DNA of 64,000 nucleotides, taken from assembly GCF_055900595.2 (NCBI RefSeq), contig NZ_CM148325.1; one strand, 5' to 3'. Made by a program: the position numbers and the translations under genes. How positions within the stretch are numbered: position 1 is the stretch's first letter; the number at the start of each line of letters is the position of its first letter. The notes under the pieces were generated by a model that saw only the letters and a list, made by a program, of their open reading frames with translations, did no database searches and was not told where the DNA came from. This document shows positions 1 through 64,000 of this stretch, piece by piece.

Positions 1-927
1 TTGAGCCTGATGGTGAAGGTGAGCATATTCTGGTTAGAATCCTCAAAAACGGCTGTAATACCCGTTTTGTGGCGGATGCACTGGCGAAATTCCTGAAAAT
101 TCATGCCCGTGAAGTCAGCTTCGCTGGGCAAAAAGACAAACATGCTGTTACGGAACAGTGGTTATGCGCTCGCGTGCCAGGCAAAGAGATGCCCGATCTC
201 AGTGCTTTTCAACTGGAAGGTTGTCAGGTGCTGGAGTATGCGCGGCACAAGCGTAAGCTGCGTTTAGGGGCGCTGAAAGGTAACGCTTTTACCCTGGTAC
301 TCCGCGAAGTGAGCAATCGTGATGACGTTGAACAACGTCTGATCGATATTTGCGTAAAAGGTGTACCGAACTACTTTGGTGCCCAACGTTTTGGTATTAG
401 CGGCAGCAACTTGCAGGGTGCGCTGCGCTGGGCGCAAACCAATACTCCGGTGCGTGATCGCAATAAACGGAGTTTTTGGTTGTCGGCAGCCCGCAGTGCG
501 TTGTTTAATCAGATTGTTGCTGAGCGCCTCAAAAAAGCAGACGTTAATCAAGTTGTTGACGGCGATGCGCTACAATTAGCCGGACGTGGCAGCTGGTTTG
601 TTGCCTCCAATGAAGAACTGGCGGAATTACAGCGTCGCGTCAACGATAAAGAGCTGATGATTACTGCTGCATTGCCGGGCAGTGGCGAATGGGGAACTCA
701 GCGTGAAGCGCTGGCATTCGAACAAGCAGCTGTCGCCGAAGAAACTGAATTGCAAGCCTTACTGGTGCGCGAAAAAGTTGAAGCCGCGCGCAGAGCGATG
801 CTGCTGTATCCGCAACAATTAAGCTGGAACTGGTGGGATGACGTCACCGTAGAAATCCGTTTCTGGCTTCCGGCAGGCAGTTTTGCGACCAGCGTTGTCA
901 GGGAACTTATCAACACAACAGGTGATT

Positions 928-947
<20 letters not shown>
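1..947 (+). CDS. truD: tRNA pseudouridine(13) synthase TruD, 3' portion (5' end lies outside window)
   Basis: Reading frame is open from window edge (in-frame from nt 3: [18 protein letters not shown]...) and continuous with ORF 69..947; sequence recognised as TruD; stop overlaps surE start. Confidence 0.85.
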
Positions 948-2309
<1,362 letters not shown>

Positions 2310-2448
2310 AACGTGAGGAAATACCTGGATTTTTCCTGGTTATTTTGCCGCAGGTCAGCGTATCGTGAACATCTTTTCCAGTGTTCAGTATGGTGCCTTG
2401 CACGGTAATTATGTCACTGGTTATTAACCAATTTTTCTTGGGGGATAA

Positions 2449-3588
2449 ATGAGCGCGGGAAGCCCAAAATTCACCGTTCGCCGCATTGCGGCTTTGTCAC
2501 TGGTTTCGCTATGGCTGGCAGGCTGTTCTGACACTTCAAATCCACCGGCACCGGTCAGCTCCGTTAATGGCAATGCGTCTGCAAACACCAATTCTGGTAT
2601 GTTGATTACGCCGCCGCCGAAAATGGGGACGACGTCTACAACGCAGCAACCGCAAATTCAGCCGGTACAGCAGCCACAAATTCAATCTGCACAACAACCG
2701 CAAATCCAGCCAGTGCAGCCAGTAGCTCAGCAGCCGGTACAGATGGAAAACGGACGCATCGTCTACAACCGTCAGTATGGGAACATTCCGAAAGGCAGTT
2801 ATAGCGGCAGTACATACACCGTGAAAAAAGGCGACACACTTTTCTATATCGCCTGGATTACTGGCAATGATTTCCGTGACCTTGCTCAGCGCAACAATAT
2901 TCAGGCACCATACGCGCTGAATGTAGGTCAGACCTTACAGGTGGGTAATGCTTCCGGTACGCCAATCACTGGTGGAAATGCCATTACCCAGGCCGATGCA
3001 GCAGAGCAAGGAGTTGTGATCAAGCCTGCACAAAATTCCACCGTTGCTGTTGCGTCGCAACCGACAATTACGTATTCTGAGTCTTCGGGTGAACAGAGTG
3101 CTAACAAAATGTTGCCGAACAACAAGCCAACTGGGACCACGGTCACAGCGCCTGTAACGGTACCAACAGCAAGCACAACCGAGCCGACTGTCAGCAGTAC
3201 ATCAACCAGTGCGCCTATCTCCACCTGGCGCTGGCCGACTGAGGGCAAAGTGATCGAAACCTTTGGTGCTTCTGAGGGGGGTAACAAGGGGATTGATATC
3301 GCAGGCAGCAAAGGACAGGCAATTATCGCGACCGCAGATGGCCGCGTTGTTTATGCCGGTAACGCGCTGCGCGGCTACGGTAATCTGATTATCATCAAAC
3401 ATAATGATGATTACCTGAGTGCCTACGCCCATAACGACACAATGCTGGTCCGGGAACAACAAGAAGTGAAGGCGGGGCAAAAAATAGCGACTATGGGTAG
3501 CACCGGAACCAGTTCAACACGCTTGCATTTTGAAATTCGTTACAAGGGGAAATCCGTAAACCCGCTGCGCTATTTGCCGCAGCGATAA
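2449..3588 (+). CDS. nlpD: murein hydrolase activator lipoprotein NlpD (LysM + M23 peptidase domains)
   Basis: 379 aa, lipobox LAGC, Q/P-rich tandem repeat, C-terminal M23-like region; sits immediately upstream of rpoS. Confidence 0.93.
3050..3085 (+). promoter_or_regulatory. putative major rpoS promoter inside nlpD (-35 TTGCGT 3050-3055, 17 bp spacer, -10 TATTCT 3073-3078)
   Basis: Hexamers seen in sequence ~566 nt upstream of rpoS ATG, matching the known position of the rpoS promoter within nlpD. Confidence 0.55.
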
Positions 3589-3650
3589 ATCGGCGGAACC
3601 AGGCTTTTGCTTGAATGTTCCGTCAAGGGATCACGGGTAGGAGCCACCTT

Positions 3651-4643
3651 ATGAGTCAGAATACGCTGAAAGTTCATGATTTAAATGAAGATGCGGAATT
3701 TGATGAGAACGGAGTTGAGGTTTTTGACGAAAAGGCCTTAGTAGAAGAGGAACCCAGTGATAACGATTTGGCCGAAGAGGAACTGTTATCGCAAGGGGCC
3801 ACACAGCGTGTGTTGGACGCGACTCAGCTTTACCTTGGTGAGATTGGTTATTCACCACTGTTAACGGCCGAAGAAGAAGTTTATTTTGCGCGTCGCGCAC
3901 TGCGAGGAGATGTTGCCTCCCGCCGCCGGATGATCGAGAGTAACTTGCGTCTGGTGGTAAAAATTGCCCGCCGTTATGGCAATCGTGGTCTGGCTTTGCT
4001 GGATCTTATCGAAGAGGGCAACCTGGGGCTGATCCGCGCGGTAGAGAAGTTTGACCCGGAACGTGGTTTCCGCTTCTCAACATACGCAACCTGGTGGATT
4101 CGCCAGACGATCGAGCGGGCGATTATGAACCAAACCCGTACTATTCGTTTGCCGATTCACATCGTAAAGGAGCTGAACGTTTACCTGCGAACCGCACGTG
4201 AGTTGTCGCATAAACTGGACCACGAACCAAGTGCGGAAGAGATCGCAGAGCAACTGGATAAGCCAGTTGATGACGTCAGCCGTATGCTTCGTCTTAACGA
4301 GCGCATTACCTCGGTGGACACCCCGCTGGGTGGAGATTCCGAAAAAGCGTTGCTGGACATCCTGGCCGATGAAAAAGAAAACGGCCCGGAAGATACCACG
4401 CAAGATGACGATATGAAACAAAGCATCGTCAAATGGCTGTTCGAACTGAACGCCAAACAGCGTGAAGTGCTGGCACGTCGATTCGGTTTGCTGGGGTACG
4501 AAGCGGCAACACTGGAAGATGTAGGTCGTGAAATTGGCCTCACCCGTGAACGTGTTCGCCAGATTCAGGTTGAAGGCCTGCGCCGTTTGCGCGAAATCCT
4601 GCAAACGCAGGGGCTGAATATCGAAGCGCTGTTCCGCGAATAA
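3651..4643 (+). CDS. rpoS: RNA polymerase sigma factor RpoS (sigma-38), full length
   Basis: ORF 3615..4643; start at internal Met ([11 protein letters not shown]...) gives 330 aa; no premature stop; codon 33 is GAG. Confidence 0.95.
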
Positions 4644-4659
4644 GTAAGCATCTGTCAGA

Positions 4660-4694
4660 AAGGCCAGTCTCTTATGAGGCTGGCCTTTTTCTTT
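4660..4694 (+). terminator. rho-independent terminator downstream of rpoS
   Basis: GC stem GGCCAG...CTGGCC followed by T-run (ggccagtctcttatgaggctggccttttt). Confidence 0.7.
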
Positions 4695-4763
4695 TGTATG
4701 GGGAGTTGGTGTGTTTTGTCGCCTGGATAAGACACGTCAGCGTCCCATCCGGCAATCAGCATC

Positions 4764-5204
4764 CTATTTGCTCATCATCTTGCGCACCAGCTGCATAAAC
4801 AGCTCCTGCTCTTCTCCACTCAAACGCCCCAAAAATTCCTCATCCACACTGTCACCAATCGGTATCGCCGCAGCAAGTACCTTTTCTCCTTCGGCAGTCA
4901 GCCAGACAAAGCGTCGCCGCTTATCAGCAGAGTCATGTTCTCGTCTGACTAAGCCACGATTTTCCATTCGTGCCAGCATTTCTGCCAGCGTTGCTTTGGT
5001 GCTGACTGCTGCTTCCATCAGCGCAACCTGTTCGATGCCAGGCTTATCAGCAATGGCGCGCATCACCGCGTACTGCGGTTTGGTCAGGTCAGGTAGCTCG
5101 TGCTGCCAGCGAGATGTGTGCTGCTGAAAAAGCTGTCGTAACTGATGGAACGCTTTATTTCGTAACGCCATGTAAACTCCGGGCAAACTATCTGCCGCTA
5201 TCAT
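4764..5204 (-). CDS. MarR/SlyA-family transcriptional regulator
   Basis: 146 aa ORF with winged-helix MarR-like core; divergent from adjacent decarboxylase operon. Confidence 0.8.
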   Translation of the reverse strand: MIAADSLPGVYMALRNKAFHQLRQLFQQHTSRWQHELPDLTKPQYAVMRAIADKPGIEQVALMEAAVSTKATLAEMLARMENRGLVRREHDSADKRRRFVWLTAEGEKVLAAAIPIGDSVDEEFLGRLSGEEQELFMQLVRKMMSK

Positions 5205-5286
5205 AGCGGTTTTTCAGTGACGCAGGGGATGTTGTTACTTTTCAGTGCTTGCCGCGATGAGAACAGAGGCGTATTTTAATAATAAC

Positions 5287-5300
5287 GTTCGTATACGAAC
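5287..5300. promoter_or_regulatory. perfect 14-bp palindrome GTTCGTATACGAAC, candidate MarR-type operator
   Basis: Seen in sequence in the 113-bp divergent intergenic region, 18 bp upstream of the UbiX-like start codon. Confidence 0.45.
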
Positions 5301-5317
5301 AATTAAGAGAATTAACA

Positions 5318-5911
5318 ATGAGACTGATCGTCGGGATGACAGGGGCCACCGGAGCGCCTCTTGGTGTGGCATTACTGCAAGCGCTGCGGGAGATGCCGAA
5401 TGTCGAGACTCATCTGGTGATGTCGAAGTGGGCGAAAACCACCATTGAACTGGAAACGCTTTACAACGCCCGCGATGTTGCTGCCCTCGCAGACTTCTGC
5501 CATAACCCGGCGGATCAGGCCGCAACCATCTCCTCAGGTTCCTTTCGTACCGACGGCATGATCGTTATTCCGTGCAGTATGAAAACGCTCGCCGGTATCC
5601 GCGCTGGTTACGCCGATGGCCTGGTAGGGCGCGCGGCGGACGTCGTGCTCAAAGAAGGCCGCAAACTGGTGCTGGTGCCGCGTGAAATGCCGCTTAGCAC
5701 CATCCATCTCGAAAATATGCTCGCACTTTCGCGCATGGGCGTGGCGATGGTGCCGCCGATGCCTGCCTTTTATAACCATCCCGAAACGGTAGATGACATT
5801 GTCCACCACGTGGTAGCCCGCGTGCTGGATCAATTTGGCCTCGAACATCCTCACGCCAGGCGCTGGCAAGGATTGCCGCAGGCCCGGAATTTTTCCCAGG
5901 AGAATGAATAA
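5318..5911 (+). CDS. UbiX-family flavin prenyltransferase paralogue (decarboxylase B subunit)
   Basis: 197 aa; MRLIVGMTGATGA flavoprotein motif; first gene of a three-gene operon. Confidence 0.85.
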   Translation: MRLIVGMTGATGAPLGVALLQALREMPNVETHLVMSKWAKTTIELETLYNARDVAALADFCHNPADQAATISSGSFRTDGMIVIPCSMKTLAGIRAGYADGLVGRAADVVLKEGRKLVLVPREMPLSTIHLENMLALSRMGVAMVPPMPAFYNHPETVDDIVHHVVARVLDQFGLEHPHARRWQGLPQARNFSQENE

Positions 5912-7338
5912 TGGCATTTGATGATTTACGCAGCTTTTTACAGGCGCTTGATGACTACGGTCAGTTACTGAAAATCAGTGAAGAAGTGAACGCCGAGCCG
6001 GATCTGGCAGCCGCTGCCAACGCCACTGGGCGTATCGGCGACGGTGCACCGGCGCTGTGGTTTGACAATATTCGCGGCTTTACCGATGCCCGCGTGGCGA
6101 TGAACACTATCGGTTCCTGGCAGAACCACGCGATTTCCCTCGGCCTGCCGCCAAACACCCCGGTTAAAAAACAGATTGATGAGTTTATCCGCCGCTGGGA
6201 TAACTTCCCGATTGCCCCGGAACGCCGCGCTAATCCAGCGTGGGCGCAGAACACCGTCGATGGCGAAGAGATTAACCTGTTCGATATCCTGCCGCTGTTT
6301 CGTTTAAACGATGGCGATGGCGGTTTCTATCTCGACAAAGCCTGCGTGGTTTCCCGCGATCCGCTCGACCCGGATAACTTCGGCAAGCAGAATGTCGGCA
6401 TCTATCGCATGGAAGTGAAGGGTAAGCGTAAGCTCGGCCTGCAACCGGTGCCGATGCACGATATCGCCCTGCATCTGCATAAAGCGGAAGAACGTGGTGA
6501 AGATTTGCCAATTGCCATCACGCTGGGTAACGATCCGATCATCACCCTGATGGGCGCCACCCCGCTGAAATACGATCAATCAGAGTACGAAATGGCTGGC
6601 GCACTACGCGAAAGCCCGTACCCGATCGCCACCGCCCCGCTGACCGGTTTTGATGTGCCGTGGGGCTCGGAGCTGATCCTCGAAGGGGTAATCGAAAGCC
6701 GTAAACGCGAGATTGAAGGGCCGTTCGGTGAATTTACCGGCCACTACTCCGGCGGGCGCAACATGACCGTAGTGCGCATCGATAAAGTCTCTTACCGCAC
6801 CAAACCGATTTTTGAATCGCTCTATCTCGGTATGCCGTGGACCGAAATCGACTATCTGATGGGGCCAGCCACCTGTGTGCCGCTGTATCAGCAACTGAAA
6901 GCCGAGTTCCCGGAAGTGCAGGCGGTGAACGCCATGTACACCCACGGCCTGCTGGCGATTATCTCCACCAAAAAACGCTACGGCGGCTTTGCCCGCGCGG
7001 TGGGCCTGCGTGCGATGACCACGCCGCACGGTCTGGGCTACGTGAAGATGGTGATTATGGTCGATGAAGACGTTGATCCGTTCAACCTGCCGCAGGTGAT
7101 GTGGGCGCTTTCGTCGAAAGTGAACCCGGCAGGGGATCTGGTGCAGTTGCCGAATATGTCAGTACTGGAACTCGACCCTGGCTCAAGCCCGGCGGGGATC
7201 ACCGATAAGCTGATTATCGACGCCACTACGCCTGTCGCCCCGGACAACCGTGGTCACTACAGCCAGCCGGTGGTGGACTTACCGGAAACCAAAGCCTGGG
7301 CTGAAAAACTGACCGCTATGCTGGCCGCACGTAAATAA
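5911..7338 (+). CDS. UbiD-family aromatic acid decarboxylase (C subunit)
   Basis: 475 aa UbiD-like protein; start overlaps upstream stop (ATGA coupling). Confidence 0.85.
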   Translation: MAFDDLRSFLQALDDYGQLLKISEEVNAEPDLAAAANATGRIGDGAPALWFDNIRGFTDARVAMNTIGSWQNHAISLGLPPNTPVKKQIDEFIRRWDNFPIAPERRANPAWAQNTVDGEEINLFDILPLFRLNDGDGGFYLDKACVVSRDPLDPDNFGKQNVGIYRMEVKGKRKLGLQPVPMHDIALHLHKAEERGEDLPIAITLGNDPIITLMGATPLKYDQSEYEMAGALRESPYPIATAPLTGFDVPWGSELILEGVIESRKREIEGPFGEFTGHYSGGRNMTVVRIDKVSYRTKPIFESLYLGMPWTEIDYLMGPATCVPLYQQLKAEFPEVQAVNAMYTHGLLAIISTKKRYGGFARAVGLRAMTTPHGLGYVKMVIMVDEDVDPFNLPQVMWALSSKVNPAGDLVQLPNMSVLELDPGSSPAGITDKLIIDATTPVAPDNRGHYSQPVVDLPETKAWAEKLTAMLAARK

Positions 7339-7348
7339 GGAGAACAAG

Positions 7349-7585
7349 ATGATTTGTCCACGTTGTGCCGATGAACAGATTGAAGTGATGGCGAAATCGC
7401 CGGTGAAAGATGTCTGGACGGTCTACCAGTGCCAGCATTGCCTTTATACCTGGCGCGATACTGAACCGCTACGCCGCACCAGCCGCGAACATTACCCGCA
7501 AGCGTTCCGTATGACTCAAAAAGATATTGATGACGCACCGATGGTGCCGAGCATTCCGCCGCTGCTGGCGGCAGATAAGCGCTAA
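7349..7585 (+). CDS. small decarboxylase subunit with CxxC...CxxC zinc-ribbon (D subunit)
   Basis: 78 aa ORF, CPRC...CQHC, 10 nt after the UbiD-like gene. Confidence 0.7.
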   Translation: MICPRCADEQIEVMAKSPVKDVWTVYQCQHCLYTWRDTEPLRRTSREHYPQAFRMTQKDIDDAPMVPSIPPLLAADKR

Positions 7586-7586
7586 T

Positions 7587-7632
7587 AAAAAAGGGCCGGG
7601 TAGAGGCTTTGCTTTACCCGGCCACGTTATTT
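7587..7632. terminator. bidirectional terminator between decarboxylase operon and pphB
   Basis: A-run, stem GGCCGGGTA...TACCCGGCC, then T-rich tract; flanked by convergent genes. Confidence 0.65.
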
Positions 7633-8283
7633 GATTTTATAAAATGACAGCCGCCCGCTTTTCGGCGATCCGGTATCAATATAAATCTGGTTTGCGAACG
7701 TCTGGATGTTATCAAACATCATATGACCGAAGATAAAGCAGTCGGCGCCGTTTATTTCCTGTAACTCGCCTTTGAGCGATTTCAGTACGCGATCAACAGG
7801 CCAGAGCAATTCTCTCTCCGCTATTTCTTTGCCAAAGAGATATTCATTCCCCGGATAATCTGCATGCGCGATGACATATTTTATTATGTCGTTAGTGATT
7901 TCAACAATATGCGGAAGATTATGAAAACGTAGCAACAGGTCTATTGCTTCTTTTTGTTCCGTATCACTTAACTCAAAGAACCAGTCGCCACCGCTGGCAA
8001 GCCACATATTGCCATCGCCGGTCGCGAACGCATCCAATGCCATCGCTTCATGGTTGCCTTTAACCGATGTAAACCAGGGCTGGTTTAGCAGGCGCAGCAC
8101 GTTAAGACTCTCCGGCCCACGATCAATATTATCGCCGACAGAAATAAGTAAGTCGGTTTCAGGGCAAAAAGATAATTGGTGCAGGCGGGATTGCAATAAT
8201 TGATAATCTCCATGAATGTCACCTACCACCCAGATATGGCGATAATGAGTGGTTTCAATTTTACGATAACGAATATCTGGCAT
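7627..8283 (-). CDS. pphB: serine/threonine protein phosphatase 2 (metallophosphatase)
   Basis: ORF 7627..8421 trimmed to internal Met (MPDIRYRKIETTHYRHIWVVGDIHGDY...) giving 218 aa; GDxHG/GDxxDRG motifs; AT-rich. Confidence 0.88.
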   Translation of the reverse strand: MPDIRYRKIETTHYRHIWVVGDIHGDYQLLQSRLHQLSFCPETDLLISVGDNIDRGPESLNVLRLLNQPWFTSVKGNHEAMALDAFATGDGNMWLASGGDWFFELSDTEQKEAIDLLLRFHNLPHIVEITNDIIKYVIAHADYPGNEYLFGKEIAERELLWPVDRVLKSLKGELQEINGADCFIFGHMMFDNIQTFANQIYIDTGSPKSGRLSFYKIK

Positions 8284-8305
8284 TGATCGCGTTCCGTAAA
8301 AAGAA

Positions 8306-9169
8306 TTATTCCGGCTTCTGAAACAGAATGGTGTTAATCTCGACATCAGTGATTGCGCCAGCTGCTTCTGCTTTATGTAACCAGTATAGCGCTTTGTCTT
8401 TATCCACACCGTTCTCATCAATGCCCCAGGCGTAAATGCGGCCTAAGGATATTTGGGCATGAGGTAAATCTTGTGCGGCAGCTTTTTCAAACCAGTATTT
8501 AGCCTGTTTAATATCAGCGGGTACACCATCGCCCGTTAAAAAGAGCGTACCATAATTATACTGACCAATTTTGTCGCCTTTTTCTGCGGCAAACTTAAGA
8601 TATGTCGCAGCCTGGAGATAATTCTTTTCCTCGGCTGCGAGGAGCCCTAAATTAGCATGTGCAATGGGGTTTCCCTTTTGCGCCGCTTTAACGAGCCAGG
8701 ATTTTGCTTTATCGATATCATGGAACTTCTCTGGACCAAACTGATAGATATTGGCACAGTTTATCTGTGCCTGAAGATTTCCCTGTCTGGCTGATTTCTC
8801 ATACCAGTGAATGGCATTCTGGTAATCCGGCGGTGTGTCTTCATCTCCCTGATGATATAAAAGCCCGACATAAAATTGCGCAATGTCATCTCCCTGACTG
8901 GCTGCCAGATTAAACCAGTAAAATGCTTTATCGCGGTTTTTAACCCCCGTTACCCCTTCCTGGTAAACAATTCCCAATCCTTTTTGCGCAGATTTATCGC
9001 CGCCTTGTGCCTTTGCGATGATATTTTTCAGGTTTTCCTGTTTGTTTTTAGAATAACGTTGTTCAGCCTGGATAAGATCATCAAGCGAGGGTTCTTTGGC
9101 ACAATAACCTGTAAGAGGAAAATGCAAAATTAGTAGAGTAAATAAAATTAACTTTTTCATACATTCCAT
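8306..9169 (-). CDS. secreted Sel1-like repeat (TPR-like) protein
   Basis: 287 aa, N-terminal signal peptide, about six Sel1-type repeats; AT-rich; 22 nt upstream of pphB on same strand. Confidence 0.8.
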   Translation of the reverse strand: MECMKKLILFTLLILHFPLTGYCAKEPSLDDLIQAEQRYSKNKQENLKNIIAKAQGGDKSAQKGLGIVYQEGVTGVKNRDKAFYWFNLAASQGDDIAQFYVGLLYHQGDEDTPPDYQNAIHWYEKSARQGNLQAQINCANIYQFGPEKFHDIDKAKSWLVKAAQKGNPIAHANLGLLAAEEKNYLQAATYLKFAAEKGDKIGQYNYGTLFLTGDGVPADIKQAKYWFEKAAAQDLPHAQISLGRIYAWGIDENGVDKDKALYWLHKAEAAGAITDVEINTILFQKPE

Positions 9170-9233
9170 GAATTAATTGTTGAGTCCTGATTTTAATTAT
9201 ACTCCATCTGTTATTGAGCCAATAATAATTAAT

Positions 9234-9262
9234 AATCCCCGATGGGAAGGCCATCGGGGATT
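9234..9262 (-). terminator. rho-independent terminator downstream of mutS
   Basis: Palindrome ATCCCCGATGG...CCATCGGGGAT directly after mutS stop, followed by AT-rich run on minus strand. Confidence 0.6.
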
Positions 9263-9268
9263 ATGCCA

Positions 9269-11830
9269 TTACAGCAAACTCTTCAAGCGGTAAATCCACT
9301 CCAGCGCCTGACGCGGAGTCAGTGAATCCGGGTCGAGATTTTCCAGTGCTTCGACCGCTGGCGAGGTTTCTTCCGGTACTGACAGCAAAGACATTTGCGT
9401 ACCATCCACTTGCGTAGCGGCGGCGTTCGGCGAAATGCTTTCCAGTTCACGCAGTTTTTGCCGTGCGCGCTTAATCACCTCTTTTGGCACGCCCGCCAGA
9501 GCAGCAACCGCCAGGCCGTAGCTTTTGCTCGCCGCGCCATCCTGCACACTGTGCATAAAGGCAATGGTATCGCCGTGCTCCAGCGCATCAAGATGCACGT
9601 TGGCGACGCCTTCCATTTTCTCCGGCAGTTGAGTCAGTTCAAAGTAGTGGGTAGCAAACAACGTCAACGCTTTAATCTTATTCGCCAGATTTTCAGCGCA
9701 CGCCCATGCCAGCGACAGACCATCGTAAGTGGACGTTCCGCGCCCAATCTCATCCATCAACACCAGGCTGTACTCCGTGGCGTTATGCAGAATATTGGCG
9801 GTTTCGGTCATCTCCACCATAAAGGTTGAACGCCCGGATGCCAGATCGTCAGCCGCGCCCACACGGGTAAAGATACGGTCAATCGGGCCAATCTCGACTT
9901 TTTGCGCCGGTACGTAGCTGCCGATATAGGCCATCAGCGCAATCAGTGCGGTCTGGCGCATATAGGTACTTTTACCGCCCATGTTCGGACCGGTGATGAT
10001 CAACATGCGACGCTGCGGCGACAGGTTCAGCGGGTTAGCGATAAACGGCTCATTCAGTACCTGTTCAACTACCGGATGGCGACCTTCGGTAATGCGAATA
10101 CCCGGTTTATCAATGAAGGTCGGGCAGGTGTAGTTCAGGGTATAGGCCCGTTCCGCCAGGTTCACCAGTACGTCGAGTTCTGCCAGTGCGCTCGCGCTCT
10201 GTTGCAACGCCTCCAGATGCGGCAACAGCAGGTCGAACAACTCTTCATAAAGCTGTTTTTCCAGTGCCAGCGCTTTACCTTTCGAGGTGAGTACTTTGTC
10301 TTCATACTCTTTTAGCTCTGGAATAATGTAGCGTTCGGCGTTTTTCAGCGTCTGACGACGCATATAGTTGATGGGTGCCAGATGGCTTTGTCCACGGCTG
10401 ATCTGAATGTAATAACCATGCACCGCGTTAAAGCCGACTTTCAGCGTGTCCAGGCCGGTACGTTCACGCTCGCGAACTTCCAGACGCTCCAGATAATCTG
10501 TCGCGCCGTCAGCCAGCGCTCGCCACTCATCCAGCTCTTCGTTATAGCCTGATGCGATAACACCACCGTCGCGTACCAGCACCGGCGGTGTATCGATGAT
10601 TGCCCGCTCCAGCAGATCGCGCAGCTCGGCAAACTCGCCCATTTTCTCACGCAGCGCCTGTACCGGTGCACTATCGACATTTTCTAACTGTGCACGCAGC
10701 TCCGGCAGTTGCTGGAAAGCGTGACGCATACGGGCCAGATCGCGTGGGCGGGCAGTCCGTAAAGCCAGACGTGCCAGAATACGTTCCAGGTCGCCGACCT
10801 GACGCAGTACCGGCTGCAGCTCAGCGGTGAAATCCTGCAATGCGCCAATAGTTTGCTGGCGCTCAAGCAACACGCGGGTATCGCGCACTGGCATATGCAG
10901 CCAGCGTTTCAGCATTCGACTCCCCATCGGCGTTACAGTGCAGTCGAGCACGGAAGCCAGCGTGTTTTCCGCACCGCCCGCCAGGTTCTGGGTAATTTCC
11001 AGGTTACGACGCGTCGCGGCATCCATAATGATGCTGTCCTGCTCACGTTCCATAGTGATAGAACGAATATGCGGCAGAGTCGTACGTTGAGTATCTTTCG
11101 CATACTGCAACAGACAACCGGCGGCACAAAGTCCGCGCGGCGCGTTCTCGACGCCAAAACCGACCAGATCGCGAGTGCCAAATTGTAGATTCAACTGCTG
11201 GCGCGCGGTGTCGATTTCAAACTCCCACAGCGGGCGACGGCGCAAGCCGCGACGACCTTCAATCAGCGACATTTCAGCAAAATCTTCTGCATACAGCAGT
11301 TCCGCCGGATTAGTGCGTTGCAGTTCTGCCGCCATCGTTTCGCGGTCAGCCGGTTCACTCAGGCGAAAACGACCGGAACTGATATCCAGCGTCGCGTAGC
11401 CGAAACCTTTACTGTCCTGCCAGATAGCCGCCAGCAGGTTGTCCTGACGCTCCTGCAACAGCGCTTCATCGCTGATGGTGCCCGGCGTAACGATACGCAC
11501 AACTTTGCGCTCAACCGGACCTTTGCTGGTCGCCGGATCGCCAATTTGTTCGCAGATGGCAACGGACTCGCCCTGATTCACCAGTTTGGCGAGGTAGTTT
11601 TCCACCGCATGGTATGGAATCCCCGCCATCGGGATCGGCTCTCCCGCGGAAGCGCCGCGTTTGGTCAGTGAAATATCCAGCAGTTGTGACGCACGTTTTG
11701 CGTCGTCATAAAACAGTTCGTAAAAGTCACCCATCCGGTAGAACAGCAGGATCTCGGGATGCTGGGCTTTCAGCTTGAGATACTGTTGCATCATGGGCGT
11801 ATGGGCATCGAAATTTTCTATTGCACTCAT
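9269..11830 (-). CDS. mutS: DNA mismatch repair protein MutS
   Basis: 853 aa; Walker [10 protein letters not shown]; full length. Confidence 0.96.
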
Positions 11831-12076
11831 GGGGTTATGTCCGGTTCCCTGATATTAAATGGGGTGTGATGGTTTTTATTTTCGTTGTAATCACATAAGG
11901 CGCACATGATACCGGAGTTAATCATTTCAGGGGAAGAAGCGAACGGCGAGTTCTTGATGGTGATTCCGGGAAAGATGCTGTTTTGCAGCTTTTGCGTGAT
12001 GCTTATGAAGCAAGTACGCAAAATTGTATCAGTTGGCGAACCCTTCTTCTTCAGAGCCATAGTCCCCTTTCAAATT

Positions 12077-12099
12077 AAGTTGTAATATAAATACATCTT
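12077..12099. promoter_or_regulatory. candidate NsrR operator upstream of ygbA
   Basis: aagttgtaatataaatacatctt; right half AAATACATCTT matches the NsrR half-site; ygbA is a known NsrR target. Confidence 0.45.
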
Positions 12100-12116
12100 A
12101 AGAGTATGGAGGCAGC

Positions 12117-12470
12117 ATGTCTGGCAAGCGTATCTCTCGTGAAAAACTGACGATTAAAAAAATGATCGATCTTTATCAAGCGAAATGCCCGCAGGCGTCA
12201 GCGGAGCCGGAGCATTACGAAGCGCTGTTTGCCTACGCGCAAAAACGGCTGGATAAATGTGTGTTCGGCGAAGACAAACCCGCCTGTAAGCAGTGTCCGG
12301 TGCACTGTTACCAGTCTGCAAAGCGTGAAGAGATGAAACAGATTATGCGTTGGGCCGGGCCGCGCATGCTGTGGCGTCATCCGATCCTAACCGTACGCCA
12401 TCTCATTGATGACAAGCGTCCGGTGCCGGAGTTGCCAGAAAAATATCGCCCGAAAAAAAATCGTGAATAG
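12117..12470 (+). CDS. ygbA: nitrous oxide-stimulated promoter family protein YgbA
   Basis: 117 aa Cys-rich ORF between mutS and fhlA, conserved position. Confidence 0.8.
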   Translation: MSGKRISREKLTIKKMIDLYQAKCPQASAEPEHYEALFAYAQKRLDKCVFGEDKPACKQCPVHCYQSAKREEMKQIMRWAGPRMLWRHPILTVRHLIDDKRPVPELPEKYRPKKNRE

Positions 12471-12508
12471 TATACCGGACAGGCAGATCTGTCCGGCACC
12501 TCATGCAG

Positions 12509-14587
12509 TTAAACCAATGCCGATTTATCAATCCCCAGTCGTTTCATCCGTGATAGCAGTGTGGTGCGTTTTAGTCCCAGACGTTGCGCCGCGCCTTTCG
12601 GCCCGGCAACCACGCCGTTAGTCTCTTTTAATACACGCACAATTAGCTGATATTCATCTTCGCCCTCCTGAGCGACGACCGTTGCAGTCGGCGGCGTTTT
12701 AGGTTCCGGTAAAGCAATATCAGGCAATGACAGCTGCAGCACGTTGCCACGTGTCAGCAATACCGCGCGCTCAATGACGTTTTCCAGCTCGCGTACGTTA
12801 CCTGGCCACTCCATATTGCTCAACGCGCGCAACGTTTCGGCAGGAATGCTGTCGATATTGCGCCCCAGACGACGGGCAATTTTGAAGGTAAAGGCTTTCG
12901 CCAGCAGCGGAATATCTTCCGGACGCTCGCGTAGTGGCGGCAGGTGGATCGGGAATACGTTCAGGCGATAATAGAGATCGCTACGGAACTCGCGGTCGGC
13001 AACCATTTTTTTCAGATCGCGGTTAGTCGCGGCAATTAAACGCACGTCCGTCTGTATAATTTTATTACTGCCGAGACGTTCAAACTCCTGTTCCTGTAAT
13101 ACACGCAGCAACTTCGGTTGTAACTCCAGCGGCATATCACCCACTTCATCGAGGAACAGGGAGCTTTTATCCGCCAGTTCAAAACGACCGATACGCTGGG
13201 CGCTGGCTCCGGTAAACGCACCACGCTCATGACCAAACAGATCGCTTTCTAACAATCCGGCAGGCATAGCCGCGCAGTTCATTTTTACCATGCGGCGATT
13301 ATTACGCCCACTGAGATTATGGATCGCGCGGGCAATCAGTTCTTTACCGGTGCCAGTTTCACCGAGGATCAGAACTGTACTGTCACTTTGTGCCACCATT
13401 TCAACTTGTTTAAGCACGCTGTACATGGCTTCACTGCGACCAATAATCTCGCCAAATTCACTATCAACATTGTTGAGCTGCTCGGTCAGGGCGAGATTTT
13501 CATCAACCAGTCGTTCTTTCAGACGATGAATTTCCTGATAGGCAAGGGCGTTATCGACAGCGATTGCCACACGTTCGGCAATCTGGCGCAGTAAATTCAG
13601 ATTGGTCGTGGTAAACACTTTCTCTTCGCATTGCGCCAGTTTCAGCACGCCCAGCATGGTGTCGCCAGACATCAGCGGTAACAGGCACAAGGTTTGAATC
13701 TGGTTGCCCCAGGTGTCGAACAACATGCGTTCGTAGGGGGCTAAATTATCTCGCTCGTGGAGATTAATCAGCAGCATCTCTTTGCTTTTAAACACGCGTT
13801 CGGTGAGGGTTCCTGCTTCATCGACTTCGCTCTGTTCGTGAGCGGGATGCTGTTTATCAAGATAGTGAGTGGAGTAGATGTTGAGTTTGTTTTTACGGTG
13901 GCTGCGTAAGACGATGCTGATATCGTCAATGTCGAAATAGTAATGGATTTCTTTGGCGACTTCGCTGACCAGTTCGTCCATATCCAGGCGAGAAAGCACC
14001 GCGTTGGTGATGGCAACCAGGATGCGGAAGTTATCGCGTTCCCGGCATAACAACTCATAGTCGACATTATTGACGACGCGGCTCTGGATTTGTTCGGTGA
14101 CGACAGAAATGATCTGCGTAAAAGTTTGCAGGCGATTGAACTCTTTTTCACTCCACGGGCGATCGTCATAACGAATAAATTCACAGCCACCAAAAATATG
14201 CCCTTCCGCCGCCAGTGGCATCAGGCAATAGTGACCAAATTTGGGGTATAGCCCACCAGCGGCCAGCTGCGGCCAGGTTTCACAAAATTCTTCGTAACTG
14301 CAATGCAGTGTATCAGGGCGCGACAAAATGCTGCGCACCGGACCGTGTGCCAGAACAGTTTCGTCTTCATAATTTATGGGGGTGTCTTTTTCACGCGACG
14401 CGTAATAAGACGCACGTTGAGTCTGCGCTTGCCACAACACAATAGCTGCATTGTCGGCGAGCGCAGAACGCTTTACCAATTGCGAAAGAGCCTCACACAG
14501 CGAGGCCAGATCGGGCTGCTGCAATAGTGTCCGAGTGATGTCGAACAACCCTTGTTGTCCGAGATCACTCATCGGTGTATATGACAT
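12509..14587 (-). CDS. fhlA: formate hydrogenlyase transcriptional activator FhlA (sigma54-dependent)
   Basis: ORF 12509..14623 trimmed to MSYTPMSDLGQ... (692 aa); AAA+ GETGTGKE and GAFTGA motifs; C-terminal HTH. Confidence 0.93.
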   Translation of the reverse strand: MSYTPMSDLGQQGLFDITRTLLQQPDLASLCEALSQLVKRSALADNAAIVLWQAQTQRASYYASREKDTPINYEDETVLAHGPVRSILSRPDTLHCSYEEFCETWPQLAAGGLYPKFGHYCLMPLAAEGHIFGGCEFIRYDDRPWSEKEFNRLQTFTQIISVVTEQIQSRVVNNVDYELLCRERDNFRILVAITNAVLSRLDMDELVSEVAKEIHYYFDIDDISIVLRSHRKNKLNIYSTHYLDKQHPAHEQSEVDEAGTLTERVFKSKEMLLINLHERDNLAPYERMLFDTWGNQIQTLCLLPLMSGDTMLGVLKLAQCEEKVFTTTNLNLLRQIAERVAIAVDNALAYQEIHRLKERLVDENLALTEQLNNVDSEFGEIIGRSEAMYSVLKQVEMVAQSDSTVLILGETGTGKELIARAIHNLSGRNNRRMVKMNCAAMPAGLLESDLFGHERGAFTGASAQRIGRFELADKSSLFLDEVGDMPLELQPKLLRVLQEQEFERLGSNKIIQTDVRLIAATNRDLKKMVADREFRSDLYYRLNVFPIHLPPLRERPEDIPLLAKAFTFKIARRLGRNIDSIPAETLRALSNMEWPGNVRELENVIERAVLLTRGNVLQLSLPDIALPEPKTPPTATVVAQEGEDEYQLIVRVLKETNGVVAGPKGAAQRLGLKRTTLLSRMKRLGIDKSALV

Positions 14588-14660
14588 TTTGTTCTTCCAG
14601 GAAAGCACCGCAAAGCGGTGCAAAAGGTCATTGACTAAATATAGGAGATTTAGAATTTTA

Positions 14661-15671
14661 TTAGCATATACGCGGAAGCGGTTCGGCGTGTGGTAAATCG
14701 AGGGTTCGTTTCACGCCATACAGACCGGCAAGACGAACACCTTTACGTTCCACCACTTCACCAATCAGCGCCGCGTCTTTCCCCAGTGGATGGGAATGTA
14801 ACGCCGCCAGCACTTGCTCTGCTGCGTTGCGTTCAACGGCGATCACCAGTTTGCCTTCGTTGGCAAAGTTAAGGGCGTCCAGCCCCAGCAGTTCGCAAAC
14901 GCCGCGCACGGCAGGTTTAACCGGCAGTGCCGCTTCTGAAATTTCAATACCACAACCGCAGGCTGCCGCGAACTCATGAACTACCGCGTTCACTCCACCA
15001 CGGGTGGCGTCACGCAGTGCCTTCACACCGGGAATATCACGCAGCGTCTGGATGAGCGGCGTCAGCACTGCGCAGTCGCTGACCAGTTCGCCATCCAGCC
15101 CCAGTTGCTCGCGCAGATTAAGAATAGTTGCTCCGTGGTCGCCGAGAGTTCCACTCACCAGCAGAACATCGCCTGCGGTTAGCGTCTGTGCGCCCCAGTG
15201 AATATTCGCCGGGATCGCGCCCATGCCAGCGGTGTTGATAAACAGTTTATCTGCCGCGCCGCGTTGCACCACTTTAGTGTCGCCTGTAACGATGGCAATG
15301 CCTGCCGCGCGGGCGGTTTCTGCCATGCTGGTCACCACGGCTTTTAGCGTCTCCATCGGCAATCCCTCTTCGAGGATAAAGCCACAAGAGAGATAGCGCG
15401 GAATAGCGCCACTGACCGCAACGTCATTCGCGGTGCCACAAATCGCCAGCTTGCCGATATTGCCACCAGGAAAGAACAGCGGGTCGATGACGTAGCTGTC
15501 GGTGGAGAACGCCAGACGGTCGCCTTCTGCCACCAGCTGCGCCAGCTCAAGGCGCGCCTGGTCTTCCTGTTCTGCCAGCCACGGATTGGCAAAAGCTTCC
15601 ATAAACAGGCTGTTGATTAATTGCTGCATCGCCTGGCCGCCGCTGCCGTGGGCGAGTTGGATATTATTCAC
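14661..15671 (-). CDS. hypE: hydrogenase maturation protein HypE
   Basis: 336 aa, conserved position after hypD. Confidence 0.93.
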   Translation of the reverse strand: MNNIQLAHGSGGQAMQQLINSLFMEAFANPWLAEQEDQARLELAQLVAEGDRLAFSTDSYVIDPLFFPGGNIGKLAICGTANDVAVSGAIPRYLSCGFILEEGLPMETLKAVVTSMAETARAAGIAIVTGDTKVVQRGAADKLFINTAGMGAIPANIHWGAQTLTAGDVLLVSGTLGDHGATILNLREQLGLDGELVSDCAVLTPLIQTLRDIPGVKALRDATRGGVNAVVHEFAAACGCGIEISEAALPVKPAVRGVCELLGLDALNFANEGKLVIAVERNAAEQVLAALHSHPLGKDAALIGEVVERKGVRLAGLYGVKRTLDLPHAEPLPRIC

Positions 15672-16789
15672 GCTTCACTCTCCTGCTGACGATACTGATA
15701 CCACGCGGCGCACGCTCCTTCGGAGGAAACCATCAGCGCACCAAACGCGGTTTGAGGATTACAGGTGTTACCAAACAGCGGGCATTGATGCGGCTTACAT
15801 TTGCCCGTCAAGACTTCGCCACAACGCGCGCGCGGGTCATCGCAGACCTGCTGCGGTGCCGGGCGGAAATGCGCTTCGGCGTCAAATCGTTGATAATCCG
15901 GCGTCAGGTGTACACCAGAAGATTCAATCACGCCTAAGCCGCGCCATTCGCTGTCGCCGTTGACGCAGAAGACATCCGCAATCGCCTGTTGCGCCAGCAG
16001 GTTACCGGCATCCGGCACCACCCGACGATACTGATTCTCCACCTTGCTGTGGGCCGCTATTTTCTGCTCCACCAGCATGACCACGCCTTGTAGTAGATCA
16101 AGCGGTTCGAATCCAGCAACCACCAGAGGACGATGAAAATCACTGGCGATAAAATTATAGGCGTCGGTGCCGATAACCATACTGACGTGGCCCGGCGCGA
16201 GGAACGCATCGATACCGTTATCCGGCTGTTCCAGCAAACTGCGTAGCGTTGGGATCAGCGTAATATGCTGGCAGAAAAAGTAAAAATTTTGCACATCGCG
16301 GGCTTTCGCCTGTTGCAGAGTGATGGCCGTCGTCGGCATGGTGGTTTCAAACCCTAAGCCGAAGAACACCACTTTACGAGTTGGATTCTCCTGCGCCAAT
16401 TTTAACGCATCCATTGGCGAGTAAACGATGCGAACATCGGCACCGCGCGCTTTTGCCTGTAACAGCGACCCCTGTTTCCCTGGTACGCGCATGGCGTCGC
16501 CAAAGGTACAGAAGATGACTTCCGGATGGCTGGCAATCTCCACGCAGGTGTCGATTCTTCCCATCGGCAGTACACATACCGGGCAACCCGGACCGTGGAT
16601 AAACTCGACGTTTTCCGGCAGCAACTGGTCGAGGCCGAATTTAAAAATGGCGTGGGTATGACCGCCACACACTTCCATAATCCGCAGAGGGCGTTCGGCG
16701 GTGTAAGAGAGATGTGAAGCACGTTCGCGCAGATGCTCAATTAACTGCATCACCTGTTCCGGCGCGCGATATTCATCAACAAAACGCAT
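15668..16789 (-). CDS. hypD: hydrogenase maturation protein HypD
   Basis: 373 aa with CGxH/GPGCPVC motifs. Confidence 0.93.
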   Translation of the reverse strand: MRFVDEYRAPEQVMQLIEHLRERASHLSYTAERPLRIMEVCGGHTHAIFKFGLDQLLPENVEFIHGPGCPVCVLPMGRIDTCVEIASHPEVIFCTFGDAMRVPGKQGSLLQAKARGADVRIVYSPMDALKLAQENPTRKVVFFGLGFETTMPTTAITLQQAKARDVQNFYFFCQHITLIPTLRSLLEQPDNGIDAFLAPGHVSMVIGTDAYNFIASDFHRPLVVAGFEPLDLLQGVVMLVEQKIAAHSKVENQYRRVVPDAGNLLAQQAIADVFCVNGDSEWRGLGVIESSGVHLTPDYQRFDAEAHFRPAPQQVCDDPRARCGEVLTGKCKPHQCPLFGNTCNPQTAFGALMVSSEGACAAWYQYRQQESEA

Positions 16790-17061
16790 TATTTTTCCTC
16801 GCCATACAACAGCGCGCCGACATCCGGCTCAACGTCAAACATGTTTTGTAAGGCGTCGAGGGTGTCGCGCGCTTCGGCTTCATTAATTACGCTCATGGCA
16901 AAGCCAACGTGAACCAGTACCCACTGGCCCACGCGTGGCTGACCGTTTTCATCGCAGCTGCCGACTAACGTTAGATCGACGTCGCGTTGAATACCGCAGA
17001 CGTCGACTTTCGCCTGGTTGCCGTCAATGGTGCGGATCTGGCCGGGAACGCCTATGCACAT
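16789..17061 (-). CDS. hypC: hydrogenase maturation chaperone HypC
   Basis: ORF trimmed to MCIGVPGQ... (90 aa), N-terminal MC motif. Confidence 0.88.
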
Positions 17062-17924
17062 CGCTGTGTCTCCAGCCAGTTCAGCCACTGGTCCATCCCT
17101 TCGCCGCTGGTGGCGGAAATAAGGATGATTTCAATTTCTGGATTGACTTCGCGGGCGCAGGCGATGCACTTCTCAACGTCGAAATTGAGATACGGCAGCA
17201 GGTCAACTTTGTTGAGCAGCATCAGCGAGGCGGCGGCAAACATATGTGGATATTTCAGCGGTTTGTCTTCACCTTCGGTAACGGAAAGCACCGCCACTTT
17301 GTGTTTTTCACCGAGATCGAAGCTCGCCGGACATACGAGGTTGCCAACGTTTTCGATAAACAGAATACCGTTATCGTCCAGTGGCAGGCGCGGCGCGGCG
17401 TCGGCAATCATCTGTGCGTCAAGATGGCAGCCTTTACCGGTATTCACCTGAATCGCTGGTGTGCCGGTAGCGCGAATGCGCGCGGCATCGTTCACGGTTT
17501 GCTGATCGCCTTCAATAACTGCGCACGGAACGCTGTCTTTCAGGCGTATCAAGGTTTCCGTCAGCAGGGTGGTTTTACCGGAACCAGGGCTGGAAACCAG
17601 GTTGAGTACCAACTGATTGCGGGCAGCAAAGCGCGCTCGGTTGCGTTCAGCCAGACGGTTGTTTTTGTCTAGCACGTCAATTTCGACTTCCAGCATCCGA
17701 CGCTGGCTCATGCCCGGCGCGTGAGTGCCCGCTTCGCCATGACCGTAATGCAGGTCGCCTTCTTCAGTCTGGCTGGGGGTAAATTCAGGCGCTTTAATGC
17801 CGGTGATTTTCATCTTCGGGCGTGCCGCCGGGGCAAATGGCGCGCTACGAAACGCGGAATGAGGGTTATGTTCATCACCCTCGATATACAGGTTGCCTTC
17901 ACCGCAACCGCATGTTGTACACAT
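17052..17924 (-). CDS. hypB: hydrogenase nickel incorporation GTPase HypB
   Basis: 290 aa with [10 protein letters not shown]-loop and N-terminal His-rich/CxxCGC region. Confidence 0.93.
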
Positions 17925-17927
17925 CGC

Positions 17928-18278
17928 TCACTCCTGGTCTATTTCTATCCGCCGAATCTGTAAACCGTCGTCTGCCACAATTTGTAGCATGTCGCCATGA
18001 CACTGTGGACAGCGCCGGACGCGCTGGGTCAGTAGCGTCACATACTGTTGGCATGTTTCACACCAGCATTCGGCCTCTTGTTCTTCGAGGTGCAGTTTAC
18101 AACCTTCTGCCACGCTGCCGCGGCAAACCAGATCAAAACAAAAGGCAAGAGAGCTGGTTTCGACACAAGAAAATGCGCCAATTTTGAGCCAGACCCCAGT
18201 TACGCGTTTTGCGCCGTGTTTTGCGGCCTGCTGTTCGATCAATTCCAGTGCCCGTTGGCAGAGGGTTATTTCGTGCAT
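17928..18278 (-). CDS. hypA: hydrogenase nickel insertion protein HypA
   Basis: ORF trimmed to MHEITLCQ... (116 aa); CxxC...CxxC zinc site. Confidence 0.9.
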   Translation of the reverse strand: MHEITLCQRALELIEQQAAKHGAKRVTGVWLKIGAFSCVETSSLAFCFDLVCRGSVAEGCKLHLEEQEAECWCETCQQYVTLLTQRVRRCPQCHGDMLQIVADDGLQIRRIEIDQE

Positions 18279-18307
18279 ATCGCCTCCCATTAACTATTGC
18301 CAGCTAC

Positions 18308-18326
18308 AAGCAATAATTGTGCCAGT
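18308..18326 (-). promoter_or_regulatory. sigma54 (-24/-12) promoter for the hyp operon
   Basis: Minus-strand reading CTGGCACAATTATTGCT = TGGCAC-N5-TTGCT, 5' of hypA. Confidence 0.6.
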
Positions 18327-18350
18327 GTTGATTATCCCTAAAGTGAATAA

Positions 18351-18388
18351 TGTCGATGATGTCGAAATGACACGTCGACACGGCGACG
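18351..18388. promoter_or_regulatory. FhlA upstream activating sequence in hyp-hyc divergent region
   Basis: tgtcgatgatgtcgaaatgacacgtcgacacggcgacg; repeated GTCGA/TGACA half-sites between two sigma54 promoters. Confidence 0.5.
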
Positions 18389-18437
18389 AAATTCATCTTT
18401 AGCTTAAAAATTGCTTTAATAACAATAAATTAAAAGT

Positions 18438-18453
18438 TGGCACAGAAAATGCT
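18438..18453 (+). promoter_or_regulatory. sigma54 (-24/-12) promoter for hycA
   Basis: TGGCACAGAAAATGCT: GG-N10-GC spacing, ~40 nt upstream of hycA ATG. Confidence 0.6.
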
Positions 18454-18489
18454 TAAAGCTGGCATCTCTGTTAAACGGGTAACCTGACA

Positions 18490-18951
18490 ATGACTATTTG
18501 GGAAATAAGCGAGAAAGCCGATTACATCGCACAGCGGCATCGTCGCCTACAGGACCAGTGGCATCTCTACTGCAATTCGCTGGTTCAGGGGATCACGTTA
18601 TCGAAAGCGCGCCTGCATCACGCCATGAGCTGTGCGCCAGACAAAGAACTCTGTTTCGTCCTTTTTGAACATTTTCGCATTTACGTCACCCTGGCGGATG
18701 GCTTTAACAGCCACACCATCGAGTATTACGTCGAAACGAAAGAGGGTGAAGAAAAACAGCGGATTGCGCAGGCACAATTGAGCATTGACGGAATGATAGA
18801 TGGCAAGGTCAACATCCGCGATCGCGAACAGGTACTGGAACACTATCTCGAAAAAATCGCTGGCGTTTACGACAGCTTATACACCGCCATTGAAAACAAT
18901 GTACCGGTGAATTTAAGCCAACTGGTAAAGGGACAAAGCCCGGCGGCATGA
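18490..18951 (+). CDS. hycA: formate hydrogenlyase regulatory protein HycA
   Basis: 153 aa, first gene of hyc operon. Confidence 0.92.
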   Translation: MTIWEISEKADYIAQRHRRLQDQWHLYCNSLVQGITLSKARLHHAMSCAPDKELCFVLFEHFRIYVTLADGFNSHTIEYYVETKEGEEKQRIAQAQLSIDGMIDGKVNIRDREQVLEHYLEKIAGVYDSLYTAIENNVPVNLSQLVKGQSPAA

Positions 18952-19001
18952 GCTGAGGCTTTGCCCGTTTTGCAGGCGTTACGCCTGTTTGGGGATGGGC
19001 G

Positions 19002-19056
19002 TGTCGATGAGTGTCGAAAATGACATTTCATCGGCATGTTTTCGTCAAAAATGACA
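19002..19056. promoter_or_regulatory. second FhlA UAS-like element, hycA-hycB intergenic
   Basis: tgtcgatgagtgtcgaaaatgaca nearly identical to the motif at 18351. Confidence 0.45.
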
Positions 19057-19075
19057 ATCACCTGAGGAATGCCTG

Positions 19076-19687
19076 GTGAATCGTTTTGTAATTGCTGACT
19101 CCACGCTCTGTATCGGCTGCCACACCTGTGAGGCCGCCTGTTCAGAGACGCATCGCCAGCACGGCCTGCAATCAATGCCGCGCCTGCGAGTGATGCTAAA
19201 TGAAAAAGAATCTGCGCCGCAGCTCTGTCACCACTGTGAAGATGCACCCTGTGCGGTGGTCTGCCCGGTTAACGCTATCACCCGCGTTGATGGGGCAGTG
19301 CAGCTGAATGAAAGCCTGTGCGTAAGCTGCAAACTGTGCGGCATCGCCTGCCCGTTTGGCGCAATCGAATTTTCCGGCAGCCGTCCGCTGGATATTCCGG
19401 CAAACGCCAATACCCCGAAAGCACCACCGGCACCGCCTGCTCCGGCGCGTGTCAGCACGTTGCTTGACTGGGTGCCGGGTATTCGCGCGATCGCCGTCAA
19501 ATGTGACCTCTGTAGCTTTGATGAACAAGGTCCGGCCTGCGTGCGGATGTGCCCAACCAAAGCCCTGCATCTGGTGGATAACACCGATATCGCCCGCGTC
19601 AGCAAGCGTAAGCGTGAGCTGACCTTTAACACGGACTTTGGCGATCTCACCTTGTTTCAGCAGGCTCAAAGTGGAGAGGCTAAATGA
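19076..19687 (+). CDS. hycB: formate hydrogenlyase 4Fe-4S ferredoxin subunit HycB
   Basis: 203 aa, multiple CxxCxxCxxxCP motifs. Confidence 0.94.
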   Translation: MNRFVIADSTLCIGCHTCEAACSETHRQHGLQSMPRLRVMLNEKESAPQLCHHCEDAPCAVVCPVNAITRVDGAVQLNESLCVSCKLCGIACPFGAIEFSGSRPLDIPANANTPKAPPAPPAPARVSTLLDWVPGIRAIAVKCDLCSFDEQGPACVRMCPTKALHLVDNTDIARVSKRKRELTFNTDFGDLTLFQQAQSGEAK

Positions 19688-21510
19688 GCGCAATTTCCCT
19701 GATCAATAGCGGCGTGGCGTGGTTTGTTGCTGCTGCTGTTCTGGCATTTCTCTTTTCTTTTCAAAAGGCGTTAAGCGGCTGGATTGCCGGAATTGGCGGC
19801 GCGGTGGGTAGCCTGTATACGGCAGCCGCAGGCTTCACTGTGCTGACTGGCGCGGTTGGCGTGAGCGGCGCGTTGTCGCTGGTAAGCTACAATGTGCAAA
19901 TCTCTCCGCTTAATGCGATTTGGCTGATAACCCTCGGCCTGTGCGGTCTGTTTGTCAGCCTCTACAACATTGACTGGCATCGCCATGCGCAGGTGAAGTG
20001 TAACGGCTTGCAGATCAATATGTTGATGGCTGCTGCCGTCTGTGCCGTCATTGCCAGCAATCTGGGCATGTTCGTAGTAATGGCAGAAATCATGGCCCTG
20101 TGTGCGGTGTTCCTCACCAACAACAGCAAAGAGGGCAAACTGTGGTTTGCGCTGGGGCGTCTTGGCACTTTGCTGCTGGCGATTGCTTGCTGGCTGCTGT
20201 GGCAACGTTACGGCACGCTGGATCTGCGCCTGCTGGATATGCGCATGCAACAGCTGCCGCTTGGTTCCGATATCTGGCTGCTCGGTGTGATTGGTTTTGG
20301 CCTGCTGGCCGGGATTATCCCGCTGCACGGCTGGGTGCCACAGGCTCATGCTAACGCCTCTGCGCCAGCTGCCGCGCTGTTTTCCACGGTGGTGATGAAA
20401 ATTGGCCTGCTGGGTATTTTAACCCTGTCTCTGCTGGGCGGTAATGCGCCGCTGTGGTGGGGAATTGCACTTCTGGTACTCGGCATGATCACCGCGTTCG
20501 TCGGCGGTCTGTATGCGCTGATGGAGCACAACATTCAGCGTCTGCTGGCTTACCACACTCTGGAAAATATCGGCATCATCCTGCTGGGGCTAGGCGCTGG
20601 CGTAACGGGTATCGCGCTTGAACAACCGGCGCTGATTGCCCTTGGCCTGGTCGGTGGTCTGTACCATCTGCTTAACCATAGCCTGTTCAAAAGCGTACTG
20701 TTCCTTGGTGCGGGGAGCGTCTGGTTCCGTACCGGGCATCGCGATATCGAAAAACTCGGTGGTATTGGCAAAAAAATGCCGGTTATCTCCATCGCCATGT
20801 TAGTTGGGCTGATGGCAATGGCTGCGTTGCCGCCACTGAACGGGTTTGCCGGGGAATGGGTTATCTATCAATCCTTCTTCAAACTGAGCAATAGTGGCGC
20901 GTTTGTTGCCCGTCTGCTGGGGCCGCTGCTCGCAGTGGGGCTGGCAATTACCGGTGCGCTGGCAGTGATGTGTATGGCGAAAGTTTATGGCGTTACTTTC
21001 CTTGGCGCGCCGCGTACCAAAGAAGCCGAAAACGCCACCTGTGCGCCGCTCCTGATGAGCGTAAGCGTAGTGGCACTGGCGATTTGCTGCGTGATTGGCG
21101 GTGTTGCTGCGCCGTGGCTGCTGCCGATGTTGTCTGCTGCCGTACCTCTGCCGCTGGAGCCTGCTAATACAACCGTTTCTCAACCAATGATCACGTTGCT
21201 GCTGATTGCCTGCCCGCTGCTGCCATTCATCATTATGGCGATTTGCAAAGGCGATCGTTTGCCGTCGCGTTCCCGCGGCGCGGCCTGGGTGTGCGGCTAC
21301 GACCATGAAAAATCAATGGTGATTACCGCTCACGGTTTTGCCATGCCGGTGAAACAGGCATTTGCGCCAGTGCTGAAACTGCGCAAATGGCTGAATCCGG
21401 TGTCGCTGGTACCAGGCTGGCAGTGCGAGGGGAGTGCGTTGCTGTTCCGCCGGATGGCGCTGGTTGAACTGGCGGTGCTGGTGGTGATTATTGTTTCACG
21501 AGGAGCCTGA
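19684..21510 (+). CDS. hycC: formate hydrogenlyase membrane subunit HycC
   Basis: 608 aa polytopic membrane protein. Confidence 0.94.
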   Translation: MSAISLINSGVAWFVAAAVLAFLFSFQKALSGWIAGIGGAVGSLYTAAAGFTVLTGAVGVSGALSLVSYNVQISPLNAIWLITLGLCGLFVSLYNIDWHRHAQVKCNGLQINMLMAAAVCAVIASNLGMFVVMAEIMALCAVFLTNNSKEGKLWFALGRLGTLLLAIACWLLWQRYGTLDLRLLDMRMQQLPLGSDIWLLGVIGFGLLAGIIPLHGWVPQAHANASAPAAALFSTVVMKIGLLGILTLSLLGGNAPLWWGIALLVLGMITAFVGGLYALMEHNIQRLLAYHTLENIGIILLGLGAGVTGIALEQPALIALGLVGGLYHLLNHSLFKSVLFLGAGSVWFRTGHRDIEKLGGIGKKMPVISIAMLVGLMAMAALPPLNGFAGEWVIYQSFFKLSNSGAFVARLLGPLLAVGLAITGALAVMCMAKVYGVTFLGAPRTKEAENATCAPLLMSVSVVALAICCVIGGVAAPWLLPMLSAAVPLPLEPANTTVSQPMITLLLIACPLLPFIIMAICKGDRLPSRSRGAAWVCGYDHEKSMVITAHGFAMPVKQAFAPVLKLRKWLNPVSLVPGWQCEGSALLFRRMALVELAVLVVIIVSRGA

Positions 21511-21512
21511 GA

Positions 21513-22436
21513 ATGAGTGTTTTATATCCGTTAATTCAGGCGCTGGTGTTATTTGCCGTTGCGCCGCTGCTCTCTGGTATTACCCGCGTGGCGCGCGCCC
21601 GCTTGCATAACCGTCGCGGGCCGGACGTGTTGCAGGAGTATCGCGACATTATCAAACTGCTGGGTCGTCAGAGCGTTGGCCCCGATGCCTCCGGCTGGGT
21701 GTTCCGCCTGACGCCGTATGTGATGGTGGGCGTCATGCTGACTATCGCTACCGCGCTGCCGGTGGTGACCGTCGGTTCTCCGCTGCCGCAACTGGGGGAT
21801 TTGATCACTTTACTGTATCTCTTCGCCATTGCGCGTTTCTTCTTTGCCATTTCTGGTCTGGATACCGGTAGTCCGTTTACTGCTATTGGCGCGAGCCGTG
21901 AAGCGATGCTGGGCGTGCTGGTCGAACCGATGTTGTTGCTTGGTCTGTGGGTCGCCGCGCAGGTGGCTGGTTCCACCAACATCAGCAACATCACCGACAC
22001 CGTTTATCACTGGCCGCTGAGCCAGAGCATTCCGCTGGTGCTGGCGCTCTGTGCCTGCGCATTCGCCACCTTTATCGAAATGGGCAAACTGCCGTTCGAC
22101 CTGGCGGAAGCCGAGCAGGAGCTGCAGGAAGGTCCGCTCTCTGAGTACAGCGGCAGCGGCTTTGGCGTCATGAAATGGGGTATCAGCCTGAAACAGCTGG
22201 TGGTGTTACAGATGTTCGTCGGGGTGTTTATTCCGTGGGGACAAATGGAAACCTTCACTGCCGGTGGGCTGCTGCTGGCGCTGGTGATTGCCATCGTCAA
22301 ACTTGTGGTCGGCGTACTGGTTATCGCGCTGTTCGAAAACAGCATGGCCCGTCTGCGTCTTGATATTACTCCACGCATTACCTGGGCTGGTTTTGGCTTT
22401 GCATTTTTAGCGTTCGTCTCCTTGCTGGCGGCGTGA
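21513..22436 (+). CDS. hycD: formate hydrogenlyase membrane subunit HycD
   Basis: 307 aa membrane protein. Confidence 0.94.
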   Translation: MSVLYPLIQALVLFAVAPLLSGITRVARARLHNRRGPDVLQEYRDIIKLLGRQSVGPDASGWVFRLTPYVMVGVMLTIATALPVVTVGSPLPQLGDLITLLYLFAIARFFFAISGLDTGSPFTAIGASREAMLGVLVEPMLLLGLWVAAQVAGSTNISNITDTVYHWPLSQSIPLVLALCACAFATFIEMGKLPFDLAEAEQELQEGPLSEYSGSGFGVMKWGISLKQLVVLQMFVGVFIPWGQMETFTAGGLLLALVIAIVKLVVGVLVIALFENSMARLRLDITPRITWAGFGFAFLAFVSLLAA

Positions 22437-22453
22437 TTAAAGAGAGTTTGAGC

Positions 22454-24163
22454 ATGTCTGAAGAAAAATTAGGTCAACATTATCTCGCCGCGCTGAATGA
22501 GGCATTTCCGGGCGTCGTGCTGGACCACGCCTGGCAGACCAAAGATCAGCTGACTGTCACCGTGAAGGTGAACTATCTGCCGGAAGTGGTGGAGTTCCTC
22601 TACTACAAGCAGGGGGGCTGGCTGTCGGTGCTGTTTGGTAACGATGAACGCAAACTGAATGGTCATTACGCCGTTTATTACGTGCTGTCGATGGAGAAGG
22701 GCACCAAGTGTTGGATTACGGTTCGCGTCGAAGTTGACGCCAACAAACCAGAATATCCGTCCGTGACGCCGCGCGTTCCGGCGGCGGTGTGGGGCGAGCG
22801 TGAAGTGCGCGATATGTACGGTTTGATTCCGGTAGGGCTTCCGGATGAACGCCGTCTGGTGCTGCCGGATGACTGGCCGGATGAACTCTACCCGCTGCGT
22901 AAAGACAGCATGGATTATCGTCAACGTCCGGCACCAACTACTGATGCTGAAACCTACGAGTTCATCAACGAACTGGGCGACAAGAAAAACAACGTCGTGC
23001 CGATTGGTCCACTGCACGTCACTTCTGACGAACCGGGCCACTTCCGTCTGTTCGTTGATGGCGAAAACATTATCGACGCCGACTACCGCCTGTTCTATGT
23101 CCATCGCGGCATGGAAAAACTGGCGGAAACCCGCATGGGTTACAACGAAGTGACCTTCCTCTCCGACCGTGTGTGCGGGATCTGCGGCTTCGCCCACAGC
23201 ACCGCTTACACCACGTCGGTGGAAAACGCGATGGGTATTCAGGTGCCAGAACGTGCGCAGATGATTCGCGCCATTTTGCTGGAAGTGGAACGCCTGCACT
23301 CGCATCTGCTCAACCTTGGCCTTGCCTGCCACTTCACTGGCTTTGACTCTGGTTTTATGCAGTTCTTCCGCGTGCGTGAAACCTCCATGAAAATGGCGGA
23401 GATCCTTACCGGTGCGCGTAAAACCTACGGCCTGAACCTGATCGGCGGGATTCGTCGCGATCTGCTGAAAGATGACATGATCCAGACCCGTCAACTGGCG
23501 CAGCAGATGCGTCGTGAAGTGCAGGAGCTGGTGGATGTGCTGCTGAGCACACCGAACATGGAACAGCGCACTGTCGGCATTGGTCGTCTGGACCCGGAAA
23601 TTGCCCGCGACTTCAGTAACGTCGGCCCGATGGTCCGCGCCAGTGGTCACGCCCGCGATACCCGCGCCGATCACCCGTTTGTTGGCTATGGCTTACTGCC
23701 AATGGAAGTTCACAGTGAGCAGGGCTGCGATGTGATTTCCCGTCTGAAAGTGCGTATCAACGAAGTCTATACCGCGCTGAACATGATTGACTACGGTCTG
23801 GATAACCTGCCGGGCGGCCCGCTGATGGTGGAAGGCTTTACCTACATTCCGCACCGTTTTGCGCTGGGCTTTGCCGAAGCGCCGCGCGGTGATGATATTC
23901 ACTGGAGCATGACCGGCGACAACCAGAAGCTGTACCGCTGGCGCTGCCGTGCCGCGACCTACGCGAACTGGCCGACCCTGCGCTACATGCTGCGCGGCAA
24001 CACCGTTTCTGATGCGCCGCTGATTATTGGTAGCCTGGACCCTTGCTACTCCTGTACCGACCGCATGACCGTGGTCGATGTGCGTAAGAAGAAGAGCAAA
24101 GTGGTGCCGTACAAAGAACTTGAGCGCTACAGCATTGAGCGTAAAAACTCGCCGCTGAAATAA
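22454..24163 (+). CDS. hycE: hydrogenase 3 large subunit HycE
   Basis: ORF 22433..24163 trimmed to MSEEKLGQ... (569 aa); NiFe ligand motifs RxCGxC and DPCxxC. Confidence 0.94.
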   Translation: MSEEKLGQHYLAALNEAFPGVVLDHAWQTKDQLTVTVKVNYLPEVVEFLYYKQGGWLSVLFGNDERKLNGHYAVYYVLSMEKGTKCWITVRVEVDANKPEYPSVTPRVPAAVWGEREVRDMYGLIPVGLPDERRLVLPDDWPDELYPLRKDSMDYRQRPAPTTDAETYEFINELGDKKNNVVPIGPLHVTSDEPGHFRLFVDGENIIDADYRLFYVHRGMEKLAETRMGYNEVTFLSDRVCGICGFAHSTAYTTSVENAMGIQVPERAQMIRAILLEVERLHSHLLNLGLACHFTGFDSGFMQFFRVRETSMKMAEILTGARKTYGLNLIGGIRRDLLKDDMIQTRQLAQQMRREVQELVDVLLSTPNMEQRTVGIGRLDPEIARDFSNVGPMVRASGHARDTRADHPFVGYGLLPMEVHSEQGCDVISRLKVRINEVYTALNMIDYGLDNLPGGPLMVEGFTYIPHRFALGFAEAPRGDDIHWSMTGDNQKLYRWRCRAATYANWPTLRYMLRGNTVSDAPLIIGSLDPCYSCTDRMTVVDVRKKKSKVVPYKELERYSIERKNSPLK

Positions 24164-24172
24164 GGAATCGCC

Positions 24173-24715
24173 ATGTTTACCTTTATCAAAAAAGTCATCA
24201 AAACCGGCACGGCGACCTCGTCTTACCCGCTGGAGCCGATTGCGGTTGATAAAAACTTCCGTGGTAAGCCAGAGCAGAACCCGCAGCAGTGCATCGGCTG
24301 TGCAGCCTGCGTCAATGCCTGCCCGTCAAACGCCTTAACGGTTGAAACTGATCTCGCCACCGGTGAGCTGGCATGGCAGTTCAATCTCGGTCGCTGCATC
24401 TTCTGTGGACGCTGCGAAGAAGTCTGCCCGACGGCGGCGATCAAACTGTCGCAAGAGTACGAACTGGCGGTGTGGAAGAAAGAAGATTTCCTGCAACAGT
24501 CTCGCTTCGCGCTGTGCAACTGCCGCGTCTGCAATCGTCCTTTCGCCGTCCAGAAAGAGATCGACTACGCCATTGCGCTGCTTAAGCACAATGGTGACAG
24601 CCGTGCGGAAAACCACCGCGAAAGCTTTGAGACTTGCCCGGAATGTAAGCGCCAGAAATGCCTGGTGCCGTCCGACCGTATTGAACTGACTCGCCATATG
24701 AAAGAGGCCATCTGA
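24173..24715 (+). CDS. hycF: formate hydrogenlyase Fe-S subunit HycF
   Basis: 180 aa, two 4Fe-4S cysteine clusters. Confidence 0.94.
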
Positions 24716-25482
24716 TGAGCAATTTATTAGGCCCCCGTGACGCCAACGGCATTCCGGTCCCGATGACGGTGGATGAATCCATCGCCAGTATGAAGGCGTC
24801 GTTACTGAAAAAAATCAAACGTTCTGCCTACGTTTACCGCGTGGACTGCGGCGGCTGCAACGGCTGCGAAATTGAAATTTTCGCAACCTTATCGCCGCTG
24901 TTCGATGCAGAACGCTTCGGCATTAAAGTCGTTCCTTCTCCGCGTCATGCGGATATTTTACTGTTTACCGGCGCGGTCACCCGTGCAATGCGATCCCCTG
25001 CGCTGCGTGCGTGGCAGTCCGCGCCGGACCCGAAAATCTGTATCTCCTACGGTGCCTGCGGTAACAGCGGCGGGATCTTCCACGATCTCTACTGCGTGTG
25101 GGGGGGTACGGATAAAATCGTCCCGGTGGATGTCTACATTCCGGGGTGCCCGCCAACGCCAGCCGCCACGCTGTACGGCTTTGCAATGGCGCTCGGCCTG
25201 CTGGAGCAGAAAATTCACGCCCGTGGGCCGGGTGAACTGGATGAACAACCGGCAGAGATCCTGCATGGCGATATGGTGCAGCCGCTGCGTGTAAAAGTAG
25301 ATCGCGAAGCACGCCGCCTGGCGGGTTATCGTTACGGTCGCCAGATTGCCGATGATTTCCTGACGCAGTTAGGGCAGGGTGAAGAGCAGGTTGCACGCTG
25401 GCTGGAAGCGGAAAACGATCCGCGTCTGAACGAGATTGTCAGCCATCTGAATCATGTTGTTGAAGAGGCGCGTATTCGATGA
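24715..25482 (+). CDS. hycG: hydrogenase 3 small subunit HycG
   Basis: 255 aa, NuoB-like cysteine motifs. Confidence 0.94.
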
Positions 25483-25889
25483 GTGAAAAGGTGGTGTTCA
25501 GTCAACTGAGCCGTAAATTTATTGATGAGAACGATGCTACGCCCGCCGAGGCGCAGCAGGTGGTCTATTACAGCCTGGCGATTGGTCACCACCTTGGGGT
25601 TATCGATTGCCTGGAAGCCGCGCTCACCTGCCCGTGGGATGAATATCTGGCATGGATTGCCACTCTGGAGGCGGGCAGTGAAGCCCGCCGTAAAATGGAA
25701 GGCGTGCCGAAATATGGTGAGATCGTTATCGACATTAACCATGTGCCGATGCTGGCCAACGCATTCGATAAAGCCCGGGCAACGCAAACTTCGCAGCAGA
25801 AAGAATGGAGTACCATGCTGTTAAGTATGCTGCATGATATTTATCAGGAAAATGCCATCTATTTGATGGTGAGGAGACTGCGTGACTGA
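25479..25889 (+). CDS. hycH: formate hydrogenlyase maturation protein HycH
   Basis: 136 aa, conserved position. Confidence 0.92.
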
Positions 25890-26352
25890 CGTTTTACTCT
25901 GTGTTGGCAATAGCATGATGGGCGATGATGGCGCAGGTCCGCTGCTGGCGGAAAAGTGCGCCGCCGCGCCGAAAGGTAACTGGGTGGTGATTGACGGCGG
26001 TAGCGCACCGGAAAACGACATTGTCGCCATCCGTGAACTGCGCCCTACGCGACTGCTGATTGTCGACGCCACTGATATGGGGCTAAACCCCGGCGAGATC
26101 CGCATCATCGACCCGGATGACATCGCCGAGATGTTTATGATGACTACCCATAACATGCCGCTGAACTACCTTATCGACCAGTTAAAAGAAGACATTGGCG
26201 AAGTGATTTTCCTCGGCATCCAGCCGGATATCGTCGGTTTTTACTACCCGATGACCCAGCCGATTAAAGACGCCGTAGAAACCGTTTATCAACGACTTGA
26301 AGGCTGGGAAGGGAATGGTGGATTTGCGCAGTTAGCGGTGGAAGAAGAGTAG
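25882..26352 (+). CDS. hycI: hydrogenase 3 maturation endopeptidase HycI
   Basis: 156 aa, conserved position. Confidence 0.93.
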   Translation: MTDVLLCVGNSMMGDDGAGPLLAEKCAAAPKGNWVVIDGGSAPENDIVAIRELRPTRLLIVDATDMGLNPGEIRIIDPDDIAEMFMMTTHNMPLNYLIDQLKEDIGEVIFLGIQPDIVGFYYPMTQPIKDAVETVYQRLEGWEGNGGFAQLAVEEE

Positions 26353-26376
26353 TTTTTCAGTAAGGAATTCAGGGAA

Positions 26377-27150
26377 TTGAAAATCAGAACAGGGATGTGC
26401 GCTTTTTTATTTTGCTTAGTGCTTCCTGCGCAGGCTACCAGCTTTACCGAATATCTGCCAATGAGTGACAGCGAATACGCGCAAAAGCGGGCGCTGAAAC
26501 CTCTCCTGACTATGCCTTATTATACCGAGCAAACCTGGCATTTTAGAAAAGTGGGCGTTGCTGGCGTGACGCTTGAGAAGATGCCAAATGAAGAGGATTA
26601 CTGGCAATTAACTGCTAAAGACCGCGCCGGTAAATCCTGGAAGGTGCCTGTGGGTATGCTGGCAAATATGGCGGGCAAAGGGCAACTCTATCGCGCCGAT
26701 CTGGATCGTAACGGCATTCAGGATCTGGTTATCTGGTTACCAAGTGCTGGTAATGGTCTGGCTCCTTATGCACATTTAATCCTTATGACGTTCACGCGCG
26801 ATGGTCGTCCCTGTGTCTTTGAACCCTGGGGATTCTACACCGCAAGCAAAACTGGCGTAGATGATTTGCTGGATTTGCAAGGCAATGGCCACACACAATT
26901 GCTGGATATGCAGTTTAATTCTGGTTACTGGATAACCAGTCTGTATCAGGTAAAAGACGCCAAATGGCAACGTGTTCACGGCTGGTTTGGCAAGTTAAGC
27001 TATCCCGCGCTCACGCGTTTCACTTATACCCCCAACCGTAAACTCGTCCTCAAACCCATTGCCGGGCGCGACCCGCAAACGGAAGATCTGGCGTTGACCC
27101 AGCGTTGCTTGATAACAGAGGATATGCTTGATGGGGTGAATCAGCTCTGA
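26377..27150 (+). CDS. hypothetical secreted protein with FG-GAP/VCBS-like DxDxNG motifs (start may be ATG at 26395)
   Basis: 257 aa ORF; signal-peptide-like N-terminus (CAFLFCLVLPAQA); motifs DLDRNGIQDLV and DLQGNGHTQLLD; lies between hycI and a REP pair. Confidence 0.6.
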   Translation: MKIRTGMCAFLFCLVLPAQATSFTEYLPMSDSEYAQKRALKPLLTMPYYTEQTWHFRKVGVAGVTLEKMPNEEDYWQLTAKDRAGKSWKVPVGMLANMAGKGQLYRADLDRNGIQDLVIWLPSAGNGLAPYAHLILMTFTRDGRPCVFEPWGFYTASKTGVDDLLDLQGNGHTQLLDMQFNSGYWITSLYQVKDAKWQRVHGWFGKLSYPALTRFTYTPNRKLVLKPIAGRDPQTEDLALTQRCLITEDMLDGVNQL

Positions 27151-27159
27151 TGCCAAACG

Positions 27160-27250
27160 CCAGATTGCCCGATGCGCTGCGCTTATCGGGCCTACATGTC
27201 GCACGAACTATGTAGGCCGGATAAGGCGTTCACGCCGCATCCGGCACGTT
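27160..27250. repeat. BIME (pair of inverted REP elements)
   Basis: gcccgatgcgctgcgcttatcgggcctaca ... tgtaggccggataaggcgttcacgccgcatccggca. Confidence 0.8.
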
Positions 27251-27253
27251 TGC

Positions 27254-29835
<2,582 letters not shown>

Positions 29836-30094
29836 CGGATTTTATCCTGTTATCAGTAGGGTAGAGGTAGTTGTTATCAGTCGACGTGACGGGAAATTGC
29901 CGATGCTGAAACGGAATTAAGAAACCGGTTTCACAAAATCATGAATAGTTGATACTGATTAAGCAAGAGAGTTAATTGCTCATTTTTTATATTTGTGAAA
30001 CCGGTCACCTGAATATTTTTCCCGCTGCTTGCACAAGGACAATCAGCCAACGGTGCAGTACACTGCGTTGATTGCGTGTAAAGGGATGAAAATG

Positions 30095-31105
30095 ATGACG
30101 ACAATGCTGGAAGTGGCGAAGCGCGCCGGGGTTTCAAAAGCGACCGTTTCCCGCGTGCTTTCAGGTAATGGCTACGTCAGCCAGGAAACTAAAGATCGCG
30201 TGTTTCAGGCGGTGGAAGAGAGCGGCTACCGCCCAAATTTGCTGGCGCGCAATCTGTCAGCGAAGAGTACCCAGACGCTGGGGCTGGTAGTGACCAACAC
30301 GCTTTACCACGGCATTTATTTTAGTGAATTACTGTTTCATACCGCGAGAATGGCGGAAGAGAAAGGGCGTCAGCTGCTATTGGCAGATGGCAAACATAGC
30401 GCCGAAGAAGAACGCCAGGCGATTCAGTATCTACTGGATCTGCGCTGCGACGCCATTATGATTTACCCGCGCTTTTTAAGCGTGGATGAGATTGATGACA
30501 TCATTGATGCACACAATCAGCCGATAATGGTGCTCAATCGCCGCCTGCGCAAAAACAGTAGCCATAGCGTCTGGTGCGATCATAAACAGACCAGCTTTAA
30601 CGCCGTGGCAGAGTTGATAAACGCCGGACATCAGGAGATTGCTTTCCTTACCGGTTCGATGGATTCCCCCACCAGCATTGAACGCCTTGCCGGATATAAA
30701 GACGCGCTGGCGCAGCATGGTATTGCACTCAATGAAAAACTTATCGCTAACGGTAAATGGACGCCTGCCAGCGGGGCCGAAGGGGTAGAAACGTTGCTCG
30801 AACGTGGTGCTAAATTTAGCGCGTTAGTTGCCAGTAACGACGATATGGCGATAGGTGCGATGAAAGCGTTGCATGACCGTGGTGTAGCGGTGCCGGGGCA
30901 AGTATCGGTTATTGGATTTGATGATATCGCAATTGCCCCCTACACCGTTCCGGCGCTCTCCAGCGTAAAAATTCCGGTGACTGAGATGATTCAGGAAATA
31001 ATTGGGCGGCTGATATTTATGCTCGATGGTGGTGCTTACACACCGCCGAAAACCTTCAGCGGAAAACTGATCCGCCGCGACTCCCTCATTGATCTTTCGC
31101 GATAA
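30095..31105 (+). CDS. ascG: LacI-family repressor AscG
   Basis: ORF 30029..31105 trimmed to MTTMLEVAKRAGVSKATVSRVL... (336 aa); divergent from ascF. Confidence 0.92.
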   Translation: MTTMLEVAKRAGVSKATVSRVLSGNGYVSQETKDRVFQAVEESGYRPNLLARNLSAKSTQTLGLVVTNTLYHGIYFSELLFHTARMAEEKGRQLLLADGKHSAEEERQAIQYLLDLRCDAIMIYPRFLSVDEIDDIIDAHNQPIMVLNRRLRKNSSHSVWCDHKQTSFNAVAELINAGHQEIAFLTGSMDSPTSIERLAGYKDALAQHGIALNEKLIANGKWTPASGAEGVETLLERGAKFSALVASNDDMAIGAMKALHDRGVAVPGQVSVIGFDDIAIAPYTVPALSSVKIPVTEMIQEIIGRLIFMLDGGAYTPPKTFSGKLIRRDSLIDLSR

Positions 31106-31109
31106 GCAT

Positions 31110-31148
31110 TGTCATCACATGTCATCGTCACTAGTGTCGATGACATCG
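31110..31148. promoter_or_regulatory. FhlA UAS-like element upstream of hydN-hypF
   Basis: tgtcatcacatgtcatcgtcactagtgtcgatgacatcg shares TGTCGATGA/TGACA half-sites with the hyc sites. Confidence 0.45.
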
Positions 31149-31253
31149 TTTTTTCTGCATTGCAGAATTTAATTTCTTTAAATAACAATCAATTAAAAGT
31201 TGGCATGATTTGTGAATGTATCGGCGCATTAACTGTCATTGCTGGAGAATTTG

Positions 31254-31781
31254 ATGAACCGTTTCATCATTGCTGACGCGAGTAAATGTATTGGTTGTCG
31301 TACCTGTGAAGTGGCGTGCGTGGTTTCTCATCAGGAGAATCAGGACTGTGCATCGCTGACCCCGGAAACTTTTTTACCGCGAATCCATGTCATTAAAGGT
31401 GTGAACATTTCCACGGCGACAGTTTGCCGTCAGTGTGAAGATGCACCGTGCGCTAACGTCTGCCCGAATGGTGCTATCAGCCGTGATAAAGGGTTTGTTC
31501 ATGTCATGCAGGAACGTTGCATTGGTTGCAAAACCTGCGTTGTGGCTTGCCCGTATGGTGCGATGGAAGTGGTAGTGCGTCCGGTGATTCGCAACAGCGG
31601 CGCAGGGCTTAACGTACGCGCTGACAAAGCCGAAGCTAATAAATGCGACCTCTGTAACCATCGTGAAGACGGCCCGGCCTGTATGGCTGCTTGCCCGACC
31701 CATGCGCTGATTTGTGTCGATCGTAATAAACTTGAACAACTGAGCGCAGAAAAACGCCGCCGCACGGCGCTAATGTTCTAA
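31254..31781 (+). CDS. hydN: formate dehydrogenase-H-associated 4Fe-4S ferredoxin HydN
   Basis: ORF trimmed to [22 protein letters not shown]... (175 aa); HycB-like. Confidence 0.92.
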
Positions 31782-31933
31782 AAATCTTACAGAACTGTTC
31801 TGGCATCAAAGGAATTCCCGGAAATATTCGTAGAATACGGAGCGGGCGGTATCGCCAACCTGTGACTACCGGATGCGACGCGGTCGTGTCCGGCTGGGCG
31901 GGTTACGCAATTCATGATGGCGGGAATAACTCA

Positions 31934-34186
31934 ATGGCAAAAAACACATCTTGCGGTGTCCAACTGCGTATTCGTGGCAAAGTGCAGGGCGTCGGTTTTC
32001 GTCCCTTTGTCTGGCAACTGGCACAGCAATTAAATCTTCACGGCGATGTCTGTAATGACGGCGATGGCGTAGAAGTCCGGCTGCTGGAAGACCCGAAAAC
32101 GTTTCTTGTTCAATTGCATCAGCACTGCCCGCCGCTGGCGCGTATTGATAGCGTCGAATGTGAGCCGTTTATCTGGATGCAGCCGCCCACTGAGTTCACC
32201 ATCCGCCAGAGCGCGGGCGGCGTCATGAATACGCAAATTGTTCCCGATGCCGCAACTTGCCCTGCCTGTCTTGCCGAAATGAATACCCCAGGCGAACGGC
32301 GTTATCGTTATCCGTTTATCAACTGTACCCATTGCGGCCCGCGTTTCACCATTATTCGCGCGATGCCTTACGACCGTCCATTTACCGTGATGGCGGCGTT
32401 TCCGCTATGTCCGGCCTGCGATAAAGAATATCGCGACCCGCTCGATCGTCGCTTCCACGCCCAGCCGGTGGCCTGCCCGGAGTGTGGCCCACATCTTGAA
32501 TGGCTAAGTCCTGGTGAACATGCGAAACAAGATGCGGCATTACAGGCGGCTATCGCTCAGTTAAAAATGGGCAACATTGTCGCTATCAAAGGGATTGGCG
32601 GATTTCATCTCGCCTGCGATGCGCGTAACAGTAACGCGGTGGCGACACTACGGGCGAGCAAACATCGCCCGGCGAAACCGCTGGCGGTTATGTTGCCAAC
32701 GGCAGAAGGTTTACCCGACGCTGCCCGTCAGTTGCTCACCACGCCCGCCGCGCCGATTGTTCTGGTGGATAAAATATATGTTCCGGAACTTTGTGACGAT
32801 ATCGCCCCTGGCCTTAACGAAGTCGGGGTGATGTTGCCTGCGAATCCGCTCCAGCATTTGCTGTTACAGGAACTGCAATGCCCGCTGGTGATGACCTCCG
32901 GCAACCTGAGCGGTAAACCACCGGCTATCAGCAACGAACAGGCGCTGGAGGATTTGCAGGACATTGCCGACGGATTCTTGATTCATAACCGCGACATCGT
33001 GCAGCGGATGGATGATTCAGTGGTGCGCGAAAGTGGCGAAATGTTGCGCCGCTCGCGGGGGTATGTACCGGATGCGCTGGCTTTGCCTCCGGGCTTTAAA
33101 AATATTCCTCCTGTGCTGTGTCTCGGTGCGGATCTGAAAAATACCTTCTGTCTGGTGCGTGGTGAACAGGCGGTGTTGAGTCAACATTTGGGCGATTTAA
33201 GTGACGATGGCATTCAGATGCAGTGGCGCGAAGCGTTGCGCCTGATGCAAAACATCTACGATTTTACTCCACAGTTTGTGGTGCATGATGCGCATCCGGG
33301 CTATGTCTCCAGCCAGTGGGCGCGTGAGATGAATCTGCCGACGCAAACGGTGCTGCATCACCATGCCCACGCGGCGGCGTGTCTGGCAGAACATCACTGG
33401 CCGCTGGATGGCAGTGATGTCATTGCTTTGACGCTCGACGGTATTGGTATGGGCGAAAACGGCGCTTTATGGGGCGGCGAGTGCTTGCGGGTGAACTATC
33501 GCGAATGCCAGCACCTGGGCGGCTTGCCTGCGGTGGCGCTTCCGGGGGGCGATCTTGCGGCAAAGCAGCCGTGGCGAAACCTGCTGGCGCAGTGCCTGCG
33601 CTTTGTGCCGGAGTGGCAGAATTACCCTGAAACGGTAAGTGTGCAACAGCAAAACTGGAGCGTGCTGGCGCGGGCCATTGAGCGTGGAATTAACGCGCCG
33701 CTGGCGTCATCGTGTGGGCGTTTGTTCGATGCTGTGGCGGCGGCACTGGGCTGTGCGCCAGCCACGTTAAGTTATGAAGGTGAAGCGGCTTGTGCCCTCG
33801 AGGCGCTGGCGGCTTCGTGCCAGGGAGTAACGCATCCGGTGACGATGCCGCTGGTGGACAATCAACTGGATCTCGCCACTTTCTGGCAGCAGTGGCTGAA
33901 CTGGCAGGCACCGGTTAATCAACGCGCGTGGGCATTTCATGATGCGCTGGCGCAGGGTTTTGCCGCGTTGATGCGTGAGCAGGCCACGATGCGTGGTATC
34001 ACTACGCTGGTATTTAGCGGCGGGGTTATTCATAACCGTTTGCTGCGTGCACGTCTGGCGCATTATCTTGCTGACTTTACGTTGCTCTTCCCGCAGAGTT
34101 TACCTGCGGGGGATGGCGGGTTGTCTCTGGGGCAGGGGGTTATTGCTGCGGCCCGTTGGGTGGCGGGTGAAGCCCAGAACGGATAA
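31934..34186 (+). CDS. hypF: carbamoyltransferase HypF (hydrogenase maturation)
   Basis: ORF 31862..34186 trimmed to [27 protein letters not shown]... (750 aa); acylphosphatase, Zn-finger CxxC pairs, YrdC and Kae1-like domains. Confidence 0.93.
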
Positions 34187-34204
34187 ACGTGTTGCATTTG
34201 GGCG

Positions 34205-34295
34205 CAGTGCCGGATGCGGCGTGAACGCCTTATCCGGCCTACACATGCGCTTCCCGTAGGTCGGATAAGACGCGCCAGCGTCGCATCCGACATTT
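34205..34295. repeat. BIME (pair of REP elements) between hypF and norW
   Basis: gccggatgcggcgtgaacgccttatccggcctaca ... gtaggtcggataagacgcgccagcgtcgcatccgaca. Confidence 0.8.
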
Positions 34296-34312
34296 TGGGC
34301 ACACTAGCCCGC

Positions 34313-35446
34313 CTACATCGGCAAGGTTTTCAACAATCCAAACGCCTCTTTCATCCGATCCTCACTGACTACAAAGGCGCGAAGCTGGTCGGCATCGTCA
34401 ACGCCGCGCGCCACCATTCCCTGGCTTTCGGTACAAATCTGCCAGCGCAAATCCCGACGCTGGGTTTCGCCTGCCAGATGCAGCGGTAATTCCGGCGTTT
34501 TGATTTTCACCAGCATCGCCGGGAGTTTCAGCGGCGTGTTATTGCCGAGAAGATTTTTTGCCAGCACCATCGCGCTAAGTTGAATCGGCTGGAGGAACGG
34601 CAATACCTGACCGTTAATTTCCGCGCAATCGCCCAGCGCATAAATATCGGCATTACTGGTTTGCAGATAACTATCGACGCAAACGCCGCGATTAATCGTC
34701 AGCCCTGCACGTCGTGCCAGGGCGGTTTCCGGGCGCAGTCCGGTGGCGGCAATTACCGCATCCACTTCGATGCTGCGCTGGCGGTCCAGCGTTGCCAGAA
34801 TGCCAGAATCCGTTTTTTCCAGCCCCTGCAACTGAGATTTCAACAGCAGATGAACGCCCATCTCCGTCAACCGATGCTGTAAGCGACTGCTTACTTCCGG
34901 TGGCATTAACGACGCCAGAATACTGGCAGCGTTGTCGATTAGCGTGACCGCTTTGCCTGCCCGACAAAAATCCATCGCCAGTTCGCTACCAATCAAACCA
35001 CCGCCTACAATCAACACCCGTCGGGCATCCCTCAGTTGTGTTTCACAGGCGCGATACTCTTGCTGACTATTTAACGTCAGCATTAACTCACGCCCAGGCA
35101 CCGGCGGGACAAAGGCGTTGGCACCGGTTGCCAGCACTAGCTTGTCGTATTGCCACTGATTATTCTGGCTTTTCACCACATGGGCTTCGGCATCGATATC
35201 CGTCACCCAGGTGTGCGGAAACAGGCGCAGATTAAACTGCTCGGCAAATTCACCCGCCGTCTGGCGGGTAAGGTCGTCGGCACGTTGCCCCTGACTGATC
35301 ACATGGCTAAGATCAGGTTTGTTGTACTCATCCATGCTGTCGGCGGCAATCAGGGTCAATGGAATACCGGTATCCTGTTTACGAATATTTTTCACCAGTT
35401 GGCGGGCGGCGAAGCCTGAACCAATGATCACAATGCCGTTGCTCAT
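34313..35446 (-). CDS. norW: NADH:flavorubredoxin reductase NorW
   Basis: 377 aa; FAD/NAD GxGxxG motifs. Confidence 0.93.
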
Positions 35447-36882
35447 TTTGCCTCCGATGCCAGTTCGTCAAAGACGTCTTTGCCGAGAGAGCATTCCGGG
35501 CACAGGAAGTTATCCGGGACTTCACTCCACGGCGTTCCTGGCGCAACGTCCTGCATTGGCTCGCCTTTTGCCGGATCGTAAATCCACTGGCAGACACTGC
35601 ACTGCATCCGTGGGCCGAGGTCAGCCGTCGTGGTGGCACAGGTTTCTTCTTTAACCACCGTATTCACCGTGCTCTGTGGCAGCGGCGAAAGCGCCCACTG
35701 ACGGGCAATTTCACGACCGTGTTCACGGCATAACTCCAGCGCGTCCTGGTCCGGTCGCCATTTGGCTTTCAGGCTAAGCGACATTTCGAAACCTGCATCC
35801 TGCAGGCGTGTGGAAAGACGATCCACCGCACCGCCGCTCCAGCCGTGAGAGCCGAAAGCACTGGCGCGTTTGTTACGGAAGCGTAATCCGGTCATCTCCT
35901 CCACCAGCCCGGCGATTTTCGGCATCATCACGTTATTCATCGTCGACGTGCCGACCAGCACGCCTTTTGAGCGGAAGACATTGGTCAGGATTTCGTTTTT
36001 ATCGCTTCGGGCAACGTTGAAAATTTTCACCGCCACGCGTGGGTCGGTTTCCGCAATACCCTGGGCGATAGCATCGGCCATCATGCGGGTATTATTCGAC
36101 ATGGTGTCGTAGAAAATGGTGATTCTGTCTTCCTGATAATCCGCCGCCCATTTCAGGTACAGCTCGACAATTTGCGTCGGGTTATCGCGCCATACCACGC
36201 CGTGAGAGGTCGCTATCATATCGACCGGCAAGTTAAAGCCCAGGATCTCGGTGATTTTCGGCGTTACCAGGCGGCTGAACGGTGTCAGGATATTGGCGTA
36301 GTAACGCTGACACTGCTCGAAAAGCTCGGTCTGATCCACTTCATCGTTGAAGAGATGCTCGTCGCAGTAGTGCTGACCGAAAGCATCGTTACTGAACAGC
36401 ACCGCGTCGCCCGTCAGGTAAGTCATCATGCTGTCCGGCCAGTGCAGCATTGGCGTTTCGACAAAAATGAGTTGTTTGCCGTTGCCGATATCCAGCGTGT
36501 CGCCGGTTTTCACCACGTTGAAATTCCACTCCGGATGATGGTGATGACCATTTATTGAGTCGATAGCGTTGGCAGTACAATAGATCGGCGTATCGGGAAT
36601 TTGCGCCATCAGTTCGGTCAGCGCCCCGGCGTGGTCCTCTTCAGCATGGTTAATCACGATGTAATCGATATCCGCCAGATCGATTTCATTACGCAGGTTC
36701 TGCACAAATTCGCGGCTGAATTTATGGTCGACGGTGTCGATCAGTACGTTTTTTTCTTCGCGGATGAGGTAGCTGTTGTAACTGCTGCCGCGCAGCGTTT
36801 TATATTCTGTACCGTGAAAATCACGCACTTCCCAGTCACGTTGACCAACCCAATGAATGTTATTTTTCACCACAATAGACAT
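35443..36882 (-). CDS. norV: anaerobic nitric oxide reductase flavorubredoxin NorV
   Basis: 479 aa; metallo-beta-lactamase + flavodoxin + C-terminal rubredoxin CxxC...CxxC. Confidence 0.94.
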
Positions 36883-36928
36883 AGCAACCTCAATTTATTC
36901 AGCGTGTTCTAAAAAGATGTCTTGCTAA

Positions 36929-36946
36929 TTGCAGATTGCGTGCCAG
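36929..36946 (-). promoter_or_regulatory. sigma54 promoter of norVW
   Basis: Minus-strand TGGCACGCAATCTGCAA (TGGCAC-N5-CTGCA), ~45 nt upstream of norV start. Confidence 0.7.
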
Positions 36947-37000
36947 TTTTTTATCTAATTGTTTTTAATCTATAAATTAATTTATGCTCATTAATGAGTA

Positions 37001-37056
37001 GTCAAAATGACTATCAATAAAATGGTCGATATGACAATATCTATAGTCAAATTGAC
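37001..37056. promoter_or_regulatory. three NorR binding sites (GT-N7-AC)
   Basis: GTCAAAATGAC (37001-37011), GTCGATATGAC (37025-37035), GTCAAATTGAC (37046-37056) in norR-norV divergent region. Confidence 0.8.
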
Positions 37057-37068
37057 AGTGAGGCAAAG

Positions 37069-38583
37069 ATGAGTTTTTCCGTTGATGTGCTGGCGAATAT
37101 CGCCATCGAATTGCAGCGTGGGATTGGTCATCAGGATCGTTTTCAGCGCCTGATCACCACGCTGCGTCAGGTGCTGGAGTGCGATGCGTCTGCGTTGCTA
37201 CGTTACGACTCGCGGCAGTTTATTCCGCTTGCCATCGACGGGCTGGCGAAGGATGTACTCGGTAGACGCTTTGCGCTGGAAGGTCATCCACGGCTGGAAG
37301 CGATTGCCCGCGCCGGGGACGTGGTGCGTTTTCCCGCAGACAGCGAATTGCCCGATCCTTATGACGGTTTGATTCCCGGGCAGGAGAGTCTGAAGGTTCA
37401 CGCCTGCGTTGGTCTGCCGTTATTTGCCGGACAAAACCTGATCGGTGCATTGACACTCGACGGGATGCAGCCCGATCAGTTCGATGTTTTCAGCGACGAA
37501 GAGTTACGGCTGATTGCCGCGCTGGCGGCGGGAGCGTTAAGCAATGCGTTGCTGATTGAACAGCTGGAAAGTCAGAATATGCTGCCGGGCGATGCCGCGC
37601 CGTTTGAAGCGCTGAAAGAGACGCAGATGATCGGCCTGTCGCCAGGCATGACGCAATTGAAAAAAGAGATTGAGATTGTGGCGGCGTCCGATCTCAACGT
37701 CCTAATCAGTGGTGAGACGGGAACGGGTAAGGAGCTGGTGGCGAAAGCGATTCATGAAGCCTCGCCACGGGCGGTGAATCCGTTAGTCTATCTCAACTGT
37801 GCCGCACTGCCGGAAAGTGTGGCGGAAAGTGAGTTGTTTGGGCACGTGAAAGGGGCGTTTACTGGCGCTATCAGTAACCGCAGTGGGAAGTTTGAAATGG
37901 CGGATAACGGCACGCTGTTTCTGGATGAGATCGGCGAGTTGTCGTTGGCATTGCAGGCCAAGCTGCTGCGGGTGTTGCAGTATGGCGATATTCAGCGCGT
38001 TGGCGATGACCGCAGTTTGCGGGTCGATGTGCGCGTGCTGGCGGCGACTAACCGCGACTTGCGCGAAGAGGTGCTGGCAGGGCGATTTCGTGCTGACTTG
38101 TTTCATCGCCTGAGTGTGTTTCCGCTTTCGGTGCCGCCGCTGCGTGAGCGGGGTGATGACGTCATTCTGCTGGCGGGGTATTACTGCGAACAGTGCCGCC
38201 TGCGGTTGGGGCTTTCCCGCGTGGTGTTAAGTTCCGGGGCGCGGAATTTATTGCAACATTATAGTTTCCCGGGGAACGTGCGCGAACTGGAACATGCTAT
38301 TCATCGGGCGGTGGTGCTGGCGAGAGCGACCCGCAGCGGCGATGAAGTGATTCTCGAGGCGCAACATTTTGCTTTTCCTGAGGTGACGTTGCCGCCGCCA
38401 GAAGCGGCGGCGGTGCCTATTGTTAAGCAAAACCTGCGTGAAGCGACAGAAGCGTTCCAGCGTGAAACTATTCGCCAGGCGCTGGCACAAAATCATCACA
38501 ACTGGGCTGCCAGCGCACGGATGCTGGAAACCGACGTCGCCAACCTGCATCGGCTGGCGAAACGTCTGGGGCTGAAGGATTAA
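37069..38583 (+). CDS. norR: nitric oxide-responsive sigma54 activator NorR
   Basis: 504 aa; GAF + AAA+ ([14 protein letters not shown]) + HTH. Confidence 0.94.
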
Positions 38584-39545
38584 ATAATCCCGGCCTGATA
38601 GAAATCCTGCAGGTTAATTGCGCCGGTAAGTTTGCCATTTTCATCCACCACTGGTGCGGCGGTGATTTTGCGCTTCATCAGAACTTCTTTGGCGTCGATG
38701 GCGCGACTTTGCGATAGCAACGTCGTGCCGCCTGCCGTCATCGCTTCATTAACTGGCGTGGTGAGTGCACCGCCGCCAACCAGCCAGCGACGTAAATCCC
38801 CGTCGGTAAAGACGCCTTTCACCAGCCGTTGATCGTCGCACACGGCTACCAGTCCCAGACCGGTGCGACTAAGTTCCAGCATCGCATCCATCACGCTGGC
38901 GGTTAACGCCACCTGCGGGATGGTGTCATCACGGCGCATCAGATGATGCACTTTGTTCAGCAAGCGAGCGCCCAGAGCCCCAGCTGGGTGGGAGCGGGCA
39001 AAATCTTCTTCATTAAATCCGCGCGCCTGCATGACCGCCATCGCCAGCGCGTCGCCCATCATCAGGGTATTGACGGTGCTGGAGGTCGGCGCAAGGTGCA
39101 TCGGGCAGGCTTCGCGTTCTACAGAGATATCCAGCACCGCTTTCGCCGCCAGGCCCAGCGGTGATGTCGGTTTACCGGTCATCGCCAGCAGCGCGATAGA
39201 TTTGTCTTCCAGACGCGGAATAATCAGATCCAGTTCCTTTGCGCCACCGGAGTAAGAGATAAACAGCATCACATCGCGGCTTTCAATCATCCCCAGATCG
39301 CCGTGCAGTGCTTCTGCCGGATGGACAAAAAAAGCAGGCGTGCCGGTACTGGCAAGCGTTGCGGCGATTTTCTTACCAATGTGGCCCGATTTGCCAATTC
39401 CCGAAACCACCACTTTGCCTTCGCAGTGCAGGATGATATTGGCGGCGCGAACAAAATCATCGCCCAGACGTTCTGGTAAACGGCTTGCTTCCTGCAACTC
39501 CAGCATTAACGTCTGACGCCCCGCGTTCAGTAGTGCTTCACTCAT
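38580..39545 (-). CDS. gutQ: arabinose-5-phosphate isomerase GutQ
   Basis: 321 aa SIS + CBS-pair protein at end of srl operon. Confidence 0.92.
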
Positions 39546-40311
39546 TGCTCTCTCCGGTTATGATCACATCGATCCCTTTCTCTTCCAGCGCCTGACGAAA
39601 CGCCGGATCGATACCTGCGTCGGTAATCAGCTTATCGACGCTTTCAAGACTACAAACCACGTTGGGGCTTTTACGGCCAAACTTCGATGAGTCAGCCATC
39701 AAAATCACTTCGCGCGCGGCATTACACATCGCTTTACTGACGGTATAGACCTCGTTGAAGGTGGTTACGCCTGCATTGAGATCGATGCCATCGGTGCCCA
39801 TAAACAATTTATCGAAGCTGAAATGTTCGAAGGCGTTCTCTGCCAGCTGCCCGTGAAATGAGGCCGATTTTTTACGAAATGTGCCGCCTGGCATCAGGAT
39901 AGTTTGTTCGTTATCCAGTTCGGATAGCGCATTGACGATGTGCAGGCTGTTGGTCATCACCGTGATGTTATTAAAGCGCGAGAGCAGGGGCACCATCTGT
40001 AATACAGTACTTCCAGCATCAAGAATGATTGAATCGCCATCATGAATAAAACTGACGGCAGCTTCTGCAATCAGCTCTTTCTTGTGGGTGTTGATGAGTG
40101 TTTTATGATCGATAGGCGGATCGGATTCCTCTTTATTCAACACCACTCCGCCATAAGTACGAATGACGGTTCCTGCATGTTCCAGAATGACCAGATCTTT
40201 GCGAATGGTTGTGCCTGTGGTGTCAAAGTATTGCGCCAATTCTTCAACCGAGCATTTCCCCTGCTTTTGCAGGTACTCCAGAATGGCGGCCTGACGCTGA
40301 CGAGGTTTCAT
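39538..40311 (-). CDS. srlR: DeoR-family glucitol operon repressor
   Basis: 257 aa DeoR HTH + sugar-binding domain. Confidence 0.92.
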
Positions 40312-40377
40312 GGGCGTGATTACCTGATTTAGGTTTCAAAATGATAACTTCGCAAGCTAGTAACATTCACAACGAAA

Positions 40378-40737
40378 TTATCCACGTTTCAGTTTAAGCG
40401 CCAATGATAGAGCATTCTGTGATAGTGGATCATGGGGAAAGATCACATCGGGCTGTAAATCAGCAGAATGCATGCCCGTAATTGCGGGAATTTTTTGCGG
40501 TCGGGCGAAGACAGTCAGTCCTTTCATAAACAAGGTGTCGACGATGCGCTGCTGATCGTCCAGGGCGATGGCGACCACGACCCGCGGTTTAAAGCGCCCG
40601 CTGGAACGGCCCACGCCAACCCGCCCTTGCTGGCAAAGTGCGTCGAAGGCGCGGTTAAAACGAGAAATTTGCCAGCCGCCTAAGGCCAGTTGCGCACACC
40701 AGGCGATAACGGCGACGGTGATGAGTGTGGATACCAT
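40378..40737 (-). CDS. srlM: glucitol operon activator GutM
   Basis: 119 aa, conserved position between srlD and srlR. Confidence 0.88.
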   Translation of the reverse strand: MVSTLITVAVIAWCAQLALGGWQISRFNRAFDALCQQGRVGVGRSSGRFKPRVVVAIALDDQQRIVDTLFMKGLTVFARPQKIPAITGMHSADLQPDVIFPHDPLSQNALSLALKLKRG

Positions 40738-40842
40738 AACTTTTCCTTAATGTAGCGGCGGAAGTCCTGTAGGCCTGATCAACGTAGCGCATCAGGCATT
40801 CTATTAGTCTCGCGGAGATCCTTAACGGATCTCCGCTGTTGA

Positions 40843-41997
<1,155 letters not shown>

Positions 41998-42007
41998 GTT
42001 TCAGCCT

Positions 42008-43545
<1,538 letters not shown>

Positions 43546-43782
43546 TTATTGTTTTATTACCAAACGGCAACCTAATCTAATCAGATTGAAAGATTTAAAA
43601 GTGTTATTTTGATCGCAAAATGAAAGATAAATATTTTAATTTGAAAGTTTGTATAAAAGGATAGTGAGGCGGATGAGTTGAGTTATGTAAAGTCCGTATC
43701 GGGCAGTGACTACCGCTTCCTTGTGCGGGGCGTGATGCTTTACCATACTTGCCCCTGGTTGAATCTGTTAAATGGACCCCTC

Positions 43783-44868
43783 ATGTTCAAGCGTCGTTAT
43801 GTAACATTGCTTCCCCTTTTTGTGTTGCTTGCCGCCTGTAGCAGCAAGCCAAAATCTACTGAGACTGAAACGACCACCGGAACGCCGTCTGGCGGCTTCC
43901 TGCTTGAGCCGCAGCACAATGTGATGCAGATGGGCGGCGATTTCGCTAACAACCCGAATGCCCAGCAGTTCATCGACAAAATGGTGAACAAACACGGTTT
44001 CAATCGTCAGCAGTTGCAGGAAATTCTCTCCCAGGCGAAACGTCTGGATTCGGTATTGCGGCTGATGGATAACCAGGCACCAACCACATCGGTGAAGCCG
44101 CCATCAGGTCCGAACGGCGCATGGCTGCGTTATCGCAAAAAATTTATTACGCCGGACAACGTGCAAAACGGCGTGGTTTTCTGGAATCAGTATGAAGACG
44201 CGTTGAATCGTGCGTGGCAGGTGTATGGTGTACCGCCGGAAATTATCGTCGGGATTATCGGCGTCGAAACTCGCTGGGGACGCGTGATGGGGAAAACTCG
44301 TATCCTCGATGCGCTGGCAACGTTGTCATTTAACTACCCACGCCGCGCGGAGTATTTCTCTGGTGAGCTGGAAACCTTCTTGCTGATGGCGCGCGACGAG
44401 CAGGACGATCCGCTCAATCTGAAAGGCTCTTTTGCCGGTGCGATGGGCTACGGTCAGTTTATGCCATCGTCTTATAAACAATATGCAGTGGATTTTAGCG
44501 GCGACGGGCATATCAACCTGTGGGATCCGGTTGATGCCATCGGTAGTGTGGCGAACTATTTTAAAGCGCACGGCTGGGTGAAAGGTGATCAGGTTGCGGT
44601 GATGGCAAACGGTCAGGCTCCAGGCTTACCGAATGGCTTCAAAACCAAGTACAGCATTTCACAACTTGCTGCAGCTGGACTAACGCCACAGCAGCCGCTG
44701 GGCAATCATCAGCAGGCCAGCTTACTGCGCCTGGATGTTGGCACCGGTTATCAGTACTGGTACGGTTTGCCGAACTTCTACACTATCACCCGTTACAATC
44801 ACAGCACCCATTACGCAATGGCCGTCTGGCAGTTAGGACAAGCCGTGGCACTGGCGCGCGTGCAGTAA
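43783..44868 (+). CDS. mltB: membrane-bound lytic murein transglycosylase B (lipoprotein)
   Basis: ORF 43678..44868 trimmed to MFKRRYVTLLPLFVLLAACSS... (361 aa), lipobox LAAC. Confidence 0.9.
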   Translation: MFKRRYVTLLPLFVLLAACSSKPKSTETETTTGTPSGGFLLEPQHNVMQMGGDFANNPNAQQFIDKMVNKHGFNRQQLQEILSQAKRLDSVLRLMDNQAPTTSVKPPSGPNGAWLRYRKKFITPDNVQNGVVFWNQYEDALNRAWQVYGVPPEIIVGIIGVETRWGRVMGKTRILDALATLSFNYPRRAEYFSGELETFLLMARDEQDDPLNLKGSFAGAMGYGQFMPSSYKQYAVDFSGDGHINLWDPVDAIGSVANYFKAHGWVKGDQVAVMANGQAPGLPNGFKTKYSISQLAAAGLTPQQPLGNHQQASLLRLDVGTGYQYWYGLPNFYTITRYNHSTHYAMAVWQLGQAVALARVQ

Positions 44869-45012
44869 CTATTTGCAAGAGGGGGGCGTGAGCTTCCCTC
44901 TGGCTAATCAGCTTTTTTCTGAATCCTCCTCGTAAAATTGCAACGCCAACACCATCTTCCTGACGAAAGTGCTATCTTGTCCGACATAAATTTTTGACTG
45001 ACAGAGGTTGTG

Positions 45013-45506
45013 ATGACTGACAGTGAACTGATGCAGTTAAGCGAACAGGTTGGGCAGGCGCTGAAAGCCCGTGGCGCAACCGTAACAACTGCCGAGTCTT
45101 GTACCGGCGGTTGGGTAGCGAAAGTGATTACCGATATTGCCGGTAGTTCCGCCTGGTTTGAACGCGGATTTGTCACCTACAGTAACGAAGCCAAAGCGCA
45201 GATGATCGGCGTACGCGAAGAGACGCTGGCGCAGCACGGCGCGGTGAGCGAACCCGTCGTGGTGGAAATGGCGATAGGCGCACTGAAAGCGGCTCGTGCT
45301 GATTATGCTGTGTCTGTCAGCGGTATCGCCGGGCCGGATGGCGGCAGTGAAGAGAAACCTGTCGGCACTGTCTGGTTTGCTTTTGCCACTGCCCGCGGCG
45401 AAGGCATTACCCGCCGGGAATGCTTCAGCGGTGACCGTGATGCGGTGCGTCGTCAGGCTACTGCGTATGCATTGCAAACCTTGTGGCAACAATTTCTACA
45501 AAACAC

Positions 45507-45510
<4 letters not shown>
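45013..45510 (+). CDS. pncC: NMN amidohydrolase PncC (CinA-like C-terminal domain)
   Basis: ~165 aa ORF immediately upstream of recA. Confidence 0.88.
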
Positions 45511-46651
<1,141 letters not shown>

Positions 46652-46670
46652 TCGTCTTGTTTGATACACA

Positions 46671-46700
46671 AGGGTCGCATCTGCGGCCCTTTTGCTTTTT
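46671..46700 (+). terminator. terminator/attenuator hairpin between recA and recX
   Basis: aagggtcgcatctgcggcccttttgcttttt: stem plus T-run. Confidence 0.6.
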
Positions 46701-46718
46701 AAGTTGTAAGGGTATGCC

Positions 46719-47219
46719 ATGACAGAATCAACATCCCGTCGCCCGGCATATGCTCGCCTGTTGGATCGTGCGGTACGCATTCTGGCGGTGCGCGATCACA
46801 GTGAGCAAGAAGTGCGACGTAAACTCGCGGCACCGATCATGGGCAAAAATGGCCCGGAAGAGATTGATGCCACGGCAGAGGATTACGAGCGTGTTATTGC
46901 CTGGTGCCATGAACATGGCTATCTCGATGACAGCCGATTTGTTGCGCGCTTTATCGCCAGCCGTAGCCGCAAAGGTTATGGACCTGCGCGTATTCGTCAG
47001 GAACTGAATCAGAAAGGTATTTCCCGCGAAGCGACAGAAAAAGCGATGCGTGAATGTGACATCGACTGGTGTGCACTGGCGCGCGATCAGGCGACGCGAA
47101 AATATGGCGAACCTTTGCCAACTGTCTTTTCAGAAAAAGTTAAGATCCAGCGTTTTCTGCTCTATCGCGGCTATCTGATGGAGGATATCCAGGATATTTG
47201 GCGAAATTTTGCCGACTGA
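46719..47219 (+). CDS. recX: RecA regulator RecX
   Basis: 166 aa, immediately downstream of recA. Confidence 0.93.
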
Positions 47220-47346
47220 ACGCATACGGTATTTTACTTCCCAGTCAAGAAAACTTATCTTATTCCCACTTTTCAGTTACCAGCCCGGCGGTTAAGACAC
47301 GCTGTAGCTGGTGGCGATATTTCGTTAGCTTGATTTCAGGATAATT

Positions 47347-49977
47347 ATGAGCAAGAGCACCGCTGAGATCCGTCAGGCGTTTCTCGACTTTTTCCATAGT
47401 AAGGGACATCAGGTAGTTGCCAGCAGCTCCCTGGTACCCCATAACGACCCAACTTTGTTGTTTACCAACGCCGGGATGAACCAGTTCAAGGATGTGTTCC
47501 TTGGGCTCGACAAGCGTAATTATTCCCGCGCTACCACTTCCCAACGCTGCGTGCGTGCGGGTGGTAAACACAACGACCTGGAAAACGTCGGTTACACCGC
47601 GCGTCACCATACCTTCTTCGAAATGCTGGGCAACTTCAGCTTCGGCGACTATTTCAAACACGATGCTATTCAGTTTGCATGGGAACTGCTGACCAGCGAA
47701 AAATGGTTTGCCCTGCCGAAAGAGCGTCTGTGGGTTACCGTCTATGAAAGCGACGACGAAGCCTACGAAATCTGGGAAAAAGAAGTAGGGATCCCGCGCG
47801 AACGTATTATTCGCATCGGCGATAACAAAGGTGCGCCATACGCATCTGACAACTTCTGGCAGATGGGTGACACTGGTCCGTGTGGCCCGTGCACCGAAAT
47901 CTTCTACGATCACGGCGACCACATTTGGGGTGGCCCTCCGGGAAGTCCGGAAGAAGACGGCGATCGCTACATTGAGATCTGGAACATCGTCTTCATGCAG
48001 TTCAACCGCCAGGCCGATGGCACGATGGAACCGCTGCCGAAGCCGTCTGTAGATACCGGTATGGGTCTGGAGCGTATTGCTGCGGTGCTGCAACACGTTA
48101 ACTCTAACTATGACATTGACCTGTTCCGCACGCTGATCCAGGCAGTAGCGAAAGTCACTGGCGCGACCGATCTGAGCAATAAATCACTGCGCGTAATCGC
48201 TGACCACATTCGTTCTTGTGCGTTCCTGATCGCGGATGGCGTAATGCCGTCCAACGAAAACCGTGGTTATGTACTGCGTCGTATCATTCGTCGCGCAGTG
48301 CGTCACGGCAATATGCTCGGCGCGAAAGAAACCTTCTTCTACAAACTGGTTGGTCCGCTGATCGACGTTATGGGATCTGCAGGTGAAGACCTGAAACGCC
48401 AGCAGGCGCAGGTTGAGCAGGTGCTGAAGACTGAAGAAGAGCAGTTTGCCCGCACGCTGGAACGCGGTCTGGCGCTGCTGGACGAAGAGCTGGCGAAACT
48501 TTCTGGCGATACGCTGGATGGCGAAACTGCTTTCCGTCTGTACGACACCTACGGTTTCCCGGTTGACCTGACGGCTGATGTTTGTCGTGAACGCAACATC
48601 AAAGTTGACGAAGCTGGTTTTGAAGCAGCAATGGAAGAGCAGCGTCGTCGTGCGCGCGAAGCCAGCGGCTTTGGTGCCGATTACAACGCAATGATCCGTG
48701 TTGACAGTGCATCTGAATTTAAAGGCTATGACCATCTGGAACTGAACGGCAAAGTGACTGCGCTGTTTGTTGATGGTAAAGCGGTTGATGCCATCAATGC
48801 AGGCCAGGAAGCTGTGGTCGTGCTGGATCAAACGCCATTCTATGCGGAATCTGGCGGTCAGGTTGGCGATAAAGGTGAACTGAAAGGCGCTAACTTCTCC
48901 TTTGCGGTGGAAGATACGCAGAAATACGGCCAGGCGATTGGTCATATCGGTAAACTTGCTGCGGGTTCTCTGAAAGTGGGCGACGCGGTGCAGGCTGATG
49001 TTGATGAGGCTCGTCGCTCTCGTATTCGTCTGAATCACTCCGCAACGCACCTGATGCACGCTGCGCTGCGCCAGGTTTTGGGTACTCATGTATCGCAGAA
49101 AGGTTCACTGGTTAACGACAAAGTGCTGCGCTTCGACTTCTCACACAACGAAGCGATGAAACCAGAAGAGATTCGTGCGGTTGAAGACCTGGTGAACGCG
49201 CAGATTCGCCGTAACTTGCCGATCGAAACCAACATCATGGATCTCGAAGCGGCGAAAGCGAAAGGTGCGATGGCGCTGTTTGGCGAGAAGTATGATGAGC
49301 GCGTACGCGTGCTGAGCATGGGCGATTTCTCCACCGAGCTGTGTGGCGGTACTCACGCCAGCCGCACCGGTGATATTGGTCTGTTCCGCATCATCTCTGA
49401 ATCGGGTACTGCTGCAGGCGTTCGTCGTATCGAAGCGGTAACCGGAGAAGGCGCTATCGCCACCGTTCATGCAGACAGCGATCGCTTAAGCGAAGTCGCA
49501 CATCTGTTGAAAGGCGATAGCAATAATCTGGCTGATAAAGTGCGCTCAGTACTGGAACGTACGCGTCAGCTGGAAAAAGAGTTACAACAGCTTAAAGAAC
49601 AAGCTGCCGCACAGGAGAGCGCAAATCTTTCCAGTAAGGCAATTGATGTTAATGGTGTTAAGCTGTTGGTTAGCGAGCTTAGCGGTGTTGAGCCGAAAAT
49701 GTTGCGTACCATGGTTGACGATTTAAAAAATCAGCTGGGGTCGACAATTATCGTGCTGGCAACGGTAGCCGAAGGTAAGGTTTCTCTGATTGCAGGCGTA
49801 TCTAAGGACGTCACAGATCGTGTGAAAGCAGGGGAACTGATTGGTATGGTCGCTCAGCAGGTGGGCGGCAAGGGTGGTGGACGTCCTGACATGGCGCAAG
49901 CCGGTGGTACGGATGCTGCGGCCTTACCTGCAGCGTTAGCCAGTGTGAAAGGCTGGGTCAGCGCGAAATTGCAATAA
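47347..49977 (+). CDS. alaS: alanine--tRNA ligase
   Basis: 876 aa, class II aaRS. Confidence 0.96.
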
Positions 49978-50211
49978 TATAAGCGTCAGGCAATGCCGTG
50001 GACTCGCTTCACGGCATTCGCATTAACGCTATCGACAACGATAAAGTCAGGTTGAAGTTGTGTATATCGGCTAAACTTAGGTTTAACAGAATGTAATGCC
50101 ATGACTGCTTACATGTAATGTGTTTGTCATTGCTTACTTTTTGGCGTTATATGATGGATAATGCCGGGATACAGAGAGACCCGACTCTTTTAATCTTTCA
50201 AGGAGCAAAGA

Positions 50212-50397
50212 ATGCTGATTCTGACTCGTCGAGTTGGTGAGACCCTCATGATTGGGGATGAGGTCACCGTGACAGTTTTAGGGGTAAAGGGCAACCAGGT
50301 ACGTATTGGCGTAAATGCCCCGAAGGAAGTTTCTGTTCACCGTGAAGAGATCTACCAGCGTATCCAGGCTGAAAAATCCCAGCAGTCCAGTTACTAA
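50212..50397 (+). CDS. csrA: carbon storage regulator CsrA
   Basis: 61 aa, [40 protein letters not shown]... Confidence 0.96.
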
Positions 50398-50711
50398 TCT
50401 TTCCGCGTCTCATCTTTATCGGTGAGACGCACCCTCAAAATTCCTCCTTCACTCCATTTCTTTTCGCGTTATTCCCGTTCATTCAACTTAAGTCTCCATT
50501 TTTTTGCATTACTGCTATCTGTCAGACCTCCGTTTTTCTGTTGATAAAACACTCTTTTTGACGTTTTTACAGACTAATTGAGCGTGAAGTGTGCAAACGA
50601 TAAAAGTGTGGGAAAAATTGTTTGACTTATAAGTCTCAGAAAGTAATATGTGCGCCACGCAGCGACGATGAGCGATAAACAAGTTCTTCGAAGCACTCGT
50701 AAGAGGCGTGT

Positions 50712-50804
50712 GGTGAGGTGGCCGAGAGGCTGAAGGCGCTCCCCTGCTAAGGGAGTATGCGGTCAAAAGCTGCATCCGGGGTTCGAATCCCCGCCTCACC
50801 GCCA
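50712..50804 (+). tRNA. serV: tRNA-Ser (anticodon GCU)
   Basis: 93 nt with long variable arm, anticodon loop CU-GCU-AA, 3' CCA encoded. Confidence 0.93.
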
Positions 50805-50807
50805 TTT

Positions 50808-50884
50808 GCATCCGTAGCTCAGCTGGATAGAGTACTCGGCTACGAACCGAGCGGTCGGAGGTTCGAATCCTCCCGGATGCACCA
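50808..50884 (+). tRNA. argV: tRNA-Arg (anticodon ACG), copy 1
   Basis: 77 nt GCATCCGTAGCTCAGCTGGATAGAGTACTCGGCTACGAACCGAG...CACCA; 3 nt after serV. Confidence 0.93.
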
Positions 50885-50947
50885 TATTCTACGAAATCTT
50901 CAGCAATGAAGGTGTCGAAGAGGTGGCGGTACTAACCGCAAGCACCA

Positions 50948-51019
50948 GGGAGGATAACGTTGCTTTAGCAACGGCCCGAAGGGCGAGCCGTAAGGCGAGT
51001 AATCCTCCCGGATGCACCA
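50948..51019 (+). other. tRNA-like structured spacer element ending in a copy of the tRNA-Arg 3' end
   Basis: 72 nt: stem GGGAGGA...TCCTCCC, internal hairpins, terminal aatcctcccggatgcacca identical to tRNA-Arg 3' 19 nt. Confidence 0.45.
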
Positions 51020-51083
51020 TCTCTTACTTGATACGGCTTTAGTAGCGGTATCAAAAAATCTGCAGTAAAGTAAGTTTCCCGAT

Positions 51084-51160
51084 GCATCCGTAGCTCAGCT
51101 GGATAGAGTACTCGGCTACGAACCGAGCGGTCGGAGGTTCGAATCCTCCCGGATGCACCA
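51084..51160 (+). tRNA. argY: tRNA-Arg (anticodon ACG), copy 2
   Basis: 77 nt, identical to copy 1. Confidence 0.92.
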
Positions 51161-51262
51161 TATTCTCCGTAATCATCAGTGATGATGGTTAAGATGGATT
51201 TTCTTATTTGATATGGCTTTAGTAGCGGTATCAATATCAGCAGTAAAATAAGTTTTCCCGAT

Positions 51263-51339
51263 GCATCCGTAGCTCAGCTGGATAGAGTACTCGGCTACGA
51301 ACCGAGCGGTCGGAGGTTCGAATCCTCCCGGATGCACCA
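51263..51339 (+). tRNA. argZ: tRNA-Arg (anticodon ACG), copy 3
   Basis: 77 nt, identical to copy 1. Confidence 0.92.
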
Positions 51340-51549
51340 TATTCTCCGTAACCTTCAGCAATGAACGTATCGAAGAGGTAGCGGTACTAACCGCAGGCAC
51401 CATCTCCTCCAAAAAATCCCCTTCAAAAATATTTCATTTCTAAATAACTATTTTATCCATTTCCTGAATATTCTTCTCCTTCGCCATCAGCGACAAAATC
51501 AAGCAATTACGCTAAAGTAGCGTCATATTTTTCGACTTGCGAGAAGACC

Positions 51550-52116
51550 ATGTACGAGCGTTATGCAGGTTTAATTTTTGATATGGATGGCACAATCCTG
51601 GATACGGAGCCTACGCACCGTAAAGCGTGGCGCGAAGTATTAGGGCACTACGGTCTTCAGTACGATGTTCAGTCGATGATTGCGCTTAATGGCTCGCCCA
51701 CGTGGCGCATTGCTCAGGCGATTATTGAACTGAATCAGGCCGATCTCGACCCGCATGCGCTGGCGCGTGAAAAAACAGAAGCAGTCAGAAGCATGTTACT
51801 CGATAGCGTCGAACCACTCCCCCTTGTTGAAGTGGTGAAAAGCTGGCACGGACGTCGACCAATGGCTGTAGGAACGGGGAGTGAAAGCGCCATCGCTGAG
51901 GCACTGCTAACGCACCTGGGATTACGCCGTTATTTTGACGCCGTCGTTGCTGCCGATCACGTCAAACATCATAAACCTGCGCCAGACACATTTTTGTTGT
52001 GCGCGCAGCGTATGGGCGTGCAACCAACGCAGTGTGTGGTCTTTGAAGATGCTGATTTCGGTATTCAGGCGGCCCGTGCTGCAGGCATGGACGCTGTGGA
52101 TGTTCGCTTGCTGTGA
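51550..52116 (+). CDS. yqaB: HAD-family sugar phosphatase YqaB
   Basis: 188 aa with HAD motif I FDMDGTILDT. Confidence 0.9.
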   Translation: MYERYAGLIFDMDGTILDTEPTHRKAWREVLGHYGLQYDVQSMIALNGSPTWRIAQAIIELNQADLDPHALAREKTEAVRSMLLDSVEPLPLVEVVKSWHGRRPMAVGTGSESAIAEALLTHLGLRRYFDAVVAADHVKHHKPAPDTFLLCAQRMGVQPTQCVVFEDADFGIQAARAAGMDAVDVRLL

Positions 52117-52541
52117 GTGAAGCTTTATCGCTTTTCTCGTTGTTTGCCAGTAGTTTCCTCAGCGCTACACTATTACCCGGTAATTCCGAAGTCGTGCTGG
52201 TTGCAATGTTGCTTTCCGGGGTAAGTCATCCCTAGGTTTTAGTGTTAACAGCAATAATGGGTAATAGCCTTGGAGGGTTAACTAACGTTATTCTTGGGCG
52301 TTTCTTTCCATTGCGTAAAACATCGCGCTGGCAAGAGAAAGCTACTGGTTGGCTGAAACGCTATGGTGCAGTCACGCTATTATTAAGCTGGATGCCCGTG
52401 GTTGGCGATTTACTGTGTCTGTTAGCGGGATGGATGCGCATCTCCTGGGGGCCAGTAATCTTTTTTTTGTGTCTTGGTAAAGCGTTACGTTATGTTGCAG
52501 TTGCAGCAGCGACCGTTCAGGGCATGATATGGTGGCACTAA
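52113..52541 (+). pseudogene. yqaA: DedA-family inner membrane protein YqaA interrupted by in-frame amber (TAG at 52233-52235)
   Basis: GTG at 52113 opens VSEALSLFSLFASSFLSATLLPGNSEVVLVAMLLSGVSHP-TAG-VLVLTAIMGNSLGG..., continuing in the same frame into ORF 52242..52541. Confidence 0.75.
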
Positions 52542-52586
52542 TTGTAGGCCTGCACACATGGTCACCATTACAGTTATGCTAATTAA

Positions 52587-54170
<1,584 letters not shown>

Positions 54171-54175
54171 CAGAA

Positions 54176-54250
54176 AAGAAAAAGGCCACTCGTGAGTGGC
54201 CAAAATTTCATCTCTGAATTCAGGGATGATGATAACAAATGCGCGTCTTT
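54176..54250 (-). ncRNA. micA: small regulatory RNA MicA (SraD)
   Basis: Minus strand reads GAAAGACGCGCATTTGTTATCATCATCCCTGAATTCAGAGATGAAATTTTGGCCACTCACGAGTGGCCTTTTT; between gshA and luxS, divergent from luxS. Confidence 0.85.
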
Positions 54251-54319
54251 CATATACTCAGACTCGCCTGGGAAGAAAGAGTTCAGAAAATTTTTAAAAA
54301 AATTACCGGAGGTGGCTAA

Positions 54320-54835
54320 ATGCCGTTGTTAGATAGCTTCACAGTCGATCATACCCGGATGGAAGCGCCTGCAGTTCGGGTGGCGAAAACAATGAACACC
54401 CCGCATGGCGACGCAATCATCGTGTTCGATCTGCGCTTCTGCGTGCCGAACAAAGAAGTGATGCCAGAAAGAGGGATCCATACCCTGGAGCACCTGTTTG
54501 CTGGTTTTATGCGTAACCATCTTAACGGTAATGGCGTAGAGATTATCGATATCTCGCCAATGGGCTGCCGCACCGGTTTTTATATGAGTCTGATTGGTAC
54601 GCCAGATGAGCAGCGTGTCGCTAATGCCTGGAAAGCGGCAATGGAAGACGTGCTGAAAGTGCAGGATCAGAATCAGATCCCGGAACTGAACGTCTACCAG
54701 TGTGGCACTTACCAGATGCATTCGTTGCAGGAAGCGCAGGATATTGCGCGTAGCATTCTGGAGCGCGATGTACGCATTAACAGTAATGAAGAACTGGCAC
54801 TGCCAAAAGAGAAGTTGCAGGAATTGCACATCTAG
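54320..54835 (+). CDS. luxS: S-ribosylhomocysteine lyase LuxS
   Basis: 171 aa; HTLEHL metal-binding motif. Confidence 0.96.
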
Positions 54836-54852
54836 TCAGTTTAAGCAGAAGA

Positions 54853-54884
54853 GGCCGGGCTGGTGAAATCACCGCCCGGCTTTT
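54853..54884 (+). terminator. luxS rho-independent terminator
   Basis: ggccgggctggtgaaatcaccgcccggc + TTTTATT; convergent gene stop codon abuts it. Confidence 0.7.
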
Positions 54885-54885
54885 A

Positions 54886-55998
54886 TTACCTGTCAGTCAC
54901 CCGATATTCCACGCTATGTGCTTCATCAGGTTGAGGAACTTCCAGCCTTGAGGCCATCCGCATCACGACCGCTTCAGGAACGGCATACTCGCGCCTGGCA
55001 TTTTGCTGCTTCCATTGCGCCCACGGTACTTCCAGATAAACGATTTTTACTCGTGCACCGTAAGCCGTAAATAGACTGATGAGCTGGCTACGCAACTGGC
55101 GGGTAATGTTCGTTGCATTCCAGATGAACGGCTTCTTCTGGCGTAAAAAAACGCGCGCTTCTTCTTTTGCCTGTTGCACAATACGCCCGGTGGCGGTTTT
55201 GTCGTCCGGACTGGCATTGATTCGCCGCCGCATATCATCAAGGCTGATAACGTTCACTCTCTGGCACTGTTCACTGATAAAGCGATCTTTGCCCATACCC
55301 GGTAAACCACACAGCAAAATAACCTCAAAAGATTCAGCCTCCCAGGGAACAAAATCAGGAGAACTTTGTTCATGGGTCAGGTAATGCCAGCGTGCGGAAT
55401 CCGAAGCGAATGAACGCACTTTTCCCCAGCATTGTTGCTCCTGGCAAAATAGCTCGAACAGATCGATGCGTTCCAGCATTGATTGCTGATCATGACAATG
55501 GCGACCAAGCAGATCGGCACGAGCAAGCAAAGCGAGCAGACGTGTGTCGATACGCATTGCAGCCGTGAGCAGCAAACGCTCCGGTTCCGGACGTTCCAGT
55601 AACCATAGCGGTAACCCATGCAGACGCACCAGTGCAACAATTTGCTCGCGTAGCACGAACGGCGTCGGGATATCGCGCCATAAAATTTGTCGGGCCGTCA
55701 ATTCCCCCCGACGAGCATGACCAGGGGACTGAATACGTCCGTTTTCCTGCACGGTAGTACTGCGCTTTTCAACGTCATGCAATAACGCCGCCGCCCATAA
55801 AATTTCCTGCTGCTGAGCGGGGAGTTGCTGAAACTCAGCCATCGCAACGAGTGCGTTCAGCACCATTTCAGTATGCACACCAACGTCGCCTTCACCATGA
55901 TGCTCCGGGTCTTGCGGCGTGTTATGCATATCCTCAACCCAGCTAAAACGCTGGCGTAGCGTCGACCAGCGTTTGTCGTCGGTAAGTTGCCAAATCAT
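54886..55998 (-). CDS. bifunctional HD-domain phosphoesterase / P-loop polynucleotide kinase-like protein (HD-Pnk type)
   Basis: 370 aa; N-terminal HD motifs ([18 protein letters not shown]), C-terminal P-loop-like GLPGMGKD; start overlaps upstream ligase stop (ATGA). Confidence 0.75.
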
Positions 55999-56702
55999 GA
56001 CTGTTCTCCATAAGCGAACTCATGGGCCATCCGCGCCCGTCGCCAGTGGCGTTTCCAGTGCTCGGTGGTTTTGACATGATTTTTGCGCACATACTTGAAG
56101 ACGTTATGCGAAAAGTCAGCGACGGAAAACGCATCACGATTCCGGCTGACAATGCCTTCCAGCGTACAGGGTTGCCCGGTTTGTGTATCCCAGGGATCGA
56201 ACGCGCCGCGCGCATTGGTCAGCGCCAGAAAATCACGTTGCCAGCTTTTTTCATCATTCCCCGGCTGCGGGCCGGAGATTTCGGGAACGCAGGGGAAATC
56301 AAACAGAGCGGCGTAAAACTGCACCTCTTCCCAGCTCAGCCACATATCCTGGCAGCGAACGGCAAACAGGTAAAAGTCCTGTTCCAGGGCGCGGTATTCA
56401 ATGGAATGAACGGCGTAGAGATTTTCACCAAACAGTTCCAGATCGCCGAGATCGTTTTTCAGCAGTTGCCAACGCTGGCGAATTTTATAAGTCCATGCCG
56501 ACTGCGTAGGCGCAGCATGGGAACGGGCAAACACGCCGTAGCGGTTAAGGCAGTTATTTTCGCCGTCGAGTTTTTCTGTATGCACCAATTGCGTGATGGC
56601 CTGTAAATCCTGCCAGTAATCGGCATTAATACGGTCATCGCTGGTGGTGCCAGGGGAGAAAGGATAATGCCAGGTTCTCCCGTATTTCCGTTGGGTATTC
56701 AT
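55995..56702 (-). CDS. ATP-dependent polynucleotide (RNA/DNA) ligase-like nucleotidyltransferase
   Basis: 235 aa; motif I KLDG, motif IV-like LEGIV, motif V-like FKYVRK; first gene of two-gene operon. Confidence 0.75.
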
Positions 56703-56754
56703 AATAATCCATTATTTTGTGTGTAATAAATGTACGCCCGCGAGGGTGCGAGTT

Positions 56755-56922
56755 ATGGGGTTAAAAGAAAAATGTGAGTATCACCCGCGAAAGCGAGGGC
56801 GAAGGAAAAAGAGAATTAACAACCTGAGCGAATGCTCAGAACCGGTTAATGGTGAATGGAAGAGTTTGGGGCGGCGAAAAGATACACCGTTTGAGATGAT
56901 AAAACAACCGTTTACAGAATGA
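56755..56922 (+). CDS. possible small basic protein (55 aa), speculative
   Basis: ATG preceded by GAGGG 8 nt upstream; product MGLKEKCEYHPRKRGRRKKRINNLSECSEP...; divergent from ligase operon; no homology support. Confidence 0.25.
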   Translation: MGLKEKCEYHPRKRGRRKKRINNLSECSEPVNGEWKSLGRRKDTPFEMIKQPFTE

Positions 56923-56924
56923 GC

Positions 56925-56952
56925 AAATAAAAAGGGAGCCGCAGCTCCCTTT
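56925..56952 (-). terminator. emrB rho-independent terminator
   Basis: Minus strand: gggagctgcggctccc followed by TTTTT directly after emrB stop. Confidence 0.7.
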
Positions 56953-56959
56953 GACAACC

Positions 56960-58498
56960 TTAGTGCGCACCGCCTCCGCCGCCACCTGCGCCAAATGGCG
57001 GTTTAGCAAACCACACCAGCCCCAGCAGGACGAGGAATATCCCGGCTGACATCCAGAAGATCTCATTGGCGGAAATAATCAGCCCCTGATTGGTGATCTG
57101 CTGGGCAATCCAGCCTGATGCCTGTTGTTGCGTCATCCCCAGCCCTTCCAGTTGGCTGTACATCGCCTGAGCGTTCGGGTTAAACGGGTTTACCGACTCG
57201 GTTAACTGTGCGTGGTGCATCGACTCGCGGTTAGTCCACATGGTGGTGGTGATGGATGTGCCGATAGACCCCGCCAGCGTTCGCGTAAAGTTAGAGAGGC
57301 TCGATGCCGCCGCCAGTCGTTCCGGTGGCAAACCAGACAGCGTAATGGTGGTCAGCGGCATAAAGAAGCAGGCCACTGCGAAGCCCTGGATAAACTGCGG
57401 CCAGGCCGACGCACCAAAATCCATACCCGGTTCAAAGGTATAGGCACGCCAGTAGAAGCAGACGGCATACATAATAAAGCTGAAGGTTACCAGCCGCCGC
57501 ATATCCAGTTTATGCGCGAAGCGGCCGATAATCGGCGACAGGATCACCGGAATAATCCCTACCGGCGCAGAGGCCAAACCTGCCCAGGTCGCCGTGTAAC
57601 CGTAGACCTCCTGCAACAACTGCGGCAGCAGAACAATCGCGCCGAAGTAGAGCATATACGCGAGGCTGATACACAAGCAGCCGATGGTGAAGTTGCGCGA
57701 CTTAAACAACGACAGATCGACTATCGGGTTATCGTCGGTCAGCTCCCAGACAATCAGGAAGCAGATAGCCACCACCGCCACCACGGTGAGGATGATTATT
57801 TCCTGCGATGAGAACCAGTCCAGCTCTTTACCGCGGTCGAGCATAATCTGCAGGCTGCCGATACCAATCACCAGCAGTGCCAGCCCCACGGCATCAATCC
57901 GCCGCCGTTCGGTGCGGGTTTCGCGTCCGCGCAGGGTTTGCAGTGTCATCAACACCACCGCCACGCCAATCGGCACGTTGATGAAGAATATCCAGCCCCA
58001 GTGGTAATTATCGCTGATATAACCGCCGAGGATCGGGCCGCAAATTGGCGCGACAATCACCGTCATCGACCACAACGCCAGCGCGATCGAGCGTTTGGCT
58101 GGCGGGTAGTTATTCAGCAATAGACTTTGCGAAAGCGGGATCAATGGCCCGGCGACAATCCCCTGAATCACGCGGAAGAAGATCAGCATATTCAGGCTGC
58201 TGGAGACACCACATGCCCACGATGCAATAGCGAAGGCGATGGTCGACCAGAGGAACAGCTTCACTTCCCCAACACGTTTTGCCAGCCAGCCGGTAAGCGG
58301 GATCGAGATGGCATTCGCCACCCCGAAAGAAGTGATTACCCACGTTCCCTGGCTGAGCGATGAGCCCAGATTCCCGGCGATAGTGGGGATCGCCACGTTA
58401 GCAATGGTGGAGTCCAGCACCTGCATGAATGTCGCTAGTGACAGCGCAATCGTCATAATGACCAGTTGCGCGCCTTCCAGCGGTTTTTGCTGTTGCAT
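56960..58498 (-). CDS. emrB: multidrug efflux MFS transporter EmrB
   Basis: ORF trimmed to MQQQKPLEGAQLVIMTIALSLATFM... (512 aa). Confidence 0.94.
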   Translation of the reverse strand: MQQQKPLEGAQLVIMTIALSLATFMQVLDSTIANVAIPTIAGNLGSSLSQGTWVITSFGVANAISIPLTGWLAKRVGEVKLFLWSTIAFAIASWACGVSSSLNMLIFFRVIQGIVAGPLIPLSQSLLLNNYPPAKRSIALALWSMTVIVAPICGPILGGYISDNYHWGWIFFINVPIGVAVVLMTLQTLRGRETRTERRRIDAVGLALLVIGIGSLQIMLDRGKELDWFSSQEIIILTVVAVVAICFLIVWELTDDNPIVDLSLFKSRNFTIGCLCISLAYMLYFGAIVLLPQLLQEVYGYTATWAGLASAPVGIIPVILSPIIGRFAHKLDMRRLVTFSFIMYAVCFYWRAYTFEPGMDFGASAWPQFIQGFAVACFFMPLTTITLSGLPPERLAAASSLSNFTRTLAGSIGTSITTTMWTNRESMHHAQLTESVNPFNPNAQAMYSQLEGLGMTQQQASGWIAQQITNQGLIISANEIFWMSAGIFLVLLGLVWFAKPPFGAGGGGGGAH

Positions 58499-58514
58499 TA
58501 CACGCACCTCTGGA

Positions 58515-59687
58515 TTAGCCAGCGTTAGCTTTTACGATATCGTCGATCAGTTTATTGACAGGAGCCAGGCTTATTTCACGCGCGGTGCTCACCGCTACCG
58601 GCGTAGAACGTACTTTATTTGCCAGTACCTGACCGTCACGGTTAGTGGTATTGACGCTCACCAGCGTGGATAAACCGATACGCAGCGGGTATTGTTCCAG
58701 CTGTTTTTGGTCCAGTTCAATACGTACAGGCAGACGCTGAACAACTTTTATCCAGTTACCAGTGGCATTTTGCGCCGGAAGCAGCGAGAACGCGCTACCT
58801 GTCCCCATATCCAGACCAACCACTTTACCGGTGTATTTCACATCATCGCCGTAAATATCCGTGGTGATGGTGACCGGCTGACCGATGCGCATATTGGCAA
58901 TCTGCGTCTCTTTAAAGTTGGCATCCACCCACATATTGGTGGCTGGAACGACCGCCATCAGCGGCGTCGTTGGGCTAATTTGCGCCCCAGGCTGTACTGC
59001 TCGGCGGGAGACATAACCGGTCATCGGACTGACAATACGGGTACGCTCCAGCGCCAGCCAGGCGTTACGTACTTCGGTGGCAGCCTGTTGCACGGCAGGC
59101 TGATCTTCCAGTTTAGTCCCCAGAATCATCGCCTGATTGGCATTGTATTGTTGAATGGCGACATCCAGTTGCGCCTGGGCACTGGTCACCGCGTCGCGGG
59201 CGTGTTGCAGCTCTTCGCGACCAATCAGGTTGGCATTGCCCAGCGGCACACGGCGGTTGTAGTCGCTTTGTGCTTTCGCGAGGGCGATTTTTTGCACCTC
59301 AATATTCGCCTGCAACTGTTTGCTGTTAATCATCAGCTGGTGGGTTTGGCGCACGCTGGAAGCCAGTGCCGTTTTGGCTTTTTCAAACGCCTGGCGAGCA
59401 TCTGTCGGGTCGAGAGTGACCAGCACATCGCCTTCTTTTACAAAATCGGTGTTATCGGCCCAGACTTTCGTCACGCTGCCAGACACCTGAGACATAATTT
59501 GAATCTGATTCCCTGCCACGTATGCGTCATCGGTTTCTTCGAAATGACGCAGTACTAAAAACCAATAAATCCCTATCGCTACGGCAATAATTATAAAGAG
59601 CAAGGTGAGAAGCAGGAGCAGACGCTTACGTTTGCCGCTCTTCTTTACCGGTTGCTGCGGGGTTTGAGTCTCCGCATTTGCGCTCAT
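58515..59687 (-). CDS. emrA: multidrug efflux periplasmic adaptor EmrA
   Basis: ORF trimmed to MSANAETQTPQQPVKK... (390 aa). Confidence 0.94.
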   Translation of the reverse strand: MSANAETQTPQQPVKKSGKRKRLLLLLTLLFIIIAVAIGIYWFLVLRHFEETDDAYVAGNQIQIMSQVSGSVTKVWADNTDFVKEGDVLVTLDPTDARQAFEKAKTALASSVRQTHQLMINSKQLQANIEVQKIALAKAQSDYNRRVPLGNANLIGREELQHARDAVTSAQAQLDVAIQQYNANQAMILGTKLEDQPAVQQAATEVRNAWLALERTRIVSPMTGYVSRRAVQPGAQISPTTPLMAVVPATNMWVDANFKETQIANMRIGQPVTITTDIYGDDVKYTGKVVGLDMGTGSAFSLLPAQNATGNWIKVVQRLPVRIELDQKQLEQYPLRIGLSTLVSVNTTNRDGQVLANKVRSTPVAVSTAREISLAPVNKLIDDIVKANAG

Positions 59688-59813
59688 ATTGTTCTCCACG
59701 ATCTTCTTAACTCATCGGCTGAGCCGACCTGCTTGCCAAAAAGGCCAGCATGTTGCGATGCTGGCCAGTCATTTTTTCTGTTATAAATCTGGATTTTTGA
59801 GCGAGATGACGCG

Positions 59814-60344
59814 TTAGCTCATCGCTTCGAGAACCACACCGTCTTGTTCCATCTGGTCGAGACGGGAGAGCAATTTGCGGGTGATTTGCTCGAGCTGATC
59901 TTTTTCTGTTGTGCTGAGCGCGGACCAGAGTTGATGCAGGCAATTATGCTGCGGTGGTAAAACTTCGCGCAAAAACTCGTGACCTTTTTCCGTTAATTGC
60001 AGATGCAGGCAGCGGCGATCGTTATCGCTTTCACGACGTTCGATCCAACCGCGTTTTTCCAGTTCATCGGCAATACGCGTCGCGTTGGTACGGGATGATC
60101 CAAGAGCACAACTCAATTCAGAAGGCTGAATACTGTGGTTTTCCTGAGACTCCAGCGTAATCAACGCCATAAACAACGTCTCGTTAATCCCCTGAGCCTT
60201 CAGCATTTTATTGCGGTTCTCCAGCAGCTTGCTTTGCATATGCATGCAAAGACGGGTCAGAAGGATCTCCTGATAAGGAAAATCTTCGTGGCGGCTGGCG
60301 CGAAATTTTAGCATTTGTTCAATGGGCGTAAACGAACTATCCAT
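59814..60344 (-). CDS. emrR: MarR-family repressor EmrR (MprA)
   Basis: 176 aa, first gene of emrRAB. Confidence 0.94.
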
Positions 60345-60434
60345 TTGGGTATGACCTCATTAATTTCAGCCGATATAGTAACGACAGTGACAAATAAAGT
60401 AAATGTATTGTTTTAGAAAAATGATTCTTGTGGG

Positions 60435-60770
60435 TTATATAATCGCCATCACTTTCCAGGCGAGCCCATAGGCCAGCGCACTAAGCAGTGTTGGGATGAT
60501 AATGCTGCGTGTTTTATAGAAACTGGCACCCAGTACCGCGAAGCCGACCAGAGTGGGCACGAAACGGCGTGTATCGTGCATCACTTCTGGTGCGGTAGAG
60601 ACAACCAGCAGAGCGCATATCGAGGCGATGCCAATGGTGTCGAGCAAAATACCTACCGCGCCACGTTTGGTTGGGCGGGCATTACCCACACGCAGGCGCA
60701 GCGGCAAATAGCGGAAGCAATAATTCGCCGCGCCAACCAGTAACCCAAGCAGCAGAACCTCATAGCTCAT
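60435..60770 (-). CDS. ygaH: L-valine exporter small subunit YgaH
   Basis: 111 aa membrane protein, overlaps ygaZ end. Confidence 0.9.
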
Positions 60771-61497
60771 CGGGCGCTCCTTGCCAGAATGCCTGGATTA
60801 ACGCAGTGAGGCAGCCACAGACAATGCCTGCCAGAATGGCGACGGGAATAGAAAATAGCGTTACGCCTGCAAGGGCACCAACTAACGCTGCGGTAACGCA
60901 AAGAGATTGTTTGCGCTGGAAAGATGCGAGCAGGAAACTCATAAAGAGTGCCGGAAGCATAAAACCTAATGCTGCTTCAACGGCGGGATATCCTTGCAGC
61001 AAGCCGCTGCCGGAGAATGCCCCTATTACCGTACCAAATACCCACGATGACCATGAACTGAAGGCAATGCCGATCATCCAGTTCTCGCTCCAGCGGCGAT
61101 TATTGCGTACCAGTTTTGCGGTTGCGGCGGCAAAAACCTCATCCGTCAGGCCAAACGCCCACAGGGCGGTTTTCGATTTTTGCAGACGCTGAATAATACG
61201 GCTACGCAGTGACGGGCCATACAAAACATGGCGAACATCCATTGCCATGACGGTCAGTGCAGCAACCCACAAACTACTCCCGGCTGCCAGCATCGCGGTA
61301 ATGACGAACTGGCTCGCGCCTGCATAAATGATGCAGGAGAAAAAAACGCTTTCGAGAGGAGAGAATCCCAGACGGGTCGCATTCAGACCGAACGCAAAGG
61401 CCACCGGAATATAACTAATAACAATCGGTAAACTGTCTTTGCATCCTTCCATGAAGGTCGCCGAACCAGGAGCAGGCTGTGGAGTAGGGCTTTCCAT
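60760..61497 (-). CDS. ygaZ: L-valine exporter subunit YgaZ (AzlC family)
   Basis: 245 aa membrane protein. Confidence 0.9.
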
Positions 61498-61620
61498 AGA
61501 GTGTACGCTTAACGATTGTTAATATTATAAATAGACTGAATGAATATCTTAACCTTATCAGACTGATGGGCTTCTTAACACCCTTATAAGTGTAAAGCCA
61601 CGAAAACGGTTGCTGATTGC

Positions 61621-62805
61621 TTAATTTGCGGCTTCCTGACGATGAAAACCTCGCCACCAGACCAGTAAGTTAACCAGGGCAATCGTCGCGCCAGCCAGAC
61701 AAACGCCAGACCAACCGCCATGTTGCCAGGCTGAGGCTGAAATTAGCGAACCGGCGGCACCGCCAATAAAGTAGCTGGTCATGTAACCTGCGGTCAGGCG
61801 ATTACGCGCATCAGGGTGTATTCGATAAATTACCGTCTGGTTAGTGATATGCACGCCCTGCACGGTGAGGTCCAGCACCAGGATGCCGATAATCAAGGCC
61901 AGTACGGAAGTGTGGCCAAACCAGATAGCAAGCCATGAAAGTAACAGCAGCAGCAGACCGAAAGTTGTGGTGTGGTGCGATTTGCCCTTATCGGCAAAAC
62001 CGCCCGCCGGACGAGCGCCCAACGCTCCGGCAGCTCCCGCGAGTCCAAACAGACCAATGACGCCATCGCTGTAGTTAAAAGGTGGAGCGGCGAGCAAAAA
62101 GGCCATTGAGGTCCAGAGAATGCTGAAGTTGGCAAAGGTCAGGCAGCCCAGCAACGCGCGGGTGCGCAGAATTTTATCGCTGATAAACATACTGAAAACG
62201 GAACCTAACAACTGTGGATAGTTGAGGTGGGTTTCTGATTTCATCTGCGGCAGGCCGCGCCATAACGCCAGCGCCATCAGTGCCATTAACACCGAGGCAA
62301 CCCAAAAGACGGTGCGCCAGCCGCCGAGGTTTGCCAGCAACCCGGCAACGGTTCGTGCCAGCAAGATCCCCAACAGCAGCCCGCTCATAATGGTGCCGAC
62401 CACTTTGCCGCGTTTGTCCGGTGAAGCCAGCGTCGCTGCCAGCGGAACCAGAATTTGTGCCACGACCGAGAATAAACCGGTTAATGCCGTACCGAGGATC
62501 ATCATCGCCAGCGACTGACTGCTGGCGGTAATCAACATACCGCCCGCTGCCAGTAAGGTCATCGAGACAATCAGGCGGCGGCGTTCAAACATATCACCGA
62601 GGGGAACAAGAAACAGCAGACCTGCGGCATAGCCCAACTGCGCGGCGGTAACAATAAAGCCCGCCGAACTGGCGGAAAGGGAAAAGTTACGCGCGATGGT
62701 GTCGAGTAATGGCTGGGCGTAATAGTTACTGGCTACCGCCAGACCGGTGGCGATAGACATCAGCACGATCAGTGCCGGGCTAAGCTCATGATTAGGTTTA
62801 GTCAT
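61621..62805 (-). CDS. ygaY: MFS transporter YgaY, intact
   Basis: 394 aa, ~12 TM MFS; uninterrupted frame. Confidence 0.85.
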   Translation of the reverse strand: MTKPNHELSPALIVLMSIATGLAVASNYYAQPLLDTIARNFSLSASSAGFIVTAAQLGYAAGLLFLVPLGDMFERRRLIVSMTLLAAGGMLITASSQSLAMMILGTALTGLFSVVAQILVPLAATLASPDKRGKVVGTIMSGLLLGILLARTVAGLLANLGGWRTVFWVASVLMALMALALWRGLPQMKSETHLNYPQLLGSVFSMFISDKILRTRALLGCLTFANFSILWTSMAFLLAAPPFNYSDGVIGLFGLAGAAGALGARPAGGFADKGKSHHTTTFGLLLLLLSWLAIWFGHTSVLALIIGILVLDLTVQGVHITNQTVIYRIHPDARNRLTAGYMTSYFIGGAAGSLISASAWQHGGWSGVCLAGATIALVNLLVWWRGFHRQEAAN

Positions 62806-62906
62806 TATTTTTGTTCATCAGGTGATGATTAAGCTGGAAATCAATAATAGCGGATGTTGATGAATATGGGATGAAAGATAGATTGTTGAAATGTGCGGTG
62901 TGGTTT

Positions 62907-62986
62907 GTAGGCATGATAAGACGCGGCCGCATCGCATCAGGCATTGTGTACAGAGCGGCGGATGAGGCAAAAGCGCCTTATCCGCC
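62907..62986. repeat. REP-like palindromic elements between ygaY and proX
   Basis: tgtaggcatgataagacgcggccgcatcgcatcaggca ... gcggatgaggcaaaagcgccttatccgcc. Confidence 0.6.
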
Positions 62987-62996
62987 CGAATAAAAA

Positions 62997-63989
62997 TTAC
63001 TTCTGCGCTGCCAGCGCCTCATTCACCCAGCCATCGAACTGCTGCTGGTGGGCTTTGATCCAGCCATCAACGTGTCCCTGAATATCGCCTTCTGAGGCTT
63101 TGCCGTCATGCATGATGGCGTTCTGGGCGTTAATGTCTGCCACCGGCAACTGCATAATGGCAAACAGTTTCGCTGCTGCCGGGTTTTTCTCGGCCCAGGC
63201 TTTGTTGGCAACGATATGCATGGTACTGACCGGGAAGCCGTAATTCGCGCCATTCGGCAGTTTGGTATCGGCATTTTTATCGCCCGGCAGTGCGGAGAAC
63301 GGCACCTGCAACCAGACCACATCTTTCCCCGGTTTCAGTTCGTTACTCACCCAGTACGGCGTCCAGGTGTAGTAAAACACCGGCTTACCCTCTTTGTAAC
63401 GACTGATGGTGTCAGCCATCATCGCTGCGTAGTTCCCCTGATTATGCGTCACGGTATTGGTCAGTCCATACGCGGCAAGCTGGTGGTTGATCGCACCTTC
63501 GCAGCCCCAGCCTGGGTTACAGCCGGTTAAATCCGCTTTACCGTCGCCGTTGGTATCGAACAGTTTGGCGATCTTCGGATCTTTAAGTTGCGCGATGTTG
63601 GTAATTTTATACTGGTCGGCGGTTTTCTTATCGATCAGGTAACCCTGTGCCGCGCCGTTAACAAATACTCCTTCACGATAAAATTTCTTATCGCCACCGG
63701 CAGCTTCGTACATGTTGTCATGCAGTGGCGTCCAGTTCACGGCGGTGAAGGTTGCATCGCCGGAAGCAAGCGAGGTGTAGCCAACGTTGTAATCCACTTC
63801 GCTGGGTTTATTGACGGTATAACCTAATTTCTCCAGCGCGCGGCTGACCAGCAGCGTCTGGAAAGTTTCTTCGGTGATGGTGCTCTGAACCGGATTAACA
63901 GTAATGCCTTTGCCCGGCAGGTCGGCAGCAAAAGTTTGTGTAGAGATAAGCGTGGCAAACGCTGTCGCAAAAAGTACGCTATGTCGCAT
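62997..63989 (-). CDS. proX: glycine betaine/proline ABC transporter periplasmic binding protein ProX
   Basis: 330 aa with signal peptide; proW would lie beyond the window end. Confidence 0.93.
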
Positions 63990-64000
63990 TGTTATTCCTT

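Follow-up and report, generated by a model that had tools for sequence, protein, structure and literature searches.

Between luxS and emrB on the Escherichia coli contig NZ_CM148325.1 (RefSeq assembly GCF_055900595.2), within the 64,000-nucleotide stretch analysed here (the window), lies a compact cassette of two minus-strand genes. The upstream one encodes a stand-alone nucleotidyltransferase of the RNA-ligase type (235 residues), and the downstream one a protein combining an N-terminal HD phosphoesterase domain with a C-terminal P-loop polynucleotide kinase domain (HD-Pnk, 370 residues). In the minus-strand sequence CAGTCATGATTTGG, the stop codon TGA of the ligase gene and the start codon ATG of the HD-Pnk gene share a single ATGA, an overlap consistent with translational coupling. 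Both reading frames, their overlap and the motifs singled out by the initial annotation (KLDG, EGIV, KYVRK, LLHDVEK and GLPGMGKD) lie where it had placed them (Table 1). The motifs are no chance resemblances: they sit within domain-level Pfam matches and are invariant in alignments of 60 homologs for the ligase and 16 for HD-Pnk.

Table 1. Coordinates of the cassette, its motifs and its flanking features (positions are those of the window)
Feature	Position	Strand	Basis
Segment of 2118 bp exchanged for 57 bp in K-12-type genomes	54841..56958	.	Comparison with K-12
Hairpin common to the convergent luxS and HD-Pnk genes	54850..54884	.	-26.3 kcal/mol, z -5.2
HD-Pnk gene, 370 aa, predicted HD phosphoesterase domain followed by a P-loop polynucleotide kinase domain	54886..55998	-	ORF; RefSeq 'AAA family ATPase' WP_000638150.1
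ISLDDMRR, with Asp254 and Arg257 predicted to be catalytic in the kinase	55225..55248	-	Aligned to VISSDFCR of C. thermocellum Pnkp
Kinase P-loop GLPGMGKD, Asp replacing the usual Ser/Thr	55285..55308	-	HD-Pnk alignment
HD signature LLHDVEK, H74 and D75 invariant	55765..55785	-	HD-Pnk alignment
First HD metal-ligand block HHGEGD, H34, E36, G37 and D38 invariant	55885..55902	-	HD-Pnk alignment
ATGA stop/start overlap, translational coupling (predicted)	55995..55998	-	Sequence
Ligase gene, 235 aa, stand-alone RNA-ligase-type nucleotidyltransferase	55995..56702	-	ORF; RefSeq 'RNA ligase family protein' WP_032303631.1
Ligase motif V KYVRK, K203 invariant, R206 nearly invariant	56082..56096	-	60-homolog alignment
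Ligase motif IV EGIV, E182 and G183 invariant	56148..56159	-	60-homolog alignment
Ligase motif III GENLY, E93 invariant	56415..56429	-	60-homolog alignment
Ligase motif I KLDG, K44 the predicted adenylylated lysine	56562..56573	-	K44, D46 and G47 invariant in 60 homologs
N-terminal family signature, K6, Y7, R9, H12, S16, D22 and D23 nearly invariant	56634..56687	-	60 homologs
Conserved region preceding the ligase gene, leader and putative promoter	56703..56930	-	Alignments, nine Enterobacteriaceae loci
emrB intrinsic terminator	56931..56952	-	Terminator scan

The ligase covers the whole of the Pfam model RNA_ligase (PF09414, E = 4.4e-28) and possesses motifs I (KxDG), III, IV and V together with the adenylyltransferase fold. 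Its AlphaFold2 model (pLDDT 94.4) finds its top fold matches in NgrRnl, T4 Rnl2, archaeal Rnl3 and the LIG domain of Trl1, so that the place first proposed for it in the covalent nucleotidyltransferase superfamily is borne out by Pfam, alignment, profile and fold searches alike. With DRB0100 of Deinococcus radiodurans, whose Lys40, the equivalent of Lys44, is the AMP acceptor (PMC1997131), it shares 35% identity (E = 3e-27) and the features of a stand-alone ligase of that type: a length of about 210–240 residues, an adenylyltransferase domain only, an N-terminal segment, and TEKLDG near residue 40. The N-terminal segment carries the signature KYPRTxHxPFSPG..DD, which is unique to the clade, nearly invariant in the 60 homologs and also found in DRB0100 (MRVKYP...). 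Neither the alignment nor the model of the 235 residues contains an OB domain or other nucleic-acid-binding appendage. The protein falls outside the Rnl1, Rnl2, Rnl3, Rnl5 and Trl1-LIG classes, lacking their class-specific appended domains and any close sequence similarity; by fold, it stands at a TM of about 0.5 and 15–20% identity from all RNA ligase classes. Profile matches to solved structures have E-values of 1e-4 or weaker, the best being 9qw7, the adenylyltransferase domain of Candida glabrata tRNA ligase (E = 1.1e-4). In both sequence and fold the protein is nearer to RNA ligases, with DNA ligases scoring 100 to 1000 times worse. A single-sequence search of PDB sequences gave nothing but mollusc hemocyanin repeats; we take this match, on a segment rich in W, F and Y, to be spurious and inflated by the repeats. 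The profile and fold searches returned RNA ligases instead.

HD-Pnk matches AAA_33 (E = 2.2e-31) and HD (PF01966, E = 1.6e-3) in Pfam, the latter being precomputed for many homologs, and bacter_Pnkp, HDIG and the CCA-enzyme HD region in NCBIfam. The kinase domain matches the kinase of Clostridium thermocellum Pnkp (4gp6) by sequence (8.8e-5) and by fold (1.4e-6); its top matches are C. thermocellum Pnkp, mammalian PNKP, T4 Pnk and the fungal Trl1 kinase. The HD part matches the fold of a tRNA nucleotidyltransferase (3wfp). These searches uphold the architecture that had been read from the motifs, an HD domain followed by a P-loop of the polynucleotide-kinase type. A characterised homolog, DRB0098, aligns over the full length, collinear from HD to kinase, at 28% identity (E = 4e-30). 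The HD metal ligands H34, D38, H74, D75 and D162 are invariant in the 16 homologs, and K237, D254 and R257 of the kinase are conserved. For Asp254 and Arg257, we take the catalytic roles from general knowledge of polynucleotide kinases. The Asp of the P-loop had been flagged as atypical, and so it is, but it is no defect: the core LPGMGKD (L232–D238) is invariant in the aligned homologs, with Gly or Ala at the first position, and of the 87 P-loops that could be recognised in the 120 top-ranking homologs, 86 end in GKD. Judged by these alignments, GKD is a fixed hallmark of the subfamily. Homology predicts 5′-OH kinase and 2′,3′-phosphoesterase activities for the protein.

The two genes keep close company. 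In every one of 80 species examined, the gene immediately upstream of HD-Pnk is that of the ligase, and an overlapping ligase frame precedes HD-Pnk here as well. A phage of 462 kb has the pair too, and in eukaryotic proteins this ligase domain is joined to a P-loop kinase. An rtcB gene adjoins the pair in the same orientation at 26 of these 80 loci, 14 of which also have prfH, while tpt1 is linked at two (all three genes confirmed by NCBIfam). The order rtcB-(prfH)-ligase-HD-Pnk occurs in Serratia and many Bacteroidota. In E. coli, rtcB and prfH are absent from the flanks of the cassette (gshA, luxS, emrB and emrA; positions 52500–59500), and tpt1 does not lie beside it either. RtcB2-PrfH repairs 16S rRNA cut by colicin E3 (PMC9304027, PMC9223846); the papers on PrfH and RtcB do not mention the ligase/HD-Pnk pair, nor is it among the four accessory gene classes as laid out in the accessible portion of the 2019 review by Burroughs and Aravind (the second class in part, the supplementary list aside). 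The strict pairing, the linkage to rtcB, prfH and tpt1, the fixed GKD and the ligase frameshift of two strains described below are presented here as new. The rtcB-prfH-ligase-HD-Pnk linkage may already be listed in the RNA-repair survey of Burroughs and Aravind (2016, NAR).

Both terminators said to flank the block are real. The hairpin common to luxS and HD-Pnk, which converge on it, makes a good terminator on the plus strand, and its U tail is weak on the minus strand. Upstream of the ligase, the conserved leader carries a candidate -35 element (TTGTTT, 56907–56902) and a candidate -10 element (TATCTT, 56884–56879) separated by 17 nucleotides; a consensus sigma-70 scan returned no minus-strand promoter upstream of the ligase. 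A hairpin, CTGAGC..GCTCAG (56839–56824), invariant across the nine loci and followed by a U-rich run, forms a terminator-like site, and UUCCAU (56861–56856) is complementary to the Shine-Dalgarno region AAUGGA (56713–56708). The leader may have a regulatory function. Since its paired blocks are invariant across the aligned loci, covariation is uninformative; an Rfam search of the leader gave no match. Its CTG-N10-CAG was also considered as a LexA box and rejected in favour of the hairpin, because the spacer is not AT-rich and varies in length between genera.

As the initial annotation had it, luxS and emrB are neighbours in K-12, 57 bp apart and without the cassette, and no integrase or insertion sequence lies within or beside the block. 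What does not hold is the view of the block as a strain-specific insertion of about 2 kb, the sole part of the first description not borne out. The cassette occupies the luxS-emrB site in 998 of 5426 complete E. coli genomes, the 57-bp spacer taking its place in about 82%, K-12 included. The order emrB-cassette-luxS is found in Escherichia, Klebsiella, Enterobacter and Superficieibacter, and the cassette also directly follows emrB in Kosakonia, Phytobacter and an uncultured Enterobacteriaceae genome. Its synonymous divergence (0.21–0.29) is that of luxS, emrB and gshA (0.17–0.33), and its GC content that of the window. The cassette has been inherited vertically at this site; with the site shared by at least six Enterobacteriaceae genera, divergence in step with the flanks and a normal GC content, ancestral presence followed by loss in most E. 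coli is likelier than recent insertion. Both genes are under strong purifying selection, with dN/dS of 0.04–0.05 for the ligase and 0.10–0.13 for HD-Pnk. In Nissle 1917 and ATCC 25922, the ligase gene is frameshifted, with a 10-bp deletion; the type strain DSM 30083 has an intact cassette.

Could the cassette nonetheless be a recently acquired, strain-specific mobile island for defence or counter-defence? Its presence/absence polymorphism in E. coli and its sporadic distribution across phyla, with about 55–65% identity between Enterobacterales and Bacteroidota proteins, would fit such an origin; relatives in Bacteroidota, Dyadobacter among them, are 53–59% identical to the E. coli protein for HD-Pnk and 52–68% for the ligase. 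The pair's occurrence in jumbo and huge phages would fit as well. The constant chromosomal site, the divergence and GC content matching the surroundings, and a locus free of integrases, insertion sequences and repeats all speak against it. So does the plasmid record, in which the cassette is on no E. coli plasmid and in 30 of 72,556 records overall, mostly megaplasmids. The cassette is not a recognised defence system, the PADLOC-DB v2 models matching neither ligase nor HD-Pnk. We regard an island origin as highly improbable, its "recent, strain-specific" part having already been largely refuted.

Our preferred reading, to which we give a probability of roughly 60%, is that the operon heals and seals nucleic-acid ends, most likely those of a structured RNA of translation. 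A break would leave a 2′,3′-cyclic-phosphate or 3′-phosphate end and a 5′-OH end. The HD domain of the 370-residue protein would take off the 2′ or 3′ phosphate and its P-loop domain would phosphorylate the 5′-OH, after which the 235-residue enzyme, self-adenylylated on Lys44, would pass its AMP to the 5′-phosphate and the ends would be joined. We infer all of these enzymatic activities from homology, and likewise the nature of the substrate and, for the last step, that strands are joined at all. The likeliest substrate would be a tRNA or rRNA that ribotoxins or stress have broken; the operon may reverse ribotoxin damage or serve in counter-defence, and such a healing-and-sealing pathway would complement RtcB. 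That rtcB, prfH and tpt1 accompany the pair in other taxa speaks for repair of RNA. Against it count the missing nucleic-acid-binding appendage of the ligase, the lack of rtcB, prfH and tpt1 at the E. coli locus, and the toleration of the frameshifted ligase in a lineage of 85 genomes. The sealing step itself is opposed by the two ligases of the clade studied in vitro, neither of which joined anything (PMC1997131, PMC6097658). DRB0100 adenylylates itself and sealed no DNA or RNA, alone or with DRB0098 and DRB0099 (PMC1997131), and the Runella ligase, as far as described in PMC6097658, adenylylates itself and leaves 3′-OH/5′-PO4 substrates unsealed.

Part of the evidence points to DNA instead, HD-Pnk cleaning 3′-phosphate/5′-OH DNA ends like mammalian PNKP and the ligase, perhaps with a partner, sealing nicks or breaks in DNA. 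The Runella HD-Pnk reportedly acts on DNA 3′-phosphate ends too, and mammalian PNKP is among the fold matches of HD-Pnk. Gamma-irradiation strongly induces the homologous operon of D. radiodurans, which has been regarded as serving DNA repair (PMC1997131, PMC11833690). Loss of its HD-Pnk reportedly sensitises the cells to radiation and mitomycin C, the title of Schmier and Shuman (2018) crediting DraHD-Pnk with a part in resistance to both. Induction and sensitivity alike point to DNA. The ligase, nearest to RNA ligases and far from DNA ligases, argues otherwise, as do the missing OB or DNA-binding domain and the failure of DRB0100 to seal DNA. The recurrent neighbours, moreover, are rtcB, prfH and tpt1, and no Ku, nuclease or polymerase was noticed at the 80 loci, where most neighbour families are unannotated. 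We consider DNA break repair unlikely.

Adenylylation with no sealing in two laboratories raises the further question of whether the ligase joins conventional 3′-OH/5′-PO4 ends at all: it might need a non-canonical end such as 3′-OH,2′-PO4, or its action might stop at adenylylating or capping the 5′ end of an RNA or some other acceptor. In the former variant, as with fungal Trl1, Tpt1/KptA would then remove the junction phosphate. The tRNA ligase 9qw7 as best profile match, the tpt1 genes linked at two of the 80 loci and, by description, in Runella, the PARG-like macro protein encoded between the two genes in Deinococcus and the unique N-terminal segment all lend it something. Linkage to tpt1 is rare, however, the classical motifs are all intact, motif V included, and the Trl1 match is weak and comparable with those to Rnl5 and Rnl2. 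The Runella HD-Pnk, besides, is said to remove 2′-phosphates, which would destroy a 2′-PO4 end. We hold this unconventional chemistry to be quite unlikely. The same silence on generic substrates would be explained if the stand-alone ligase were specialised in mending a single damaged RNA of translation, a speculation that we also think doubtful. Candidate substrates are ribotoxin-cut rRNA or tRNA within its native ribonucleoprotein, or a 2′-phosphate end later cleared by Tpt1/KptA. Were it true, the cassette would give E. coli a second route for mending ribosomes or tRNA, running alongside RtcB2-PrfH and controlled through the conserved leader, and it could supply bacterial KptA with a natural substrate.

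Knowledge of the ligase/HD-Pnk pair dates from 2007 in Deinococcus and from 2017 in Runella, its ligase charging itself with AMP and no joining being seen in vitro. With a copy in E. coli that is intact and strongly conserved, the role of the pair becomes genetically tractable, and there are natural controls in K-12, which lacks the cassette, and in Nissle 1917 and ATCC 25922, whose ligase is frameshifted. The recurrent association with rtcB-prfH, a proven repairer of colicin-E3-cut ribosomes, gives a concrete class of substrates. It also brings a caveat to the published colicin E3 work in ATCC 25922: with its broken ligase gene, the strain is uninformative about the cassette.

By its homology to DRB0100 and DRB0098 and its layout, like that of the Runella slithyformis operon, the operon is a known kind of nucleic-acid end-repair system, the enterobacterial ortholog of the Runella and Deinococcus ligase/HD-Pnk operons; the initial annotation had already likened it to an HD-Pnk encoded beside an ATP-dependent ligase. 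In D. radiodurans, DRB0100-DRB0099-DRB0098 encode the ligase, the PARG-like macro protein and HD-Pnk, itself an active 5′ kinase (PMC1997131, PMC11833690). Shared with E. coli are the bare adenylyltransferase ligase with its KYP N-terminus and TEKLDG motif I, the order from ligase to HD-Pnk, and overlapping frames. Contrary to the contiguous, chromosomal E. coli pair, the Deinococcus operon has the macro/PARG gene between the two, a 413-residue HD-Pnk with an insert and a conventional P-loop (GPSGSGKS in place of one ending in GKD), and a megaplasmid site beside insertion sequences. The R. slithyformis HD-Pnk is described as a 2′,3′-phosphoesterase and 5′-OH kinase with an overlapping ligase frame immediately upstream (Munir and Shuman, 2017, as related in PMC6097658), an N-terminal HD and C-terminal kinase layout like that predicted here; from the same description, Runella has tpt1 and an MTase-HIT gene upstream, both of which are absent from the E. 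coli locus. The Runella likeness is known by description; Dyadobacter belongs to the same family as Runella, and among the matches of a homolog search started from Dyadobacter, none bore the name Runella.

Like RtcB2-PrfH, the cassette is a sporadic RNA-repair operon (if our preferred reading is right), and the two are joined in the Serratia and Bacteroidota loci. In the window the RtcB2-PrfH genes are not beside the cassette, and an intact RtcB2-PrfH is presumably missing from K-12. RtcB, with a fold unrelated to that of the cassette ligase, joins 3′-phosphate or cyclic-phosphate ends directly to 5′-OH and needs no healing. The cassette lacks the Hen1 methyltransferase of bacterial Pnkp/Hen1 and the C- or N-terminal specificity domains of the Rnl1 to Rnl5 and Trl1 ligases, and its phosphoesterase is of the HD type instead of DxDxT/HAD, calcineurin-type or 2H. 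Like T4 Pnkp with Rnl1, bacterial Pnkp/Hen1 and fungal Trl1, it would nevertheless unite a 5′ kinase, a 2′,3′ phosphoesterase and an ATP-dependent ligase, and its kinase domain belongs to the same family as those of T4 Pnkp, bacterial Pnkp and Trl1.

A pair of coupled minus-strand genes lies in the luxS-emrB interval of the window, with an ATGA common to the stop of the ligase gene (lig) and the start of the gene for HD-Pnk (hdpnk), a protein that joins an HD phosphoesterase to a P-loop polynucleotide kinase. The initial annotation had read this layout correctly: the two overlapping ORFs are present, every motif that it quoted is found at the expected coordinates, the block sits between the luxS and emrB terminators, and luxS and emrB are indeed neighbours in K-12 without the cassette. 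In a K-12 derivative their spacer is only 57 bp long, and 2118 bp of the window replaces it. RefSeq names the products "RNA ligase family protein" and "AAA family ATPase," nothing more specific. MicA, between gshA and luxS, is an ordinary known feature.

Coordinates of the features discussed (window numbering unless another record is named)
Feature	Location	Strand	Details
HD-Pnk ORF	54886..55998	minus	370 aa
Ligase ORF	55995..56702	minus	235 aa
Shared ATGA	55995-55998
Hairpin 3' of luxS	54850-54884		strong; -26.3 kcal/mol, z = -5.2
emrB terminator	56931-56952		other boundary of the cassette block
K-12-derivative homology	ends 54840, restarts 56959
MicA sRNA	54180-54251	minus	Rfam RF00078, 83.9 bits, E 6.5e-13
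Putative leader of ligase gene	56703-56930	minus
Candidate sigma-70 promoter	-35 56907-56902; -10 56884-56879	minus	TTGTTT, 17-nt spacer, TATCTT
Invariant leader hairpin	56839-56824	minus	CTGAGC/GCTCAG; variable loop, U-rich tail
UUCCAU	56861-56856	minus	complementary to Shine-Dalgarno region AAUGGA, 56713-56708
Frameshifted ligase, E. coli ATCC 25922	homologous locus L003, 3194-3891		deletion corresponds to window about 56345-56354
rtcB-containing clusters	homologous loci L012 5480-9101, L045 5067-9104, L070 4526-9104		and 23 other loci
Ligase/HD-Pnk pair of uncultured phage	LR756500.1, 24519-26287		462-kb genome

The domains proposed for both proteins were borne out. Pfam RNA_ligase (PF09414) matches the 235-aa ligase across the entire model (E 4.4e-28), and in an alignment of 60 homologs with identities down to 29%, K44, D46 and G47 (motif I), E93 (III), E182 and G183 (IV), and K203 (V) are invariant, while a family-specific N-terminal KYPRTxHxPFSPG..DD is nearly so. 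Its confident AlphaFold model (pLDDT 94.4) is similar to members of all RNA ligase classes (Naegleria Rnl5, T4 Rnl2, archaeal Rnl3, and fungal Trl1), but TM-scores are only about 0.5 and sequence identities 15-20%. Searching PDB sequences with a profile led to the same kind of enzyme (Candida glabrata tRNA ligase, 1e-4; NgrRnl, 1e-3). None of the domains appended to these enzymes is found in the ligase, which is a bare adenylyltransferase domain forming a separate clade. A phmmer match of residues 77-173 to the functional-unit repeats of mollusc hemocyanin in the PDB reached E 3e-9 only as a sum over repeats, every single stretch being non-significant, and was regarded as a compositional or repeat artefact.

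The 370-aa protein matches AAA_33 at 2.2e-31 and HD weakly. In NCBIfam, its C-terminal half is related to bacterial Pnkp, and its N-terminal portion both to HDIG and to the CCA-adding enzyme in its HD region; sequence and fold comparisons alike place the kinase half closest to Clostridium thermocellum Pnkp kinase, mammalian PNKP, T4 Pnk, and fungal Trl1 kinase. Among 16 homologs, H34, D38, H74, D75, and D162 of the HD domain and K237, D254, R257, R303, and R336 of the kinase are invariant. The atypical P-loop singled out by the initial annotation is real, but it is a hallmark of this subfamily rather than a lesion, because LPGMGKD is likewise invariant in the 16 homologs; 87 P-loops were recognised in the top 120 relatives, and 86 of these end in GKD.

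How old is the cassette at this site? It had been taken for a strain-specific insertion of about 2 kb, a view that did not hold. The ligase gene is carried by 998 of 5426 complete E. coli genomes, always on the chromosome, and the whole interval is covered in 994. The cassette also follows emrB in eight Enterobacteriaceae species (E. coli, another Escherichia, Klebsiella spallanzanii, an Enterobacter sp., Superficieibacter, Kosakonia, Phytobacter, and an uncultured Enterobacteriaceae genome), with luxS immediately next in five. Between genera, the ligase is 81-88% and HD-Pnk 71-78% identical, similar to EmrA (82-85%) and GshA (83-88%); within Escherichia, synonymous divergence is 0.21-0.29 for the cassette vs. 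0.17-0.33 for luxS, emrB, and gshA, and the ligase has a dN/dS of 0.04-0.05, HD-Pnk one of 0.10-0.13. HD-Pnk homologs occur in 30 of 72,556 plasmid records, mostly megaplasmids. Recent insertion is ruled against by the flank-like synonymous divergence, the shared emrB site, and a GC content of 0.52-0.53 vs. 0.529 for the window; with the low dN/dS, the pattern is that of a locus long resident here and held under purifying selection, which most E. coli lineages, K-12 included, have lost. Some cassette-less E. coli (genomes H24 and H25) have an IS200C transposase within the short spacer. In 85 of the 998 carriers, a lineage including Nissle 1917 and ATCC 25922, a 10-bp deletion (TGCCAGGATA, nt 349-358 of the ligase gene) frameshifts the ligase; HD-Pnk is intact. 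ATCC 25922 is the strain used in the RtcB2-PrfH colicin E3 studies.

The 230 nt from the emrB terminator to the ligase start are conserved in six Enterobacteriaceae genera, far above the level of silent sites. With its candidate promoter, invariant hairpin, second conserved GC-rich block, and UUCCAU element, this stretch looks like a regulatory leader, which may act by attenuation or by controlling translation. It corresponds to no Rfam family, and covariation is uninformative here, the paired blocks being invariant.

Scanning one genome per species yielded 342 species with a relative. The best 80 of these are Enterobacterales and Bacteroidota, and in every one a co-oriented ligase gene is the immediate upstream neighbour of HD-Pnk, at a spacing of -12 to +87 nt. 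In 26 of these 80 loci rtcB adjoins the cassette on the same strand, the order being rtcB-prfH-lig-hdpnk in 14 and rtcB-prfH-tpt1-lig-hdpnk in a single Dysgonomonas locus; such upstream genes are seen in Serratia and many Bacteroidota. NCBIfam confirms them (release_rtcB, 584 bits; prfH, 305 bits; RNA 2'-phosphotransferase, 265 bits), and together they make an RNA-repair cluster of four or five genes. When colicin E3 has cut the 16S rRNA of ribosomes, RtcB2-PrfH rescues and re-ligates them (PMC9304027, PMC9223846). The system offers studies of ribosome and rRNA repair a new contextual lead. PADLOC has no model matching either cassette protein. The ligase family also occurs, alone, in 27 jumbo or huge phages of Caulobacter, Agrobacterium, Xanthomonas, and other hosts; one uncultured phage carries both genes, ordered and oriented as in E. 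coli (ligase 39%, HD-Pnk 34% identical). In long, apparently eukaryotic proteins of 590-2357 aa (P0285, P0286, P0296, P0343, P0361, and P0387), the ligase domain is fused both to a P-loop kinase (GSGKS) and to another domain that resembles RNA ligases (EEKVDGANLG).

In the best-supported model, the HD domain would heal 2',3'-cyclic or 3'-phosphate ends, the kinase would phosphorylate the 5' end, and the ligase would join the two in an AMP-dependent step; such a pathway would take ends unusable by RtcB. The ligase's affinity with RNA ligases and the presence of rtcB, prfH, and tpt1 beside it make a translation-apparatus RNA the favoured putative substrate. Chief among the rival readings is repair of DNA ends, to which the radiation induction of the Deinococcus operon points. 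Joining is the weak point of the three-step model, and the true reaction of the ligase is in doubt, because in vitro sealing has been reported for no ligase of the clade (PMC1997131, PMC6097658). As a second rival, the enzyme could ligate in a non-canonical way or modify ends, perhaps in connection with 2'-phosphate chemistry and Tpt1.

A literature search turned up no paper that deals with the cassette in E. coli. In Runella slithyformis, HD-Pnk combines an HD 2',3'-phosphoesterase with a 5'-OH kinase, and an overlapping upstream ORF encodes a putative ATP-dependent ligase, which forms ligase-AMP and sealed none of the 3'-OH/5'-PO4 substrates tried (Munir et al., PMC6097658). Deinococcus radiodurans DRB0100 is adenylylated at K40 and ligated no DNA or RNA, with or without DRB0098 and DRB0099, a PARG-like macro protein (Blasius et al., PMC1997131). 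The ligase of this operon type is still an orphan enzyme, and the E. coli cassette offers a tractable way into an unsolved enzymological question. Compared directly, DRB0100 is 35% identical to the E. coli ligase (E 3e-27) and DRB0098 28% identical to HD-Pnk over its full length (E 4e-30); the Deinococcus P-loop is the usual GSGKS where that of E. coli ends in GKD. The initial annotation was right to recognise an HD-Pnk encoded beside a ligase; from these identities and the Runella description, the pair is therefore an enterobacterial member of a known end-repair operon type, not a categorically new one.

Follow-up and report, generated by a model that had tools for sequence, protein, structure and literature searches.

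An open ygaY gene of Escherichia coli, frameshifted in K-12, probably encodes a YnfM-family MFS transporter

The window analysed here is a stretch of 64,000 nucleotides from contig NZ_CM148325.1 (RefSeq assembly GCF_055900595.2), and the region around ygaY corresponds to the proU-ygaY-ygaZH-emrRAB stretch of Escherichia coli. The ygaY coding sequence occupies positions 61621..62805 on the minus strand, with an ATG start codon at 62805-62803 and a TAA stop codon at 61623-61621, as delimited by the six-frame list of open reading frames, the Pfam match, the AlphaFold2 model and the identity of a PGAP-annotated CDS. It forms an uninterrupted frame of 394 codons with no internal stop; a preliminary description of this DNA had announced an intact gene for a 394-aa protein here, and its coordinates and length were exact. 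The gene is flanked by proX (62997-63989, minus strand) on one side and by ygaZ (60760-61497, minus strand) on the other, and ygaZ is followed by ygaH (60435-70, minus strand). The PGAP protein WP_032303629.1 (NZ_CP098223.1) has the same start and length as the window ygaY, and that genome is 100% identical here. Identity is 100% over the 1.6 kb surrounding ygaY in E. coli Z0117EC0005, where PGAP annotates the product as a 394-aa 'MFS transporter'.

The window allele is ~3% divergent from those of other E. coli. We considered whether ygaY might be a recombinant outlier within this chromosome and rejected this, since the adjacent 20 kb diverge to the same degree. The lineage as a whole is rare: over window positions 40000-63000, only 8 of 5426 complete E. 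coli genomes are at least 99% identical, among them Z0117EC0005 (from a dog, Korea) and AST85 (human, Japan), and the remaining complete genomes reach at most ~97% identity, at ygaY and over the neighbouring 20 kb alike.

In K-12, the same proX/ygaZ locus carries the ygaY pseudogene (b2681/b2680, formerly ygaX and ygaY; UniProt P76628; TC 2.A.1.36.3). The MG1655 gene (NZ_CP032667.1) is a CDS of 1178 bp that RefSeq flags as 'frameshifted'. Global alignment with the window gene gives 96.6% nucleotide identity across 1178 aligned bases and a single 7-bp gap at gene nucleotides 255-261 (window 62545-62551). Being 7 bp short, the K-12 copy runs into a stop at codon 89, whereas the window copy is open. 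Past the stop, the other ~300 codons can be read in a different frame and nearly match the window protein; once the frame is restored, the residues differ only at S366A. Neither the K-12-type junction (CTTACT joined to GGCGGCATG) nor the codon-89 stop occurs in the window, which reads CTTACTGGCAGCGGGCGGTATG at this site, with no stop. The preliminary description had called the K-12 gene a pseudogene and proposed an alignment as the check; the RefSeq flag, the 7-bp deletion, the codon-89 stop and the literature all agree with it, and the K-12 gene is neither intact nor identical. Published accounts mention the 'crypticity of ygaY' and its in-frame stops (Rashid et al.), employ delta-ygaY as a pseudogene control (Price et al.) or still list the two K-12 fragments as 'ygaXY' (Shimada et al.), and the 'ygaY pseudogene locus' of W3110 serves as a cassette integration site in metabolic engineering.

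The site of the lesion coincides with a short tandem repeat. In the window this repeat is imperfect, GGCAGCG GGCGGTA (62538..62551, minus strand; gene nucleotides 255-268), and spans codons 85-90 (L-A-A-G-G-M). BL21(DE3) has a perfect 7-bp tandem at the same place, CT-GGCGGCA-GGCGGCA-TG, and K-12 keeps one GGCGGCA: its ygaY is dead through the loss of one 7-bp unit. The deletion has several equivalent placements owing to the repeat, and, judged from the repeat itself, replication slippage would most simply account for it. The three mismatches between the two window units should make this allele less prone to the same slippage. Other alleles occur at the site as well. Combat11I9 carries a different perfect tandem (two copies of GCGGCAT), and FDAARGOS_1253 (fetched locus 272-1453) reads GGCAGCAGGCGGC.

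We then asked how widely the K-12 deletion is distributed. Of 5426 complete E. coli genomes, 353 match a 44-base probe for its junction over the whole length (E<=1e-10); at a laxer cutoff 2450 genomes match in part, since 29-31 bases of the probe also occur in the common allele. All 60 of the 60 carriers sampled from the 353 are K-12 laboratory derivatives, including MG1655, BW25113, C600, JM109, TG1, MC4100, S17-1, J53, EPI300 and O16:H48. In EMG2, a stock close to the original K-12, the span is likewise shortened to 1594 bp. The deletion thus arose once and is limited to the K-12 lineage, where EMG2 has it already. The 7-bp tandem could in principle be a recurrent on/off slippage site, against which the census speaks, with the deletion found in one lineage and traceable to a single event.

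Outside K-12, the open form prevails. We translated ygaY from 11 other E. coli genomes, namely eight taken at even steps down the match ranking plus Z0117EC0005, BL21(DE3) and Combat11I9, and found an intact frame in all 11, ten of 394 aa and one of 393 aa. The shorter protein belongs to FDAARGOS_1253 and results from an in-frame 3-bp loss, a case which shows that small indels in ygaY are tolerated only if the frame is kept. Only 13 of the 5426 complete genomes cover less than 80% of the interval around ygaY. The weakest match comes from PCP06021 (NZ_CM129877.1, Galapagos seawater; fetched locus 2196-2658), where a one-off deletion runs from within ygaY through the whole of ygaZ into the start of ygaH, taking the greater part of ygaY and fusing its first ~53 codons to ygaH; the valine exporter YgaZH is thereby lost together with YgaY. 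The preliminary description had set this strain apart from K-12 as one that retains the intact gene. The allele is indeed intact, but so is ygaY in essentially all E. coli; it is K-12, not this strain, that is unusual.

[quoted passage not shown] It matches Pfam MFS_1 (PF07690) with 143.6 bits against a cutoff of 33.4 (E 9.4e-42), which, combined with an open frame of this length, lies far beyond chance. YgaY belongs to a large family: a sensitive search through 1.84 billion representative proteins identified 1147 clusters at E<=1e-30, many of which match over the full length with 37-57% identity. Of these, 100 were aligned with YgaY for the analysis of conservation and for AlphaFold2 modelling. 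The resulting model is all-helical, has a pLDDT of 95.5 and a pTM of 0.93, and superposes on crystal structures of 12-TM MFS proteins with TM-scores of 0.84-0.90 (Foldseek against the PDB). DSSP joins TM11 and TM12 of the model, and a hydropathy minimum, WQHGGW (residues 360-365), divides them. The predicted cytoplasmic loops hold 3, 4, 3 and 3 lysines and arginines plus the RRR at 75-77, and the periplasmic loops 0-1 each. The structure model and the loop charges superseded a simple Kyte-Doolittle scan, which gave 10 merged segments. The superposition, the hydropathy split and the positive-inside pattern together yield 12 TM segments, the number given in the preliminary description. As the model shows, YgaY is predicted to fold as a canonical two-bundle 12-TM MFS protein with N-in/C-in orientation. 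It thus combines the MFS_1 profile, 12 TM segments in two bundles with cytoplasmic termini, and a variant of motif A.

MFS motif A, G-x3-D-[RK]-x-G-R-[RK], lies in the TM2-TM3 loop. The corresponding cytoplasmic loop of YgaY, G62-LLFLVPLGDMFERRR-77 (62575..62622, minus strand), was located in the family alignment, where P68 is conserved in 100%, D71 and G62 in 98% and R75 in 82% of sequences. Its core reads P68-L-G-D71-M-F-E-R75-R-R, with E74 in place of the central glycine, and aligns with GLLFTGPLSDAIGRK of YnfM. The arginine of motif B is absent from TM4. DHA1 antiporters carry motif C, G-x8-G-x3-G-P-x2-G-G, in TM5; TM5 of YgaY is conserved and glycine-rich (G137-TIMS-G142-LLL-G146-ILLA-R151-TVA-G155) and lacks this motif, having neither G-P nor G-G.

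Two charged residues within the membrane stand out as functional candidates. D312 (codon GAC, 61870..61872, minus strand) is a membrane-embedded acidic residue of TM10 (model helix 301-329) and is conserved in 87% of the family, within a subfamily signature LLD312-x-G-x-Q-x-x-H-x-x-N-Q; R336 is conserved too. By analogy with NorA, whose essential acidic TM10 residue (D307N mutant, PDB entry titles) occupies a comparable position, D312 may be considered the best candidate for a protonation or proton-coupling site. R151 in TM5 (codon CGA, 62353..62355, minus strand) is conserved in 99% of the family and also in YnfM, a pattern that would suit either a partner residue or a substrate contact.

Among characterized transporters, YnfM is the closest to YgaY in sequence. 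A table based on TCDB lists YgaY (P76628) as TC 2.A.1.36.3 in the YnfM family, with the function 'Unknown' (PMC5417439), in line with the preliminary description, which had left the substrate unspecified. YgaY aligns with YnfM over the full length (26% identity, 80 bits, E 8e-21), far better than with SotB (24 bits) or MdfA (undetected) by sequence. Both the TCDB listing and this closer relationship to YnfM than to other characterised MFS proteins place YgaY in the YnfM family (acriflavin-sensitivity, TC 2.A.1.36). YgaY and YnfM (TC 2.A.1.36.1) have in common the TM1 motif Y-x-x-Q-P-x-L, the motif-A loop (GLLF..PL.D), R151, W163, H319 and W365, whereas D312, Q316, N322 and Q323 of TM10 as well as R336 are replaced in YnfM. 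The genes differ in their surroundings as well: ynfM adjoins the divergent LysR regulator ynfL, whereas ygaY has no adjacent regulator.

Reported activities within the YnfM family diverge. E. coli YnfM is reported to be a CCCP-sensitive, proton-dependent exporter of the dicarboxylate glutarate in BL21(DE3), and deletion of ynfM alone abolishes detectable glutarate export in this strain (PMC12622518), whereas the Salmonella orthologue CuiT was reported to be a copper importer (PMC13101709); the family is therefore functionally mixed. Since BL21(DE3) has an intact ygaY, which does not replace YnfM in glutarate export, glutarate is unlikely to be the YgaY substrate.

In its fold, YgaY also resembles the DHA1 carriers. 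The top Foldseek matches are SotB (6kkl; TMq 0.85, TMt 0.90), MdfA (4zp0; 0.83) and NorA (8ttf; 0.80); the SotB superposition has an rmsd of 2.3-2.7 A, and SotB, MdfA and NorA together range from 2.3 to 4.0 A over about 380 columns. SotB/YdeA, MdfA and NorA (DHA1, TC 2.A.1.2) have the same 12-TM two-bundle fold as YgaY, but only 15-18% sequence identity to it. Searches of solved structures by sequence gave only weak matches (GlcP N-domain, 3e-8; SotB, 2e-4). YgaY scores far below the cutoffs of the DHA1-type models, with 50.7 against 200.9 bits for TIGR00710, 64.2 against 401 for PRK03545, 50 against 303 for PRK11102 and 37.6 against 479 for EmrD, and no DHA1 subfamily cutoff is reached by any of the 101 family members (YgaY and its 100 relatives). 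With the curated models so far under cutoff and motif C missing, membership in canonical DHA1 fails, and YgaY should not be filed there in spite of its fold. Across the same set of 101 proteins, no curated NCBIfam subfamily model of any kind reaches its cutoff. We conclude that YgaY represents a distinct, uncharacterised subfamily beside YnfM, a placement that the present analysis adds.

Although the direction of transport is not readable from the fold, the relatives permit a graded proposal. YgaY would be a rocker-switch carrier with alternating access, powered by the proton-motive force, and would more probably act in the export or antiport of a small polar or anionic metabolite than in import. 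Export is favoured by analogy, since the nearest structural relatives (SotB, MdfA and NorA) are DHA1 antiporters and YnfM is an exporter. Alternatively, YgaY may be an importer, either a proton symporter or a metal-uptake carrier, a reading that we consider a minority option of some weight. It agrees with the lack of the canonical antiporter motif C, with the copper import reported for CuiT, and with the best partial NCBIfam match, the aromatic acid/H+ symporter subfamily TIGR00895 (78.8 bits), which covers the N-domain only. However, the matches that extend over the full length in sequence or structure are all exporters (SotB and the SotB-type model PRK03545, Cmx/CmrA, Bcr and Bcr/CflA, MdfA and NorA), E. 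coli YnfM itself exports, and no catabolic genes or substrate-binding regulator lie beside ygaY or three of its distant homologues. These homologues (57%, 50% and 45% identity) have unrelated neighbourhoods, with ferritin/EamA/MCP, pheA/mutY/OYE and flagellar genes, respectively, and no adjacent regulator or pathway genes. An attempt to derive the substrate from gene neighbourhood was abandoned, as ygaY and the three homologues have no common signal. In the searchable literature, we found no experiment on any intact YgaY and no phenotype of the intact allele; biological work on ygaY concerns the K-12 pseudogene, which serves for integration or labelling or is studied within the proU chromatin.

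The arrangement of the locus bears on whether the putative exporter YgaY acts alone or with its neighbours. It could form a single export unit for branched-chain amino acids with YgaZ and YgaH, an L-valine exporter of the AzlC/AzlD type. The one-strand order proX-ygaY-ygaZ-ygaH is conserved in every E. coli genome examined, and the name 'the yga operon' has been used (PMC10656529). Against this, a sigma-70 promoter, TTAAGA-17-TATAAT (61524..61552, minus strand; consensus scan), lies in the 123-bp gap between ygaY and ygaZ, and its hexamers are identical to those of the constitutive RpoD promoter of ygaZH mapped by genomic SELEX (PMC3946193). ygaZH thus has a promoter of its own, and coupling of YgaY to YgaZH is possible but unsupported. 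In addition, the three distant YgaY homologues have no AzlC/AzlD neighbours. K-12 YgaZH exports valine though YgaY is missing. Taken together, a joint unit appears improbable.

Upstream of ygaY, the same scan found no consensus promoter in the proX-ygaY spacer; with 2 matches against 1.7 expected in shuffled sequences it is uninformative except for the ygaZ promoter, which fits the published data. No strong Shine-Dalgarno sequence was found in front of ygaY. A mini-ORF of six codons (ATG AAC AAA AAT AAT GAC TAA; 62799-62819, minus strand) overlaps the ygaY start out of frame and could be due to chance or a leader for translational coupling. The spacer also holds a REP-type palindromic element (62910..62987), matched by Rfam naRNA4 on both strands, at best with 55.9 bits and thus slightly under the gathering score of 59.5; a search for riboswitches and sRNAs near ygaY returned only this REP/naRNA4-like element. 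The spacer varies in length, with about 100 additional bp in IAL7254 and E66, and in other strains it diverges beyond window position ~62899.

The conservation of the protein indicates that it is under selection. Between the window allele and frame-restored K-12 ygaY there are 39 synonymous differences and 1 nonsynonymous difference (dS 0.14, dN 0.0012, dN/dS 0.008), and the ten E. coli alleles of the same length differ from the window at 30-48 nucleotides (with Z0117EC0005 identical) and at 0-5 amino acids. Such values point to strong purifying selection on the protein. As the K-12 remnant has not yet decayed, the loss in K-12 must be recent. Orthologues of 394 aa are present in Shigella, E. 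fergusonii, E. albertii, E. marmotae and Citrobacter, the last at 93% identity. ygaY is thus best explained as a conserved core-genome gene of Escherichia and Citrobacter. The preliminary description had called the window allele functional and ancestral. The first term gains indirect support from the substitution pattern, which suggests a working protein; the second is borne out by the outgroups, since orthologues are intact across them and the deletion occurs only in the K-12 lineage, making the open form ancestral and K-12 the exception.

These data also bear on the idea that the intact gene is cryptic, being silent or dispensable and open only by chance or recent ancestry, so that K-12 lost nothing with it. 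K-12 grows normally without ygaY, and both the neutral delta-ygaY control and the integration site in W3110 fit such a view. In K-12, transcript levels are low, and chromatin bridges that depend on H-NS/StpA link the locus to the proU regulatory element; H-NS binding implies that ygaY expression may be low or conditional, and the promoter scan yielded no consensus match upstream of the gene. However, a dN/dS of 0.008 at a dS of 0.14, with so few amino acid changes per nucleotide change, would be impossible without selection on the protein. The length of 394 aa is kept as far as Citrobacter, and apart from the K-12 lineage the gene is missing only through rare single deletions like that of PCP06021. 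We therefore regard a silent gene as very improbable and retain the reading of a selected transporter gene. The converse polarity, in which K-12 would be ancestral and the window allele would stem from a frame-opening 7-bp duplication, draws on nothing more than the formal symmetry of indels and is refuted by the long, open form in all outgroup species, by the ~300 codons beyond the codon-89 stop, which in a different frame still specify the conserved protein, and by the restriction of the short form to one laboratory lineage.

The best overall explanation, to which we assign a probability of roughly 0.85, is that the window carries the intact wild-type ygaY, encoding a 12-TM MFS secondary transporter of the YnfM family, and that the K-12 copy is broken. 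In natural E. coli, YgaY may further transport a specific physiological substrate and contribute measurably to fitness, a long shot in our estimate; such a role would have stayed hidden because K-12, the strain used for almost all functional genomics, carries a null allele and delta-ygaY even serves as a neutral control there.

The finding of an intact gene is in itself ordinary and matters little, as it represents the norm of the species. Intact ygaY is annotated in public records for thousands of genomes, and the K-12 lesion was documented before; the present analysis adds the mechanism of the lesion and its restriction to K-12, a measure of how strong purifying selection is, and the place of the subfamily beside YnfM. 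For a conserved and selected core-genome transporter of this kind, screens based on K-12, such as the Keio collection and K-12 transporter libraries, cannot reveal the function, and its study needs BL21, W, Nissle or natural isolates. Likewise, the 'ygaY pseudogene locus' is a neutral site in K-12 and W3110, but in BL21 and other chassis an insertion there would knock out a live gene.

Elsewhere in the window, a two-gene insert lies between luxS and emrB (54886-56702, minus strand). One gene encodes a protein of 370 aa with a weak, sub-threshold HD-domain match and an AAA_33 P-loop kinase-like domain, and the other, which overlaps it by 4 bp, a 235-aa protein of the RNA_ligase family. The pair has no match among the PADLOC defence systems, and in its predicted domains it resembles an RNA-repair cassette for end-healing and sealing. 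The insert is accessory; window positions 40000-60000 are covered to at least 80% in one piece by only 35 of 5426 E. coli genomes.
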